The notes under the pieces: generated by a model
The model's input: the letters and a program-made list of their open reading frames with translations, nothing else
Databases searched by the model: none
Told to the model about the DNA's origin: nothing
Source: Acidobacteriota bacterium
GTDB lineage: Bacteria; Acidobacteriota; UBA6911; RPQK01; JAJDTT01
Reading direction: 5' to 3'
DNA: 64,000 nucleotides
NCBI GenBank assembly: GCA_965263035.1
Contig: OZ253580.1
Coordinates: 1,184,001 to 1,248,000 of the forward strand
Part shown: one piece after another, positions 1 to 64,000 of the stretch
How positions within the stretch are numbered: position 1 is the stretch's first letter
Layout of the letters: every line of letters starts with the position of its first letter
Position numbers and translations under genes: made by a program

Positions 1-206
1 AGCCGGCGCTCGAATTGCTGGGCGAGATACTGTTGGCGATAGACCGGGACGACGACGCAGCAAAGGCATTCCAGGCATCCCTGGAGCGCACCCCCAGGCG
101 CGCCCTCTCACTGCAGGGTTTGCACAAAGCTGCGACGGCCGCAGGCGATCAGGAGGCCGCCGAACGGGTGAATCTCGAGTTGCGGGACCTGGCGTCGAGA
201 CTCTGA
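1..206 (+). CDS. C-terminal end of a TPR-like protein (partial, runs off window start)
   Basis: Helical repeat-like sequence ELLGEILLAIDRDDDAAKAFQASLERTPRRALSLQGL; stop TGA ends at 206. Confidence 0.6.
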   Translation, partial: PALELLGEILLAIDRDDDAAKAFQASLERTPRRALSLQGLHKAATAAGDQEAAERVNLELRDLASRL

Positions 207-218
207 GTCCAACCCCCG

Positions 219-305
219 GGAGCGGCGGTTTCCAACCGCCGAACTCCCGATGGTGCAAGGGGGAATGAGCACACGGAGGAATGGGCGACTGGAATTCGCC
301 CCTCC
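219..305. repeat. Inverted pair of REP-like palindromes (REPIN-like)
   Basis: GGAGCGGCGGTTTCCAACCGCCG at 219-241; 283-305 reverse-complements to GGAGGGGCGAATTCCAGTCGCCC; both are GGAG + hairpin, located just after a stop codon. Confidence 0.6.
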
Positions 306-343
306 TGAGCCGCCGTTCCCAAGTTCCCCACAAAGAGAGATGA

Positions 344-392
344 TTTGCTATGGATAGCAAAAAATGACCCACAATTTGCTATAGACAGTAAA
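344..392. promoter_or_regulatory. Tandem palindromic operator-like sites
   Basis: TTTGCTAT-GG-ATAGCAAA (344-361, perfect 8-bp arms) and degenerate copy TTTGCTAT-AG-ACAGTAAA (375-392). Confidence 0.5.
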
Positions 393-524
393 CACCTCCC
401 CAAATATCCAAAGACGACCGTCGGCGTTGGCATGGAGTCGCGCCGTTGACTCGGAGCCGGGGCCGGAAACATACTCTGATCCGGTCGACCTGACCGTCGT
501 TAGAAACCATAGAGGAGAGGATTC

Positions 525-2261
525 GTGGGACTCGGACCGGACCTCGGAAGGTGCATTCGCTCAGGTTTCGTGGCGCTTTGGACCCTGGTGGGACCGATCG
601 CCTGTTCCCCGCCGCCGGAAGGCCCGGAGACGGCGGCAGTCGGCCCCGAGGAGGTGCGGAAGGCCCTGAAACAGGCGGTGGAGTTCTTCCGCACTCAGGT
701 GTCCACCTCCGGCGGTTACCATTTCCGTTACGCGACGGACCTGAGCTACGGGCGGTCCGAGGCGGCCGAGGGTCCGTCTCAGGTCACGGTGCAGACCGGA
801 GGAACGCCCCGGGTGGGAATGGCCTACCTGAGGGCCTACGAGGCCACGGGAGACCCCGGCTATCTGGAAGCGGCGCGGGAGACCGCACTGCTGCTGGTTC
901 GGGGTCAGCACTGCTCCGGGGGTTGGGACTACATCATCGAGTTGGACCCCGAAAAGCGCCGATCGTATCCCTACCGAGTCGACGGGAATTGTGCGGAGAG
1001 ACCGGATACCGCTCCGGAAGAAGTGGCCTCCGGACCCAAAGCGGCCAGTACGCTGGACGACAACGTCACTCAAGGCGCTCTCCGGCTTCTCATGAGGGTG
1101 GATCGGGAATTGGGATTCCAGGACCCGAAGATCCACGAGGCGAGCCTCTATGCTCTCGATCAACTGGCCCGGGCCCAATACCCCAACGGCGCCTGGCCCC
1201 AGCGTTTTCGGGTACTGTCCGATCCCGGTCTCCCGGCCACCCGGTCCGCCGGGTATCCCGGCTCGTGGTCTCGCGAATGGCCGGGTCCCGATTACCGCCA
1301 TCATTACACCCTCAACGACAACGCCATTCTGGACGTGATCGACACCTTCCTGGAGGCGGCACGAATCTATGGCGAGCCTCGCTACCGGGCCGTGGCCGAA
1401 AAGGGGGGCGACTTCCTCCTGCTGGCCCAGATGCCCGATCCCCAGCCCGCCTGGGCCCAACAGTATGACGGCCGGATGCACCCCGCCTGGGGCAGGATCT
1501 TCGAGCCGCCGTCGGTCACCGGCTCCGAGTCTCAGTCGGTCCTGCAGATGCTCCTGGTCCTGTACCGCGAGACCGGCCGGAAGAAGTACCTGGAGCCGAT
1601 TCCTCGGGCCGTCGAGTACCTCCGGAAATCCAACCTGCCCTCCGATGGACCCTGGCGCGAGGAAGGCGGGCGATGCGGTCCGGACGCACTCTGTCTGGCT
1701 CGATTCTATGAGCTCGGCACCAATCGGCCCCTCTTCGTCACCAAGGGGAGCCGGGTCCGGATGGAAAAGGGAACCAGCCGCCTGCTGGACGGATACGAGC
1801 TGAGCTACTCGCCCGAGAGCGTCATCACCCACTACGGTCTCTGGACCGACGGCAGCCGCCTGGAGAAGACGGAGCAGGAATACCGGTCACTGCTCTCCCA
1901 GGACCCCTCGGCCATTGGACGCCCGGAGCGCCTCCACGGCCTCTCGCCCTGGCGGGGGGAGACTTCGTTTCCCTCGGGCCCGGAGCTGTCCGGCCGGGTC
2001 CGGAATCTGGTGCAGAGCCTGGACCCGCGCGGGGCGTGGGTCCAGGAGGGGTCGGTGGGCAAGGCCGACCCGATAATATTCCTGTTTGCAGCCGAAGACA
2101 TGGTCGTGACCATCGATGATCGGGCGATCCCTCTGAAAGAGAACGGGAGGCTGACCGTCTTTCGAGGAGACAAGCCACCGCTGGAGCGAATCATCAACTC
2201 CCGAACCTTCGCCCGAAATATCGAGACCATGGCCGCCTTCCTGAGCGAGAGCGGCCGGTGA
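525..2261 (+). CDS. Pectate lyase PelA/PL10-like lipoprotein (start uncertain)
   Basis: Motifs STLDDNVT, AQYPNGAWPQ, TLNDNA, QPAWAQQYD, ARFYEL; lipobox-like PIAC. Confidence 0.75.
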   Translation: MGLGPDLGRCIRSGFVALWTLVGPIACSPPPEGPETAAVGPEEVRKALKQAVEFFRTQVSTSGGYHFRYATDLSYGRSEAAEGPSQVTVQTGGTPRVGMAYLRAYEATGDPGYLEAARETALLLVRGQHCSGGWDYIIELDPEKRRSYPYRVDGNCAERPDTAPEEVASGPKAASTLDDNVTQGALRLLMRVDRELGFQDPKIHEASLYALDQLARAQYPNGAWPQRFRVLSDPGLPATRSAGYPGSWSREWPGPDYRHHYTLNDNAILDVIDTFLEAARIYGEPRYRAVAEKGGDFLLLAQMPDPQPAWAQQYDGRMHPAWGRIFEPPSVTGSESQSVLQMLLVLYRETGRKKYLEPIPRAVEYLRKSNLPSDGPWREEGGRCGPDALCLARFYELGTNRPLFVTKGSRVRMEKGTSRLLDGYELSYSPESVITHYGLWTDGSRLEKTEQEYRSLLSQDPSAIGRPERLHGLSPWRGETSFPSGPELSGRVRNLVQSLDPRGAWVQEGSVGKADPIIFLFAAEDMVVTIDDRAIPLKENGRLTVFRGDKPPLERIINSRTFARNIETMAAFLSESGR

Positions 2262-2277
2262 CGAGGAGCCTCCCGTC

Positions 2278-3738
2278 GTGACCTGGGTCGGGGAACACGG
2301 CCTGGTGCTGGCGCTCTTTGGAGTCTACACGGCACTCATGGTCTACCACGCCTGGATCGGGCAACGCCGGACCCGAGGCTGGATGGACTTCTTCGTCGGC
2401 GGACGGTCCCTGGGAGGCGTCACGCTGGGGATCTCGTTTTTCGCCACCTACGCCAGTACCAACAGCTATGTGGGTTTCTCGGGCCAAGCCTACAGCTACG
2501 GCTTGTCCTGGTTGCTCCTGGTGCCCTTCGCGGTGGGTTTCACCTGGATGGCCTGGATCTGGGTGGCGCCCCGGCTGCGGGAGCGGACCGCCTCGCTGGG
2601 CTCGGTCACCGTTCCCGACTTCATCGGATTCCGCTATGCCAGCACTCCGGCACGGGTGGGAGCGGCCCTGCTGGTTCTCTTCTCCAGCGTGATCTACATG
2701 ACCGCGGTCTTCAAAGGCATCGGCAACCTGCTGGAGGCGGTCCTGGAGGTCCCCTACTGGACGGCCATCGGAATGGTCCTGGTCGTCGTCATGCTCTACA
2801 CGGCGGTGGGCGGCTTTCATTCGGTAGTCCGAACCGATGTGATCCAGGGCGGCATGATGATCGTCGCCGCCGTGGTGCTCTTCACGGGGACTTACCGGGC
2901 CGCCGGCGGCTGGGAGCCGATTTCCCAGGTTGTGGATCAGGTTCCTTCCTCGGTAGCGGGACCGCTTCCGCTGACTCTGCTGCTGGGCGTCATCTTCGCC
3001 ACCACCATCAAGGCACTGGTGGAGCCCAGGCAGCTCTCCCGCTTCTACGCCCTGGAAAACCGGAAGGCGGTCCGTCACGGCACCTGGATCTCACCGGGAA
3101 TATTTCTGCTGGTGTTCAGCCTGCTGACGCCCATCGGGCTGTTCGCGCGCCGGATTCTGCCCCCGGGGCTGGAAGACACGGACCGGGTCGTGCCGGCGCT
3201 TCTGGCCGGGGGGGAGGTCTTCGGTCCCTTCGTGAGCGCCTTTCTCTTCGTGGCCATGGTGTCCGCCGCCATGTCCTCTCTGGATTCGGTGCTTCTGGTC
3301 GTGGCCTCCACCTGCGAGCGGGATCTGGTGGGCCTGATCTGGAAGGGCCGCAGCGAACGCGCCATCCTGCAGTGCACTCGAGTCTACGTCGCTCTCTTCG
3401 CCGTGGTGACCGCCCTGGTGGCGTTGAACCCTCCGGGGGGCGTCGTCTCCATCACCGCATTCTCCGGGAGCCTTTACGCCGCTTGCTTCCTGCCCAGCCT
3501 GCTGTTCGGACTCTATTGGAACCGAGGCAACGGCCGGGCGGTGCTGACCTCCTATGCCGCGGGGATCGCCTGCCTGATCGTCTGGCCCCATCTCCCGGAG
3601 GTTGCCCTGGTCCACCGCGTCTTCCCGGCGGTGATCCTCTCGACTCTCGCCTACGTCTCGGTATCCCTCCTGACCCCTCCGGCGTCCCCCGTTTCCGAAG
3701 TCGAGCATTCTGGAGTCTCGCGCCGCCGGCGAGCGTGA
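2278..3738 (+). CDS. Sodium:solute symporter (SSS) family permease
   Basis: DFFVGGRSLG, YTAVGG...VVRTDVIQG, SAAMSSLDS motifs; about 13 hydrophobic segments. Confidence 0.9.
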   Translation: MTWVGEHGLVLALFGVYTALMVYHAWIGQRRTRGWMDFFVGGRSLGGVTLGISFFATYASTNSYVGFSGQAYSYGLSWLLLVPFAVGFTWMAWIWVAPRLRERTASLGSVTVPDFIGFRYASTPARVGAALLVLFSSVIYMTAVFKGIGNLLEAVLEVPYWTAIGMVLVVVMLYTAVGGFHSVVRTDVIQGGMMIVAAVVLFTGTYRAAGGWEPISQVVDQVPSSVAGPLPLTLLLGVIFATTIKALVEPRQLSRFYALENRKAVRHGTWISPGIFLLVFSLLTPIGLFARRILPPGLEDTDRVVPALLAGGEVFGPFVSAFLFVAMVSAAMSSLDSVLLVVASTCERDLVGLIWKGRSERAILQCTRVYVALFAVVTALVALNPPGGVVSITAFSGSLYAACFLPSLLFGLYWNRGNGRAVLTSYAAGIACLIVWPHLPEVALVHRVFPAVILSTLAYVSVSLLTPPASPVSEVEHSGVSRRRRA

Positions 3739-3776
3739 AAGTCCCCGCGGCGGACTGGTAACATCACGGGACTCCA

Positions 3777-4928
3777 ATGAAGGCGCTACTGCTGGAACGC
3801 CCGGGACAGCTCGAGGTGGCCGACGTCCCGGAACCGGAATGCGGAGATCACGACGTCGTGATCCAGGTCGGGGCCGTAGGCGTCTGCGGCACCGACTTCC
3901 ACATCTTTCAGGGCGAAGCCAACTACAACTCCGATGCCGGCGGCCGGCCGATCCCTCTCCCGGTCCAGCCCCAGATCCTGGGGCACGAGTTCTGCGGAAC
4001 CGTTCTGGAAGCGGGCGCCAGGGTTCGAGATCTGTCGCCGGGGGACAGGGTGGCCGTGGACCAGGGCCTGAACTGCTACAGCCAGCGGATCACTCCGGTC
4101 TGCGAGTACTGTGCCGGCGGGGACTCGCACCAGTGTCTCCACTATCAGGAACTGGGCATCACCGGAATTCCGGGAGCCATGCGGGAACGGGTCGCGATTC
4201 CCGCGGTGAACGCGGTCCGGCTGGAGGGAGAGATGGGATTCCCGGAAACCGCCCTGTCGGAACCTCTGGGATGTATCCTCCACGCCCTCGACCGGGTGGT
4301 TCGCACCCCTGCCCGCTACATGTTCCATCCAGAATCTCATGGATCGCGAACCATGGAAAACGTCCTGATCCTGGGCGCCGGACCGGCCGGCCTTCTGTTC
4401 CTGCAGAACCTCCGGAGAGAAGTGGGATTCGAAGGGACCGTTCTGGTGGCCGATCGTGTCCCGGAGAAGTTGAACCTGGTGGAACGCCTCGGAGGAACGC
4501 CTTTGGACGTGGCCCAATCCGATCTGGTGGAAATGGTCTCGCACCTGACCCGGGGCCGGAAGATCGACCTGCTCATCGAGGCCACCGGAAGCGGAGCCGC
4601 CTTTCGGACCATTTCCTCACTGGTTCGCAAGCAGGCTACCGTGCTGCTCTACGGGCACGGGCACCAGGGGACCGATCTGAGCGTCATCAATCGCCTGCTC
4701 TTTCTGGAACCGACGCTGGTGGTCTCGGTGGGAGCCTCGGGCATGCTGAACCCGGCGACCCGGCGGTCCGAGACCACGACCCGGGCCGTAGAGCTGATTC
4801 AGACGGGTCAAGTGGACGTCCGATCCCTCATCACTCACCGCTATCCGACCTTGGAGACGGTGAGGGGCGCCTTCGGCGGCGACTCCAGGGACGCGGCCTA
4901 CATCAAGGGCGTCCTGCAGGTCTCCTGA
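3777..4928 (+). CDS. Zinc-dependent medium-chain alcohol/polyol dehydrogenase
   Basis: GVCGTDFH, ILGHEFCG, structural Zn cysteines (C..CEYC..C), Rossmann GAGPAG. Confidence 0.9.
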   Translation: MKALLLERPGQLEVADVPEPECGDHDVVIQVGAVGVCGTDFHIFQGEANYNSDAGGRPIPLPVQPQILGHEFCGTVLEAGARVRDLSPGDRVAVDQGLNCYSQRITPVCEYCAGGDSHQCLHYQELGITGIPGAMRERVAIPAVNAVRLEGEMGFPETALSEPLGCILHALDRVVRTPARYMFHPESHGSRTMENVLILGAGPAGLLFLQNLRREVGFEGTVLVADRVPEKLNLVERLGGTPLDVAQSDLVEMVSHLTRGRKIDLLIEATGSGAAFRTISSLVRKQATVLLYGHGHQGTDLSVINRLLFLEPTLVVSVGASGMLNPATRRSETTTRAVELIQTGQVDVRSLITHRYPTLETVRGAFGGDSRDAAYIKGVLQVS

Positions 4929-4997
4929 AAGATCTCGCGAATCGTCGCAGGTTTCAGGATCGACTCACGGTGCCGGCCGACATCCGGTGGGAGCCGG

Positions 4998-6041
4998 CTA
5001 CACGATCTGGGGACCCTCGATGGGCTCTTCGGGAGCGTCTTCCAGTCCCAGATCCTCCAGGACGAGCCGGCGGATCTGCTTCAACTCACCTCTCCCCTGG
5101 GGCGTGAGGGTGTTCAACAGGAGCCGGGGCAGATGGTTTCGGAGCCACTGCCGGACGAAATGGCCGGGGATTCCCAGACGGCGGCAGGGCCAGACGATCT
5201 TGTCGGCCACCATGCGGGTGCGCTCCAGAAGCCCGAACGAGGAAATGACCGGCTCGTTGAGTGTGGTCCGATTGAACACCACCAGACAGGCGCCGGCCAG
5301 GAGACTCTCCACCGTCACCACCGACTCGCAGCCGTGCCTGAAATAGGCGTCCTCCGTGCCCCCGCACAGATTCGGCCCGGTCAGGAAGACCTGCCGGGCA
5401 AGATCGCGGGTGAGTATCTTGAATCCGGAGTGGAAATCGGGAAACTCCTCCAGCACCGTGGCGTATTCGAGCCGCAAAGGACGCCCCTGGACCGTGGCGG
5501 AATAGGCCAGGGCGTCCAGTAGAACGCGGTCCGCCAATTCCTCCATCTCGCCCCGCATGAGACCCATGGGCCGATGCCTGGTGATTCTTCTCCCCAGCAC
5601 CAGGATCTCCAGATCCGGTTCCCGCCGGCGCGCGTATTGGGCCGACCGGATCCCGTTGGCGAGCTCGTGAGGAAAGTGGTCCCCGTCCGCGTCCAGCGAG
5701 GCCAGATAGTCATGGCCGCCTTCCTCCAGCAACACCTCCATGCCCCGCCGCACGGCTTGGAGTTTCCCTTTGTTCCGGGGGCACCAGGTGAGCCGGACCT
5801 GGAACCGGCGGGACAGGATCTCCCCAATGTCTCTCCCGTAGGGTTCGCCGTCCACGCTCAAACAGACGGACTCGGGCCGTTCGACTTGGCGGACGCAGGC
5901 ATCAACGGTGTCCGCCAGCAGGTCGTGACCCACCTGCCGATCCACCCCGGGTGGAAAGAAAACGGGAATGACGATGCCGGTCGACGTGCGCACCGCCTCC
6001 GAGCTGGAGCGGAAGGAGTGAGGCTGGATCATGTCTGACAT
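4998..6041 (-). CDS. Glycosyltransferase family 2 (GT-A)-like protein
   Basis: IVIPV, VDG, NKGK..AV..G, LDADGDH (DxD), D..SGFK motifs. Confidence 0.7.
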   Translation of the reverse strand: MSDMIQPHSFRSSSEAVRTSTGIVIPVFFPPGVDRQVGHDLLADTVDACVRQVERPESVCLSVDGEPYGRDIGEILSRRFQVRLTWCPRNKGKLQAVRRGMEVLLEEGGHDYLASLDADGDHFPHELANGIRSAQYARRREPDLEILVLGRRITRHRPMGLMRGEMEELADRVLLDALAYSATVQGRPLRLEYATVLEEFPDFHSGFKILTRDLARQVFLTGPNLCGGTEDAYFRHGCESVVTVESLLAGACLVVFNRTTLNEPVISSFGLLERTRMVADKIVWPCRRLGIPGHFVRQWLRNHLPRLLLNTLTPQGRGELKQIRRLVLEDLGLEDAPEEPIEGPQIV

Positions 6042-6127
6042 CCGCGGTGCCGAGCCTACCGGATGCTGCCCCCTGCCAACAGCCCCTCAGAAAAGATTCA
6101 CCATCGGCGGCGGCGTTCGCTCCGGCT

Positions 6128-7069
6128 TCACTCCGACTTGATCTGGAGCAGCTTCAGAAGCCTCCGGTCCCTGTCGTCCAGGACTTTCCCCGATTCGTCG
6201 CCGGAATATTCGTAAAAGCCGCCGCCGCTCTTGATGCCCAACCGACCCGATGCCACCAGGGTTTCCAGCAGTCGGAGACCTCCCCGGGCCGCCGACAGGT
6301 GAGGGTTCAAGTTCCGGGTGACGATGTTGAACACGTCCAGGCCGCCCAGATCGGCGATCTCCAGGGGACCCAGCAGAGCCCATCGCATTCCCAATCCGTC
6401 CTTCATCGCCGTATCGATCTCTTCGCTGGTGACGACGCCCTCCTCCACCAGGTGAACCGCCTCCCGGACCACGGCGGCCTGGAGCCGGACGGTGACATAT
6501 CCGGGGACCTCTTTGCGCACCACGATCGGCTGTTTCCCGATCCTGCGGGCCAAGTTCATGACCAAGTCGATGGTCCGGTCGGAGGTGGCCTTTCCCGGGA
6601 TGACCTCCACCAGCGGAATGATGTGGGCGGGATTCAGGAAATGGAGACCGGCAAAACGTTCGGGCGGGGATCCCGCCTCCGCCATCCGGGAGATGCTCAA
6701 CCACGAAGTGTTGGTGGTCAAGATGGCATCGGGACGGCAAATTCGAGTCAAAGAGCGGAAGAGTTGGTTCTTGGCGTCCAGGTCTTCGGCGATGGACTCG
6801 ATCACGAAATCGACCGGGGCCAGGTCGGAAAGCTCCAGCGTGGACTTCAGGCGGGTCATGGAATCTCTGGCTTCCCCAGCCGAAAGGGCGCCCGATTCGA
6901 TGAGGATTTCCTGGTTCCGGCGGACCCCGCCGAGGCCCCGCTCGATGCCGGCGGCCGATCGGTTGTACCAGGTGACTTGGAAGCCCGACTGGGCGAAGAG
7001 CTGGGCGATGCCCGTCCCCATGGTCCCCGCTCCCGCCACTCCGATTCTCCTGATCTGTTCCAAACGCAT
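6128..7069 (-). CDS. 3-hydroxyacyl-CoA dehydrogenase family protein
   Basis: GAGTMGTGIA, VIESIAEDL..K, NTS, GLHFLNPAH, GPLEIADLGGLD, LGIKSGGGFY. Confidence 0.92.
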   Translation of the reverse strand: MRLEQIRRIGVAGAGTMGTGIAQLFAQSGFQVTWYNRSAAGIERGLGGVRRNQEILIESGALSAGEARDSMTRLKSTLELSDLAPVDFVIESIAEDLDAKNQLFRSLTRICRPDAILTTNTSWLSISRMAEAGSPPERFAGLHFLNPAHIIPLVEVIPGKATSDRTIDLVMNLARRIGKQPIVVRKEVPGYVTVRLQAAVVREAVHLVEEGVVTSEEIDTAMKDGLGMRWALLGPLEIADLGGLDVFNIVTRNLNPHLSAARGGLRLLETLVASGRLGIKSGGGFYEYSGDESGKVLDDRDRRLLKLLQIKSE

Positions 7070-7097
7070 ATCCTCCCCTCCGCCGGATCGCGGCCCG

Positions 7098-8441
7098 TTA
7101 CTTGACGTGGAAATCGATCATCCTTTCGATGGCTTCCCTGCAGACCGGACAGAATTCGGGCTCATTGCGGCTGAACATCACGCAAGTCAATGCTGGACGA
7201 TAAAGCCCCATGGAGGTGTAGCTGGCTCCTTCGAAAGCGCCGACGACCCCCGCATAAGGCTCCATCTGCAAAACTTTCGGCGCAGCAACCGAATTCTTTT
7301 CGTTATCGCGGCTCCTGAGCTCGTGCCCCTGCTTGTCCCACGGAGTGGGAAGCGGCGTTTCCTCCTGCACCAGATGGCCCCATTTGAGCCGGGCCGGGTC
7401 CAGCAGAGCCGTGATGTTCGGCTCCCAAGGCTCCACGCCGGGCGCCATCAGGTCCAGATAGGCCACGGTCGAGGTGAAGTACTCGTCTCCAAGACCGGCG
7501 AAGAGATGCCCGAACTCGTGCACCAGTAGGTGGGAGCTGTAGGAAGAATCCGCGGCGACCGCCGCATACAGGTTGAAAATCCCCCCTCCTCCGTACTCCT
7601 GGTTATTGACCAGGATGACCACGAAGTCACTGGGAACGGACGCCGCCGCGTTCCGCCAGGCCCGCTCGTCGGTGGTCAGGATGTAGCGCTTCAACCCAAG
7701 CGCATCGTAACGGGCGCCCAGGGGCGAATTCCTGACAACGCCGGCGCCGGGCCGGGACACGCCCGCGGCCACCGCGGGCGTAAAGAGACTCCGGACGTTG
7801 AAGTCGGTCCGGCGGGAGGCGAAGGGTTCGACCCGGAAGAGGGCTTCGGCGAGGCGCCGGCTGTCCCGCCTGAACTTTTCTTCTTCCGGATACCCGTCTC
7901 CCAGAAAGAGGAGGTCCACCTTGTCGGAAGAGGGACCGTTTCGCATCAACGTGGTCTCATCGGGGGACGTGGTTGGAGAACGGTCCACCTCGTTGGAGCT
8001 CGGGTCGATGAGAACGTCCCAGACCGGCTGGAACGCCTGTCGCCGGTCCCGCTTGTAGAGCTCCAACCGGACGGTTCGCCGCGGCTCCGGAAAGCAGACC
8101 GCTTCCGGGAAGGTGCGCCAGATTTCCTGCCTGGCCTCCTCCGTCGTCTCCCACTCCCCGTAGATGCTGGAGAACCCTCGGGAGAACAGGATTCGACCCG
8201 AATCGGGAACCACCAGTTGGAACCGGTATTTGCCCAAGCCTGTCGAATCCAGCAGACGTCGCGGATTTCCGGCCCAGGGGCCTTCGCCCTGAATTCGATC
8301 CAGGCTGAAACGCTCCCTCGAGGCCGTTCCGGTGTGGAAATAGTCGACCCGCATGAGGGCGCCCGTGAAGTCCCGGCGGTAGTCGTCCTCCACTTCCACG
8401 GCCATCCAGGCCATGGCCGCCAAGGCGATCCGAAACTGCAT
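7098..8441 (-). CDS. Peptidase M64 (IgA peptidase-like) metalloprotease
   Basis: N-terminal RVDYFHTG, GDGY, YGGGG, HEFGH zinc motif, GLGDEY, C-terminal YRP..CVM...FCPVC; start taken at ATG 8441. Confidence 0.88.
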   Translation of the reverse strand: MQFRIALAAMAWMAVEVEDDYRRDFTGALMRVDYFHTGTASRERFSLDRIQGEGPWAGNPRRLLDSTGLGKYRFQLVVPDSGRILFSRGFSSIYGEWETTEEARQEIWRTFPEAVCFPEPRRTVRLELYKRDRRQAFQPVWDVLIDPSSNEVDRSPTTSPDETTLMRNGPSSDKVDLLFLGDGYPEEEKFRRDSRRLAEALFRVEPFASRRTDFNVRSLFTPAVAAGVSRPGAGVVRNSPLGARYDALGLKRYILTTDERAWRNAAASVPSDFVVILVNNQEYGGGGIFNLYAAVAADSSYSSHLLVHEFGHLFAGLGDEYFTSTVAYLDLMAPGVEPWEPNITALLDPARLKWGHLVQEETPLPTPWDKQGHELRSRDNEKNSVAAPKVLQMEPYAGVVGAFEGASYTSMGLYRPALTCVMFSRNEPEFCPVCREAIERMIDFHVK

Positions 8442-8526
8442 CTGTCGTACCCTGTCGGCCGGCGGCGAGAGGCGTTCCGGTGCCCGGCCCCCAATGCAAT
8501 CCGGAGGAGAGCGTTTCGCCGCGGCT

Positions 8527-9450
8527 TCAGCTCGATTCGAAGCGGGCGAGAATCTCCATGAGCGAAAGCGGGTCGACCCGGGCTTTCCGGAGCCGAACGG
8601 ACCAATGAAGGTGCGGACCCGTGACCCGGCCCGTGGACCCGACATGACCGATGAGGTCTCCCCGCTCCACGCGGTCACCCTTCTTGACCGTAAAATTATC
8701 GAGGTGGGCGAAATAGGAATACAAGCCCTGGCCGTGGTCCAGAATCACCGTGTTTCCCGCATAGTAAAGATCCTGGACCAGAACCGTCACCCCGGCGTTG
8801 GGACTCTTGACCGGAGTGCCCCGGGAGGCGCGAAAGTCGGTCCCGCTATGAGGGCTCCGAGGCTTTCCGTTGAGGATGCTCCTCTTTCCGAAACTGCTGT
8901 TGGCGCGTCCCGGAACGGGCCGGAGGAAGAATCCGGACCAGTGCCTCTCGCTACCCACTTCGGCGAATATCCCGGAGACGAGCCGCGATTCCCGTTTGAT
9001 TCTGGCCAGGGACGCTTTGGGAGGAGTCACGAATTTTTCAGGCAGATTGAGCTTGCGCGTCGGGAAATTCTTCTTCTTGACCGTGATGCCGTGATCCGCC
9101 CGGGCAAAAATGCGGTCCTGCCCGTAGAGGTCGAACCGAAGGACATAGCCTCCCGGCTTGGTATTCAGATCGATTCCAACCAGGGCCCACCAGTTGGCCG
9201 GAACTCCTCCCAAGCCGGGCTCAAGCGGCAGGTTCTGCTGGAACACCCGCACTGCGACCCGGTCCACGCGGCGGGGAGCGGTCAGGGTGACCAGCATCAC
9301 CTCCCCCGGCTGGAAAGCTCTGGCGAGTGGAGTGATCCGGACGCCCTCCGGTGCATCGTCCGTGACCGGGGGCGGTTGTCCGAACGCGGGTCCGCTCAGG
9401 AGCAACAGCAAGCAAGGGAGGATTCGCATGACGTGCCGCGACAATATCAC
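8527..9450 (-). CDS. M23 family peptidoglycan endopeptidase
   Basis: HSGTDFRA, ILDHGQG, YFAHL, TGPHLHW motifs; signal peptide. Confidence 0.92.
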   Translation of the reverse strand: MILSRHVMRILPCLLLLLSGPAFGQPPPVTDDAPEGVRITPLARAFQPGEVMLVTLTAPRRVDRVAVRVFQQNLPLEPGLGGVPANWWALVGIDLNTKPGGYVLRFDLYGQDRIFARADHGITVKKKNFPTRKLNLPEKFVTPPKASLARIKRESRLVSGIFAEVGSERHWSGFFLRPVPGRANSSFGKRSILNGKPRSPHSGTDFRASRGTPVKSPNAGVTVLVQDLYYAGNTVILDHGQGLYSYFAHLDNFTVKKGDRVERGDLIGHVGSTGRVTGPHLHWSVRLRKARVDPLSLMEILARFESS

Positions 9451-9563
9451 GGCAGTCTGATGTCAAAGGATTCTGCTCCAAAGGTCTGGCCCCCGGGGAC
9501 TCCCCCCGCCCCGGGGGACTCCAGCTCGTTCAGCCAGTTTGTCTTCGGGAGCTGCGTGCGCCG

Positions 9564-10778
9564 TCAGAAATATTGCTTGAAACCGAAGAAGAGAGTCCGG
9601 GGTACCCCTCCGTACTCGGTCCCGGGACTGCGCTCCGTTCCAGAACCGGCGCCGAATCCGAGCTGGCCCCCGATCAGGAACTCCGAGTCATTGCCGGTGG
9701 ACCAGGTCAGGGAGGGCAGCCAGAGGAGGGAGCCATCGCTGCCGTTGACGAGTGCGGTGGTGGAAAAGGTGCAAAGAGGGTGCAGGAGCAGAGCCAGCGA
9801 GACCCCTCCATAGAGCCGGCCCGTCCCGTTGACCTCCCCCCGGGATATCCGGTCCGAGTCGTAGTAGAGAGGGTACTCTCCGGGCGAGGCGGTTCCATAC
9901 CCGTTATAGGCTCCCTCCAGAATCAGGGTCAGGTAAGGCGTCAACTGCCGATCGACTCCCACCGAACCTCGCCAGAAGGACTCCCGGTTCCGTTCCGCAT
10001 CCGCCCCGTCTCCCGACCGTGTCCAACTGACCTCACCCCGCAAGCCGGTCCCGGCAAGGTCCGAAGTCAAGAAAAGGCCGGCGACGTCATCACCGTGGAA
10101 ACTGCCCCCCATGACCCCCACGTCCACCGCACCGGCGTTCAGCCGAAGTTGGAACCCGGCAGCGCCGTCCTCTCCGGGCTCAGGACCCAGTGAGGCGGCC
10201 ACGACCTCCAACTCGGAGAACTGCCCCAGGCGCAAAACCCCACGAACGGCATCGATGCCGGGCTTGTAGTCGCGGTCGAGGCGCTGGGGAGCGAAGGGAG
10301 CGAAGAGGTCCAGAGCCGGCCAGAAGTAACTGACACCCCAAGTGAGTGCCTGCCTCCCCACGATAACGTTCAGCGCGTCGAACTCCACCTCCACGTTCAG
10401 GCGATCGAAAGCGGCCAACAGGCGCCCCTCCGGCCGGTTCATCAGGCGGTTCTCCAACGGCAGATAGAGGGCCGCCGAGGAATCAGCGAGATCGGCCGAA
10501 GTGGACAAGGGAGGAGAAAGGAAATTCAGTATGACGTGGGATTCGACGCGGGCCCGTCGGGAGAGTTCCAGATCGGAGGTCAGCCGGAGTATGGCCAGCT
10601 CGGAATCACGCCTGGCTGCCGGTGCCGTCCTCTCTCTCAGGAAGAGATAGGACCGGATCGATCCACCCCAGTCCAGATCCTGGGCCTGGAGCCCAAGCGT
10701 GGCCAACAGCCAGAACGGAGGAAGCAGCCGCAGCCATGACCACGTGTTAACGCCTTTCGTCGGCATCGACTTCCCCAT
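9564..10778 (-). CDS. Putative outer-membrane beta-barrel protein
   Basis: Signal peptide, DRL..GRQALTWG..P.D.FAPF...DRDYKPGIDA motif, amphipathic strands, terminal aromatic YF. Confidence 0.65.
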   Translation of the reverse strand: MGKSMPTKGVNTWSWLRLLPPFWLLATLGLQAQDLDWGGSIRSYLFLRERTAPAARRDSELAILRLTSDLELSRRARVESHVILNFLSPPLSTSADLADSSAALYLPLENRLMNRPEGRLLAAFDRLNVEVEFDALNVIVGRQALTWGVSYFWPALDLFAPFAPQRLDRDYKPGIDAVRGVLRLGQFSELEVVAASLGPEPGEDGAAGFQLRLNAGAVDVGVMGGSFHGDDVAGLFLTSDLAGTGLRGEVSWTRSGDGADAERNRESFWRGSVGVDRQLTPYLTLILEGAYNGYGTASPGEYPLYYDSDRISRGEVNGTGRLYGGVSLALLLHPLCTFSTTALVNGSDGSLLWLPSLTWSTGNDSEFLIGGQLGFGAGSGTERSPGTEYGGVPRTLFFGFKQYF

Positions 10779-11454
10779 CCACCAAGCGGATGGTTCTCCT
10801 GGCCCGTTCCATGACCCTGGGATCGTGGGTGGAGAAGATGAAGGTCGTCCCGTTGTCCCGGTTGAGCCTTTCCATCAGATCCAGCAGGGAGAGGGCCGTG
10901 CGGCTGTCCAGGTTGGCCGTGGGCTCATCGGCCAGAATCAGCGGTGGCTCCGCCACCACCGCACGCGCCACCGCCACCCGCTGCTGTTGTCCCCCGGAGA
11001 GCTGGTCCGGCTTTCGGTCTTCCAGTCCATCCAATCCTACCTCCTCCAGAATGGCCCGGACCTTTTCCCGGCGTTGGCGACGGGGGACTCCTCGAAGCAG
11101 GAGAATGAATTCGGCGTTTTCCTCCACCGTCAGCACCGGCAACAGATTGTTGGCCTGAAAGATGAAGCCGACCCGCTCGAGCCGGAGCCGAGTCAGTTGT
11201 TTGCGGCTTCTCTGCGCCAGATCGATCCCTTGCAGACGAACGCGGCCGCCGGTGGGATGGTCGATTCCACAGGAGACGTTGAGCAAGGTGGTCTTGCCCG
11301 ATCCGGATGGACCCGCGACGGCCACCAGTTCGCCACTCCGGACGGTCAGGCTGACCTGCCGCAGGGCGTGGACCGTCTGCTCCCCTTGCCGGTAGACGCG
11401 CGAGACGTCCTCGAGCCGAAGCAGGTCCGATTCGCTGGCATGGAGCATGGTCAC
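10747..11454 (-). CDS. ABC transporter ATP-binding protein (LolD/MacB-like)
   Basis: GPSGSGKTT, LSGGQQQRVAVARA, ILADEPTANLD, THD. Confidence 0.95.
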   Translation of the reverse strand: MTMLHASESDLLRLEDVSRVYRQGEQTVHALRQVSLTVRSGELVAVAGPSGSGKTTLLNVSCGIDHPTGGRVRLQGIDLAQRSRKQLTRLRLERVGFIFQANNLLPVLTVEENAEFILLLRGVPRRQRREKVRAILEEVGLDGLEDRKPDQLSGGQQQRVAVARAVVAEPPLILADEPTANLDSRTALSLLDLMERLNRDNGTTFIFSTHDPRVMERARRTIRLVDGEVDADERR

Positions 11455-12707
11455 ATCCGTCCCAACAGCTGGACGCTGACCCGGCGGCCCGCGCGCCATG
11501 CCGGAGCCAGGGCCAGAACCAGGGTCAAAAACACGATGACGGCAGCGGAGGCAAAGACTCGTTCGGCCGATAACCGCGAGTAGAGTACCGGGTCCATCAC
11601 CGCTCCGGCGGCGGAAAGCTCCCCTTCCCCTTCGTAGAAGGCGTCCAGGGGCAGCCCGGCGGATTCCAGGTACAAGTGTGCACCGTATCCCAGGCCCATG
11701 CCCACGGCCGTCGAGAGCAGGGCCAACAGGACCGCCTCGGTGAACATCATGAAGAACCGGCCGGCAGGGGCTAGGCCCAGCGCGTCCAGGAGAGCAAACT
11801 CCCGCCTCCGTTCCAGCGCCGACATCAGCAGCGTGTTGAGGACCACGAAGGCGATGAGGAGAAGGAAGATGCCGTTGAACAGGTAGTTTCCGGCATCGTC
11901 GATGCGTATGAATTCGGTGAGCTCCGGCATGGCCTCCGTCCAGTCCAGCACTTCGGCCGAGTCGGGCAGGAGATTCCGGCCGCGCCGGGCCAGCACTCCC
12001 GCTGCTTCGACGTCTTCCAGAAAGACGGCGATCTGATGGACCTGACCGGGCAGCAGCAACAGCTCCTGGGCAACGTCCAACGGGACGATCACCAGTCGCT
12101 GGTCCAGATCCTCCAATCCTGTCTGCAGGATTCCGCGGACCCTGAGGAGCCGGGACTGGAGTTCGGAGCTGCCCGAGGCCTGGGAGAGGACCACGAACTT
12201 CGAGCCCAGACCGACCCGGAGCTTTCTGGCCACACCGGCGCCGACCACAGCCTGGCCTCCTGAGCCGGGGCGCAGAAACTCTCCCGCCACCAGCTTCTCG
12301 CCGAACTTGGAGGCCTCACTCTCGGGCCCGGGCTGGGTGCCGATGATCCGGACCCCCGTGGAGCCGTCGGCAGAGGATGCGAGCCCCGAGGCAAGGACTC
12401 GCTCCACCACGGTCTGAACCGGCGAGTCGTGGCTCGGCTGCTCGATCCAGTCTCGGACCCGGGACCGGATCCCCTCTCCCAACGCTCTCTGAACGCCGCC
12501 GTGGGCGTGATAACCCTGGCTCTGGATCAGAACGTGACCGGAACCCATGCGGACGGCATTGTCGATCATCTGGAGATGGCTGCCGTCTCCCAGGCCCAGG
12601 GTGACCAGCAGCAACGCCAGACCCAGCGCCACCGTGACCACGGTGAGTATGGTCCGGCGCCGATTGCGTCCCAGATTTCTCCAGGCCAGCTTGAAGACGA
12701 TCTTCAT
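11451..12707 (-). CDS. ABC transporter permease (LolC/E, FtsX-like)
   Basis: LAWRNLGRNRRRT start, large periplasmic loop, NTLLMSALERRREF..L.ALG. Confidence 0.92.
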   Translation of the reverse strand: MKIVFKLAWRNLGRNRRRTILTVVTVALGLALLLVTLGLGDGSHLQMIDNAVRMGSGHVLIQSQGYHAHGGVQRALGEGIRSRVRDWIEQPSHDSPVQTVVERVLASGLASSADGSTGVRIIGTQPGPESEASKFGEKLVAGEFLRPGSGGQAVVGAGVARKLRVGLGSKFVVLSQASGSSELQSRLLRVRGILQTGLEDLDQRLVIVPLDVAQELLLLPGQVHQIAVFLEDVEAAGVLARRGRNLLPDSAEVLDWTEAMPELTEFIRIDDAGNYLFNGIFLLLIAFVVLNTLLMSALERRREFALLDALGLAPAGRFFMMFTEAVLLALLSTAVGMGLGYGAHLYLESAGLPLDAFYEGEGELSAAGAVMDPVLYSRLSAERVFASAAVIVFLTLVLALAPAWRAGRRVSVQLLGRM

Positions 12708-12711
12708 GCCG

Positions 12712-13959
12712 TCAGGCCTTCGACAGATTCCTCATGGCCAGGACCGGACTCACGAACGCGGCCCGCAGAGCCGGGAGCAGCGAGGCGATGACGGTCGCCA
12801 GAACCAACCCCACCGCCGGCCACCACACGGCGTTCCACGACCAGACGACGGGAATCACAGGATCCATCCGGGTTTCCAGCATTGAGATCTCGCCCATCCA
12901 GGATCGCAGGTCCAGCCCGGTGGCACTCAGGTGCCAGACCAGCAGGCTGCCCAGCGCCAGGCCCACGCCCAGGCCGACCGCCGCCAGAGCCAGACTCTCG
13001 GAAAGGACGGTGAGGACCACCCGGGCCGGGCGCATGCCCAGGGCCGAGAGCATCCCCAGCTCCCGAACCCGCTCGAAAACCGACATGAGCATGGTGTTCA
13101 AGACACCCAACGCCGCGAAAAGAGCCACCAGGCCGATCATGAACACGTAGCTGGCGCCCGCCATGTCCAGGTAGTCGCTCAGCGTGGGAAGAAGACTCCT
13201 CCAGCTCCGGGCCACGGCGCCGGGCGGAAGGATTCCCGAATCGTTCAATCTGGCCGCAACCCTCTCAGCGTCGCCGGGGTCGCGAAGCTTGAGCGCAATT
13301 TCGTGAATCCGCTCGGGCGCCAGCGCCAACAGCTCTTGAAGATCCGTCAGGTGGACCAGGGTCAGCGACCGGTCCAGCAACGCCATGCCCGTGTGCAGCG
13401 TGCCCCGATTCCGGTAGAGGTCGTTGCCGATGGTTCCATCGGCGGCCTGGGTCACCAGGGCGATTTCGGTTCCCATGCCGGCAACCAGCTCCTGTTCCAA
13501 GGCTTCCCCCAGAAGCAGGCCCCGTCCCTGGAGATTCTTCTGACTTCCATGCCCCTGCAACCCGCTGACCTGGGCTTCCTGGACGGGGTCAATTCCCACG
13601 ATCGCGACTCCGGAGGAGTATTCGCCCGTGGACGCCAGGCCGGCGGTGTGAATCCGAGCCGTGGCAGCCACCACCTCGGGCTCGTCGAGCAGTCTCTCGG
13701 TGAGGGCCCGCCAGTCGGTTCCCCCGCTGCCTCCCAACGTTTCGTACAGGTCCCGGTCGGGCAGATAGTCCTGGTGTTGGATCTGGACGTGTCCCACCAG
13801 GAGATCGGTGCCGTTGTCGACCATCTGGACCAGCATGCCTTCGGTGAGACTGACCAGGAACATCAACACGGCGTACCCGGAGGCCAGGCCGCCGATGGTG
13901 ATGAGACTGCGGAGAGGGTTTCTCCAGAGATTCCTCCACCCCAGGAGAAACACCATCAT
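12712..13959 (-). CDS. ABC transporter permease (LolC/E, FtsX-like)
   Basis: LGWRNLWRNPLRS, NTMLMSVFERVRELGMLSALG, PALRAA. Confidence 0.92.
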   Translation of the reverse strand: MMVFLLGWRNLWRNPLRSLITIGGLASGYAVLMFLVSLTEGMLVQMVDNGTDLLVGHVQIQHQDYLPDRDLYETLGGSGGTDWRALTERLLDEPEVVAATARIHTAGLASTGEYSSGVAIVGIDPVQEAQVSGLQGHGSQKNLQGRGLLLGEALEQELVAGMGTEIALVTQAADGTIGNDLYRNRGTLHTGMALLDRSLTLVHLTDLQELLALAPERIHEIALKLRDPGDAERVAARLNDSGILPPGAVARSWRSLLPTLSDYLDMAGASYVFMIGLVALFAALGVLNTMLMSVFERVRELGMLSALGMRPARVVLTVLSESLALAAVGLGVGLALGSLLVWHLSATGLDLRSWMGEISMLETRMDPVIPVVWSWNAVWWPAVGLVLATVIASLLPALRAAFVSPVLAMRNLSKA

Positions 13960-14762
13960 GGTCTCGCCCGCAGGTTGGCAAGGGAGAAGGTCTTTTCGGT
14001 GATCGGGACGTCAAAGGAGAGGTCCTTGTAGACCATCTCGGTGAACTCCCCCTGCTTGTCCTCGGGAACGATACTCATGCGGGTGGGAATCCGCCGCCCT
14101 CCCATGACAGCGTAGTCCGAGAAGCTCATGGTTCGTTTCAGCGACTCGTCCTCGCCATAGTAGCGCGCCCAGACCGGCAACAGGTCCGCCTGCCGGACCC
14201 GGTAGACGATCCGGCCCCAGACCACCGCTGCCTCCGGCTTGGGAACGAGCTCGAACTCCCAGACCGGAATCCCCTCCCGCTCTCCTTCGAAGGAGATCCG
14301 GATGCCGTAGTCTCGAACCAGGCGGCTCTCCTTGACCAGATCGTCGTTGGTGAGATGGGACCCCATCCAGGAGCCCATCATCATGGACATGGGGACGCGG
14401 ATGACCCGCTCGATCTTGGACAGGTAGTTCCACATGTTGGAACCCACCCGCAAGGTGGCGGTGCCGCGGTTCTTCCTGGGAGCCAGGATCCGAATCAGGG
14501 CCTTGTCGGTTCCCTGGGACCAGATCTGGAGGGTCATGCTGCGGTTCCATCTCCGGGTCGCCACCTTCATCTCCACGGTTCCCTTTGAAGACTCTCCGCG
14601 CATCATCTGGTCGACCCGGTCCATGATCTCCCGCGCCCGATCCTGCCGGATCGACGGCGAGGCTTGGTTCGAAGACGGCTGGACCAGGGCCAGCGATGAG
14701 ACGGCGATGAGCAGGAGGAGAAGGCCCCCCGGCAGTGACGGATTCCGCGTCGTGTGTTTCAC
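13956..14762 (-). CDS. Outer membrane lipoprotein-sorting (LolA-like) periplasmic protein
   Basis: P...RG.ATL...MWNYL, SWMGSHLTNDDL, terminal FSLANL; signal peptide; position in ABC operon. Confidence 0.85.
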   Translation of the reverse strand: MKHTTRNPSLPGGLLLLLIAVSSLALVQPSSNQASPSIRQDRAREIMDRVDQMMRGESSKGTVEMKVATRRWNRSMTLQIWSQGTDKALIRILAPRKNRGTATLRVGSNMWNYLSKIERVIRVPMSMMMGSWMGSHLTNDDLVKESRLVRDYGIRISFEGEREGIPVWEFELVPKPEAAVVWGRIVYRVRQADLLPVWARYYGEDESLKRTMSFSDYAVMGGRRIPTRMSIVPEDKQGEFTEMVYKDLSFDVPITEKTFSLANLRARP

Positions 14763-14772
14763 GGCGGCGGCT

Positions 14773-15378
14773 TCAACCGCGGGGACGGATGGTGCCCAGA
14801 AACGCCAGGAAGTCCTGGTGCCACTTGTCGATGGTTTTCCGGGGTCCGGTGAGCTTGAAGAACCAGGGTCCCGACGGCGTCTGGGCGATGGCGGCCAGCA
14901 TCCGATAGCCCTTCCTGGGATCTCCCGGCCGCATCATGGGACCCGACGATGGACGGTAGCTGCCCGAGACGTCCACCAAGATCAGCGAGACTCCATTGGC
15001 TGTCTGAGACGTGATCTCGGCAGCGGGCGGGCCACCGGCGGTTTCGTCCGGACTGAACTGCCCGACCCAGCGTTTGATGTTGGCCTCGGCCGAGCCCCCC
15101 TGCCCGGGGAAGTGAAACACGACCAGCTCGCCGTCTTCGGGGTCCCCGCCCACGCGGGGAAGGCGATACTGGGCCTTCCGCATCGAGGACGCCGGTGTTT
15201 CCGCGATCCATCCGTCGGGAGCTGAGAAGAGGAGGCCTCCGGAAGCGGCCGCCGCCGCGACCGTCCCGGGAGAGACCGGACCGCCGGCGGGGGGCTCCTC
15301 CAGGTTCCTGGAACAGTGATTCAGGGCCAGGAACAGCAGCGGTCCGAAAACCCCGAGAACGAGATGTTTCTGTCTCAT
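14773..15378 (-). CDS. Conserved hypothetical lipoprotein
   Basis: Lipobox-like LNHC; GQGGSAEANIKRWVGQF and GPWFFKLTGP motifs. Confidence 0.7.
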   Translation of the reverse strand: MRQKHLVLGVFGPLLFLALNHCSRNLEEPPAGGPVSPGTVAAAAASGGLLFSAPDGWIAETPASSMRKAQYRLPRVGGDPEDGELVVFHFPGQGGSAEANIKRWVGQFSPDETAGGPPAAEITSQTANGVSLILVDVSGSYRPSSGPMMRPGDPRKGYRMLAAIAQTPSGPWFFKLTGPRKTIDKWHQDFLAFLGTIRPRG

Positions 15379-15392
15379 GTCAACCTCCGTCT

Positions 15393-15779
15393 TCAGTCCT
15401 CGGAAATCCGCTTGCGGTCCGCGAAACCGGTGTCGATCTCATGCCAGTAGGAGATGTCTTCTTCGCCGTGTTTCCAGCAGAGGTAGACCTCGCGCCCTTC
15501 CTTGAGATGGGGGAAATCGACGAGCCCCTGATCCACGCTCTTGACCAGACAACCCAGGCCCTGAAGCCGGGCGACGCACGATTGCAGTTGCAGTAGACGC
15601 TCCACGTAGGCCGTGCCTTCCGGGCTGCCGCGGTTGAGGTCGGCACTCTTGGCCAGTTCCTGGACGGCTTCCTTGTAGCGGGAAATCTCGCTGGACAGAT
15701 TCATGCCGACCGCCACCAGCTTTCTGACCAGAGGCAGGATTTTTCTGGCTTCCGCCAGAGTGAAGAGTCGTTTCGCCAC
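15393..15779 (-). CDS. DUF2203 family protein
   Basis: FTLAEARKILP, GLVDFP, YLCWKHGE..I.YWH....GF..R. Confidence 0.88.
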   Translation of the reverse strand: MAKRLFTLAEARKILPLVRKLVAVGMNLSSEISRYKEAVQELAKSADLNRGSPEGTAYVERLLQLQSCVARLQGLGCLVKSVDQGLVDFPHLKEGREVYLCWKHGEEDISYWHEIDTGFADRKRISED

Positions 15780-15935
15780 GCAGACAGTATAGCCACTATG
15801 AGCACCTTGGTTCTAACCGCGGCCGAGACTGACTGGATGCAGGATTGCGATCAGAGTCCAAAGGTCAGGTAAGCTAATCCGGCCCCATGGTGATATTTTG
15901 GCGGAGCATTCGAGAATGCGGGAAGTCTCAGCGGC

Positions 15936-16562
15936 ATGAAGTGCATCCTGTGCAATAGCAGAAAGGGAAAGCGCCGATGTCCGGCCAAGGGCACACTCAT
16001 CTGCGCCCCCTGTTGCGGCCGAATGCGGGTGGTGGAAATCCCCTGTCCCCCCGATTGCGTCTACCTGACGGAAGGCCATGGCCATCAGGCGGCGAAGAAA
16101 TACGTTCACCAACTCCGCCAGGAGGAGGATACGGACCGCCGTATGCGGCTCTACCGGAATCTTCAGACGTATCGGCCGCTCATCGACCGGGTCGAGGTGG
16201 AGATCCTGCGGTACGGTCAGGGGCTGCGCAGCTTTCAAGACCGGCACGTGTTGGAAGCGGTCCGGCTGTTGCGAAAGACCTACCGGTCCGAGGACCGAGG
16301 GGTCATCTACGAGCAAACGTCGCCGGATCCCATGGTTTCGTCCTTGATTCGGGCGGTACAGGAAATGCTGGAGAAGACGAGGGAAGAACTCCAATCGTCG
16401 CTCCGGGTCTCCGATCTCCTGAACTGCTTGGAGGTGGTGGAGTCGGAGATCGACTATCACCTGAACCAACCGGCCGGCGGAGAGCCCTACCTGACCTTCA
16501 TCCGGAAGAACCACCCGGATGTTACGCCGACTGGATCGGATCAGAACCTGATCGTGCTCTGA
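15936..16562 (+). CDS. Hypothetical protein with N-terminal Cys-rich (zinc-binding) domain
   Basis: CILC...RRCPA....ICAPCCG......CPPDCVYL. Confidence 0.75.
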   Translation: MKCILCNSRKGKRRCPAKGTLICAPCCGRMRVVEIPCPPDCVYLTEGHGHQAAKKYVHQLRQEEDTDRRMRLYRNLQTYRPLIDRVEVEILRYGQGLRSFQDRHVLEAVRLLRKTYRSEDRGVIYEQTSPDPMVSSLIRAVQEMLEKTREELQSSLRVSDLLNCLEVVESEIDYHLNQPAGGEPYLTFIRKNHPDVTPTGSDQNLIVL

Positions 16563-16709
16563 TCTGACGACTCTCGATAGTCCAGCGCCTCTACGGTTCG
16601 CATTATCTCCGACGGTACCGGAGGTCTTCCGGATATTCCGGTCGATCGATCGTTGATTTTCGCCCGCGACCCTCCAAGATCACGGTCGGACATGAAATCT
16701 GTCGAAGTA

Positions 16710-17618
16710 TCAGGTCAGCGGCGGACGGCGGAATACTTCCTTGTAGTGCCAGTTCACGAACTCAGGTCTCGGGTCCACCAAACGGTTCCGAGGAGTACGG
16801 AGGGGCTTTCCATGGTAATCGAGAAACCACCGAACCGGATCGCGCCGACCGTGGATTTCGCTGGAAACGAGCACCTTGTAGTCCGCACCAGCGCCTTCCA
16901 GACCAAATGCACCTCGGTCAAATGCCTTATGGTGAAGCCCGCACAACGCCAATCCGTTTGCTACCGTGTCCGGTCCGCCAGCCGCCACCCACTTGATATG
17001 TGCAGCCTCCACACCGATCAGGTCATCTCCGAGTCGCACGTCGAAGTTGCAGATGGCACATCGGTACTGATATTCGCGCAACACATGGCGCCGGAAAGCT
17101 GGGTCGCGCCGGCGGACCGGCGTCTCTCGAACTTCCCATGCGTACGGAATACCAGTGGCGACGCGGATTTCATTGTGCAACGACTCTGGAAAATGTGAGT
17201 CCAAGAGTCCCTGCGCGGCTTCTCGCGCAATTTCCGAGTGGCGACGCAATAATTTGTATACCCACTCGGGGAATCCGCCCTTGACGCCACGTTTTCGTAA
17301 ATCCCGGACGCGAAAGTCCCGCCCCGGTGGGCAGTACAGGTTTTCGCATCCGGGAATCTCCCAAAGTTGGTCTCTAGGTAACCGGCTGAACGGAAACTCC
17401 GGATGGTAACTGTGGCGAGGTGGACCGAAGCGTCGCAGCAACTCCTTCATCCGCCCCTCTATCTCGGGGTAGGAGACGAGGCGTTCCTCATTGTTCATGA
17501 CGCGCCCGAGCGCCAGCAGTAGTAGCAGAGGTTTGTGCGGTGCACGCACACCTTGCCGCTTCCACACCTGCAGATTCTGGAAGAGCTCAAGCAGCCTATT
17601 ACGGGCCATCACCTGCAC
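16710..17618 (-). CDS. HNH endonuclease with N-terminal sulfur-binding-like domain (putative phosphorothioate-dependent restriction enzyme)
   Basis: N-terminal RAPHKPLLLL and PEFPFSRL; C-terminal RDPAFRRHVL..Y..RCAIC, EAAHIKW..GGPD...NGLALCGLHHKAFDRG. Confidence 0.8.
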   Translation of the reverse strand: MQVMARNRLLELFQNLQVWKRQGVRAPHKPLLLLLALGRVMNNEERLVSYPEIEGRMKELLRRFGPPRHSYHPEFPFSRLPRDQLWEIPGCENLYCPPGRDFRVRDLRKRGVKGGFPEWVYKLLRRHSEIAREAAQGLLDSHFPESLHNEIRVATGIPYAWEVRETPVRRRDPAFRRHVLREYQYRCAICNFDVRLGDDLIGVEAAHIKWVAAGGPDTVANGLALCGLHHKAFDRGAFGLEGAGADYKVLVSSEIHGRRDPVRWFLDYHGKPLRTPRNRLVDPRPEFVNWHYKEVFRRPPLT

Positions 17619-17839
17619 GTGTCAGTAGCGCACGGTCTTTACACCCTCAACTCGATTGAGCGTCTCCGACCAAGACCAAATTCAAACCCGATTAGCCGGT
17701 GGCAATGGTCTTTACGGCATTCGACCTCCGCCATATTCCGACCGATGGTGTCGCTATTCGCTTACCTACGTCCGCCGATTATCGGAGGCTGGGTTCAACG
17801 GGGAGATATCTGTCACGAGCCGATGCGACTCGATCTAAC

Positions 17840-18172
17840 TCAGCTGGCCGTCATCCGGTCGATCTTGGCGGCCAGGACGAAGTCGCTCTCGGTCAGGCCG
17901 TCGATCTTGTGGGTCCAGAGGGTGATCTCCACCTTGCCCCAGGCCAGATAGATGTCCGGGTGGTGGTCTTCCGCTTCGGCGACTTCTCCGACCTGGTTGA
18001 CGAAGGCCAGCGCGTTTTCGAAATCGGGGAATCGAACCAGCTTGCGCAGGTGATGGTCCCCGACCACCTCCCATCCTTGCAACTGGTCCAGAAGGGGTGC
18101 GATCCCGTCGGCCGTCAGCGGCGAAACTCCGCCTCGGCAGGGGATACATCTTCGTTCGGCGAGTTGGGTCAC
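17840..18172 (-). CDS. phhB: Pterin-4-alpha-carbinolamine dehydratase
   Basis: AE.EDHHPDI, WTHKIDGLTESDFVLAAKID; GTG 18172 preceded by AAGGAGG. Confidence 0.92.
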   Translation of the reverse strand: MTQLAERRCIPCRGGVSPLTADGIAPLLDQLQGWEVVGDHHLRKLVRFPDFENALAFVNQVGEVAEAEDHHPDIYLAWGKVEITLWTHKIDGLTESDFVLAAKIDRMTAS

Positions 18173-18245
18173 GATCAAGCCTCCTTGTCGGTGCAACAGC
18201 CGGAGGTCCCCGGCTTCAACAGCCCGAGGAGCGCCACCTGAACGC

Positions 18246-18282
18246 AAAAATGGAGGCTGGCGGCGAACCGCGAGCCTCCATT
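18246..18282 (-). terminator. Rho-independent terminator downstream of radical SAM gene
   Basis: Hairpin AATGGAGGCT...AGCCTCCATT with a T tract on the minus strand. Confidence 0.7.
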
Positions 18283-18322
18283 CGTGTCGATGACGGTCGG
18301 AACCGAGCCGGCAGGCGCCGGA

Positions 18323-20332
18323 TCAGCCGACATTCAGGGTCACCAGGTCGTTCTTCTTCTTTTTCTTGAGCACTATCTCCTCATAGTACTCCCGCACCGC
18401 CGCCTGCTCCCGCAAGGCCTTGCGCCGCGCCATCTTCTCGTCGCGGGCGGTCTGGGGTTTGTCGCCACGGTCGCGGACGCGCGCCGCGTCGTCGCCCCGG
18501 ATCTGCAACGAGTGATCGTAACTCTGCAACGGCGCATCCTTTCCACCGGCGAAGATCTGATGACGGCCGTTCTCCTTGTACCACTGGGCGACGGTCGCGT
18601 TCTTGTGCATGTTCTCGATGATCTGCCGCCAGCCATGGCCCGTGTTGTAGGCACAGAAGGAGATCTCTCCCTCCTGGGTGGCGTAGGGGATGATGCACAT
18701 CTCGGTGCGGCGGAAGTCGTAGTTGAACAGGTCCTGAAACCACATGCCGGCCACGAAGAGGAAGTTCCAGGGATCGTCCCTTCGCTTCTTGCCCTGGCCG
18801 TAATCCTTTCCGCTCAGACCGAAGCTCTTGTCGAACTTCCTGAGGATGTCGATCAGAGTGAGACGGGACGGCGCATTGAAGGGGCTGTAGTTCTTCAGCA
18901 CGGCCAGACCGATCATGAAATTCGAGAATTTGGTGCTCCGGGCCGCGTCGGTCACCTTCTGCATGTCCTTGACCAGCCCGGGGATGTTCAGGAACTGGGG
19001 AACCGGAGCCGCCTCTTTGGTCTCCTTGTCGATCATCATGGCGGTTCCCACGCCGCAATTCGGATGGCAGCCGCAACTGACCTGACCCCAATCGGCGTTG
19101 GGACCATGGGCCACGTCGGCAAAGTCGGCAAACGCGCCCATCAGGGACAGCGGAAACCAGTCACGGGTGGGCTCGGTGAGTCCTACTTGGCCCTTCACGT
19201 CCTGGGCCAGGTGAGACAGGGTGTACCGCTGGCGGAGCCGCCGCTCGTCGGTGATGGCCTCATCCCTGCCGGTGAAGGAGACGGGCTGGAAGGCGATGAA
19301 GGCCACCTTCTTGGGGTTGTCCATGGCGAAGCGGATGATGGGTCCGACCTGGTCGTTGTTCACGTCGTTGACCAGCGTCGTCACCAGAATGACCTCGATT
19401 CCCGCCTTGTGGATGTTGTCGATGGCCTTGATCTTCACATCGAACAGGTTTCCGATGTGCCGGTGACTGTTGGCGTCGTTGCCGATGCCGTCGAATTGCA
19501 GATAGGTGTAGCGCAGTCCGGCCTCGTACGCCTTCCTGGAAAACTCCAGGCTCTTGGCGAACTCGATCCCGTTGGTGGCCGCCTGGACGCTGTTGTAACC
19601 GATCTTGCGGGAGTACTTGAGGGCCCGGAAGAAATGGGGCGACATGGTGGGCTCGCCGCCCGAGAACTGTACGGACATCTGCCTGCGGGGCTTGATCTGC
19701 AGCGAGTTGTCCAGGATCTCCTTGATCTCCTCCCATTCCAGCTCGTGGACGTAACCCACCTGGTTGGCATCCATGAAGCAGGGGTCGCACATCATGTTGC
19801 AACGGTTGGTGAGGTCGACCGTCAGGACGCTTCCCCGCCCGTGCTTGATGGTGCTGGACCCGTGGTTGTGGAGGGTGGAGTCATTGTGGGACCGGATATC
19901 CCGACCCGGGAAGTTGGCCTCGATCCAGCTGAGGAACTTGGAGTCGATGGCCATCAGGTCCTCGCACTTCCCGTGGATGGGGCATTCCTTGACCATCCAG
20001 ACCTGCCCTTCCCGCTCAATGATGGTGGCCTTGATCTCGCCCACCTTCTCGTTGATCAGGATCCGGTAGTCTTCCTGGCCCTCGATGATCTTTTCCCGGG
20101 CTTCGACCACGCACTTGGGGCAGAGAGAATCGGTCTTCCGGGGCCAACCCAGAGTGGGTTTGGTCTTCTCCCACGACTTGAGTAGAGGTTTGTCGGACCA
20201 CTTGGGCGTGAAGGACGGGTTGGGCCGATAGTTGTTGAAGAACTGAATGGTGTCGAAAGCCATGCCGGCGCCGAAGGACAGAGCGGCGTCGAAACACTTC
20301 CAAGCTTTATGCAAACCGGTTGATCTTGGCAT
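18323..20332 (-). CDS. Radical SAM protein, tetraether lipid synthase (Tes/GDGT-MAS) family homolog
   Basis: SLCPKC...KECPIHG N-terminal module, DLTNRCNMMCDPCF, QFSGGEPT, YLQFDG, FQPVSFTGR, CHPNCG, MWFQDLFNYD.RR..CIIPYA.....SFCAYN; ATG 20332 with AGGAGG. Confidence 0.8.
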   Translation of the reverse strand: MPRSTGLHKAWKCFDAALSFGAGMAFDTIQFFNNYRPNPSFTPKWSDKPLLKSWEKTKPTLGWPRKTDSLCPKCVVEAREKIIEGQEDYRILINEKVGEIKATIIEREGQVWMVKECPIHGKCEDLMAIDSKFLSWIEANFPGRDIRSHNDSTLHNHGSSTIKHGRGSVLTVDLTNRCNMMCDPCFMDANQVGYVHELEWEEIKEILDNSLQIKPRRQMSVQFSGGEPTMSPHFFRALKYSRKIGYNSVQAATNGIEFAKSLEFSRKAYEAGLRYTYLQFDGIGNDANSHRHIGNLFDVKIKAIDNIHKAGIEVILVTTLVNDVNNDQVGPIIRFAMDNPKKVAFIAFQPVSFTGRDEAITDERRLRQRYTLSHLAQDVKGQVGLTEPTRDWFPLSLMGAFADFADVAHGPNADWGQVSCGCHPNCGVGTAMMIDKETKEAAPVPQFLNIPGLVKDMQKVTDAARSTKFSNFMIGLAVLKNYSPFNAPSRLTLIDILRKFDKSFGLSGKDYGQGKKRRDDPWNFLFVAGMWFQDLFNYDFRRTEMCIIPYATQEGEISFCAYNTGHGWRQIIENMHKNATVAQWYKENGRHQIFAGGKDAPLQSYDHSLQIRGDDAARVRDRGDKPQTARDEKMARRKALREQAAVREYYEEIVLKKKKKNDLVTLNVG

Positions 20333-20620
20333 CGAGAATCTTCCTCCTGAAATCTGGGGGCGGGACAAAAGTCTACCGTAGAGCCCCTCGCAAAGCGTCA
20401 CGCAGGACGCGCCACATCACCCTTGCCAGCAACTATCCTGCGCCCAAGGTGGCGCCGGGGTCAACCTGGCATTGGCGACCAGGATGGCAAGATTCCTTTT
20501 TTTTCCCGAAAGTGATCCGTTTTTGCACACTCCCTTAGAGATAAATTGGAAGAAACCCTTTTCTGAGTTAGAATCTGTGTTGCGGTTCCAACATGCGAAT
20601 TCCGCGCGGGGTATTTTTCA

Positions 20621-21220
20621 ATGATTATCTTTACCAATGAAGCCAAAGAGCAGGTCCTGGCTGTGATCCGGCAACAGCAGGGCAAGAATCCGGCCCTTCG
20701 AGTTCAGGCCACGGCCAACGGCACGGCCGAATTTCAATACAGCATGCAATTGATCACGGCCGAGGAGCAGAGCCCGGAGGATCTGGTCGTCGATTCCGGT
20801 GAATTCCGGGTGATCCTGGACCCCAGGAGCGCCGAGAACCTGAACGGGGCCACCGTCGACTTCGAGGACAAGATCCTGAGGAGCGGCTTCAAGTTCCAAA
20901 ATCCCAACAAGCCGACGGTTCCAACGTTGGGCGAAGGCCCGAGAAAGGACCTTACCGGACCGGTGGTGGAACGGGTTCAGAGATTGCTGGATACGGAAAT
21001 CAATCCTGCCATTGCCGCTCACGGGGGACAGGTTCATCTCCTCGGAGTTCGCAAGAGCAAGGTCTATCTCTCTTTCGGCGGGGGCTGCCACGGTTGCGGT
21101 ATGGCAGACGTGACCCTGAAGGAAGGAATCGAGACCCGCATCAAGGAGGTGGTCCCCGAGATCGTCGAGGTCGTGGACACGACCGACCACACAACCGGGG
21201 AGAATCCCTACTACTCGTAG
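20621..21220 (+). CDS. nfuA: Fe-S cluster biogenesis carrier NfuA (degenerate HesB + NifU-C)
   Basis: GFKFQNPN, EINPAIAAHGG, FGGGCHGCGMADVTLKEGIE, TDHTTGENPYY. Confidence 0.9.
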   Translation: MIIFTNEAKEQVLAVIRQQQGKNPALRVQATANGTAEFQYSMQLITAEEQSPEDLVVDSGEFRVILDPRSAENLNGATVDFEDKILRSGFKFQNPNKPTVPTLGEGPRKDLTGPVVERVQRLLDTEINPAIAAHGGQVHLLGVRKSKVYLSFGGGCHGCGMADVTLKEGIETRIKEVVPEIVEVVDTTDHTTGENPYYS

Positions 21221-21450
21221 ATAGTCGCGAACCAAGTCCGGCATTGCACGGAGACCGCCGTCTCGAACTTGAGGACGAGCCGCGCCGGCGCATGGGCACT
21301 CGGTATGGGTGCCGGTTCCGCAGACTCCATTGGGAAACTAAGGCGGCCATCCCCGTTGCCCGGGCCGATTGCCGCGAGTCGGGTATATCTGGTATAAATC
21401 CTGGTCTTTCGTAAATCCTGCGTCTGTTCTCACTTGAGGTTGGTTGAGCA

Positions 21451-22605
21451 ATGAAGAGGAACCTGCTTCCCGTTTTTGGACTGCCCGCCGCACTGCTGTT
21501 TCTGGCAGGTTGCGGAACTCCGAGCAGCCTGCTTTCGATCAAGAAGGACAAGGTTGTCCTGGTCGCCACGGTTCCCTTCGAGGCGCCGCTCCTCTACCAG
21601 ACGGGAGGCGAGGGCCTGGTGGGCCCCGAAGCCGAAATGGCTGCCCAGATCGTGGAGAAGGTGAATGCCTCCATCGCCGCGGAAGGCGACGACCCCAATG
21701 TGGTCCTGCGGTGGATCATCAGGCGCTATGGATCCCTGATGGCCGCCTTGGAGAACGAGGAGGCGCACGCGGTCATCGCAGTGTTCGGTGTCAACGAAGA
21801 CCGCAAGCGTCGAGTCGATTTCTCCACTCCCGTCTACACCTCCAGTTTGAGTCTGGTCATCAATCCGGTCCACAAGGACTTGAGGCCGGGCGTTCTCTCC
21901 ACGGCCAAGATCGGCGTGCGGGAGGACACCGAAGTTCAGAGGTGGGTCAAGAGGCAGTTCTCCCAATCGACCATCACTCCGTTCAAGACCTTGGATGACG
22001 CCGTTTTGGCGCTACGCCGAGGAGAAGTGGACTGTCTGATCGCTGACCGGTACATGGCCGCGTACGCCTTGGCCACGCTGCCGGGATCCAGCCACCTGGA
22101 AATTCTGCCGGAAGAAGTCGGACGCGTGGAGTGCGCCGTGGCGGTCCGGAAGGGCGATCCGGAAATGCTCAAGATCGTGGAAGAGGCCGTCGCCGAAGTC
22201 AGGCAGGGCAAGCGTTACGAGAAATGGCTTGCCGAGCACGACGACAATCGATTGGCGCAGGTGCAGGGCCGGCACGGCGATAGGATGAAAAAGGAGTTGG
22301 GACCTCGCAAGATTCGGATCCAGGTGTCCAAGGCCGCGGGGTATGACTTCGACATCTATCGCATCGCCAACCTGACCTTCCAACTGGTCAACCAGCAGTC
22401 AGGCAAGTCGCACCGCTCGTCCAGAATTCGGTTCCGAAGGAGGGTGGGCAGCTGTCAGGCCCAGGCGCCCCCGGGTTCCTATGCGCTGAGGCTCGCCAAA
22501 TTCAAATTCCCTCCATTGGAGTTGCAGATCGACAAGGACGACGGGGACGAGGTGACCGTAAGCATTCGCATCAGTGGTTCCGGGATCACCCTGCAGAAGA
22601 GCTGA
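21451..22605 (+). CDS. Polar amino-acid ABC substrate-binding lipoprotein (family 3) with extra C-terminal domain
   Basis: Lipobox LAGC; EDRKRRVDFSTP, L..GEVDCLIAD, AVAVRKGD. Confidence 0.8.
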   Translation: MKRNLLPVFGLPAALLFLAGCGTPSSLLSIKKDKVVLVATVPFEAPLLYQTGGEGLVGPEAEMAAQIVEKVNASIAAEGDDPNVVLRWIIRRYGSLMAALENEEAHAVIAVFGVNEDRKRRVDFSTPVYTSSLSLVINPVHKDLRPGVLSTAKIGVREDTEVQRWVKRQFSQSTITPFKTLDDAVLALRRGEVDCLIADRYMAAYALATLPGSSHLEILPEEVGRVECAVAVRKGDPEMLKIVEEAVAEVRQGKRYEKWLAEHDDNRLAQVQGRHGDRMKKELGPRKIRIQVSKAAGYDFDIYRIANLTFQLVNQQSGKSHRSSRIRFRRRVGSCQAQAPPGSYALRLAKFKFPPLELQIDKDDGDEVTVSIRISGSGITLQKS

Positions 22606-22758
22606 AGACGTTCGTTCGCAGGTTCGCCGCCGTCGCCAGGAGTTCCCTCCGATATTCCACTCCCGTCCGGAGCGACGAACGAGCGGTTCCCCTTTCTTCT
22701 TGAAAATAAATTTCAACATCATTAGACTGCCCTCCCAGTTTCGGCGAAATGGGACACG

Positions 22759-23331
22759 GTGTGGGAAAAGGGAACCGAAGCCAGACGGCTCGTTTACGGA
22801 ATCTGGACGGTATGCCTTTGCTCGACCCTGGTCTTCACCGCCTCCTCGCTGGGGGTGCTGAGCCGGGAGGAGGCGCTGGCGGCGGCCTATCCGGCTGCCC
22901 AAATCCGGGCGGAACGAGTTTTTCTGACCGATCAACAGCGTCGCCGGGCAGCGAAGCTGGCCAAGGCCGATATTCCCAGTCCATTGATCGCCCGTTACGT
23001 GGCACTCCGGGCGGACCGGGTGGTCGGTCGAGCATACGTGGACACTCATGTCGTCCGAACCAAGAAGGAAAGCTTGTTGATCTGCCTTGATGGGGAGGGA
23101 AAGGTGCAGCGAATCGAGGTGACCGCATTTCTCGAACCTCCCGAATACCTCGCATCGCCGGACTGGTACGCCCAGTACGAGAGTCGCGAGCTCAGTGACG
23201 AGCTTTCCCTGAATCGGGCCATACGACCCATCGTCGGAGCGACCCTGACCAGCTTGGCCGCCAACCAGGCCGTGCGCCGGGTGCTGGCCATCGACCAGGT
23301 ATTGCAGGCCGAATCGCAGCCCGGGAAGTAG
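22759..23331 (+). CDS. Extracytoplasmic FMN-binding (flavinylated) protein
   Basis: HVVRTKKE, F.EPPEY, IVGATLTS flavinylation-type motif; signal/TM segment. Confidence 0.85.
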   Translation: MWEKGTEARRLVYGIWTVCLCSTLVFTASSLGVLSREEALAAAYPAAQIRAERVFLTDQQRRRAAKLAKADIPSPLIARYVALRADRVVGRAYVDTHVVRTKKESLLICLDGEGKVQRIEVTAFLEPPEYLASPDWYAQYESRELSDELSLNRAIRPIVGATLTSLAANQAVRRVLAIDQVLQAESQPGK

Positions 23332-23336
23332 ATGAC

Positions 23337-23801
23337 ATGAGCCGCTGGGAAGCCTGGTCGTTTCACATCCTCTCCGTGGTGCTCTCGGCTACGGGGATTT
23401 TCCTCTTCGTCATGAAATACCTGATGGAGAGCCATGATCCGTTTCAGTTGGTCAATCATCCCTGGCAACTCTCTACCCAGAACCTTCACATTCTGGCGGC
23501 TCCCTGCCTGATTCTGATTCTGGGAATGATGTACGGGAGTCACATCACCGACAAATTGCGCAGTCGAACCAAGAGCAATCGGCGCACTGGAATTCTGATT
23601 CTGGTCAGCTTTCCCCTGATGGTGATCTCCGGCTACCTGCTCCAGGTCTTCACCCATCCCACCCTTTCCATCCTGGCCGTCGTCGTGCACTCGGTCAGCG
23701 GGACGGTATTCGCTCTGACCTACCTCTGGCACCAGTGGGTGACCTTCCGGCTCTGGCTCCGTCGGCGAAGAAAGCGCGAGATCAGGTCTCTTGCCGCCTG
23801 A
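23337..23801 (+). CDS. Four-helix His-rich membrane protein (DUF4405/cytochrome b-like)
   Basis: Four TM segments with intramembrane His (NLHIL, GSHI, VVHSVSG, LWHQ); lies between FMN-binding gene and apbE. Confidence 0.65.
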   Translation: MSRWEAWSFHILSVVLSATGIFLFVMKYLMESHDPFQLVNHPWQLSTQNLHILAAPCLILILGMMYGSHITDKLRSRTKSNRRTGILILVSFPLMVISGYLLQVFTHPTLSILAVVVHSVSGTVFALTYLWHQWVTFRLWLRRRRKREIRSLAA

Positions 23802-24921
23802 ATCCAGGCGGCAACCCCGGAAACCGGCGTCATTCCTATTCCGGCTGCTGGCGACAGCCTTCCTCTGCGGCGCTTCCCTGCTCCCGGCTCTGTCCGCTCC
23901 CGAGCTGGTTCCCGTGCGACGGCAGGTGGTCCTGATGGGGACGCTCTGTACCCTGAACGTCTATGCCCGGGACCGGGCTTCCGGAATCGGCCGGTGCGAG
24001 ACCTACATTCGTCTTCTGGAGGAGGCGAACCGGCAACTCAGCACCTGGGTGAAGGAGAGCGAGCTCAGTCGTTTGAACCGGCATCCGGTCGGTGTCCCCT
24101 ACCGGTTTTCTCCGTCGCTGTGCCTGCTCTACAGCGAGCTGCTCCACTGGAATCGGGATACCGAATCCGCCTTCGATCCCGCCATCGGCGCCCTGGCAAA
24201 CGCCTACCGGAGCCTGTCGACGCAACGGACCGGCTTTCGGGAGAGACTGGAGCGGGCCCGGCAATCCTCGGGCATGAGGCATCTCAAGTTCCGGCGGGAG
24301 GATTGCACTGTCGTCCGTGGGGAACAGGTCCTGCTGGACCCGGGAGCCTTCGGCAAGGGTGCGGCCCTGGACAGTGTCTACCAGCACGCCCGAAGCCAGA
24401 AAGACCCGCCCTGGCTCATCGACCTGGGTGGCCAAGTCATGACTTGGGGCACTCCTCCCGTCGAATCCGGATGGAACGTGGAAATCGCCGATCCCGACCG
24501 CCGCACCGTACCGGTTCTGTCGATCCAACTCGACAGTGGAAGCCTGGCCACGAGCGGCGGCTCAGAACGGGACATTCGCGTCGGAGATCGGCGGGTGGCG
24601 CATATTCTGGATCCCAGGACCGGGACCGGCGCCTCCTTCCAGGGCTCGGTGGCAGTCTGGCATCATCGCGCCCTGGTTGCGGACGTTGTTTCCACCGCGC
24701 TCTACGTCATGGGTCCGGAGGAGGGCCTGATCTGGGCGGACCAGCGGAACTTGGCCGCCTGCTTTCTGGACCGGCCACGGATCGAGGGCAATAGAACCGA
24801 ACTCCGGACCCGGGTCACCCGAGCTTTTCTGCAGAGATTTCCGGAGATGGAGTTCACGGAATCGACAGTTTCAGCCGGCCGCTCCCCAGGTTCCCGACGG
24901 AGTCCACGACCCGAACCGTGA
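23791..24921 (+). CDS. apbE: FAD:protein FMN transferase ApbE
   Basis: LMGT, SELSRLN, AFDPAIG, LDPGAFGKG, DLGG, ATSGGSER, HILDPRTG, ADVVSTAL. Confidence 0.92.
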   Translation: MPPESRRQPRKPASFLFRLLATAFLCGASLLPALSAPELVPVRRQVVLMGTLCTLNVYARDRASGIGRCETYIRLLEEANRQLSTWVKESELSRLNRHPVGVPYRFSPSLCLLYSELLHWNRDTESAFDPAIGALANAYRSLSTQRTGFRERLERARQSSGMRHLKFRREDCTVVRGEQVLLDPGAFGKGAALDSVYQHARSQKDPPWLIDLGGQVMTWGTPPVESGWNVEIADPDRRTVPVLSIQLDSGSLATSGGSERDIRVGDRRVAHILDPRTGTGASFQGSVAVWHHRALVADVVSTALYVMGPEEGLIWADQRNLAACFLDRPRIEGNRTELRTRVTRAFLQRFPEMEFTESTVSAGRSPGSRRSPRPEP

Positions 24922-27067
24922 CCAGGTGTTCGCCCCGCTCCAAGCCCTTGAATACCAGCCGGTAGCGTTCCACGGTCCCGTCGGCGATGCCGTCCTCCGG
25001 AAACAGGAGACTCCACCGGCCTCCGTCAACGGCGTATTCCAACTGGTGGATGGCGCTGGCCGCGGTCCGGACTTCAACCTGGAGCCGGGCCTCTGCCCCT
25101 TCGATCTGAGGCGCGCCCCATTCTATGTCGGGGGCGGAGTTGGCCACGACGAAGGGCTTGCTCATCAACTCGCTCTCCAGAGCCTGGTCCGCCGGATTGG
25201 AAGGGGAATCGGAGACGGTGACCCGAACCACATACGTGCCGTCCGGCAAGCTCTTGCCGTCCAGGGTCTGGTAGCGTTCGGCGAGATCCTTTTTCAGTAG
25301 AGTCCATTTGCGGTCACCGGTGGACCGGTAGTGGATGCTGAAAACCAGATCGTCTCCGTTGGGATCCTGAGCACTCCAGGAGAGACTCTGGGCACCGGGC
25401 AGGTACACCCTCCGCGGCGGTGTCTTGACCGTCGGTGAACCCAGACGCCGAATCTCCGAGGGTAAGGAGCGCCGGTGAGCGCCGCCGGGTCCCCCCGGCG
25501 AGACTCCTCCTGCGGGATCGGTGGATGCGTAGCGAACAAAGGCGGCACCTGGGGGATGCACCGTGATCGACGAGAGCAAGGGCGCCAGGTTGTGCTGGAG
25601 ATAACTGACGCTCACCATATCCACGGCGTTGGTCTGAGAGACCACGGCCTCGGACCTGCTCTCGGCAGGAAACTCCAGCTTCCATTGAAGATAGCGAGTG
25701 GGAGGACTCTCGATGCGGGTCCCGCCCGAGTCGGAATATGCCGGACTCCACTTGCCCCAGGTGTCGTCCGGGATATCGGTGTTCCCGGTCCGGACAGACG
25801 CCTTCACCGCCGGTTCGACACGGTCGATCACCTCCCATTCGATGTTTCCCCAGGAGGCGACCATTCCGGCGTCGAAGACCCTGGACTCATAGACGCCCTG
25901 CTTGGAGGGCTTGGTCTTCAACTCGAAGCCCTTCCCCAGATTGCTGGTGGCGGCAAAGAGTCTCCCGCGGCGTTCCAACAGACGTGTGACCTGTTCCTCT
26001 CCCGACTCGACCAAGAGGGTCACGAATCTTCGGGGGCTGACGGAAATAATCCGGCCTTTGTCTCCGGTGGCCACGAGCAGATTGCCATCGTTGCGGATCA
26101 GAAGATCGAATGCCAAGGCACGGTCGGAGCTGTAAAGGATTTCCACGCCGCCGCTACGGCCGATCCGGTAGATCTCCAACCTCTTTCCCGAACTGGTCCC
26201 GGATACCCGAACGGTGCGGCTCGAATTTGTGGACGGAGCCGAAGTGGTCACGGTCTTGGCGGTAGTCTTGGCCGTGCTCTCCGACTTCCGGGAGGCAGCT
26301 TGCGCGCCCCCTGACAAGGCTGCCGCAAATATGGTTCCGTACCGATCGACGGCGATCGACCTGACCTCTTCCAAGGGCGAGTCGTGGACCACGGTGGCCC
26401 CGCCTTCCGAGGACAGGCGCAGGATCAAGGCCCGCGCAGACGTCCCGGCGAGGATATTGCCGTCCAGGTCCCAGGCCAGGCTCACGATGTGGGTGGCCGG
26501 ACTGTCGTAGAACTGCCGCCCTTCCCCGTCGGGGCCGACCTTGTAGACGACGCCTCTGGAACCGGTGCCCACGAAGACATTGTCCCGCCGGTCGATGGCC
26601 AGCGACCAGATGTACTTCTGGTCGGGGTCGAAGAAGACCTCGGCCTTTCCCGTCAAATCCAGCCGGTAGACGTTGCCGTCGGGAGCGGTGCCGGCGTAGA
26701 CCCGCCCCGACGAATCGACCGCCATGGCGTAGACCCCCGGCTCGTCCAACTTGGCCCACTCCTTGGATTCCCCGTTGGCGGCGATCCGAAAGATCTTGCC
26801 GTCGTTGCCGGTCCCGAGATAGAAGTTGCCAAAACCGTCGACGACGGCGGAGTAGACGAACGGCTCCTCGGTGTCCAGCAAAGGCTCCAGAGCGGGGGCG
26901 ATGATGAGCCGGGCGTCGCTGGTGACGGAGACTCCCCGCAGCTTCCCCTTCAGGAATTCGTCTCGAGTTGCCGACACCCATTTGCGCGGTTGAGTGGCCA
27001 ATAGAGAGCCGCCCCATGAGAGGAGGCACAGGAGCGGCAAAAGCCGTTTGAGAAGACGGAAATTCAT
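24854..27067 (-). CDS. Secreted beta-propeller protein with C-terminal FN3/Ig-like domains
   Basis: Signal peptide; repeated YxGT..GxxYR blades; RTGNT..PDDTW..WS, RYLQWK, W...DPNGDDL, LPDGTY. Confidence 0.8.
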   Translation of the reverse strand: MNFRLLKRLLPLLCLLSWGGSLLATQPRKWVSATRDEFLKGKLRGVSVTSDARLIIAPALEPLLDTEEPFVYSAVVDGFGNFYLGTGNDGKIFRIAANGESKEWAKLDEPGVYAMAVDSSGRVYAGTAPDGNVYRLDLTGKAEVFFDPDQKYIWSLAIDRRDNVFVGTGSRGVVYKVGPDGEGRQFYDSPATHIVSLAWDLDGNILAGTSARALILRLSSEGGATVVHDSPLEEVRSIAVDRYGTIFAAALSGGAQAASRKSESTAKTTAKTVTTSAPSTNSSRTVRVSGTSSGKRLEIYRIGRSGGVEILYSSDRALAFDLLIRNDGNLLVATGDKGRIISVSPRRFVTLLVESGEEQVTRLLERRGRLFAATSNLGKGFELKTKPSKQGVYESRVFDAGMVASWGNIEWEVIDRVEPAVKASVRTGNTDIPDDTWGKWSPAYSDSGGTRIESPPTRYLQWKLEFPAESRSEAVVSQTNAVDMVSVSYLQHNLAPLLSSITVHPPGAAFVRYASTDPAGGVSPGGPGGAHRRSLPSEIRRLGSPTVKTPPRRVYLPGAQSLSWSAQDPNGDDLVFSIHYRSTGDRKWTLLKKDLAERYQTLDGKSLPDGTYVVRVTVSDSPSNPADQALESELMSKPFVVANSAPDIEWGAPQIEGAEARLQVEVRTAASAIHQLEYAVDGGRWSLLFPEDGIADGTVERYRLVFKGLERGEHLVTVRVVDSVGNLGSGRLKLSIP

Positions 27068-27094
27068 GGGAGACTCACGGGAAATGCGGGCTAG

Positions 27095-27203
27095 GAGGCT
27101 GTCCGAGAATAGACTATTTTAAAAAAGTCTTGTTTGTAAACTATTGATTTATAAAGGGTTAAGTTTTAAAAAACTATGATTTTTCGAGTTCTCGGACAGC
27201 CTC
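27095..27203. mobile_element. 109-bp MITE with 15-bp perfect terminal inverted repeats and CTAG target duplication
   Basis: CTAG|GAGGCTGTCCGAGAA (27095-27109)...TTCTCGGACAGCCTC (27189-27203)|CTAG; strongly AT-rich core. Confidence 0.85.
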
Positions 27204-27212
27204 CTAGGGCTC

Positions 27213-29090
27213 CTAGGGCTTGACCTCCACCTGGATGACACGCTGACCCTGGAGGACGTATTCGGTCGCTGTCAGCTCATGCTCCACGTAGACGGCCCGA
27301 TCCACGGCCCGCACGTCTCCTGAAGTCTTCCGAGAGGTATAGAGAGCCAGGAAGGAGGGCGGCAGATCGGAGAGTCGTTCCCCATCCACGACGGTGCTGG
27401 GGCGGTCTCGGAACAACCGGACATAAAGCCGGTCGTTCTTCTTCAGGTTGTTGATGGCCCTCACCAGTTGGCGCACGTTCTCGGGTATGAATCGGCCCTG
27501 GTTCGACTCCGCGTCCGACTTGGCCAGAGACAGGCCGTCGCCGATCATGATCTTGAGCGGACCGGGAAGAATGTCTTCGGGAATCTTCACGGGAAACTTC
27601 TCGACCATGGTTTCTCCATTGAACTTTCTGAGAAAGACCGTCAGGTTGACTTCTTCGCCGGGCCGGGCCTCCAGTTTATCCTGCCAGACCTTCTCCAGAG
27701 TCGCCTCCCAGATCTGCTCCACCGCCTCGATCTCGATGCCGACGCGCTCCACTTCCAACTGCTCGAAACCGCTGTTGAGCAGCAAATGGGCCGGTGCCGC
27801 CGCCGCCACCGCCGCGGCGACGGGGTTGTTGGAGGGACGCGCGATGTTGTTCTCGAACACCACCTCGGGATGCTCTGCGATGCTGACGGTGCTCTTGATC
27901 CGCAACGTCTGGTTACCGAGCGCCTTCTCCGACGAGATCAGGCTGCTGTAGACCGAAAAGGTGAGTACGAAGGGGGTCAGAAAGCTGTCCCGGATGGTCT
28001 CGAAGACGTATTCGCGATCCTCGTTCCGGCTGGTCCTGACCTTGAGATGAACCGGAATCAGACGAGCCTCGCTCCCGCTCATCCCCATGATGCCGGTGGC
28101 TCTGTCCTGCTTCACGGCCCCCACCATCCGGGTGGCCGCCGCCACTTTGTGGCTGGTATTCAGTTGCGGAATGATCGTCAGAACGGCGGCCTGATTCATG
28201 GGCATGTCGGTGTAGCCCAGATTCAAGAAGGGATGGCCGAATGCGTAAATCTTGTTCCCGCTGATATGAGTGACGGTCCCGCTGGCGCTGAGGCTGACGT
28301 CGCCCCGAGCCAACTCGACGCTGATGCTGGAACCCGGTTCCAGTGGAGCCTGGGAAAAGTGGCTGGTCTCGGCGCCGCCGGCGCCTTGCACCGGTACCAG
28401 GCCCAAGCGGCGAAACGTCTCCCGGAAGTATTCCACCGCCGGGGCCGAGAATCCGGATGTATTGACAGGGGTGGCGATGCGGGTCAGGCGAAAAGGAGAG
28501 ACGCTGGCCAGGCCTGGCAGTTGGGCCTCGAACCCAAGGGGCGCGAACGGCGGCAGGTAGTCGGGAAGCTTCAGTTGCGCGGACTCCAGCAGAATGTCGG
28601 TCCGGGGTCGTTCGGGCGCGGGGGGCGCCCGAAGTCGATGGATCTCCTTGAAGACATCGAGGGTTTCCTGAATCGGAGTCACTCCCGCAATAGGCTCCTT
28701 GGCAAAGGGAAAGGAATAGGCGATGGCGCCGACCAACTTCTCTTCGATGTAGACCGGGCTGCCGCTCATTCCGGCAAACACACCGGTCCGATCCAACTGG
28801 CTTCCCGAGACCCGCACCAGAATCAGGTTCCTTCGGGGCTCGAACTTTTCCAGGACTCCCAGAATCTCGACGTCGAACTTCTCGACTCCGTTACCGTGGA
28901 AAACGGTCTTTCCGTATCCCTTCTGGCCCGGTCTGACCTTCTCCAGAGGATAGAGTTGGATGGGTTGGGCGACGGTGGAACCGGCCAGGAGAATTCCAGC
29001 CAGGAGGCTCTTCAGGATGGCCGCGCGGCCCCTTCCTCCGAATGATCCTTCCATCCCCATGGTCACGTCGAAACCGAGAGGCAGAGCCAA
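27213..29090 (-). CDS. SpoIVB-like peptidase S55 domain protein (start uncertain)
   Basis: GYGKTVF.G....FDVEILGV, catalytic AGMSGSPVY, GTVT, AFGHPF, QDR. Confidence 0.88.
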   Translation of the reverse strand: MALPLGFDVTMGMEGSFGGRGRAAILKSLLAGILLAGSTVAQPIQLYPLEKVRPGQKGYGKTVFHGNGVEKFDVEILGVLEKFEPRRNLILVRVSGSQLDRTGVFAGMSGSPVYIEEKLVGAIAYSFPFAKEPIAGVTPIQETLDVFKEIHRLRAPPAPERPRTDILLESAQLKLPDYLPPFAPLGFEAQLPGLASVSPFRLTRIATPVNTSGFSAPAVEYFRETFRRLGLVPVQGAGGAETSHFSQAPLEPGSSISVELARGDVSLSASGTVTHISGNKIYAFGHPFLNLGYTDMPMNQAAVLTIIPQLNTSHKVAAATRMVGAVKQDRATGIMGMSGSEARLIPVHLKVRTSRNEDREYVFETIRDSFLTPFVLTFSVYSSLISSEKALGNQTLRIKSTVSIAEHPEVVFENNIARPSNNPVAAAVAAAAPAHLLLNSGFEQLEVERVGIEIEAVEQIWEATLEKVWQDKLEARPGEEVNLTVFLRKFNGETMVEKFPVKIPEDILPGPLKIMIGDGLSLAKSDAESNQGRFIPENVRQLVRAINNLKKNDRLYVRLFRDRPSTVVDGERLSDLPPSFLALYTSRKTSGDVRAVDRAVYVEHELTATEYVLQGQRVIQVEVKP

Positions 29091-29160
29091 ATACGGGTGG
29101 ACGCCAGGAATACCCGCTTGTCAGGGTCGGCGGTCATCATAGCATAGGTTGGGAGGGGTC

Positions 29161-32100
29161 ATGCCGCGTCTGGAATCGCTGGAAATACTGGGATTCAAGT
29201 CATTCGCCAACCGGACCCGGGTGCCGTTCGAAGATGGGATCACCATCGTCGTCGGACCCAACGGCTGCGGCAAGTCCAATCTGACCGATGCCCTCTCCTG
29301 GGTTCTGGGATTGGTCGGCGCCCACCGCCTGCGGGGCCGGAGGATGGACGATTTCATCTTCAACGGGACCAGCAAGCGGCGGCCGTCGGGAATGATGGAG
29401 GCCACTCTCACCCTCTCCCGGGAAGACGAGACGAGTATAGCCTTCAACGGTCTCGAGGCGGACGGACCCTCCGTGTCCATAACGCGCAGGCTCTACAGGT
29501 CCGGGGACAGCGCCTATTCCGTCAATGGAAACCGCTGCCGATTGAAAGACGTCGAGGCTCTGCTGGAGCGATTGGGCCTGGGGCTCGGCTCCTATGCTCT
29601 GATCCGCCAGGGCCGGGTGGAGAGTTTTCTCAACTCCGGATCTCTGGATCGCCGCGCCATCATCGAGGAAGCCGCTGGAATCGGCGGGTACAAGGCCCGT
29701 CGCCGGAACGCCGAACTCAAGCTGGAAATGGCTCGCCAGAACCTGCTCCGCATCGACGACATCCTGAGCGAGGTGGAGCGCCAGCTCCGGTCCCTCAAAC
29801 GGCAGGCGGCCAAGGCCCGGCGGCACAAGGAGTTGAAGGAGGAGTTCCGGGATGTCCAGCAGCGGCGCTTCGGCTTGGAGGCACATGGGATCGTCGTCAG
29901 CCTGGCCGAAGTGGAAGCGGCGCAGGCGCGCCTGGGACCGGCACTGACCGAGGCGACCGCTGACATCCGGAATCGGGAACGGACTCTCCAAGAGATTTCG
30001 GAACGAATGGAGGATCTGGAAGACAGGCTCTCGGAGCTGAGAGAGAAAAGTACCGTCGCTCGAGTGGAACTGGACCGGACTCGGAATTCGATCCGCTTTT
30101 GCGGCCAGCAGATCCAATCGACGCGACGGCTTCTGGACACACACGGCCGGAACCGCCACGAACTGCTCAAGTCGCTGGAAACGGTGCAGTCGGAGCATCG
30201 GATTCTCCGGGCGGAAGATGCGAGTTTGAAAGCAGAACGGCCGCTCGTCGGCAGCCACCTCACCCTTCACACCCAGGTCGCGGACGAGTGCAAGGCTCAG
30301 CTGGAGGCCGCGGAGCAGAGAGTCGAGCATCTCCGAGCCCGCAATCTGGAACTCTCGGCCGAGCTGACCCAACTGCGGAATGCCAGAGACCGGGCATTCC
30401 AGCGCGTGGAATCGATCAAGACCCAACGGTCCCGGCTGGAGCGGGAACGTGGCGGGCACGAACCGGGAATGGAGCAGGCTCGGAATCGGCTTCAGAAGCG
30501 GCAGCAGACCGGCTCCCGCCGCCGCGAAGAGGCGGGTGCAGTCCGGGGCCGGCTGGAGACCAGCGAGGTAGAGCGCCGGAAGCTGGAGAGAGAGCTGGCG
30601 CAAGTTCGGGGTGAACTGGCTGAGGCCCGGGAAGGGTGGATCGCCGGGCGAGGACGGCTTCAATCCCTGGAAGAATTGGAAATCAGCCACTCCCTTTACA
30701 GCGAGGGAGTGGCCAAAGCCCTCCACCATCTCCGCAACAGTTCGGTGCCCGTGTACGGAACGCTCGCCGATTTTGCCCGAATCAGCCCCGAATTCGAACG
30801 CTTGGTGGAGCAGTTCCTGCAGCCGGAACTGGAGTTCGTTCTGGTGGATTCCTTGCAGCAGGCGGTGGGGGGAGTCTCCGAACTCAAAGCGTTGGACGGT
30901 GGAAGATGCACCTTCTTGAGCCTGAAGGCCAACGGGTTTTCGGCGCCGGCCCGGAACGGCGGAAAGCAACTGGCAGCCGAGAAGGGGGTGGTGGGAACCC
31001 TTGGGGATCTCCTGACCCTGGAACCTCCGGTCCGAAAGGCGTTTCGCCGGGTCCTCCCGGAGCGGGCGGATGCGGTCGTGGTGTCCGATCTGGACCGCGC
31101 CTTTGCGTTGTCTCACCGCTATCCGTCGAGAACCTTTCTCACCATCCACGGCGAGGCCCTCGCGCCGGGTGGGCTCCTTTCGGTGAGCCGGGCCGGACGA
31201 ACCGGGGGCGGCCTGCTCTCCTTTCGTCGAGAGAAGGCCGAACTGGAGAAGAAGCTGGCCCGGGCGAAGGCCCAGGTGAGCCGTCTGACCCGGCGCGAAG
31301 AGGAACTGCGGGATCACATCCGGGAGACCTCGAGCGCGGCCCGCAAGTTCCAACAGACGCTTCATCAGACGGAGAAGGATGTCCTGCAACTGGAGTTGCA
31401 GGAGGAACAGGCCCGGCGCGATCTGGAGCATCATCGTCGAGCCTTGGAAGTCTTGGCGTTCGAGGAAACTCAACTCCGAGAAGAGGAATCGAGCGAGCAC
31501 GATGGCGCGCAAGCGGCGTCCAGGAGCCTGACCGGGAAGGAGGATCGGGCTCGACAGATTGAGGCCGAATTGGGTGAAGCGACCGAGTTGTTGACTCAGG
31601 CGAGGAGCCAGTTCTCCGAATCCCGGGAACAGCTGCATCGCACTGCCGCCGAAGAAAGGGTGATCGAGGAGAAGGCAAGATCCGTCGAGGACTCGCTGTC
31701 CAGATCGGAAGGCCGGCTGCAGTCGCTGGAGTTACGGCTTAAGCAGACGGAGACACAGAAAGCGGAAGGCGAGGCGCTACTGAAGACACTGACCCTGGAA
31801 CTGGAGAACCTGGAGCAAACCTTCGAGACGTGTCAAGCGGAGGCCGTTCGGCTGTCCAGTGCCGAGGCGAACGACCGGCAGGAGTATGAGGAGTACCGGA
31901 GCGACCGGCGAAGTCTCGACACCCGGCTTCAGGAACTGCGACAGGAACAGCAGCAGTTGCAGGAGGAGAGTTCCGAAAAGGAGGTCCAGAGGGCCCGATT
32001 GGAAACCCGGTTGGAGAATCTGTCCCGGCAATGCCAGGAAGACCTCCAGGAACCGCTGGAATCGATCATGGAGGGGGTGACTCCGGCTGAGGACGGTGCC

Positions 32101-32760
32101 CGGATCTCCAGCCGATACCGGGAACTCAGGTCCAAGCTGGAAAAATTCGGGCCGGTCAACATGACGGCTCTGGAGCAGTATCAGGACAACGAGGAGCGGC
32201 ACAGCTACCTCAGCCGGCAACGGGAAGACCTGGAACGATCCATCGCCGACACGACCAAGGCGATCCAGGAAATCAACCGCCACAGCCGGGAGAAGTTCAA
32301 AAAGGCCTTCGACTCCGTTAACGTCCACTTCCACGAAACCTTCCGCCAGCTGTTCGACGGCGGAAGCAGCGGCATGAAGCTCATCGACGAAGAGGACGTG
32401 TTGGAGAGCGGCATCGACCTCTTCGCCCAACCGCCCGGCAAGAAGGTGCAGTACCTCTCACAGCTCTCGGGTGGAGAACAGACGCTCACCGGCGTTGCTT
32501 TTCTGGTGGCTCTGTTCCGGTACCGTCCCAGCCGCTTCTGCGTCCTGGACGAAGTCGATGCCGCTCTGGACGATACCAACGTGGAGCGATTCGTCCGCCT
32601 GATCCGGAACCTGTCCCAAGCGACTCAGTTCATCCTGGTGAGCCACAACAAGCGGACCATCGAAATGGCCGATTCACTCTATGGGGTCACGATGGAAGAA
32701 CCTGGGATCTCTCAGGTCTTGGCGGTGCGCCTCAGGGAAGCCAAGACCCTGGCCGAGTAG
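29161..32760 (+). CDS. smc: Chromosome segregation protein SMC
   Basis: GFKSFA, GPNGCGKSN, long coiled coils with hinge, PPGKK...LSGGE, VLDEVDAALD, SHNK. Confidence 0.97.
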   Translation: MPRLESLEILGFKSFANRTRVPFEDGITIVVGPNGCGKSNLTDALSWVLGLVGAHRLRGRRMDDFIFNGTSKRRPSGMMEATLTLSREDETSIAFNGLEADGPSVSITRRLYRSGDSAYSVNGNRCRLKDVEALLERLGLGLGSYALIRQGRVESFLNSGSLDRRAIIEEAAGIGGYKARRRNAELKLEMARQNLLRIDDILSEVERQLRSLKRQAAKARRHKELKEEFRDVQQRRFGLEAHGIVVSLAEVEAAQARLGPALTEATADIRNRERTLQEISERMEDLEDRLSELREKSTVARVELDRTRNSIRFCGQQIQSTRRLLDTHGRNRHELLKSLETVQSEHRILRAEDASLKAERPLVGSHLTLHTQVADECKAQLEAAEQRVEHLRARNLELSAELTQLRNARDRAFQRVESIKTQRSRLERERGGHEPGMEQARNRLQKRQQTGSRRREEAGAVRGRLETSEVERRKLERELAQVRGELAEAREGWIAGRGRLQSLEELEISHSLYSEGVAKALHHLRNSSVPVYGTLADFARISPEFERLVEQFLQPELEFVLVDSLQQAVGGVSELKALDGGRCTFLSLKANGFSAPARNGGKQLAAEKGVVGTLGDLLTLEPPVRKAFRRVLPERADAVVVSDLDRAFALSHRYPSRTFLTIHGEALAPGGLLSVSRAGRTGGGLLSFRREKAELEKKLARAKAQVSRLTRREEELRDHIRETSSAARKFQQTLHQTEKDVLQLELQEEQARRDLEHHRRALEVLAFEETQLREEESSEHDGAQAASRSLTGKEDRARQIEAELGEATELLTQARSQFSESREQLHRTAAEERVIEEKARSVEDSLSRSEGRLQSLELRLKQTETQKAEGEALLKTLTLELENLEQTFETCQAEAVRLSSAEANDRQEYEEYRSDRRSLDTRLQELRQEQQQLQEESSEKEVQRARLETRLENLSRQCQEDLQEPLESIMEGVTPAEDGARISSRYRELRSKLEKFGPVNMTALEQYQDNEERHSYLSRQREDLERSIADTTKAIQEINRHSREKFKKAFDSVNVHFHETFRQLFDGGSSGMKLIDEEDVLESGIDLFAQPPGKKVQYLSQLSGGEQTLTGVAFLVALFRYRPSRFCVLDEVDAALDDTNVERFVRLIRNLSQATQFILVSHNKRTIEMADSLYGVTMEEPGISQVLAVRLREAKTLAE

Positions 32761-32811
32761 GAGGACGACATCCTTGTCCCCCATTCCCAGCCGGGACATC
32801 CTCACCGCACA

Positions 32812-33045
32812 TCATTTCTTTTTCCTGATGACGTGCTGACGAATCTTGGCCGCGAGCGTGTTCCGGTGCATCCCCATCAGCCGGGCCGCGGAACCGATCC
32901 TGCCGCCGGTCTGGTCCAGGGCGCGCTGGATGAAGAGCTTCTCGAACTGTCGCGCCGCCTCGTGCCAGAGAATCCCCTTGGCCACGAGTTCGTCGACGAT
33001 CGCTTCCAGCCTGTCCTTGATGGGGATCTGATCGCTGCTGGCCAT
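32812..33045 (-). CDS. Small Fis-family helix-turn-helix protein
   Basis: FEKLFIQRALDQTGG....AARLMGMHRNTL. Confidence 0.85.
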   Translation of the reverse strand: MASSDQIPIKDRLEAIVDELVAKGILWHEAARQFEKLFIQRALDQTGGRIGSAARLMGMHRNTLAAKIRQHVIRKKK

Positions 33046-33110
33046 TGGTCATGCCCGGACCGGTCGGGTCCGCCCTTCGTTCTGAACGAAACGCCGCCGA
33101 GGAGAATCCT

Positions 33111-33662
33111 TCACGATTTCTTGTCGGCGCTCCGCTGCAGCCAGTACCGGTAGATTCGATCGTACTCCTTCTGAAACCGCTCCCGGAAGGACTCCGGAGT
33201 CGAGAACTCCACGAGCTTTTGGGTGACCACGAGAAAATACTCGCCGGTCACCGTGCCGCTCACCAAGCCATTACTTACCGGAAAGACGGTCAGGGCCAGA
33301 AAGATCACGGCCACGATCAACCATCCTCTGAGCAGACCGAACACTCCTCCCAGGAGACGATCGATCCACTTCATGTTCAGAGCGGAAATGAATCGATTCA
33401 GGAGGGATGACAGAAGAGACCCGGCAATGATGCAGCCCAGGAAGATGCCCACGAAGGCCAGGAGTTCCGACAGGATCGTGCCGATGCCGATCCGTTCCAG
33501 CATCGGGGACACCGCCGCAAAGTAGTAGACCGCGAGCAGGAGACCCGATATGGCTGCCGCCAGGGCAATCAGTTCACGGATCAGCCCCTTCACCAAAGCG
33601 GTGACGAAGGAAACGGCCACGATGGCAAGGGCCAGGATATCCAGGATCTTGAGATCACCCAT
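33111..33662 (-). CDS. cvpA: CvpA family membrane protein
   Basis: KGLIREL, IDRLLGGVFGLLRG; pur-linked. Confidence 0.88.
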   Translation of the reverse strand: MGDLKILDILALAIVAVSFVTALVKGLIRELIALAAAISGLLLAVYYFAAVSPMLERIGIGTILSELLAFVGIFLGCIIAGSLLSSLLNRFISALNMKWIDRLLGGVFGLLRGWLIVAVIFLALTVFPVSNGLVSGTVTGEYFLVVTQKLVEFSTPESFRERFQKEYDRIYRYWLQRSADKKS

Positions 33663-34548
33663 GGGCCACCCTCTCGCGGCGTTCCTTGAGTTGATCCAAT
33701 ATTTCAACGGGACTCTCGGGAACGTCTCCGAACGCTACGTGAGGTTTGAGACGGCCGTGGAAATCGCTTCCCGAAGTGACGGCCAGATCCAACCGGCGTG
33801 CGACCTCGACATAATAACGACAAGTCTCCTCGGTATGGTAGGAGCTGTAGGCCTCGATTCCTTCCAGACCCATCTCCCTCACGCCGCGGGTCCATTCCTC
33901 GTCAACCACGTCTCTCTTCAGGCCCGGATGGGCCAGAACCGGAACCCCGCCCGCAGCCCTGACGGTGGCGATCGCCCGGGACAGGGACACGGTCTCCTTG
34001 GCGGCGTAAGCCGGACCGCCGGGGAGGAAAAAGAGCTTGTAGAAGTCGATCTCCGGACTGTGAGCACTGCCGGCCGGAATCTGATCCATCAGGGCGTGGT
34101 TGCGGTTCGCCCCCTTGGAGAGGACCACCGAGGCGATGGCTGGACCGGTCACCGGGACCGATCCCAGAGCCTCCCGCACCTCCTCATATCGGATATCGAA
34201 TCCGAGAGCCTGGAGCTGGCCGACCCGGATCTCGTTTTGCCGAACGCGGCTCAGCCCTATGAGGGCCAGCAGATCCAGAAGCGGGCGGTCGTGCCAGTCC
34301 ACCAGAGGGGCAAGCAGGTGGAGCCCCACACCCTGGTGCCGGACGCTGATCTCGACGTTGGCCAGATACTCTCCCGGAAAGTCCTCGGCCAGGGTGAACG
34401 CCTCGTCCAAGGCAGCCACGGTATCGTGGTCTGAAATGGAGAAGACATCGAGGCCGACGCGGCGAGCCTGGGCAAAAATGCGGGGGACGGTCCACTCCCC
34501 GTCACTGGAGTGGTGGGAATGGATGTGAAGGTCGGCGAAAACCTTCAA
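33655..34548 (-). CDS. PHP domain phosphoesterase
   Basis: DLHIHSHHSSDG, SDHD, VLAHP, GIEAY, GSDFHG. Confidence 0.9.
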   Translation of the reverse strand: MKVFADLHIHSHHSSDGEWTVPRIFAQARRVGLDVFSISDHDTVAALDEAFTLAEDFPGEYLANVEISVRHQGVGLHLLAPLVDWHDRPLLDLLALIGLSRVRQNEIRVGQLQALGFDIRYEEVREALGSVPVTGPAIASVVLSKGANRNHALMDQIPAGSAHSPEIDFYKLFFLPGGPAYAAKETVSLSRAIATVRAAGGVPVLAHPGLKRDVVDEEWTRGVREMGLEGIEAYSSYHTEETCRYYVEVARRLDLAVTSGSDFHGRLKPHVAFGDVPESPVEILDQLKERRERVAHG

Positions 34549-35438
34549 TTTGTCTTCAGATGCTCGCCGGTGAGCCGAAGGAAAGCCTCAAGATAGCGAT
34601 CCGAGGTCGCGGCTGCGATCCGGTCCGGAAGTGTGGGCCCGGGCGGAGTCTTGTCCCAATCCAGCGTCTCCAGGTAATCCCGGACGTATTGCTTGTCGAA
34701 CGAAGGTTGAGATCCTCCCGGCTGGTACGACTCGGCCGGCCAGAAGCGCGACGAATCGGGAGTCAGCACCTCGTCGATGAGGAGCAGGTCGGAACCGTCC
34801 AAGCCGAATTCGAACTTCGTGTCGCAAATGATGATGCCTCGTTCCAGGGCGTAGTCCCGGGCGCGGCTGTAGATGGCGAGACTCAGGTCCCGTACCCGGC
34901 AGGCCAGTTCCTCACCGATGATCTCGACGCACCTCTCGAACGTTATGTTTTCGTCGTGGCCCGTCTTCGCCTTGGTCGCCGGAGTGAAGATGGGCTCGGG
35001 AAGCTCGTCCGACTCCCCTAGGCCCGGGGGGAGCGGGATCCCACAGATGGTGCCGTCGACCTGGTACTCCTTCCAGCCCGATCCCGCCATGAAGCCTCGC
35101 ACCACGCACTCCACCGGCAACGGCTCGCACCGCCGAACCAGCATGGAACGGCCGCGCAGTTGATCCTGGAAGGGATGCAACTGGCGCGGAAACTCCCGGA
35201 CCGAGATCGACACCATGTGATTGTCCACCAGGTCGTCCAAGAGGGAAAACCAGAATGCGGACAGCTGGTTCAGGACCTTTCCCTTGTTGGGAATCACGGT
35301 GGGAAGCACCACGTCGAATGCCGATATGCGGTCGGTCGCCACCAGCAGCAGATGGCCGTCCAAGCCGAAGATTTCGCGAACCTTTCCACGGTTCACCTTG
35401 GTAACGCCTTTGAGATCCAGGGTCCTCATTTCAGCCAA
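34545..35438 (-). CDS. purC: SAICAR synthetase
   Basis: GKVRE, TDRISAFD, PVECVVRG, TPATKA, DTKFEFG, DEVLTPDSSRFW, SFDKQ. Confidence 0.97.
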   Translation of the reverse strand: MAEMRTLDLKGVTKVNRGKVREIFGLDGHLLLVATDRISAFDVVLPTVIPNKGKVLNQLSAFWFSLLDDLVDNHMVSISVREFPRQLHPFQDQLRGRSMLVRRCEPLPVECVVRGFMAGSGWKEYQVDGTICGIPLPPGLGESDELPEPIFTPATKAKTGHDENITFERCVEIIGEELACRVRDLSLAIYSRARDYALERGIIICDTKFEFGLDGSDLLLIDEVLTPDSSRFWPAESYQPGGSQPSFDKQYVRDYLETLDWDKTPPGPTLPDRIAAATSDRYLEAFLRLTGEHLKTN

Positions 35439-35639
35439 AGCCGTTTCTCCTTCAGGGGTTCGCGGCCCCGAGGGCCGCCAGTCAACAGTTGCGTTCAGCG
35501 GTCGAGCCGGAAAGGCTCTGCCTCTCCGGCGAACACATTCTAGTCACATCTCGACATGCGTTCAAAGGGAACCCCTGCCGAAGGCCACTCGAGGGATTTC
35601 TCACAACAGATGCGAGCTTGGCAATTGTGGAACGCGCTC

Positions 35640-35669
35640 TTGACGAGCGAACGGCCGCCTTGCTATGAT
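35640..35669 (+). promoter_or_regulatory. sigma70-type promoter of groESL
   Basis: TTGACG (35640-45), 18-nt spacer, extended -10 TG-c-TATGAT (35664-69), immediately upstream of CIRCE. Confidence 0.7.
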
Positions 35670-35696
35670 CTGGCACTCTTAGAGTAAGAGTGCCAG
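35670..35696 (+). promoter_or_regulatory. CIRCE element (HrcA operator)
   Basis: CTGGCACTC-N9-GAGTGCCAG, a symmetric variant of TTAGCACTC-N9-GAGTGCTAA, upstream of groES. Confidence 0.92.
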
Positions 35697-35782
35697 AGTA
35701 AATCTCCAGACCATAGGGCCTCGAGTGGTTTGAGGCCCGAAATCCGAAAACCAAGGATACACGATTCAACAGGAGGGTACGG

Positions 35783-36073
35783 ATGTCAATCAAGCCATTG
35801 CAGGACCGGATACTGATCAGGCGCATCGAGGCGGAAGAAGCATTCCGCGGGGGCATCGTAATTCCCGATACGGCGAAGGAGAAGCCCCAGGAGGGTGAGA
35901 TTGTGGCGCTCGGTGACGGAAAGGTGCTCGACAACGGCCAGCGTCAGCCCATGTCGGTCAAGGTTGGCGATCGGGTCCTTTTCGGTAAGTACGCCGGAAC
36001 CGAGGTCACCCTCGACGACGAGGAATACCTGATCATGCGCGAGGACGAAGTCCTGGGCATCCTGGAGGGCTAG
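35783..36073 (+). CDS. groES: Co-chaperonin GroES
   Basis: [33 protein letters not shown]. Confidence 0.98.
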
Positions 36074-36128
36074 GTTGCCTGAACCGGTCGCATTCACCGC
36101 AAGAAGCAACGATCCCCACAATTCTTAG

Positions 36129-37784
<1,656 letters not shown>

Positions 37785-37814
37785 TCCGCTGCAATCAAAT
37801 TTTCGGGTATCGGG

Positions 37815-37847
37815 AAAAGGGGTCCGACTGGACCCCTTTTCTTTTTT
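37815..37847 (+). terminator. Rho-independent terminator of groESL
   Basis: AAAAGGGGTCC-gact-GGACCCCTTTT followed by CTTTTTT. Confidence 0.85.
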
Positions 37848-37876
37848 CCGCGGGTTCCGGCGCCGAGCCGGCATAT

Positions 37877-38035
37877 CAGTCCGTGGTGAAAGTCCCGCGA
37901 GCACCGAGACCGTTCCTGCGCCCGCCGGACCAGGCGCGATGAGGGAGCACACCGGGAATATGTGACCGAGTCGCAACGCAGTCCGCGCACGATGCAGGGA
38001 CGGTCGAATGCCGTGACCACTTTTGCCACGGGCTG
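37877..38035 (+). mobile_element. ~159-bp MITE-like dispersed repeat, copy 1
   Basis: Ends CAGTCCGTGGTGAAAGT...ACTTTTGCCACGGGCTG (imperfect IR), flanked by ATAT on both sides; homologous to 41148-41307 and 51110-51267. Confidence 0.85.
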
Positions 38036-38070
38036 ATATACCCGTGCTCAATGCGGGTTAGAATGCCGCC

Positions 38071-39696
38071 GTGGGACGCCAACTCCATCTCATCGTCTTC
38101 GTCCTGCTGGCCGTCTACCTGACGATATTCTTCCAGTTGGGCGATCTTCCCTTCATGGGTGCCGACGAGCCCCGCTACGCTCGCATCTCCGAAGAGATGC
38201 TCCTGGGCGGCGACTACATCACACCTAAACTGGAAGGGGCTCCTTGGCTGGAGAAACCGCCGCTTCTCTTCTGGATCCAGGCCCTCAGCTTCCGCGTCTT
38301 CGGCGTGAGCGAGGCAGCGGCGCGCCTTCCGGTGGCGCTACTGGGCTTTCTTTGCGCACTTGCCATGGGAGGACTCGCCCGCCACTTGGCCGGTTTGCGT
38401 GCGGGGGTCCTGTCCATCCTCATCCTGTCGACCTCCACCCTGTTCTTCATCTTCGCCCGGGCCGGAAGTACCGACATGCCTCTTGCCGCCTGTCTCACCG
38501 TAGCCCTGGTCTGCGGTTATCGAGCCACCGGCAGCCGCAACCCTATCTGGTCACTGCTGTCGGGAACGGCCCTGGGAGCGGCGACGCTGGCCAAGGGACC
38601 GGTAGCCCTGATGCTGTTCGGCGGGATCTTCACGGTCTACTTCCTCTGGATCGAGAAGCCGGGATGGCACTGGAGACACCTGCTGTCGGGAACGGCGGCG
38701 TTCCTGGCGACGTCCATTCCCTGGTACTGGAGCGTCTGGGTCGAGAACGGGTACTCCTTCTTCGTGACCTTCTGGCTCAATCACCATTTGGCCCGTGTCA
38801 TGTCGGATCTCCACCACCATTCCCAACCGTTCTGGTACTACCTGGCGGTCCTCGCGGCGGGATTCCTCCCCTGGTCGCCCTTTCTCGCCGGTTCTTGCGC
38901 CCGCCTATGGCGCGCGCGGGGCGAGACCGGTCTGAACCGCGGCCAAGTCTTCCTCTGGATCTGGGCGGCGCTGCCCGTCCTCTTCTTCTCCCTCAGCGAG
39001 AGCAAGCTTCCCGGCTACGTCCTGCCGGTATTACCGGCACTTGCCCTGCTGGTGGCGCTGGAGTGGGACAGGGACCTGGCCGGTGAGGCGGCGGGGAGAA
39101 AATCGCTCAGGATCCCGTGGCTGGTGCTGCAGGGACTGGCGCTCCTGATGGCAGGAGCCATCGTCTACTTGAGCCGGACTTCCTACGCCTCCGACTCGGG
39201 ACTCTGGGTGGCGTTGCCCCTGGCCGGGGCCGCCCTCTGGGGAGCCCGGGAGTCACGGGCCGGCCGGCCGGAGCGGGCCTTTCTCTCGCTGGTCGGCGGA
39301 ATGGTGCTGGCAACGGCGGCCGCCTTGTCGTTCCTGGCCCCGGTGGTTGAGCACTACCATTCGGCCCGGGGTCTGGCCAGGGCGTCCCAGCCCTTGATCA
39401 GCGAGGACCGACCGCTGGTCCTCTACCGCTATTTCCATCACACGGCGCTCTACTACACCGGTTACCAGGCGACGCGGGAGGAGGTCCCGAGCCTGGCGCA
39501 CCTGCGGGACTATTCGTCCCAGCACCCGCAGCCTCACTACTATCTGCTTACCCAGGAGTCGGGAGGGAGGGAGCTGGAGACCCTTCCCGGATTCCAGTCG
39601 CTTCTGGAAGAGGGGAATCTGCGCCTGGTCCGGTTGCCGCGAGAGTCCCTGGTCCAGGAACCACCCGTCTCCCCGGCAACGGAGGACGAACTCTGA
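38071..39696 (+). CDS. ArnT/PMT-like (GT39/83) membrane glycosyltransferase
   Basis: DEPRYA, EKPPLLFW, ARLP, TDM, LAKGPV, QPFWYY, SKLPGY. Confidence 0.9.
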   Translation: MGRQLHLIVFVLLAVYLTIFFQLGDLPFMGADEPRYARISEEMLLGGDYITPKLEGAPWLEKPPLLFWIQALSFRVFGVSEAAARLPVALLGFLCALAMGGLARHLAGLRAGVLSILILSTSTLFFIFARAGSTDMPLAACLTVALVCGYRATGSRNPIWSLLSGTALGAATLAKGPVALMLFGGIFTVYFLWIEKPGWHWRHLLSGTAAFLATSIPWYWSVWVENGYSFFVTFWLNHHLARVMSDLHHHSQPFWYYLAVLAAGFLPWSPFLAGSCARLWRARGETGLNRGQVFLWIWAALPVLFFSLSESKLPGYVLPVLPALALLVALEWDRDLAGEAAGRKSLRIPWLVLQGLALLMAGAIVYLSRTSYASDSGLWVALPLAGAALWGARESRAGRPERAFLSLVGGMVLATAAALSFLAPVVEHYHSARGLARASQPLISEDRPLVLYRYFHHTALYYTGYQATREEVPSLAHLRDYSSQHPQPHYYLLTQESGGRELETLPGFQSLLEEGNLRLVRLPRESLVQEPPVSPATEDEL

Positions 39697-39748
39697 TCTT
39701 CGTTGCCTCGGTTTCGGTCTTCGACTAAGATCTCGCTGCAATTTTCCC

Positions 39749-41146
39749 ATGTCGCTACGTCTCTACAACACGCTGACCCGGACCACGGAGGAGGTCGTCC
39801 CCATCGAGGGCCGGGACCTGCGGCTCTACGCTTGCGGACCCACGGTCTACGACTTCGTTCACATCGGGAACTTCAGGACCTTCACCTTCCAGGACCTGCT
39901 CCGCCGCTACCTGCTCTACAAGGGCTTCGGACTCACCCACGTCATGAACATCACGGACGTGGACGACAAGATCATCAACGGCGCCGGAGCCCGGGGCGAG
40001 CCCATCCAGGAGTACACCAACCGCTACACCCAGGCCTTTCTGGACGATATGAAAGCCTTGCGGCTCCAGCGGCCGGAGATCATGCCCCGGGCGACCCGGC
40101 ATATTTCGCAGATGGTGGACCTGATCCTGCGCCTGCGCCGGAAGGGCCTGACCTACGAACAGGAGGGGTCGACCTACTACCGTATCGACCGGCTCCCCGC
40201 CTACGGCCGGCTCTCGCGTCTCGATCTGAATGAAGCGGAACGGGGAGACGCCACCGACGCCGACGACTACAGCAAGGACAATCCCCGGGACTTCGTGCTC
40301 TGGAAGGCGAGAAAGCCGGGAGAAGCCTATTGGGACACGGCACTGGGCCCGGGCCGGCCCGGCTGGCACATCGAGTGTTCGGCCATGAGCATGGAGTACC
40401 TGGGAGAATCGTTCGATCTGCATGCCGGGGGAATCGACTTGGTCTTTCCGCACCACGAGAACGAGATCGCCCAGAGCGAGGGCGCCACCGGCAGGCCCTT
40501 CGTCCGCCACTGGGTCCACAGCGCCCATCTGGTGGTGGAGGGAGAGAAGATGTCCAAGTCCCGGGGCAACTTCTACACCCTGCGAGATCTGTTGGAGAAG
40601 GGCTGGGACCCGTTGGCGGTCCGCTACCTGTTGCTGAGCGTCCACTACCGGAAGCAGCTCAACTTCAGCTTCCAGGGAATGACCCAGGCCCAGGCGGCCC
40701 TGCAGCGGGTCAACGACTTCATCCAGCGCCTCCGTGAGATTCCGGACGACCGGGAAGAAAACCGGGAGCTGACGGAGGCGGCCGCGCAAGCCGGCCGGAA
40801 CTTCGAGTCGAGCCTGGACGACGACCTGAATACGTCGGCCGCCCTGGCTTCCATCTTCGAACTGGTCCGGAAGGGAAACCTGCTCCTGCAGCAGAACCTG
40901 GTCGGCGGTCCCGACCGCGACGCCATTTTGAGTTTCTTCTCCAAGGCGAACCGGATATTCGAGACCTTCCAATTGGAAACCCTCGAGTTGGAGGACGACG
41001 AGATCGCCCGGCTCATCCAGGAAAGGACGAAGGCTCGCCAAACCCGGGACTACGCCCGAGCCGACCAGATCCGCAGCCTCTTGTCCGAAAAAGGGATCGT
41101 CCTGGAGGACACCCGAGAGGGAACAAGGTGGAAACGGGCGACCTGA
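39749..41146 (+). CDS. cysS: Cysteine--tRNA ligase
   Basis: CGPTVYD..HIGN, GRPGWHIECSAM, FPHHENE, KMSKS. Confidence 0.98.
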   Translation: MSLRLYNTLTRTTEEVVPIEGRDLRLYACGPTVYDFVHIGNFRTFTFQDLLRRYLLYKGFGLTHVMNITDVDDKIINGAGARGEPIQEYTNRYTQAFLDDMKALRLQRPEIMPRATRHISQMVDLILRLRRKGLTYEQEGSTYYRIDRLPAYGRLSRLDLNEAERGDATDADDYSKDNPRDFVLWKARKPGEAYWDTALGPGRPGWHIECSAMSMEYLGESFDLHAGGIDLVFPHHENEIAQSEGATGRPFVRHWVHSAHLVVEGEKMSKSRGNFYTLRDLLEKGWDPLAVRYLLLSVHYRKQLNFSFQGMTQAQAALQRVNDFIQRLREIPDDREENRELTEAAAQAGRNFESSLDDDLNTSAALASIFELVRKGNLLLQQNLVGGPDRDAILSFFSKANRIFETFQLETLELEDDEIARLIQERTKARQTRDYARADQIRSLLSEKGIVLEDTREGTRWKRAT

Positions 41147-41147
41147 A

Positions 41148-41307
41148 CAGCCCGTGGCAAAAGTCGTCATGGCATTCGACCGTCCCTGCATCGTGCGCGG
41201 ACTGCGTTGCTATCGGCTCACATACTCCCGGTATGCTTCCTCATCGCGCCTGGTCCGGCGGGCGCAGGAACGGTTTCGGTGCTGCATGAGACTTTCACCA
41301 CGGACTG
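41148..41307 (-). mobile_element. ~160-bp MITE-like dispersed repeat, copy 2 (reverse orientation)
   Basis: CAGCCCGTGGCAAAAGT...ACTTTCACCACGGACTG; reverse complement of copy 1 with substitutions; flanks TGAA / TAAA. Confidence 0.85.
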
Positions 41308-42623
41308 TAAAGCTCGACGCCGGCGAAACGGCCGGCATACTCTCCCGCTATCTGCCCGCTTCCGGAGTGGAGATCGTCGCCGACCTGTCCCGAAGCCACG
41401 GATCCCGCCTCTGCGAATTCCAGACCAATCGTCTGTTTCTGGACTTCATGGCCTTCTTTGCCACCTCGCCCATCGGCTACAACCACCCTCGCATGACGCG
41501 TCCCGAAGTGGTGGAAGAAATGGGAGAGGCGGCCCTCCACAAACCGTCCAACTCGGACCTTTACACCCCCGAGATGGGGGCCTTCGTGGACACCTTTTCC
41601 CGCCTCGCGCTGCCTGATTCCATGAAGCACCTCTTCTTCGTGGAAGGCGGCGCCCCGGCGGTGGAAAACGCTCTCAAGGTGGCTTTCGACTGGAAGGCCC
41701 GGAAGAATCGCGCCCAAGGTCACCCGGAAGAGAAGGACCTTCAGGTGATCCATTTCAGGGAGGCCTTCCACGGACGGCTCGGCTACACCCTTTCCCTCAC
41801 CAACACCTTCGACCGGAACAAGACCCGGTATTTCCCCAAGTTCGGCTGGCCCCGGATCGAGAATCCCAAATGCCGCTTCCCCCTGACAGGAGACAACCTC
41901 AATTCAGTGCTGGAATCCGAGGAGCGAGCCCTGCGGCAGATCCGGCGGGTTCTGGAGAAGAATCCCTCGCAAGTCGCCTGCCTGATCCTGGAGCCGATCC
42001 AGGGGGAGGGCGGAGACAACCATTTCCGGCGGGAGTTCCACCGGGCTCTGCGGTCCGTCTGTGACGAGTTCGACCTCCTGTTCATCTACGACGAGGTGCA
42101 GACCGGCCTGGGCGGGACCGGAGAGATGTGGGCCATGGAGCATTACGCGGAGCCGGACCTGCTGGCCTTCGGCAAGAAGACCCAGGTCTGCGGGATCATG
42201 GCCAACGGCCGCATCGACGACGTCCCCGACAACGTCTTCCAGGTGCCGGGGCGGATCAATTCGACCTGGGGAGGGAGCCTCGTCGACATGGTCCGGTGCC
42301 GGATCTACCTGGAGATCTACGAGCGAGAGGGGATTCTGGCGCACGCCCGCAAGATGGGCCGTGTGCTGTTGGAGGGTCTTCACGAACTGATCGAGGAGAC
42401 GCCCGCCCTTTTCTCCAACGCCAGGGGCGTCGGTCCCTTTTGCGCCATCGACCTGCCCGACACTCCCAGCCGCGACCGGTTCGTGAGGAGCCTTCTACGC
42501 CGCCGCCTGCTCATCCTGCCCTCCGGCGAGCGGTCCATCCGCTTCCGACCCGCGCTGAACATGCCGGAAGAGGACGTGCAGGAGGGTCTGGAGATCTTCC
42601 GAAAGGCCACCCGGGAATTCTGA
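41286..42623 (+). CDS. lat: L-lysine 6-aminotransferase (class III PLP aminotransferase)
   Basis: HKPSNSD, GAPAVENALKVAFDWK, AFHGR.GYTLSLTNT, FPKF.WPRI, EPIQGEGGD, DEVQTG, AFGKKTQVCG, RINSTWGG; likely ATG lies inside the repeat. Confidence 0.88.
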   Translation: MRLSPRTVKLDAGETAGILSRYLPASGVEIVADLSRSHGSRLCEFQTNRLFLDFMAFFATSPIGYNHPRMTRPEVVEEMGEAALHKPSNSDLYTPEMGAFVDTFSRLALPDSMKHLFFVEGGAPAVENALKVAFDWKARKNRAQGHPEEKDLQVIHFREAFHGRLGYTLSLTNTFDRNKTRYFPKFGWPRIENPKCRFPLTGDNLNSVLESEERALRQIRRVLEKNPSQVACLILEPIQGEGGDNHFRREFHRALRSVCDEFDLLFIYDEVQTGLGGTGEMWAMEHYAEPDLLAFGKKTQVCGIMANGRIDDVPDNVFQVPGRINSTWGGSLVDMVRCRIYLEIYEREGILAHARKMGRVLLEGLHELIEETPALFSNARGVGPFCAIDLPDTPSRDRFVRSLLRRRLLILPSGERSIRFRPALNMPEEDVQEGLEIFRKATREF

Positions 42624-42700
42624 CGTGCCGCCGGTCCGAAACCCCGGATCTATAGAGGACTCGGTAGCCGCTTGCCCCCGTGCCGTGAGTGCCAGCACAG

Positions 42701-45700
42701 CTAGCCCCAAAGCCAATCCAGTCCTGAGAAGGCCAGTTCCCGGTCGAAATTCTCGATATTGTCACGCACGTTCACGATCAGGCACCGGTCGTTGCCGCCA
42801 TTTCTCGGTCCTCTCAGACCTCTCCCGATCATCTGGAAATAGAGGTTCGGGCTGTAGACGGGACGGGCGACGATGATGACTCGCGTCTTGGGTGCGTCGA
42901 ATCCTTCGCGGAAGACGCCATAGTTGACCAAGACCCGGATCTCTCCCGCCCGGTATTCTTCGACGATCCTTCGTCGGACGGAGGACTCCGTTGCGCCGCT
43001 CACCACCCTGGACCTCACGCCTTGAGAGTTCAACAGCGCCGCCACCGTCAGAGCGTGTTCCACCGACGTGGCGAACACCAGCGTGGGCCACTCCGGGCTG
43101 ACATTACCAACGAGTCTTTCGTACGCGTGGACGATACGCTTGGTTCGATCCACGTCGCGAGCAATGCGATCCTCCATGCTGCGCGGCAACCAGGCGGGAA
43201 AACGCATCGCCTGCAATATTTTCAACTCCTCCCGGCTCAAGGAGAAATCGCCACCTTCGATGATTTCGTGGTCAGCGCGCGCCAGTACGCGCATCTCCTG
43301 CAGCTCGCGGACGACTTGCCCGGGTTCAGCGCTCGCCAACGCTCCGGCATCCAGGCGATTGGCACCGTAGCGACGCACCAGCCTTGCTGTTTCTCTCTCG
43401 TCATGCCCCCGGTAAGGCGTCGCGGTAAGGCCAATCAGAAACGGCTCCTCACTTCGCTGCCAACGGGTCAGCCCGATCTCTTCCATGACGGAAGTGAAGG
43501 TAGGCGCAATGGAACGGTGGGCTTCGTCGAAAACGACGAGTGTGAAATCCGAAAGGAAACTGTACTCACCGGGTTGTTTCGACAACTTGGCGTTGAGCGT
43601 CTGGATCGTCGCGACAATGACGTGGAGGTCGTTGCCAGGCAGGGGCCGCGGCTGGCCAGCCCACATCCTGGAAATGCGCAAGCGTTTCCCTTCAACGCCC
43701 ACGCTGGACCAGACTTGCCCCCACGCTTCCACAGCCTGCTCACACAGCTCGTCGCGGTCCGCCACCCACAGGACACCGCCATTGAAGCCGTCACGAATGG
43801 CTTCGACAATGGCCTGCACCGCGACGCGCGTCTTTCCTGACCCCGTAGGCAGACTGATCATCCCTCGACGCCCACCATTTCCCGCGAATCCATTGCAGAG
43901 CAGGTCTCGCACCCGGTCCACGATAGTGCGCTGGTAACCATGCGGTTCCGGAAGTGAGTGTGGCCCCTCCACATCAAGAAACGGCGGACGGCGAGAACTC
44001 CGTTGTCCGGCCCACTCCGCCGAGAACCCGAGCGATCGGACGAAGTCAACGGCGCGTTGTGATCCAGCCCAACGTTTCGGCGGGTCCAAGTGGTCCAAAG
44101 CCCATTTGTACTCTTTGAGAGCTGACGTGTGATACGTCGCAATGGCGATTTCTGCCAGCTCCATGCCGGTCATCGGTGTGCGGTCGACTTCAAGCACCTG
44201 AAGGAGGGACGTGGGCAAACCGGAACGCAGGGCATCCGCCCCCACGGCTTGGGCCAGCCTCTCGGCGTCCGATGCCAGACGCCGGATCGCCGCGTGCTGT
44301 CTTTCGACTTCCTCCGGGGCTGCGTACCGCAGTATGTGCTCGAGCTGGGTGTCACTCAGATCCAGACCCAACCGTTGCGTGACCAGCCGCAGCTCCCGAT
44401 CCTCGTCATCCGTCCTGACCAGGTAGACTTTGGAGTCCACCAATACACATTCGGGACCGCTGGCGCCGTCGGCGACCAGTTCCAGGCATCGGATGAGCGA
44501 CCAAGTCATCGAGTGCGCACTCAGGTGCGGCGCCAGACCGGGCCACACGTCGGTCAGCGGCACCGCGTCCTCCTCGCCGACAGGTTCCACCGCGGGCTCG
44601 GCAAGATCGAAGTCTTTCCTGATTCGGCTCGCCATCGGATGCGACAGCAGGACGCTCAGCGCGGCAGGATTGGCGGGGTGAGGACCGAGCGCATCCGCCA
44701 GGGGAACGATTTCACCGGCGCACCGGATACGCCCATGCTCCCTCAGCAACGCGACCGCCGGATTCGGACACGGAAGCTCCGGATAGATGCGCTGAGTTTC
44801 GTGGCGCAGGGTCCATCCGCCATACGTGGTCTCCAGGGAAAGCAAGGCGTCGGTATATCGTGCTCTGCCTTCATCGGAAAGCTGGGTCAGAACCTGCATG
44901 GGACCACTTCCGACCGTCGAGTCGAACTGCAGTCTGCGCCAATGCGGCTTCTTCGGAAGGTCCCGAGCCGTGAACTTCCGGCGACAGGTGTATACGAACC
45001 ACTCGAAAGCGGGGTCGCCCGACAATTGCCGATTCGGCCTCGGCCCATCCGTCACCCCGAGTCTCTCCAGCAACTTCAGGTCGGCACGATGGAAGTCGGT
45101 GTCGACCGTGACGTCGCTGTCGCGTGCGCCTGCCGAAGACACGATTTCACCGGGCAGGAGGGTCGAATACAGGCCCTGCCAATGGCCAGACCGCGTCCAC
45201 ACTTGAATCCGCCACGCCGAATCCCACCGGGCCTTGATCATCGCGTACGCCGTGTCCGTGCCCAAATCGCGCGAAGTGACCCAGAACTCGGTCCACCCCG
45301 TGCCACCCGATGCGCCGTTCCACCTGAACAACCGCCGGACCAGGGATTGGAAATGACTCTCAGCAGAGACGTACTTGATGCCAAGTTCCGTCAGAGCGGC
45401 CAAAGTGTCTGCGTCAGACACGAGCCGCGCATGAACCAGGAGGTCGTCAACATCCTGGTCGTCTTCGAACGATGACAGGAACACGCCATCCGGGTCAGGC
45501 GAGCACCAGTCCCCGCTCTGCGTCCGCAGAATGGCGCCAAGGTATGCTCCCTGCCTCAGCTCCTGCGGAATCGACGCAGCCACTTGGAGCGCCGTCATGG
45601 ACGCCTCGATCGCCTCATCTCCAACCGAGCCGTCGACCAGGGCATTCAGCCACTCTCCTATCGACGACCGAGGGGCCTGCGTCAAACTCCGCCGCTCCGG

Positions 45701-47152
45701 AGAAAACAGCCGGTTGACCCGGGCGATCCGATTCGTACGGAGTCCGCTGTGGTGAAGCCAGTCTGTTGGACGCTGACTGGCTTCTGCCCACTCTTGGAGC
45801 GATTCCGCCCCCGACAGATCTTGAGTCAGCGCTGACGGCGCGTAGGAAACGTCCCGTATCCTGCGCAGAGTTCCGACCTGATCGGGGACCACGGGCCGGC
45901 CGCGCAGTTCCTCATACAACCGATCGCGAAGGCGGTTGCTGTGCTCGGTGTCGCCAGCTTCATATCGGCGCGGGAGAGCATCCAGATGTCGTGCCGGATC
46001 CCGCTCGCTGGCCAGATCGGGCAAGCATCTCGCCACCATCCTCGCCGCGGCATCGATCAACTCGTCGTTGTACGGACCAGGCAACAGATTCTGCCGGTCT
46101 TCGTTGGTCTTCCAGGGTGCGTTCAGGATACCGGCCAGAAGACTTGCCGTCTTGGTCGGGAAGAAGTGCCAGAAATAACCCGGTTCGTTCAGTCGGTCCA
46201 ACGGCGCTGCCCACCAGACGGGCACCTCACCGCCGTCGTCGAGTGAACGTCTGTCCTCTTGGGCTTCGGCAGAAAGCTGGTGTGTGATCTTGAAGCACTT
46301 CCACCGCGAAGAACCTGAGCCGGTATCGAGGCGAAGCTTGCCGTTGAACCTTTCCAGAACGATTTTCCGAGACCGTTCCTCGCCTTCAAGGGTCAGATGC
46401 CGGACATGGTCAACAAACAGGAGAAACTCAGGCGGAAAATCGCGGACCTGTTGCGCAAGATCCTCCCATGCGCCCGGCTTCAGCGGCAGGCGGACGATGT
46501 TTGTGGCCCAAGTCATCAGATCGACCAGATCGTCGTCTCCTTCCGCCACTTTTCGAACATCAATGGGAACGGGCAACCGCAGGACCGGATAGCGTTCTCC
46601 TGGCACAAACTTGGCTATGCAGTCGGCCGCATATTCCCGGTCGAACCGAAAGGAGCCGGCGCGACTGTAGAACTCGGGTGCATCCGTGACACCCAGCACC
46701 GATTTGAAGCCCAGTCCAAACCGCCCGATCTCACTCGTGTTCCTCTTGCTCGACAGGTGGGAGAACATGAGTGCTCGGACCCCGTCCTGACTGATCGCGT
46801 CTCCATCGTCGGCGCAGTAGAGATGGTTTTCCGTCAGGCGGACCAGAATGCTCTGGCCGCAGAGTGCGTTGGCAAGCGCATCCGCACTGTTCTGGACCAG
46901 CTCGAAGAGCTGCCGATGAGCGTAACCGCCATGAGCGATATCATGCTCATGGTTTGCATGTTCGGTGATGAGATGCGGTTGCTCACGGTATGCCCGGAGC
47001 GTGTTCCTCGTCTGCTCCGCAATGAAACCGCAAATCGGATTATCGGAACCGGCCCAGCCGGGCTTTTCGATGGGTTGAGGCAGATTCAGCTTGGCATTCG
47101 GACGATAGAATCTACCGCGCTCACCCTTGGAGAAATCATACTCCTGTCTCAT
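42701..47152 (-). CDS. Large sacsin-type GHKL ATPase + SF2 (DEAH) helicase with N-terminal BrnA-like antitoxin peptide
   Basis: GHKL motifs ELVQNSADA, DDG, IGRFGLGFKSV; helicase motifs LPTGSGKT, DEAH, TATP, QMIGRGLR; N-terminus MRQEYDFSKGERGRFYRP. Confidence 0.85.
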   Translation of the reverse strand: MRQEYDFSKGERGRFYRPNAKLNLPQPIEKPGWAGSDNPICGFIAEQTRNTLRAYREQPHLITEHANHEHDIAHGGYAHRQLFELVQNSADALANALCGQSILVRLTENHLYCADDGDAISQDGVRALMFSHLSSKRNTSEIGRFGLGFKSVLGVTDAPEFYSRAGSFRFDREYAADCIAKFVPGERYPVLRLPVPIDVRKVAEGDDDLVDLMTWATNIVRLPLKPGAWEDLAQQVRDFPPEFLLFVDHVRHLTLEGEERSRKIVLERFNGKLRLDTGSGSSRWKCFKITHQLSAEAQEDRRSLDDGGEVPVWWAAPLDRLNEPGYFWHFFPTKTASLLAGILNAPWKTNEDRQNLLPGPYNDELIDAAARMVARCLPDLASERDPARHLDALPRRYEAGDTEHSNRLRDRLYEELRGRPVVPDQVGTLRRIRDVSYAPSALTQDLSGAESLQEWAEASQRPTDWLHHSGLRTNRIARVNRLFSPERRSLTQAPRSSIGEWLNALVDGSVGDEAIEASMTALQVAASIPQELRQGAYLGAILRTQSGDWCSPDPDGVFLSSFEDDQDVDDLLVHARLVSDADTLAALTELGIKYVSAESHFQSLVRRLFRWNGASGGTGWTEFWVTSRDLGTDTAYAMIKARWDSAWRIQVWTRSGHWQGLYSTLLPGEIVSSAGARDSDVTVDTDFHRADLKLLERLGVTDGPRPNRQLSGDPAFEWFVYTCRRKFTARDLPKKPHWRRLQFDSTVGSGPMQVLTQLSDEGRARYTDALLSLETTYGGWTLRHETQRIYPELPCPNPAVALLREHGRIRCAGEIVPLADALGPHPANPAALSVLLSHPMASRIRKDFDLAEPAVEPVGEEDAVPLTDVWPGLAPHLSAHSMTWSLIRCLELVADGASGPECVLVDSKVYLVRTDDEDRELRLVTQRLGLDLSDTQLEHILRYAAPEEVERQHAAIRRLASDAERLAQAVGADALRSGLPTSLLQVLEVDRTPMTGMELAEIAIATYHTSALKEYKWALDHLDPPKRWAGSQRAVDFVRSLGFSAEWAGQRSSRRPPFLDVEGPHSLPEPHGYQRTIVDRVRDLLCNGFAGNGGRRGMISLPTGSGKTRVAVQAIVEAIRDGFNGGVLWVADRDELCEQAVEAWGQVWSSVGVEGKRLRISRMWAGQPRPLPGNDLHVIVATIQTLNAKLSKQPGEYSFLSDFTLVVFDEAHRSIAPTFTSVMEEIGLTRWQRSEEPFLIGLTATPYRGHDERETARLVRRYGANRLDAGALASAEPGQVVRELQEMRVLARADHEIIEGGDFSLSREELKILQAMRFPAWLPRSMEDRIARDVDRTKRIVHAYERLVGNVSPEWPTLVFATSVEHALTVAALLNSQGVRSRVVSGATESSVRRRIVEEYRAGEIRVLVNYGVFREGFDAPKTRVIIVARPVYSPNLYFQMIGRGLRGPRNGGNDRCLIVNVRDNIENFDRELAFSGLDWLWG

Positions 47153-47454
47153 CGTACAGATTCGTCGTCGCGTCGCTCGTTTCGCCTTGCCGGCCGCGCC
47201 GAAATGATCCGCGTCGGGGTCCTGTCGCGGGCCTGACGGGAAGTGTGGCTCACGACCAACTAACGACCGTCCCGGGTCAGTCCAATCGTCAAATAGCGCC
47301 TCTCATCCTCACTGTGGTCTTCGTCAGCTATCGTCAATTCGAGCGGATCCTCGAACCCAGTGGCGGCATCACGAAAGTCGACGCCGTGCTTGCGCAAATT
47401 GCTTTCTGCCTCGCTCGGATCCCAATCGAAGTCGAACAAGCTATTCCTATCCAC
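47149..47454 (-). pseudogene. brnT: BrnT family ribonuclease toxin with one in-frame TAG
   Basis: FDWD....SNLRKHGVDF.DA...F.DP, HS.DE.R..TIG; after TAG (47260-62) the frame continues LVVSHT...RIISAR.A...ER to TGA at 47149-51, overlapping the next ATG. Confidence 0.85.
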
Positions 47455-47619
47455 TCGTTCAACAGCCAGGGTATGCCTTCATTTTCGAGGGGATGAAACA
47501 ATCCGGGTAAGTGCAACATTGACCAGCGGTCGGGCATCGACCATGCCAAAGCCACGCGAGCATCATAGGGCAGAATCAATCAGGTATTTGTCTGTTTCAA
47601 ATAGCCGACCATCGACCTC

Positions 47620-48009
47620 TCAAAGCACGTAGTGCCGGAGCCGGAAGCGAACCTGGTCGCGGGTCTCGACGGCGATGACGTCCAATCGCACCGGCGCCTC
47701 CTCCAACTCGTGGCGCCAGATGAACTCGCAGGCGAGGCGCTCCAGCCGGCGTTGCTTCTCCGGGTCCACGCGCTCCTCCGGCAGAAATGGTGAGGGAAGA
47801 AGACTCGTCTTCACCTCGACGAAGACGAGCCAGGAATCGTTCCAGGCGATCAGGTCCACCTCGCCCCGCCGGCTCCTCCAATTCCGGGCCACCACGTCCC
47901 ATCCCATCGCCAGCAGGTGCCGCAGTGCGATCCACTCGCCCCAGCGGCCCAAGTCGCCGCGAGAGGGGTTGAAGCGCCGATTCCAGAGCCAGGCGAGGAT
48001 CGGGGACAC
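47620..48009 (-). CDS. yraN: YraN (UPF0102) family putative endonuclease (start uncertain)
   Basis: LGRWGE..A...L, RNWRSRRGEVDLIA, LVFVEVKT, RLDVIAV. Confidence 0.88.
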   Translation of the reverse strand: MSPILAWLWNRRFNPSRGDLGRWGEWIALRHLLAMGWDVVARNWRSRRGEVDLIAWNDSWLVFVEVKTSLLPSPFLPEERVDPEKQRRLERLACEFIWRHELEEAPVRLDVIAVETRDQVRFRLRHYVL

Positions 48010-48130
48010 CCGTCCCTCACGCACCCAACCACCGCTTGCAGTCGTGCGAAGCATCCCTCGAACAGAACGTCTCGGGATCAAAAAACACGGGAAGACCCGG
48101 CGCCGCAGGAGGGTAAGCTGGAAGACTCGG

Positions 48131-48586
48131 TTATTTGCCTGGTTTATCCTTGAAGTCCAGGGCCGCCGAATTGATACAGAAGCGAAGGCCGGTGGGACGG
48201 GGGCCGTCATCGAAGACGTGTCCCAGGTGAGACCCGCAACCGCGGCACAGGACCTCGACTCTCCTCATCCCGTAGCTGTCGTCCGTCTCCATGGCGACCC
48301 GCTCTTTCTCGACGGGAGCCCAGAAGCTGGGCCAACCGGTCCCCGAATCGAACTTGGTGTCCGAGCTGAAGAGCTCGCTGCCGCAGGCCACGCAAAGATA
48401 GGAGCCGTCGGCCTTGTTGGCGTCGTACTTGCCGGAAAAGGGTGGCTCGGTTCCCTTCATCCTGCAGACGTAGAACTGCGCTGCGCTGAGGGTCTTTCTC
48501 CACTCCTCCTCGGTGGTGGCAGTGGGTGTTTCCGAACGTTCATCCTCGTCCCGAGCCCCGTCGGGGTCTCTCCGCCAGTTCGCCAT
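48131..48586 (-). CDS. msrB: Peptide-methionine (R)-S-oxide reductase
   Basis: GTEPPFSG, CVAC, KFDSGTGWPSF, HLGHVFDDGP.PTGLRFCINS. Confidence 0.96.
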   Translation of the reverse strand: MANWRRDPDGARDEDERSETPTATTEEEWRKTLSAAQFYVCRMKGTEPPFSGKYDANKADGSYLCVACGSELFSSDTKFDSGTGWPSFWAPVEKERVAMETDDSYGMRRVEVLCRGCGSHLGHVFDDGPRPTGLRFCINSAALDFKDKPGK

Positions 48587-50206
48587 GAGGTCTCCTTTCC
48601 GGTCCTTTTTCGCTCAACCAGAGCGTCGCTTTGATCCCAAGACAACTTGACTCCTGCATTTCCTGAAAAGTGCCGCAAGAGATTGCCGCCAAAACCACGG
48701 CTGCTGCGAATCCGACGGAGATCTCCGTTTCTGGATACTGGCTTCGATGCTGGCCGAAATTTCCTACGGAGTGTAGGTGGTCCACCAACAGAGAAGTCGT
48801 CTTCGTAACGTATTTGCTTTGTCGAGAAATACGATCCGACCCCGTTATCAGGCGAAGAACATGGCATTGCCTTCCGAACCCACGAGGTAGCCTACCTTGT
48901 TCTTCCGGAAAGTTCGTTATACGTCCGTGTCCCCACTCGGCAAGCCAATGTGGGGGTAGCGTCCTTTGGGGCGGCAACTCGGCTTTCCAGATCAGTACGA
49001 GAGCACGTTCGACTATGCCCCTGATTCCGTAGATCGTGAGTTCCGGATCGTCAATCTCTTTGACGGCACGGTTGACGAAGTTTTTGAGGATGCTGTCTAC
49101 ATCCTGGCCTGCAATTTGCCTGAGGCGGAGTTCCAGTAAGGGTCCAACGTGCGTTTCGAAGTCGGAAGCAGTGCCGAAAAGGCGCGTGAGGTTGGTGAGA
49201 GCCGGCGCCTGTCGTCTCGCGTACCTCTGAATGAGTCGGCACGAGCCTCTGATACGGTTTTTCGAAACGCGGCCAAATCCTCGTTCCTCAAGTGTGCGGC
49301 GACGGCGGTCAGAAATGTCAGTTAGCGGAATATCGGCGTCGGCAAGCGCGCCGAGGTCGGCGCGTATGTCGACATCGCAGTCCTCCCACAGAGCGGCAAG
49401 GAGTTCAAGCCGTCCCTCCAATATAGTTTCAGCGGCTGCATCAATCTCCGGTTTGGAGACGCGGGCTCCGCGATGTCGATCCCATAACTCCTGGAGGAGC
49501 GCGCAAATCAGCACAGGAGCGCCTCCTGTCCAGTTGGTGATCTCCTTTCGAGCCGAAACATCCGGCTCGCAGCCGACGTCCAGGAGCGGCTGCAGGAACG
49601 GATCCCAATCAGCGTCGTCGAGCGCACCGACCCGGACCGGGGTGTCGTAAAAGATCTCCCAGAAGTCAGAGGTTCGAGGCTCCTCGGTCCGGCAGAGCTC
49701 GCGCAACGGCCGGCGACTTCCGGTGACGAGTCTGAGACTGGTCTTCTGGGCCAGCGAACGAAGCTGACCCCACAGGTTGCGCGTCAATCCCGGACCGTCG
49801 AGCACCACGAGTATCCGCGCACACTCGCCTACAAGCTCCCCGAGAACCAGTCCCAATAGATCATGAACCGCTGGATCCTCGACATCGATCCACTCGGAAA
49901 GCTCCTCGCGGTACGGTTGCAGAGCTTTTTTGATTTCTTCCCCCAACCGCTGCTTGAATGCACCGTCCGACCTGGGAGTCCCATGCCTAAGATCGACGTG
50001 GACCGTGGTCAGGTACCCACTCGACTTCGAGGTGTACTCTTTGGCGAGATGGCGCAGCAGGACGGATTTGCCGTAGTGCGCCGGACCCACAACCGATACG
50101 TGATCCGGCGAGGGTTTCTCCGAGTGGCGCTTGATGCGCCGGAGGAGGGCCTTTCTTCCCAAAAGGGGAGGTGGAATCCCAGAACACGATAAGGATTTTT
50201 CGTCAT
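48540..50206 (-). pseudogene. Degraded P-loop ATPase (frameshift near start, altered Walker B region, truncated C-terminus)
   Basis: ATG 50206 with GGAGG gives MTKNPYRVLG, out of frame (44 nt) with LGRK...VSVVGPAHYGKSVLL; C-terminus reads into the msrB 5' region. Confidence 0.65.
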
Positions 50207-50229
50207 GGCTGAGCCTCCACTGCCTCCTG

Positions 50230-50755
50230 CTATGCGCGCAAGACGAGGTCGTCGAAATCCACGTGCTTCCACGACCACTTCGCCATCAACGGCACCGCAA
50301 GCCGGTAGCTGCGTCCACGGTATCCTTCGCCGAGGTCGAGCAACTCGAGTTCCTGGAGTTCCGCAATGTCATCGGCAAGATCGCTGACTTGTCGATAGGG
50401 AACTTTCCTCTCACGAAGTTTCATCGCGAGCAGGTCGAGGTTCACCGGATCCGGTCCATCCGTCAGTTGGTCCCAGAGCGTCAGCAGGAGTCTGCGCCGC
50501 GTGCTTCCGGCGTAGTCCCAGAGCGTCCGGAAGTGCTCGTTGTCTTCTACCATCTCGGTTGCTGCTCGCTCCACGATGCCAAGCGTGATCGTCCGGCTGC
50601 TCCCCGTCGCCGCGTGGTCAAACACGCGGTTGCACAGCGACTGGATCAGGAACGGATGACGGGCGCACAACTCCACGATCCGGTCCCGCGCCTGCGGCAG
50701 GTAGCGCACCCGACCTTCAACCGGTTCGGTGACGAGCCGCCGTGCATCCTCCGGA
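50230..50755 (-). pseudogene. C-terminal fragment of an AAA/STAND-like ATPase
   Basis: EDARRLVTEP......ARDRIVELCARHPFLIQSLC..(G/H-P-F-L-I-Q helical motif), HFRTLW, winged-helix-like end; no P-loop upstream. Confidence 0.6.
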
Positions 50756-51005
50756 TGATCCACACCGCCGCCATGGCCGGTGTCCCCGGGCTCAGGTGGA
50801 AGGTGAGCGAGGCGTCTTTGGCGCCTTCGCTCAATGCCGTCCCGCACCCGCGGACCGCCGCTGCGTAGATCTCGCCGAACGCCGTGGGGCTGCTGAGACC
50901 CTCCGCGAGAACATGAACCCGGCACCCATGATTTCGCTCCTCGATCCATGGAATGTAACGGTGAACGACATCATCTTCGTGGTCGGTGAGGAGGAACAGT
51001 CTTGA
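50754..51005 (-). pseudogene. Fragment of RtcR-type (CARF-like) N-terminal domain of a sigma54 regulator
   Basis: LFLLTD, LSSPTAFGEIYAAA, LTFHLSPGTPAMAAVWII motif. Confidence 0.7.
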
Positions 51006-51109
51006 GTGCCGGGGAGCACGAACGCATGAACTCATCTCCGGATGCCAATGACCCGCCACCCGAACTGGAAGACACCTTGGCACGAATAGGTCTGGACAAG
51101 GAGAACCAT

Positions 51110-51267
51110 CAGTCCGTGGTGAAAATCCCGTAGCACCGAGAACGGAGCCGGGCCCGCCGGACAAGTCGCGACGAGGGAGCATATTCGACATTATGTGACC
51201 GAGGAGCAACGCAGTCCGCCGCGATGCAGATCGGGTCGAATGCCGCGATGACTTTCGCCACGGGCTA
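51110..51267 (+). mobile_element. ~158-bp MITE-like dispersed repeat, copy 3 (more diverged)
   Basis: CAGTCCGTGGTGAAAAT...ACTTTCGCCACGGGCTA; shares TATGTGACCGAG, GCAACGCAGTCCGC, GTCGAATGCCG with copy 1; flanks CCAT / TCAT. Confidence 0.8.
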
Positions 51268-52089
51268 TCATGCCTCGATTCCCCCTTTCCACGCCTCGCC
51301 CGGAAGGAGCCGGATCAGCCGCTCGGAGACCGTTCGCGCCGCTTCCGCCGGCCGCCACTCGTAACCTCGTGTGAGAAGAGCGCTCATGTCGGCGCCGAAT
51401 TGCGGATCATCCAGCTTTCCCGCGAGATTCCTCTCGAACATGGCACGCGTCACCAGGTGGCCGTCGCGGTCCATATATGTCCGGAAGGCGTACACGATCC
51501 GTCCAGGATCGCTCCGCGCATCGCCGAGTCCCGTCGCCACGTCGAACAGATCCCGGCCCTTCCTGCGCTGATAGAGCGCTCTCAGCTTCGTCGCCAGCAG
51601 CTCGTCGAGTTCGAAGGTTTTGACATCCGCGGTTCCGGAATACCACCTCGATTCCACCGAGAACGGGCATCCAGTGAACCCAAACACCGCAAAGTGCTCT
51701 CGTGTATTGATCTCGATCTTGAGCCGCAGCCGCATCGGCGGCACGCCCTCCGACATGAAACGGTAGCCGAACGTCACCCGGCCTTTCGACTGCTTCCATC
51801 GCGCTTCGCCAAGCCATGGATCGAGAATGCTGCGCAGGGCGTCCATCAGGGAACCGGCAGATCCGGGCGCGACCTGGACCAGATCGATGTCCTCCGAGTA
51901 GCGAGCCGGCGGAGTCAGGTAGAGCTTGTAGAGCGCCGACCCGCCCCGGAAGGCCAGCGCCCCGGCGAGAACAGGATCGGAGAATATCCCGGCCAGGGCG
52001 CGGCTGATGACGAGGTCCTGCTCGACCTGGAAATCCTCGATCCACGGCGCCCGCACCCGCCATTCTGTGATGTAGTCCCGCGGGATCAC
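51268..52089 (-). CDS. abiEii: Type IV TA toxin AbiEii (nucleotidyltransferase)
   Basis: QVEQDLVISRAL, FRGGSALYKLY, RYSEDIDLV, KLRALYQRRKGRDLFD; GTG overlaps abiEi stop. Confidence 0.92.
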   Translation of the reverse strand: MIPRDYITEWRVRAPWIEDFQVEQDLVISRALAGIFSDPVLAGALAFRGGSALYKLYLTPPARYSEDIDLVQVAPGSAGSLMDALRSILDPWLGEARWKQSKGRVTFGYRFMSEGVPPMRLRLKIEINTREHFAVFGFTGCPFSVESRWYSGTADVKTFELDELLATKLRALYQRRKGRDLFDVATGLGDARSDPGRIVYAFRTYMDRDGHLVTRAMFERNLAGKLDDPQFGADMSALLTRGYEWRPAEAARTVSERLIRLLPGEAWKGGIEA

Positions 52090-52886
52090 GCTTCCATCTC
52101 GATGGTTGCGTTGACATACAACCGCCAATCCTTCGACCGCGGCGCATTCTCCGCATTCGCGGCCGGCAGGAGTTTCGTGAAGTTTCGCGCCCGCTCTTGC
52201 ACATGCTCCTTGAGGAGCACGGCCCTGTCTCCCGCTCCGACATGTTCGAGCAGGTAGCCCAGACGCTGCGCCCACGGGATCGACGCCGATTTCGAGGCGT
52301 CGACGAGGCGTCGCGGGTCCATCCCCTCGCCGAGTTCGGAAAGAAGACCTGCCACCCGGTCCACGCCGCCCGCGTGATGCATGTATCCGACGAGATCGAC
52401 TGCCGTTGCCTCCACCGTTGAGACCCGAACGGTTCCGCGCGGATTGTTGAATCTCCGGACCGGCACGTCGCCCACGTTCCAGCGAGCGACGAATGACACC
52501 TTCACGGATCCGCACGAGATCGACGGCCTGTTCCTGCCGAGGATGACCTGGAACGCTTGCGGCCGATGATGCGCGGCGCCGTGGTATTGTGCGGCCGACA
52601 GGAGCGCCGCATAGTACGGCACCTTCCGGTGCTCCATGAGGGCCGGGATGAACTGGTCCGCCGGCAGGCAACCGAGCCTTCTGTATTCGGGCGGCACGAT
52701 GACGTAGAATCCGCGCGCGGGGCTGGCGATCTCACCCTTGGCCGCCAGACGGCTCAACGCCTGCCTCGCGGCGGCGGCGGAAACGCCGAGCGCCGAGCGA
52801 AGCTCCCCCGACGTGAAGTGATGCCGGCCGCGAGCAGCCAGATCCATGATGACATCGCGGGCGCGTGGCGCGGCAGATCCATACAT
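52086..52886 (-). CDS. abiEi: Type IV TA antitoxin AbiEi
   Basis: N-terminal wHTH, GFYVIVPPEY, YY..LLSAAQYHGAAHHRPQ.FQV, E.TA.DLV, QRLGYLLE. Confidence 0.9.
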   Translation of the reverse strand: MYGSAAPRARDVIMDLAARGRHHFTSGELRSALGVSAAAARQALSRLAAKGEIASPARGFYVIVPPEYRRLGCLPADQFIPALMEHRKVPYYAALLSAAQYHGAAHHRPQAFQVILGRNRPSISCGSVKVSFVARWNVGDVPVRRFNNPRGTVRVSTVEATAVDLVGYMHHAGGVDRVAGLLSELGEGMDPRRLVDASKSASIPWAQRLGYLLEHVGAGDRAVLLKEHVQERARNFTKLLPAANAENAPRSKDWRLYVNATIEMEA

Positions 52887-53009
52887 GACGCCAACAAAGT
52901 ATCATTTTTCGTCACATAATGAGAGCGTATATGTCAGAATGGGGAGCGCACGCCCTTTTCGGTGCTCCCGTTTCATGGCCCGGCATCGCCGGACGCCGCG
53001 CCTCCACCC

Positions 53010-53038
53010 TTGACATCTTCAGGTCGAATTCCTAAGAT
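53010..53038 (+). promoter_or_regulatory. sigma70 promoter of tRNA-Gly
   Basis: TTGACA-17 nt-TAAGAT, 15 nt upstream of the tRNA. Confidence 0.8.
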
Positions 53039-53053
53039 TTGGGCACGTTTGGC

Positions 53054-53128
<75 letters not shown>

Positions 53129-53376
53129 TTTAACCCCCGCAATTGAGAATCAACTGTCCAGACTCAACCGGAGGTCTGGAGAGTTTCCCGTTCCTCCATA
53201 CCCATCCGCACCTGATACGTGAGGAATTCCGCCCACCTCCGACCGGTTCCCGGTGACTTCCGTCACCCACCGTCCCGTAGTTCCCGATGGGGCCAACGTC
53301 AGTGAGCCGGTTTCGGCAGGAAATTCACATTCCATTGCAGGTACCGGCTATTCACGACTCCAACGGGAGGAGGACC

Positions 53377-53979
53377 ATGAGAAATCTCTTTAGAAGCGAC
53401 GTGAGGTTCTTCAAAACATGGACGGCAACTGGACTCATGCCCGTCGTGCTTCTGATGGGACTGCCGGGATGCGTGGCGAGGCACATGCCCGACTGGTCCA
53501 GGGTGCAAGCCGTTGCCCCCGAAACCAAGACCGAGCTGCAGCTATACGAGGATGAGGCCGTCCCGGGCGGCCGACGGCGAAAGCTCAAGGGACGATTCAT
53601 CTCGGCCACCGCCGACTCCATCACGCTACAGCTAACGGATCGCAACTACACGGATGACCCGACTCGCACGTTGCAGAAATCGGCAGTCCGCAAGGTCCTC
53701 ACCCGTCGCCCATTCTTGAAACGATGGCCTGGTTGGGTCGCTTTGGGGATTTTCGGCCTATTAAACGCGGGGATTGCGGCCGGGGCTGCAGACGGCGGCG
53801 AGGACTCCCTTCCAGGGCACTTGGTTCTCCAAGGTGGCGTCACCCTCCCGCTCGCAATCGGCTTCTTCTTCGGTTCAAGAATGGAGGGAGTTTACGAAGT
53901 CCCTCCCAAACACAGAGATTCGTCGTGGTGGACTGGGACACCGGCAGGCGGGACGAAGAAACCGAAAGCCTCGCCGTGA
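53377..53979 (+). CDS. Hypothetical membrane/lipoprotein
   Basis: ATG with GGAGGAGG; lipobox-like LPGC; Sm-like KGRFISATADSITL segment; two C-terminal hydrophobic stretches. Confidence 0.65.
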   Translation: MRNLFRSDVRFFKTWTATGLMPVVLLMGLPGCVARHMPDWSRVQAVAPETKTELQLYEDEAVPGGRRRKLKGRFISATADSITLQLTDRNYTDDPTRTLQKSAVRKVLTRRPFLKRWPGWVALGIFGLLNAGIAAGAADGGEDSLPGHLVLQGGVTLPLAIGFFFGSRMEGVYEVPPKHRDSSWWTGTPAGGTKKPKASP

Positions 53980-54148
53980 CCGGGAACTCTGAGGACAACC
54001 AAAGGTTTTCACCAATCACGATCGGAGACAGTGGGAAAATCGAATCCGGGTGATCAGATGGCATCCCATCCGAGCGGGATTTTGGTAGACTTGCCCTGTC
54101 CCGAACCCTCTCGAAATACTGTTAACCTCAATCATATCAGTGGATTGA

Positions 54149-57100
54149 GTGGATTCGGGATTTCTGGTGATGACTGGAAATCTCCCGAAACACACCGATT
54201 CAGTTCTGAATTTCCGCTTCGCGCCGTTGTTCCTCTGCGGATGCCTCGCCTTGCTCCTCGCGAGCCAATGGGCCAGAGGACAGGCGGAGAGCGCCACTCT
54301 GCTGGGTACGGTCCGGCTGGAAGACGGCGGCCACGCCGGGAACGTGGAGATCACGATTCGCCGCCCGGACACCAATGAGACCTACTCCCTCCTGACCGGC
54401 TCCAGCGGCAACTACCGCCGGGACGGCCTGGCCCCCGGGGCCTACGAGATCCAGGTGGCGGCTCGCGGCCACGCCGGTCTGCTTCGGGTCGGAGTCCAAC
54501 TCCTGGTGGGCCAGGTCCTCCGGGAGGACTTTGTCCTGATTCCGGGCGACGAAAACGAAGTTCGGGTTCAGGAGAGCGGGTGGGTCCCCAGCGGCTCGGA
54601 CCGGGACGACCGGGGCCTGGTCATCGACCGGGAGAAACTGGAAACGCTCCCGGTGGCCTCCCGCGACATCGGCCAATTGGTGGACATGGCTCCGGGCGCC
54701 TCCCGCACCAGCAGCGGGCGGCGCCGGGGCGTGAAGGTCATGGGCATGAGACGGAGGGACAACCTGCTCTATATCGACGGGACCCTCTTTACCCATGGCG
54801 ACGGCGGAACCACCTTCCAGGCCAGTACCGACGCGCTCCAGGAGTTCGACATCAAGAGCGGACTCTACTCGGCCGAGTACGGGATTCGTCCCGGGGCGCA
54901 GATCGTGGCGGTGACCAAGAGCGGAACCAACGCCTATCACGGCAGCCTCTACTGGTTTCACCGAAACGACAATCTGGACGCCCGGAACTTCTTCGAGCAG
55001 GAGAAGAAGGAGTTCAAGCGGAATCAGATGGGTGCCACCCTGGGCGGCCCCATCCTCCTTCCGGGGTTGTTCAAGGGCACGGATCGAGCCTGGTTCTTCC
55101 TCTCCCACCAATACCGGTCCATACGGGAGACCAAGCCGCTCACGGGCGTGGTCCCGACGCGAGACGAGAAGAAGGGACTCTTTTCGTCTCCGATTACGGA
55201 CCCCTCCACGGGTGCTCCTTTCCCCAACAACCGCATCCCCAAAAACCGGTTCGACCCGGTGGCGCTGAAGCTGCTTCCCATTTGGCCGGATCCCAACACC
55301 GTGGGCCCCCTGAACTTCACCAGCCCCGACTCGGTTTCTCCCACCGACAACCCCCAGATCATCGCCCGCGTGGACCTGAAGACCTCCGACGTCAGCCGTT
55401 GGAGCGGCCGCTTCGTCTGGGACTCGCGGCCCATCACTTCGGCCCGGGCCGTCAGCATCTTCTCGTCCACCAGCCCCCTGTCCACCTATGGACAGTCCAT
55501 CTCCTACAGCCGGAACCTGGGCTCCCGGGACATCAACGTGGCCAGCATTCACTTGTTCCGGCGGCCTTACGAGTCGGTTCCCTCCAACCCTCTGCCCAAC
55601 CTGGCGGGCAGACTGGGCATCGACGAACTGCTCCTGGCCGAGGTGGACCGTCACGGGGTCCCCAGGACCCGAATCACTGGGTTTGCCGGCATCGGCGACC
55701 AGATTCTGGCCGGCAGGGCGGCGCTGGGAAACTGGCAGGTGAAGGACGATCTGGTCCTTCCCCGGGGCAACCACACCCTGAAGCTGGGTCTGGAATACCG
55801 ACAGCACTTCAACCAGTATGGCCAGCACCGCCGATCCGAATTCGACTTCTACAATCGGTACACGGGGAACGGCTGGGGGGACTTTCTCCTGGGACATCTG
55901 GCCCAGAGCCAATTGGGAGGCGAGATCAATAGGGGCCGTTTCCACCAGAACAGCATCTACGCCTACCTTTCCGACGAGTGGCGGGTGACTCCGGGGCTGG
56001 ATCTGAACCTGGGTCTCCGGTACGAGCTCCGGTTGCCCTGGGTGGACCTGCGGGGCTTCATGGCCAACTTCGATCCGGCCACCGGCCGCCTTCATCCGGA
56101 ATTGCTGGACCTGGATCTGGCGCCCGGCGAGACGGGACGATTCAGGCCCCGCATGCCCCTCATCCAGTGGAACCGCTTGGGTGGAATCCAGCCCCGACTG
56201 GGGCTGGCGCTACGGTTGGGGGAGCGCACGGTGCTGCACACCGGAGCTGGCCTGTATTCCAACGAACCGGACGTGGGCATGGTTTCCCGGCTGGGAAGAA
56301 ACCCGCGGCCCGGGGCCGAGCGGCTGATCTTCGAATCCGATCTGGAAACACCTCTCCTGTCGCTGTCCGACCCCTTTCCCGAGACCGGCAGGGCTGCGGC
56401 CGTGCCGGATCACTATGGCGTCGAGACTCCCCTGCCCCTGGCCACGACCCAGTCGTGGGGTCTGAGCTTGCAGCACCGGCTCTTCAGAGAACTCATGATC
56501 AATGCGGGATATCACGGATCCCACACCATCCACCGCATGGAGACGGTCTCCTTGAACGACGCGGCTCCGGGCACCGGCGACCGGCAGCAGCGTCGGCCCT
56601 TTGGCGATCTGCAGAACGTCCAGGTGCCTCAGGCCGACGGCGGGGCCTGGTATCACGGCCTGCAACTGCAGGTGGAAAAAGCTCCCGGAGCGCACGGCCT
56701 ATCCTTGCTGGCCTCCTTCAGCTGGTCGCGGCTGATCGAGATCGGAGCCAGCGACATCGGATCACACCACCCCACTTTCTTTCGCTCCCGAAACATGGAC
56801 TTGGAGGCCACCCGGGGACTGGCCGACTTTCACGTGCCGCGCAGACTCCTTATGAGCGTGGGCTACGATCTTCCCTTCGGGTCGGATGGAACGCTCTCCG
56901 GGCCGGAGTGGATCTCCAATCTGGTCCGCAACTGGTCGCTACGGGTGATCTCCAGCGCTCAGGACGGCCCCTGGATCACCATCAATCTTCCTGGAGATCC
57001 GTTGGACGTGGGTTCGGTGGCCTCCCAGTGGCCCGACCGCATCCGCGACGCCAACCTGCCCGAGAGCCGACGCGTGCCGACCCGTTGGTTCGACACCGAG

Positions 57101-57382
57101 GCCTTCCGCCTGCCCCGGGCCTTCCACTATGGAGACGCAGGGAAGTCCACGGTGGAAGGCCCGGGCCTCATCAATCTGGACGTCTCCCTGAGGCGGACCT
57201 TTCGGTTGGAGGAGGAACGCCGCATCGAGCTACGACTCGAAGCCTTCAATGCCGCCAACCGCGCCAATTTCGCCGTCGGCCGGAGTGACCCGGCCATCGA
57301 GTTCGGCACCACGGGCTTCGGAAGCATCGGCCGTGCGCTTCCTGGCCGTCAGATCCAACTGGGATTCAAGGCCTATTTCTGA
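54149..57382 (+). CDS. TonB-dependent receptor (Oar-like, carboxypeptidase-regulatory N-domain)
   Basis: DALQEF...YSAEYG, TKSGTN..HGS, RNDNLDARNFF, RNQMGATLGGP, LNLGLRYE, EAFNAAN, RQIQLGFKAYF. Confidence 0.92.
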   Translation: MDSGFLVMTGNLPKHTDSVLNFRFAPLFLCGCLALLLASQWARGQAESATLLGTVRLEDGGHAGNVEITIRRPDTNETYSLLTGSSGNYRRDGLAPGAYEIQVAARGHAGLLRVGVQLLVGQVLREDFVLIPGDENEVRVQESGWVPSGSDRDDRGLVIDREKLETLPVASRDIGQLVDMAPGASRTSSGRRRGVKVMGMRRRDNLLYIDGTLFTHGDGGTTFQASTDALQEFDIKSGLYSAEYGIRPGAQIVAVTKSGTNAYHGSLYWFHRNDNLDARNFFEQEKKEFKRNQMGATLGGPILLPGLFKGTDRAWFFLSHQYRSIRETKPLTGVVPTRDEKKGLFSSPITDPSTGAPFPNNRIPKNRFDPVALKLLPIWPDPNTVGPLNFTSPDSVSPTDNPQIIARVDLKTSDVSRWSGRFVWDSRPITSARAVSIFSSTSPLSTYGQSISYSRNLGSRDINVASIHLFRRPYESVPSNPLPNLAGRLGIDELLLAEVDRHGVPRTRITGFAGIGDQILAGRAALGNWQVKDDLVLPRGNHTLKLGLEYRQHFNQYGQHRRSEFDFYNRYTGNGWGDFLLGHLAQSQLGGEINRGRFHQNSIYAYLSDEWRVTPGLDLNLGLRYELRLPWVDLRGFMANFDPATGRLHPELLDLDLAPGETGRFRPRMPLIQWNRLGGIQPRLGLALRLGERTVLHTGAGLYSNEPDVGMVSRLGRNPRPGAERLIFESDLETPLLSLSDPFPETGRAAAVPDHYGVETPLPLATTQSWGLSLQHRLFRELMINAGYHGSHTIHRMETVSLNDAAPGTGDRQQRRPFGDLQNVQVPQADGGAWYHGLQLQVEKAPGAHGLSLLASFSWSRLIEIGASDIGSHHPTFFRSRNMDLEATRGLADFHVPRRLLMSVGYDLPFGSDGTLSGPEWISNLVRNWSLRVISSAQDGPWITINLPGDPLDVGSVASQWPDRIRDANLPESRRVPTRWFDTEAFRLPRAFHYGDAGKSTVEGPGLINLDVSLRRTFRLEEERRIELRLEAFNAANRANFAVGRSDPAIEFGTTGFGSIGRALPGRQIQLGFKAYF

Positions 57383-57577
57383 TCGCCGGAAGCAATCGCT
57401 GATCGTTATTGGCAATTACTAGTGGAAGTCTTTTTTCTCAAATACGTTACGATGGTTGCAGCTGAATTGGTACGGGAGATCCCGACCCACGAAAATTGAC
57501 GGGAAACGAGCGTTTTTCCTCGACCGGGGTGACAGGCAATTGTGTCTTTCCCTCGCCGCGGGCAGAATGGAATTCCA

Positions 57578-58990
57578 TTGATTGATCTGGACCTGTTCGT
57601 CATCGGCACCGGACCCGCAGGTCAAAGGGCCGCCATCCAGGCGGCCAAGCTGGGCAAGAGAGTCGGGATCTGCGACCGGCGCGATGTGGTGGGCGGTGTC
57701 TGCGTGAACACCGGAACCATCCCCTCCAAGACTTTCCGCGAGGCCCTCCTCTATTTGACGGGTTACCGGCAGCGCCCTGTCTACGGAGAATCGTATACGC
57801 TCAAGGAAGACTTGGAGATGCAGGATCTCCTCTTCCGTTGCCAGCACGTCGTCCAACAGCAGATTCACGTGATTCGGCAACAGATGCGCCGTAACGGGGT
57901 GACGATCCTTTCGGGCACGGCGTCATTCAGGAGCCCCCACGAAGTGGAAGTCCGCGGGTCCCGGAGGGTGACGCGGGTCCGGTCGAAACACTTTGTCATC
58001 GCCACCGGCAGCGAGCCGGCCGCTCCCGACGGCGTGGCGGTGGACGGAGCCACGGTGATCACGGCCGACGAGATCCTGAGCATGGACTCCCTGCCCCGAT
58101 CCATGACGGTCGTGGGAGCAGGTGTGATCGGTCTGGAGTACGCCTCCATGTTCGGTGCGCTCGACACCGAGGTGACCATCATCGACAAGCGACCGCGGCC
58201 TCTCGAGTTCGTCGACTCGGAAATCATCGATTCCTTGCTGTATCAGATGCGGAACAAGAATTGCGTCTTCCGGCTGGGCGAGGAGGTGGAGTCGATCCAC
58301 CTGAGGAACGGCGGCGCCGAGGCCCGGCTCAAATCCGGAAAACGGGTCCAATCCGAGGTCCTGTTCTATTCCATCGGCCGGGTCGGGGCCACGGCATCCC
58401 TGAATCTGGAAGCCGCCGGCCTGGAGAGCGACCATCGGGGACGCATCCCGGTCGGCGTCACCTTCCAGACCCGGCAGCGTCACATCTACGCCGTGGGTGA
58501 CGTCATCGGCTTTCCGGCCCTCGCCTCCACCTCCATGGAGCAGGGACGCATGGCGGCCTGCCATGCGTTCCAGGTGCCCTGCGAATCGATCCCGGAACTC
58601 TTTCCCTACGGAATCTATTCCATCCCGGAGATGTCCATGGTCGGAAGCACCGAGGAAGAGCTGACCCGGAATAAGGTTCCCTACGAAGTGGGTACCGCCC
58701 GTTACCGGGAGATCGCGCGAGGCGTCATCATGGGAGACGATTCGGGTCTGCTCAAGATCCTCTTTCACCGGGACACGCGAAAAATCCTGGGGGTCCACAT
58801 CATCGGAACCGGCGCTGCGGAACTGATCCACATCGGCCAGGCCGTGCTCGCCCTGGGCGGGACCATCGACTACTTCGTCGACACGGTGTTCAATTATCCG
58901 ACTTTTGCCGAGTGCTACAAGGTGGCGGGACTGGACGGCTTCAACAAGGTCGGCCCTCCGAAGACGTTGCCGTTTGGCCAGCAGCCGTGA
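57578..58990 (+). CDS. sthA: Soluble pyridine nucleotide transhydrogenase
   Basis: IGTGPAGQRAAIQAAKLG, GGVCVNTGTIPSKT (single Cys), GAGVIGLEYASMF, FPALASTSMEQGR, FNYPT.AECYKVA. Confidence 0.92.
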   Translation: MIDLDLFVIGTGPAGQRAAIQAAKLGKRVGICDRRDVVGGVCVNTGTIPSKTFREALLYLTGYRQRPVYGESYTLKEDLEMQDLLFRCQHVVQQQIHVIRQQMRRNGVTILSGTASFRSPHEVEVRGSRRVTRVRSKHFVIATGSEPAAPDGVAVDGATVITADEILSMDSLPRSMTVVGAGVIGLEYASMFGALDTEVTIIDKRPRPLEFVDSEIIDSLLYQMRNKNCVFRLGEEVESIHLRNGGAEARLKSGKRVQSEVLFYSIGRVGATASLNLEAAGLESDHRGRIPVGVTFQTRQRHIYAVGDVIGFPALASTSMEQGRMAACHAFQVPCESIPELFPYGIYSIPEMSMVGSTEEELTRNKVPYEVGTARYREIARGVIMGDDSGLLKILFHRDTRKILGVHIIGTGAAELIHIGQAVLALGGTIDYFVDTVFNYPTFAECYKVAGLDGFNKVGPPKTLPFGQQP

Positions 58991-59724
58991 CTCGCCTTCT
59001 CCTCCTCCCGGTCACTTTTCTGTTACTCGCTGCCGCATGGTCCTGCGGAGAACTGCATCTGCAGGGACGCACCGACGAGGAACTGGTCGAGCTGCTCTCC
59101 AATGAGCAGTGGCGGACCCGGGAGGAAGCCCGGCAGGAGTTGGTCGCCCGGGGACCGGATCGGGTGGTTCGGCTTCTACTGGAGGAATGGGAGCGAACGG
59201 GGGATCCCCGGGTTCGCGACCGGATCGCCATCATCCTGCATCCCTGGGGCGCCTTCGCCATCGGAGACCGGTCGGTCCCGGTCCTGACGGAACTCGTCGT
59301 CTTCAACCGCCACTTGAGAGAGGCGCTCCCGGAGATCCGGACCGCACCGGAGCCGGCCCTTCAGGAGATCTCCGAGGGAATCGTCCGCCGTTTCGGAACC
59401 CTGATGGAGGCCTTGAGAATGGAGATCGACGCGGAGCTGGTCCGATATCGGGACAATCTCGTCTCTTCGGTCATTCACCTCCGACTGCTCTTTAACCGGG
59501 GAAACCGAGCCCGGGCCATCGGCGCCGTCGCCGAGATGAGCCGGAAGATCGCCGCACGGGTCGAAGCCCACGGCGACTTGGACCGGGACGGGTTGTCCAC
59601 CTCGTGGGAGTTGGAGCACGATCTGGACCCGCTCCAGGACGATTCGCAAGAAGACCCCGACGGCGACGGCCGGTCCAACCTGGAAGAGTACCGGCAGAAT
59701 CGAGATCCTGGGGTTTCGGACTGA
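58987..59724 (+). CDS. Hypothetical lipoprotein with HEAT-like segment and C-terminal Ca-binding DxDxDG repeats
   Basis: GTG overlapping sthA stop; signal ending WSC; DLDRDGLST.WE...LDP...D...DPDGDG.SNLEEY. Confidence 0.7.
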   Translation: MTRLLLLPVTFLLLAAAWSCGELHLQGRTDEELVELLSNEQWRTREEARQELVARGPDRVVRLLLEEWERTGDPRVRDRIAIILHPWGAFAIGDRSVPVLTELVVFNRHLREALPEIRTAPEPALQEISEGIVRRFGTLMEALRMEIDAELVRYRDNLVSSVIHLRLLFNRGNRARAIGAVAEMSRKIAARVEAHGDLDRDGLSTSWELEHDLDPLQDDSQEDPDGDGRSNLEEYRQNRDPGVSD

Positions 59725-59750
59725 GTAGGGGCGCCCCTTGTGGGCGCCCT
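59725..59750 (+). repeat. GTAG-family REP element
   Basis: GTAG-GGGCGCCC-CTTGT-GGGCGCCC directly after a stop codon. Confidence 0.7.
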
Positions 59751-59894
59751 CTTCGGTCCAAAGCGGAGCAAGACGGGGCTAGACGAAGAGTCGGCAACTA
59801 TAAAGCCGCCGCTCCGGCAAAGAAAATTTGGTTCCAACTATGCCGGATTAGGAACGGACCCTAATACTCCCAAATATGAGCTTGCGAAGGCAAA

Positions 59895-60299
59895 CTACTC
59901 AAACAATCCCAAGCCTTCATTCACAGCCGCCGCGCCGAGAGCGCCGTCCAGCGTAGCCAGGGGCAAACTCCTCCGACGAGCCAATTCCAAGTAAAGGGCA
60001 TCGTAGAAGGACAGGCCATGAACTCTGGCTAAGGATAACGCAGCGTCGAAGTTCGGGTCTGAGTCAGTTCGAACCGGCAAAATCCTAAGGTCGATCAACC
60101 GATCATCGACTTCATCCGGACGGATACGGCCCCGTCGTTCACCCACGATTAGCGCGTTGCGAACCTCCAGATGCCAGTGTTGGGGGACAAGAGCCTCCCA
60201 TTCCGCGAGTCTTGTCAATACGGAGTCCGCTCTCGGTTCGGACTCGTCGTCGAAGAGCCACGCAGCCGCAATCGACGCATCGAGGATTAAAGCGTTCAG
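59895..60299 (-). CDS. vapC: VapC family PIN-domain toxin
   Basis: ILDASIAAAWLFDDE, W.LEVRNAL, LSFYDALYLELA, LATLD..L. Confidence 0.9.
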   Translation of the reverse strand: MNALILDASIAAAWLFDDESEPRADSVLTRLAEWEALVPQHWHLEVRNALIVGERRGRIRPDEVDDRLIDLRILPVRTDSDPNFDAALSLARVHGLSFYDALYLELARRRSLPLATLDGALGAAAVNEGLGLFE

Positions 60300-60547
60300 A
60301 ACCGATGTCCTTCGTGCCGGGCAGCGAGGATTTCCTCTGTAGACATGTCGATCTTCCTCCACTTGCGCCGTCGTTCTCGAAACCGCGCCACCGCCGCTCT
60401 TCGTCGGGCGACCTCGTTGTCTTGTGCCGGAACCAAGTGCGCTACCGTTTGTCCATGACGGGTGATCGCAATACTCTCGCCGCGTTCGACCGTCCGAAGC
60501 AGTTCGGCCAGCTTCGATTTGGCTTCGGTTGCTTGTATTTCGCGCAT
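60296..60547 (-). CDS. Phd/YefM family antitoxin
   Basis: MREIQATEAKSKLAELLRTVERGESIAITRHGQTVAHLVP. Confidence 0.92.
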   Translation of the reverse strand: MREIQATEAKSKLAELLRTVERGESIAITRHGQTVAHLVPAQDNEVARRRAAVARFRERRRKWRKIDMSTEEILAARHEGHRF

Positions 60548-60741
60548 GATGGCAATCTCTAACCGGTTAATATAACCGGATTGCATCTATTATAGTCTGG
60601 GATCGAGTGGAGAGGCAAACAGACCAGATGGGATTGAGCCTCCTTTTTTCGCCGGCGTAAACAATGCAGAGTTTGATTTGAGAGGTAGAGTAGTCGCACA
60701 CCCGCGACCGAGGTGTTGCGCGTGATTTTCGCTTCGAATTG

Positions 60742-61272
60742 CTACGGCCGATCCCCGTTTCGGACTCTTTCCAAAAACAGAATGAAACCGGCGCGGGTCT
60801 GCTCTCCGTCGTCTCCGATCTTCTGGAACACGAAGCGAACTCCTTCATCACCCGGACGGACCGACCTGTAGGCCCTCAACGTCGCCTTCCAATTTCGCTT
60901 TTCGTACTCGTACTGGGCCTGACCCGTCTCGCTGTAGTGGCGCTCCTCATCAGTCCCGATGGGATCTGCCGTGGAGCGTAGGAAAAGGGTTCCCAGCACC
61001 GGCACGACCCAGTTCTCAGCGGTCCGCTCGTCGTAGGGACGCCCAGCGACGACGGCAACCGGTCGTTCCTCCTTGAGAAACGCCAGAGAGGACTGCCCGT
61101 TCTCCAACCGCAGTTGCAGGTCGTAGTTTCCTTCTTCGAGCACTATCCCTTTAGCGGTGTAGAGATCTCCGGGAAGGCGAAGCTGGGTGACGTAGGACGC
61201 TGCCTCCTGACCGGGTAGGAACTCGGTGAAGAGGACGAACATCAGCAACGGAAGCGGAATCATCGTTCTCAT
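60742..61272 (-). CDS. Hypothetical secreted protein
   Basis: Signal peptide followed by beta-rich sequence; plausible coding bias. Confidence 0.65.
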   Translation of the reverse strand: MRTMIPLPLLMFVLFTEFLPGQEAASYVTQLRLPGDLYTAKGIVLEEGNYDLQLRLENGQSSLAFLKEERPVAVVAGRPYDERTAENWVVPVLGTLFLRSTADPIGTDEERHYSETGQAQYEYEKRNWKATLRAYRSVRPGDEGVRFVFQKIGDDGEQTRAGFILFLERVRNGDRP

Positions 61273-61317
61273 TGCGGTCGCGCCACTACTCCCGTTCAGA
61301 ACGCCGACCTTTCGCCG

Positions 61318-62775
61318 TCAGGCCCGGGTGAGCCGCTCGGACAGGTCATTGTAGCCGCCGACGTCGGTCAGCCTCATGTCGCGGCCCTGGGTGAGATAGG
61401 TCAGCTTGGTATGGTCGAGTCCCAGCAACGACAGCATGGTGGCGTGCAGATCATGCACGTGGACCCGGTCCTCAATGGCCCGGCAGCCGAGTTCGTCGGT
61501 GGCGCCGATGACCTTTCCGCCCCGGATGCCGGCTCCGGCCATCCAGCAACTGAAGCCGTGAGGGTTGTGGTCCCGGCCGCCGTCGCCCTGGACGACGGGA
61601 GTCCGCCCGAACTCGCCGATCCAGACCACCAACGTGCTCTCCAGCAGCCCCCGCACCTTGAGGTCGGTCAGCAGCCCTGCCATGGGCTTGTCGATGGCGC
61701 CGGCGTTGTCGACATGGTTCCGGTCGCACTGGGCATGCCCGTCCCAGTTCCCCTTGTAGAGCTGGACGAATCGAACCCCGCGTTCCACCATGCGCCGCGC
61801 CAGCAGACAGACCCGGCCGAACTTGGCGGTCCGGTCCTCGTCCAAGCCGTACATTCTCCGGACCGATTCGGGCTCACCGGCCAGGTTGGTCAGTTCCGGC
61901 GCCGCCGCCTGCATGCGGAAGGCCAGCTCGTAGTTCGCGATGCGGGCGGCCAGACGGCTGTCGTCCCGCCGCGTTTCAAAGTGCCGGCGGTTCCACGACT
62001 GGAGCTGTTTCAGCATTCGGGACTGGGCGCCATGGGTGATGTCAGGCGGCGGATCCAGATTCTCGAACGCCGTCCCCTGGTGCCGGGCTCGAGTGGCCTG
62101 GTACACGGCGGGCAGGAACCCCGAGCCGTGCAGGGATTCGTCGCTTGCGGTCACGTTCCCTTCGGACATGGCGATGAAGCCGGGGAAATTCTCACTCTCG
62201 CTTCCCAGGCCGTAGACGATCCAGGAACCGAGCGTCGGATGACCCAGGCGCACGGAACCACTGAAGAGCAGATTGATGGCGGGTCCGTGAATGAGGGAAT
62301 CGTGATAGCAGGAGCGGATGACCGCCAGGTCATCGGCGCATCCGCCAAGGTTCTCGAAGAGATCCGAGATTTCGATGCCCGACTGCCCGTATCTCGTGAA
62401 CCTTCGGGGAGAGGCCATCAACTTCGCTTCATGGGCCTTGACGAACTGGAGACTCAGGTCCTCGGGCCGGAAGCTGGGCGGCAGGAGCTGGCCGTCGAGA
62501 CGGGCCAGTGCCGGCTTGGGATCGAACGTGTCGATATGGGAGGGTCCTCCCTTCATGAACATGAAGATGACGTTCCTGGCTTTGCCCGGGAAGTGGGGTG
62601 TTCCGGGTGCGAGCGGGTTGGGGAAGCTTGCCCCCTGCCGAGCAGCAGCGAATGCGGCTTCCTCCTCATGCAGGCAACCCAGGGCCACGGCGCCAAAGCC
62701 GAAACCGGATCGGGCCAGGAATTCCCGCCGGGAATGGACCTGTTCGTTCAAGTTACAGGAATGGAAATCCATCAT
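61318..62775 (-). CDS. DUF1501 family (sulfatase-like) protein
   Basis: SRREFL, FM.GGPSHIDTFDPKP, YGLGSE, YELAFRMQ, LLARR.VERGVRFVQL, GEFGRTP, GRDH, RLTDV. Confidence 0.92.
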   Translation of the reverse strand: MMDFHSCNLNEQVHSRREFLARSGFGFGAVALGCLHEEEAAFAAARQGASFPNPLAPGTPHFPGKARNVIFMFMKGGPSHIDTFDPKPALARLDGQLLPPSFRPEDLSLQFVKAHEAKLMASPRRFTRYGQSGIEISDLFENLGGCADDLAVIRSCYHDSLIHGPAINLLFSGSVRLGHPTLGSWIVYGLGSESENFPGFIAMSEGNVTASDESLHGSGFLPAVYQATRARHQGTAFENLDPPPDITHGAQSRMLKQLQSWNRRHFETRRDDSRLAARIANYELAFRMQAAAPELTNLAGEPESVRRMYGLDEDRTAKFGRVCLLARRMVERGVRFVQLYKGNWDGHAQCDRNHVDNAGAIDKPMAGLLTDLKVRGLLESTLVVWIGEFGRTPVVQGDGGRDHNPHGFSCWMAGAGIRGGKVIGATDELGCRAIEDRVHVHDLHATMLSLLGLDHTKLTYLTQGRDMRLTDVGGYNDLSERLTRA

Positions 62776-62901
62776 GAACCATGACCCTTTCCACGACGCC
62801 TCTCCGAAGACACATCAATAACATAAGAATATGCCATAATTATATTAATATATTGCTATAAATGTATCATTATAATTAATGTGTAAATATTTTGCGGCCC
62901 G

Positions 62902-64000
62902 CTAGTCAATATAGACGAACTCGTTCAAATTGAATATGGTCAAACAGAGTTGCGTCAAGGCCGCGGCCCGGGCCCGGCCGATCGACGAGAGCCCGGCCGG
63001 AACCTCCATTTCCTTCGTTGCCGTGGGCTCCTCCCGGGACAGAGCCTCCAGCAGGGCCAGGGCTTCACGCTTTTCCTCCGCAGAGGGAGGACGGCTCAGG
63101 GCGATCCTCCAGGCATGCTCCACCCAGGCGGACGGGTTGTCCCCGTGGCCGGCCACCAGGCGTTCGGCCAGCTTTCGGGCCTGCCGCAGACCGATCCTGT
63201 GGTTGAGAAACCAGAGGGCCTGGGGCGCCACCGTGGTCACTTGGCGGCGCGGGCAGCTGAGGGAGGAATCGGGCCGGTCGAAGGTCCGGAACATGGGAAA
63301 CGTGAAGCTTCTCCGGGACAGGATGTAGATCCCCCGGCGGGTGTGCTCGGCCGGATCGCCCGAAACCGGCCAGAGGAACGGGGCCGGCAACACGTCCAAC
63401 TCCTCGTCGGTCAAGGGGGGAACCGCGGGGCGTCCGCCCATTTTCAGGTTCAGCGTCCCCGCCACCGAGTGCAGCGTGTCCCACATGACTTCCGCCTCCA
63501 GACGGCGCCGGTTCATGCGCCAGAGGTTGAGGTTGCCGCGGTCCAGTTCGCTGTTTTGCCGGTTGGAATAGCGGCTGGCCATCCGGTAGGTGCTGGAGGA
63601 CATGATCAACCGGTGCATCGATTTGATGTCCCAGCCCCGGGCCACGAACTCCAGGGCCAGCCAATCCAGCAGCTCCGGATGCGTGGGAGGCTCCCCCTGG
63701 GCGCCGTAGTCGTTGGAGGTGTGGACGATTCCCTGCCCGAAGTGCCATTGCCAGAGCCGGTTGACCATCACCCTTGCCGTGAGAGGATGATCGGGACGGC
63801 TCAGCCAGAGGGCCAGTTGCCTGCGCGTCCGCGGAATCGGGTTCTCGGAGGACCCCGGTTCCCAACCGTCCCACTCCCCCAGGTAGTCGAATACGGCCGG
63901 GACGCCGGGAGTCACCCGATCCAGCCGGCGGCCCAGCTCGCCCCGGTCCAGGACGTGAACGTCTGGGATCAGCTCGACCTCCCGGTGACCGAGCACGGAA
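62902..64000 (-). CDS. DUF1553 (PSD1/planctomycete cytochrome c-associated) domain protein, C-terminal part
   Basis: HPLTARVMVNRLWQWHFGQG, PTHPELLDWLA, RRLEAE..D, RRGIY, PQAL, NLNEFVYID. Confidence 0.9.
   Translation of the reverse strand, partial: SVLGHREVELIPDVHVLDRGELGRRLDRVTPGVPAVFDYLGEWDGWEPGSSENPIPRTRRQLALWLSRPDHPLTARVMVNRLWQWHFGQGIVHTSNDYGAQGEPPTHPELLDWLALEFVARGWDIKSMHRLIMSSSTYRMASRYSNRQNSELDRGNLNLWRMNRRRLEAEVMWDTLHSVAGTLNLKMGGRPAVPPLTDEELDVLPAPFLWPVSGDPAEHTRRGIYILSRRSFTFPMFRTFDRPDSSLSCPRRQVTTVAPQALWFLNHRIGLRQARKLAERLVAGHGDNPSAWVEHAWRIALSRPPSAEEKREALALLEALSREEPTATKEMEVPAGLSSIGRARAAALTQLCLTIFNLNEFVYID

Follow-up and report, generated by a model that had tools for sequence, protein, structure and literature searches.

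Branched GDGTs (brGDGTs) serve widely as proxies of past climate, and the search for the enzyme that links their chains in aerobic Acidobacteria goes on: in PMC13159169, mss was not found in acidobacterial producers, Tes homologs were recorded in 3 of 14 of them at a 30% identity filter, and another pathway was concluded. The candidate idea that bacterial Tes homologs make brGDGT-type lipids is already published. A 2022 study described 456 such homologs and suggested that they act in brGDGT synthesis (PMC8941075), and in 2026 tes was described alongside elbD or ger in Acidobacteriota of sponges (10.64898/2026.06.23.733905), so the novelty implied by a preliminary description of the present gene has to be given up. 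The activity of bacterial Tes is stated to be unconfirmed (PMC11868695; 10.64898/2026.06.23.733905), and the literature searched (subscription journals lay outside its scope) yielded no experiment testing a bacterial homolog. Here, we analyze a Tes-like radical SAM gene in a 64,000-nucleotide window of an Acidobacteriota genome (GenBank assembly GCA_965263035.1, contig OZ253580.1) and ask whether its product, which lacks one of the metal-binding motifs of archaeal Tes, joins lipid tails.

Gene and neighborhood

The gene is an intact open reading frame (ORF) on the minus strand, running from ATG 20332 to a stop at 18323 (669 aa).

18323..20332, minus strand: gene for the long-form Tes-like radical SAM protein, 669 aa (ORF, profiles, and predicted structure)
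20343..20348, minus strand: ribosome-binding site AGGAGG, 10 nt 5′ of the ATG (sequence)
18245..18281, minus strand: terminator-like hairpin with a U run, 3′ of the Tes-like gene (folding, −26 kcal/mol, z −4.9)
17840..18172, minus strand: pterin-4a-carbinolamine dehydratase gene, downstream on the same strand (adjacent in 26/139 loci, nearly all of the own order)
20621..21220, plus strand: divergent NfuA-like Fe-S carrier gene with an A-type domain and a NifU domain (37/139 loci, mostly of the own order)

The start first proposed, ATG 20332, is preferred over an upstream GTG (20401), because AGGAGG lies 10 nt in front of it and the ORFs of 12 kin loci (L002 to L013) are likewise 669 aa long. 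A simple terminator scan returned 0 sites; folding nevertheless gives a bulged hairpin at 18245..18281, which, with its U run, suggests that the gene is a stand-alone transcript. RNA-library contigs (four libraries, two studies) span most of the gene. Contigs longer than 30 kb in two of these libraries point to DNA, which is probably present there, and library coverage is for that reason not taken as proof of transcription.

Flanking genes vary among loci from 1.5 to 8 kb, and the neighbors in other lineages are unrelated ones. A conserved lipid operon was sought and rejected, none being found by ORF clustering of 119 loci or in 18 more distant loci (28 ORFs scanned). Genes for Rrf2, an A-type carrier, or IscU stand beside the long form in 4 of the 18 distant loci, and the NfuA-like carrier of the present locus is a possible cluster donor for the Tes-like protein. 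At a single locus (L200), the gene lies among an AMP-ligase gene, a B12 radical SAM gene, and a glycosyltransferase gene.

The pterin dehydratase gene bears on an improbable reading, that of a non-lipid housekeeping radical SAM enzyme of cofactor or pterin chemistry. That reading draws on this downstream neighbor and on the database annotation “7,8-dihydro-6-hydroxymethylpterin dimethyltransferase.” The same pterin annotation of the archaeal enzyme MJ0619 is uncorroborated and was judged wrong from its structure (PMC9433317), and the helical lipid-binding half of the present protein superposes on GDGT-MAS (see below). An operon with the dehydratase gene was rejected from the adjacency in only 26/139 loci, nearly all of the own order, and from the strong hairpin between the two genes; the dehydratase is probably a lineage-limited neighbor unrelated to the Tes-like gene.

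Family placement and fold

Among proteins of solved structure, the best match is GDGT-MAS of M. jannaschii (MJ0619; PDB 7TOL; E = 3.5e-64, residues 99 to 575), followed by MoaA (E = 4e-8), and on that difference the motif resemblance to Tes lies far above chance. The best NCBIfam model is Tes (NF045702; 322 bits, profile positions 1 to 483 of 486), below its cut-off of 450. An AlphaFold model of the protein (pLDDT 90.4) superposes on GDGT-MAS 7TOM with Z 40.8 and an rmsd of 2.3 Å over 474 aligned residues (model range 63 to 591), and Foldseek gives TM scores of 0.87 to 0.89 by target; the next best fold match, MoaA, reaches Z 21 and covers only the barrel. What superposes on 7TOM in the predicted model includes the helical lipid-binding half at the C terminus, a feature of GDGT-MAS. 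Beyond the superposing part, the model has about 62 additional N-terminal and about 78 additional C-terminal residues.

20147..20332, minus strand: N-terminal extension, aa 1 to 62, outside the 7TOM superposition, with a predicted helix at 5 to 33 (model)
18326..18559, minus strand: C-terminal extension, aa 592 to 669, with a long charged helix at 629 to 653, absent from MJ0619 (model)

Helix 5 to 33 is moderately hydrophobic, the highest 19-residue Kyte-Doolittle mean in the protein being 1.18, and no transmembrane segment was found in the N-terminal extension with such windows. As modeled, this extension might serve as a membrane dock.

Sequences for phylogeny came from a representative search that took a canonical bacterial sequence as its query; of the 150 homologs listed, 70 were classified with NCBIfam, and names were looked up for 20, five of which turned out to be archaeal. 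Trees were made with FastTree (107 sequences) and IQ-TREE in quick mode (63 of those, 44 being dropped for speed; TrsS root, no bootstrap). The long form makes up one clade (100) within a larger clade of bacterial Tes (SH-aLRT 99), which includes sequences above the NCBIfam Tes cut-off and is sister to a clade (93) that contains the five archaeal sequences identified by name; TrsS falls outside. The stem leading to the long-form branch is 0.44 + 0.35 changes per column in the quick IQ-TREE tree, where long branches call for caution.

Three other assignments were rejected. TrsS (NF045646) scores 210 bits against a cut-off of 490, its match stops at residue 383, and the protein lies outside the TrsS clade; the likeness is confined to the rubredoxin plus radical SAM half common to both. 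A MoaA-like identity fails on TIGR02666 (61.5 versus 284 bits), on the barrel-only fold match, and on the MoaA E value given above, and a separate MoaA (388 bits) is encoded in the same genome. Gms was dropped as a close paralog, PMC11186832 calling it a SPASM enzyme. The profile scores, the 7TOL match, the fold, and the position of the long form inside the Tes clade and apart from TrsS in both trees bear out the initial assignment to the Tes family rather than to MoaA-like proteins.

Canonical bacterial Tes homologs are about 540 aa long, score at least 450 bits on NF045702, and are 33 to 37% identical to the present protein. They and the long form belong to one bacterial Tes clade and have equal C-terminal cluster residues, and the role proposed for both is the same. 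By its predicted structure, the present protein should work like Tes, yet we do not assign it to the Tes equivalog, as it falls short on two defining points: it has no N-terminal cluster motif, and it misses the NF045702 cut-off. The “full” motif series and full Tes architecture first attributed to it therefore do not stand.

Metal sites and catalytic residues

MJ0619 has four metal sites (PMC9433317, PMC13459092): a rubredoxin iron (C9, C12, C33, and H36), an N-terminal [4Fe-4S] cluster (C73, C77, C80, and a His), the radical SAM cluster, and a C-terminal [4Fe-4S] cluster that, with Met439, parks the first lipid radical (ligands and parking from PMC9433317). Its positions were transferred through the 7TOL alignment (chain numbers minus 20). 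Conservation was scored on 178 distinct homologs from 207 loci (140 long-form, query included, 30 canonical, and 8 weaker), which are not independent, 80 loci having been chosen as close relatives.

19973..20122, minus strand: rubredoxin-like site C71, C74, C117, and H120 (= MJ0619 C9, C12, C33, and H36; 140/140 branch sequences; PF23545)
19862..19888, minus strand: His segment H149...H155-x-H157, replacing the Tes N-terminal [4Fe-4S] motif (alignment)
19778..19801, minus strand: radical SAM motif C178-x3-C182-x2-C185 (140/140)
19055..19075, minus strand: C420-x-C422-H423-P-N-C426 (C420 in 140/140, C422 in 139/140, and C426 in 140/140)
18653..18745, minus strand: C-terminal cluster region with M530 (= Met439), C546, Y550 (= Tyr459), and C560 (7TOL alignment)

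Each motif listed in the preliminary description was found, namely, C71-x2-C74...C117-P-I-H120-G, C178-x3-C182-x2-C185, Y277LQFDG, F348QPVSFTGR, H423PNCG, M530WFQDLFNYD, C546-I-I-P-Y550-A, and F559CAYN; one detail needed correction, the gap from C546 to Y550 being three residues and not two. The spacer of the rubredoxin-like site is 42 residues here versus 20 in Tes. All 11 contacts to SAM/5′-dA are kept (F186, G226, Y277, D281, R291, V317, T319, Q349, S352, T354, and R356, with R291 sitting one residue away from its HMMER pairing), each in 138 to 140 of the 140 branch sequences. M530, C546, Y550, and C560 occur in 140/140 long-form and 30/30 canonical sequences. C426, C546, and C560, invariant in both forms alike, are presumed from sequence to be the three Cys ligands of the C-terminal cluster. 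With Met439, Tyr459, and these three cysteines added to the SAM/5′-dA contacts, 16 of 16 mapped MJ0619 positions are kept (138 to 140 of 140).

The N-terminal [4Fe-4S] site is the exception. The segment aligned to it (7TOL alignment) contains zero cysteines, and CxxxCxxC occurs once in 140/140 long-form sequences versus twice in 30/30 canonical bacterial Tes. In its place, H155 and H157 are found in 140/140 long-form sequences and H149 in 123/140. The motif is also missing from a separate sequence, P0145, which scores 584 on the Tes model; because this unrelated sequence lacks it too, the N-terminal cluster was probably lost more than once. Residues invariant specifically in the long-form branch are H155, H157, H290, C420, W531, and H591.

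Compared with MJ0619, the long form thus shares the whole fold, the rubredoxin site, the radical SAM cluster with its SAM contacts, and the C-terminal cluster region with the Met439 and Tyr459 equivalents, and differs in the His pair that stands for the N-terminal [4Fe-4S] motif, in the extra invariant C420, and in its N- and C-terminal extensions. The two proteins are 28 to 30% identical and 669 versus about 506 aa long, the present one from a bacterial host.

Loss of this motif could mean a crippled or accessory Tes paralog, inactive alone through the missing cluster, and a degenerate member does exist in Terriglobus roseus. We regard this as very improbable: 180 positions are conserved at 98% or more among the 140 long-form sequences, the gene is the sole Tes-like gene in the present genome and in most carriers, and P0145 scores well on the Tes model without the motif.

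Distribution

The gene is present in single copy; the other 20 PF04055 proteins of the genome belong to other families or are unnamed, and none was called Mss by NCBIfam, which may lack a model of that enzyme. All 41 genomes of the own order gave a match (66 to 97% identical where full-length), so that within this order the long-form gene is distributed like a housekeeping gene. The closest named relatives of the protein are Acidobacteriota.

Across the phylum, 301 evenly drawn genomes were screened (unpublished genome G062 is included in the tallies), three to five candidates being scored per genome and the long form being called at a best E value of 1e-190 or better. Matches at E 1e-20 were found in 186/301, with the Tes cut-off passed in 39. 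The long form was called in 140 genomes (134 alone and 6 together with the canonical form, the two lying 4 to 6 kb apart in two of the 6), and the canonical form alone was found in 33; 13 genomes had only fragments or weak TrsS-like matches, and 115 had no match. The long form is thus largely complementary to canonical Tes in this sample.

Among the best 80 of 594 confirmed loci, the named carriers are Pyrinomonadaceae, Aridibacter, Chloracidobacterium, Solibacteraceae, and Acidiferrales and, beyond the phylum, Gemmatimonadota, Eisenbacteria, Vulcanimicrobiota, and Verrucomicrobiota. Other named carriers are Alloacidobacterium dinghuense and, at the level of metagenome-assembled genomes, Acidobacteriaceae and Edaphobacter. 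The matches include a single named producer of iso-diabolic acid in culture, T. roseus, whose copy is degenerate and without the C-terminal cysteines (WP_014786616). No pattern match for the long form was found in viral contigs. Within this very common, widespread bacterial branch, the present gene is an unremarkable member.

Published homologs and the identity filter

Members of both forms are probably already in the published record. S. usitatus has two Tes homologs, with identities over 40% and over 30% (PMC10087280); from the published scores against archaeal Tes, Acid_5929 probably represents the canonical form and the weaker Acid_2410 probably the long-form branch. The supplement of PMC8941075 gives 2,100 nt for the homolog gene of Edaphobacter sp. 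12200R-103, which is most likely long-form, given this length and its weak score against archaeal Tes. In the accessible parts of PMC8941075 and PMC10087280, these long-form homologs are described simply as Tes homologs, and neither a missing cluster nor a separate branch is mentioned. A form lacking the N-terminal cluster was not found described in the literature searched (again, subscription journals lay outside its scope), where the division of bacterial Tes into two forms, the loss of the cluster from one of them, and the threshold effect set out next seem to be undescribed. Further related work includes the Koribacter tetraesters of Chen et al. 2025 (via PMC13023045) and 10.1101/2022.04.07.487437, PMC13274423, PMC11214058, and 10.64898/2026.09.04.749484.

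Published BLAST filters require E values of 1e-50 or better and identities over 20% or of at least 30%. They were applied here with five stand-in archaeal queries, not the published query proteins. Against these queries, the long form has a median identity of 26 to 29%, and 0 to 24 of the 140 sequences pass the 30% filter versus 30/30 canonical sequences; the present protein is 26 to 30% identical, passing the E filter with 2/5 queries and the 30% filter with 0/5. The published negative in acidobacterial producers (PMC13159169) may therefore be a threshold effect, as the long form falls mostly under the 30% filter and the canonical form entirely above it.

Proposed function

By analogy with MJ0619, we consider it fairly likely that the protein couples the ends of two fatty-acyl tails, giving iso-diabolic-acid-type lipids, and the earlier suggestion of a candidate for membrane-spanning lipid synthesis stays the best guess. 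The match to the GDGT-MAS fold, the 16/16 mapped positions kept, and the nesting in the Tes clade favor this coupling role, as do the status of sole Tes-like gene, its presence in 41/41 genomes of the own order, and its complementarity to canonical Tes (134/33/6). It is favored further by what the carriers make and by what MJ0619 binds: cultured members of the Pyrinomonadaceae, Aridibacter, Chloracidobacterium, Solibacteraceae, Acidobacteriaceae, and Edaphobacter groups make iso-diabolic acid without mss (PMC13159169), and MJ0619 binds bacterial phospholipids (PMC9433317).

Against coupling stand the NF045702 score (322 < 450), the loss of one of four metal sites, the lack of a conserved lipid-gene neighborhood, the 115/301 phylum genomes without a match, and the degenerate copy of the producer T. 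roseus. We know of no iso-diabolic acid record for Gemmatimonadota, Eisenbacteria, Vulcanimicrobiota, or Verrucomicrobiota, and the long-form members there also count against it. So does the long stem, because a long stem can mark a change of function.

The stem and the branch-specific invariants (H155, H157, H290, C420, W531, and H591) speak for a lipid-tail radical enzyme of unchanged pocket and clusters but changed outcome, in which the tail is cyclized, desaturated, methylated, or thiolated, or another hydrophobic substrate such as an isoprenoid is used, iso-diabolic acid coming from a different enzyme. The 6/301 genomes with both forms (two with the 4- to 6-kb gap) and the two S. usitatus homologs would suit such a division of labor, and a separate acidobacterial pathway is argued for in PMC13159169. 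We nonetheless think a changed outcome unlikely, if the most serious of the alternatives: all residues of the coupling mechanism are retained, each form mostly takes the place of the other, and the argument of PMC13159169 depends on the 30% filter, which long-form sequences mostly fail with our stand-in queries.

With fold, family position, residue conservation, cluster-motif loss, and distribution as observations, we infer metal binding, lipid substrate, reaction, and product for the coupling role as follows. A three-cofactor long-form Tes paralog would join two phospholipid tails (acyl or alkyl, most likely iso-C15 chains) at their terminal carbons, giving C30 iso-diabolic-acid-type membrane-spanning lipids, the backbone of brGDGTs. 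As in MJ0619 (PMC9433317), the radical SAM cluster (C178/182/185) would cleave SAM, and the 5′-deoxyadenosyl radical would abstract a hydrogen from a tail end; the C-terminal [4Fe-4S] cluster (C426, C546, C560, and M530) would hold the lipid radical on one of its sulfurs until a second SAM produced a second tail radical, which would displace that sulfur and form the C-C bond. Electrons would be handled by the rubredoxin site, without the N-terminal cluster. Ether bonds, if any, would come from an ElbD-like protein rather than Ger. The proposed search for ger found neither PF09989 nor PF01869 in the genome (97% complete), which encodes elsewhere an ElbD-like protein of 1,456 aa whose reductase, AMP-binding, carrier, and acyltransferase domains are the set described for ElbD. 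Mss of Thermoanaerobacter and Thermotoga is a radical SAM enzyme that couples fatty-acid tails, and the product class proposed for the long form is the same; Mss is related to Tes only remotely, comes from anaerobes, and was not detected in the Acidobacteria screened in PMC13159169.

A wider proposal is more tentative, and we hold it with some doubt: the long three-cofactor branch could be the iso-diabolic acid synthase that is still missing for aerobic Acidobacteriota, and so the principal way in which the brGDGT backbone is made in soils and sponges. It would have evolved from the canonical bacterial form, giving up the N-terminal [4Fe-4S] cluster at the surface in adapting to oxygen (perhaps with a His/Cys metal site of H155, H157, C420, and C422 instead), and would have been overlooked just under the 30% identity filter. 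If the branch is that enzyme, it provides a marker gene by which brGDGT producers can be recognized and one gene as a target for deletion or expression, and one of the four Tes metal centers is dispensable.

The oxygen part was compared with the distribution of aa3-type oxidase subunit I (TIGR02891, E 1e-60), using 41 of the 134 long-form-only genomes, about one per family. The oxidase was found in 39/41 long-form-only genomes versus 20/33 canonical-only genomes and 3/6 with both, canonical carriers thus lacking it more often than long-form carriers; among the canonical-only genomes, 7 of 11 families have it in none. This pattern fits an oxygen-adapted long form weakly, because related genomes do not count as independent and the oxidase is present in two large canonical-only families. 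As to sponges, near-identical sequence was present in sponge metagenome libraries (share, 0.57 to 0.62; four runs of one study).

The query, a long-form Tes-like radical SAM protein, was 74 to 77% identical to its Gemmatimonadota copies (loci L042 to L047), and the divergent NfuA-like neighbour of its gene was kept at four of these six loci. Together, identity and shared neighbour suggest that the long-form gene has moved between the two phyla, Gemmatimonadota and that of the query lineage. In several distant lineages the long-form gene is preceded by Rrf2 regulators or Fe-S assembly genes, which recall the NfuA-like neighbour of the query gene, at the following loci:

L188:3763-4281
L190:3865-4284
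L195:7381-7911
L193:8231-9035

In two genomes (L201:6256-13489 and L202:4991-14478), a long-form and a canonical Tes gene share a strand and are separated by 3 to 6 kb that hold a BNR/sortilin-type gene. In the region L200:810-10498, the genes around another long-form gene encode aromatic amino acid lyase, AMP-ligase, B12 radical SAM, deacetylase, and glycosyltransferase proteins, possibly a glycolipid cluster.

P0245 (Terriglobus roseus WP_014786616), a divergent long-form paralog, has lost C426, C546, and C560 (query numbering), the presumed C-terminal [4Fe-4S] ligands, and would therefore have no C-terminal cluster; it is possibly a different enzyme or a dead one. P0145, from a cluster named Parcubacteria, scored 584 bits as Tes, had archaeal sequences as tree neighbours, and lacked the N-terminal cluster motif independently of the long form.

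Elsewhere in the query's own genome (G000, contig C1), two further candidate lipid genes were noted:

2855790-2860157 (L213:7790-12157), ElbD-like protein by domain content, 1,456 aa
5041387-5042907 (L141), B12-binding radical SAM protein, 507 aa

The former, with NAD_binding_4, Sterile, AMP-binding, PP-binding, and acyltransferase domains and adjoining F420 cofG/cofH genes, is a candidate ether-lipid enzyme. The latter, for which no family reached cut-off, is a possible partner, putatively a lipid methylase or ring synthase.

Other genes in the window were as follows:

9564-14762 (-), LolA-like protein, two FtsX/MacB permeases, ABC ATPase, and 404-aa protein (no family match); putative uncharacterised export cassette
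16710-17618 (-), HNH protein that exceeds the NF045808 cut-off (phosphorothioated-DNA-binding restriction endonuclease)
22759-24921 (+), run of three genes, the last for an ApbE flavin transferase and the first two for proteins with no family matches

The HNH gene falls in a stretch of lower GC and was without coverage in two of the four RNA libraries; a 73-nt skip was seen at 17633-17707 in two of the four.
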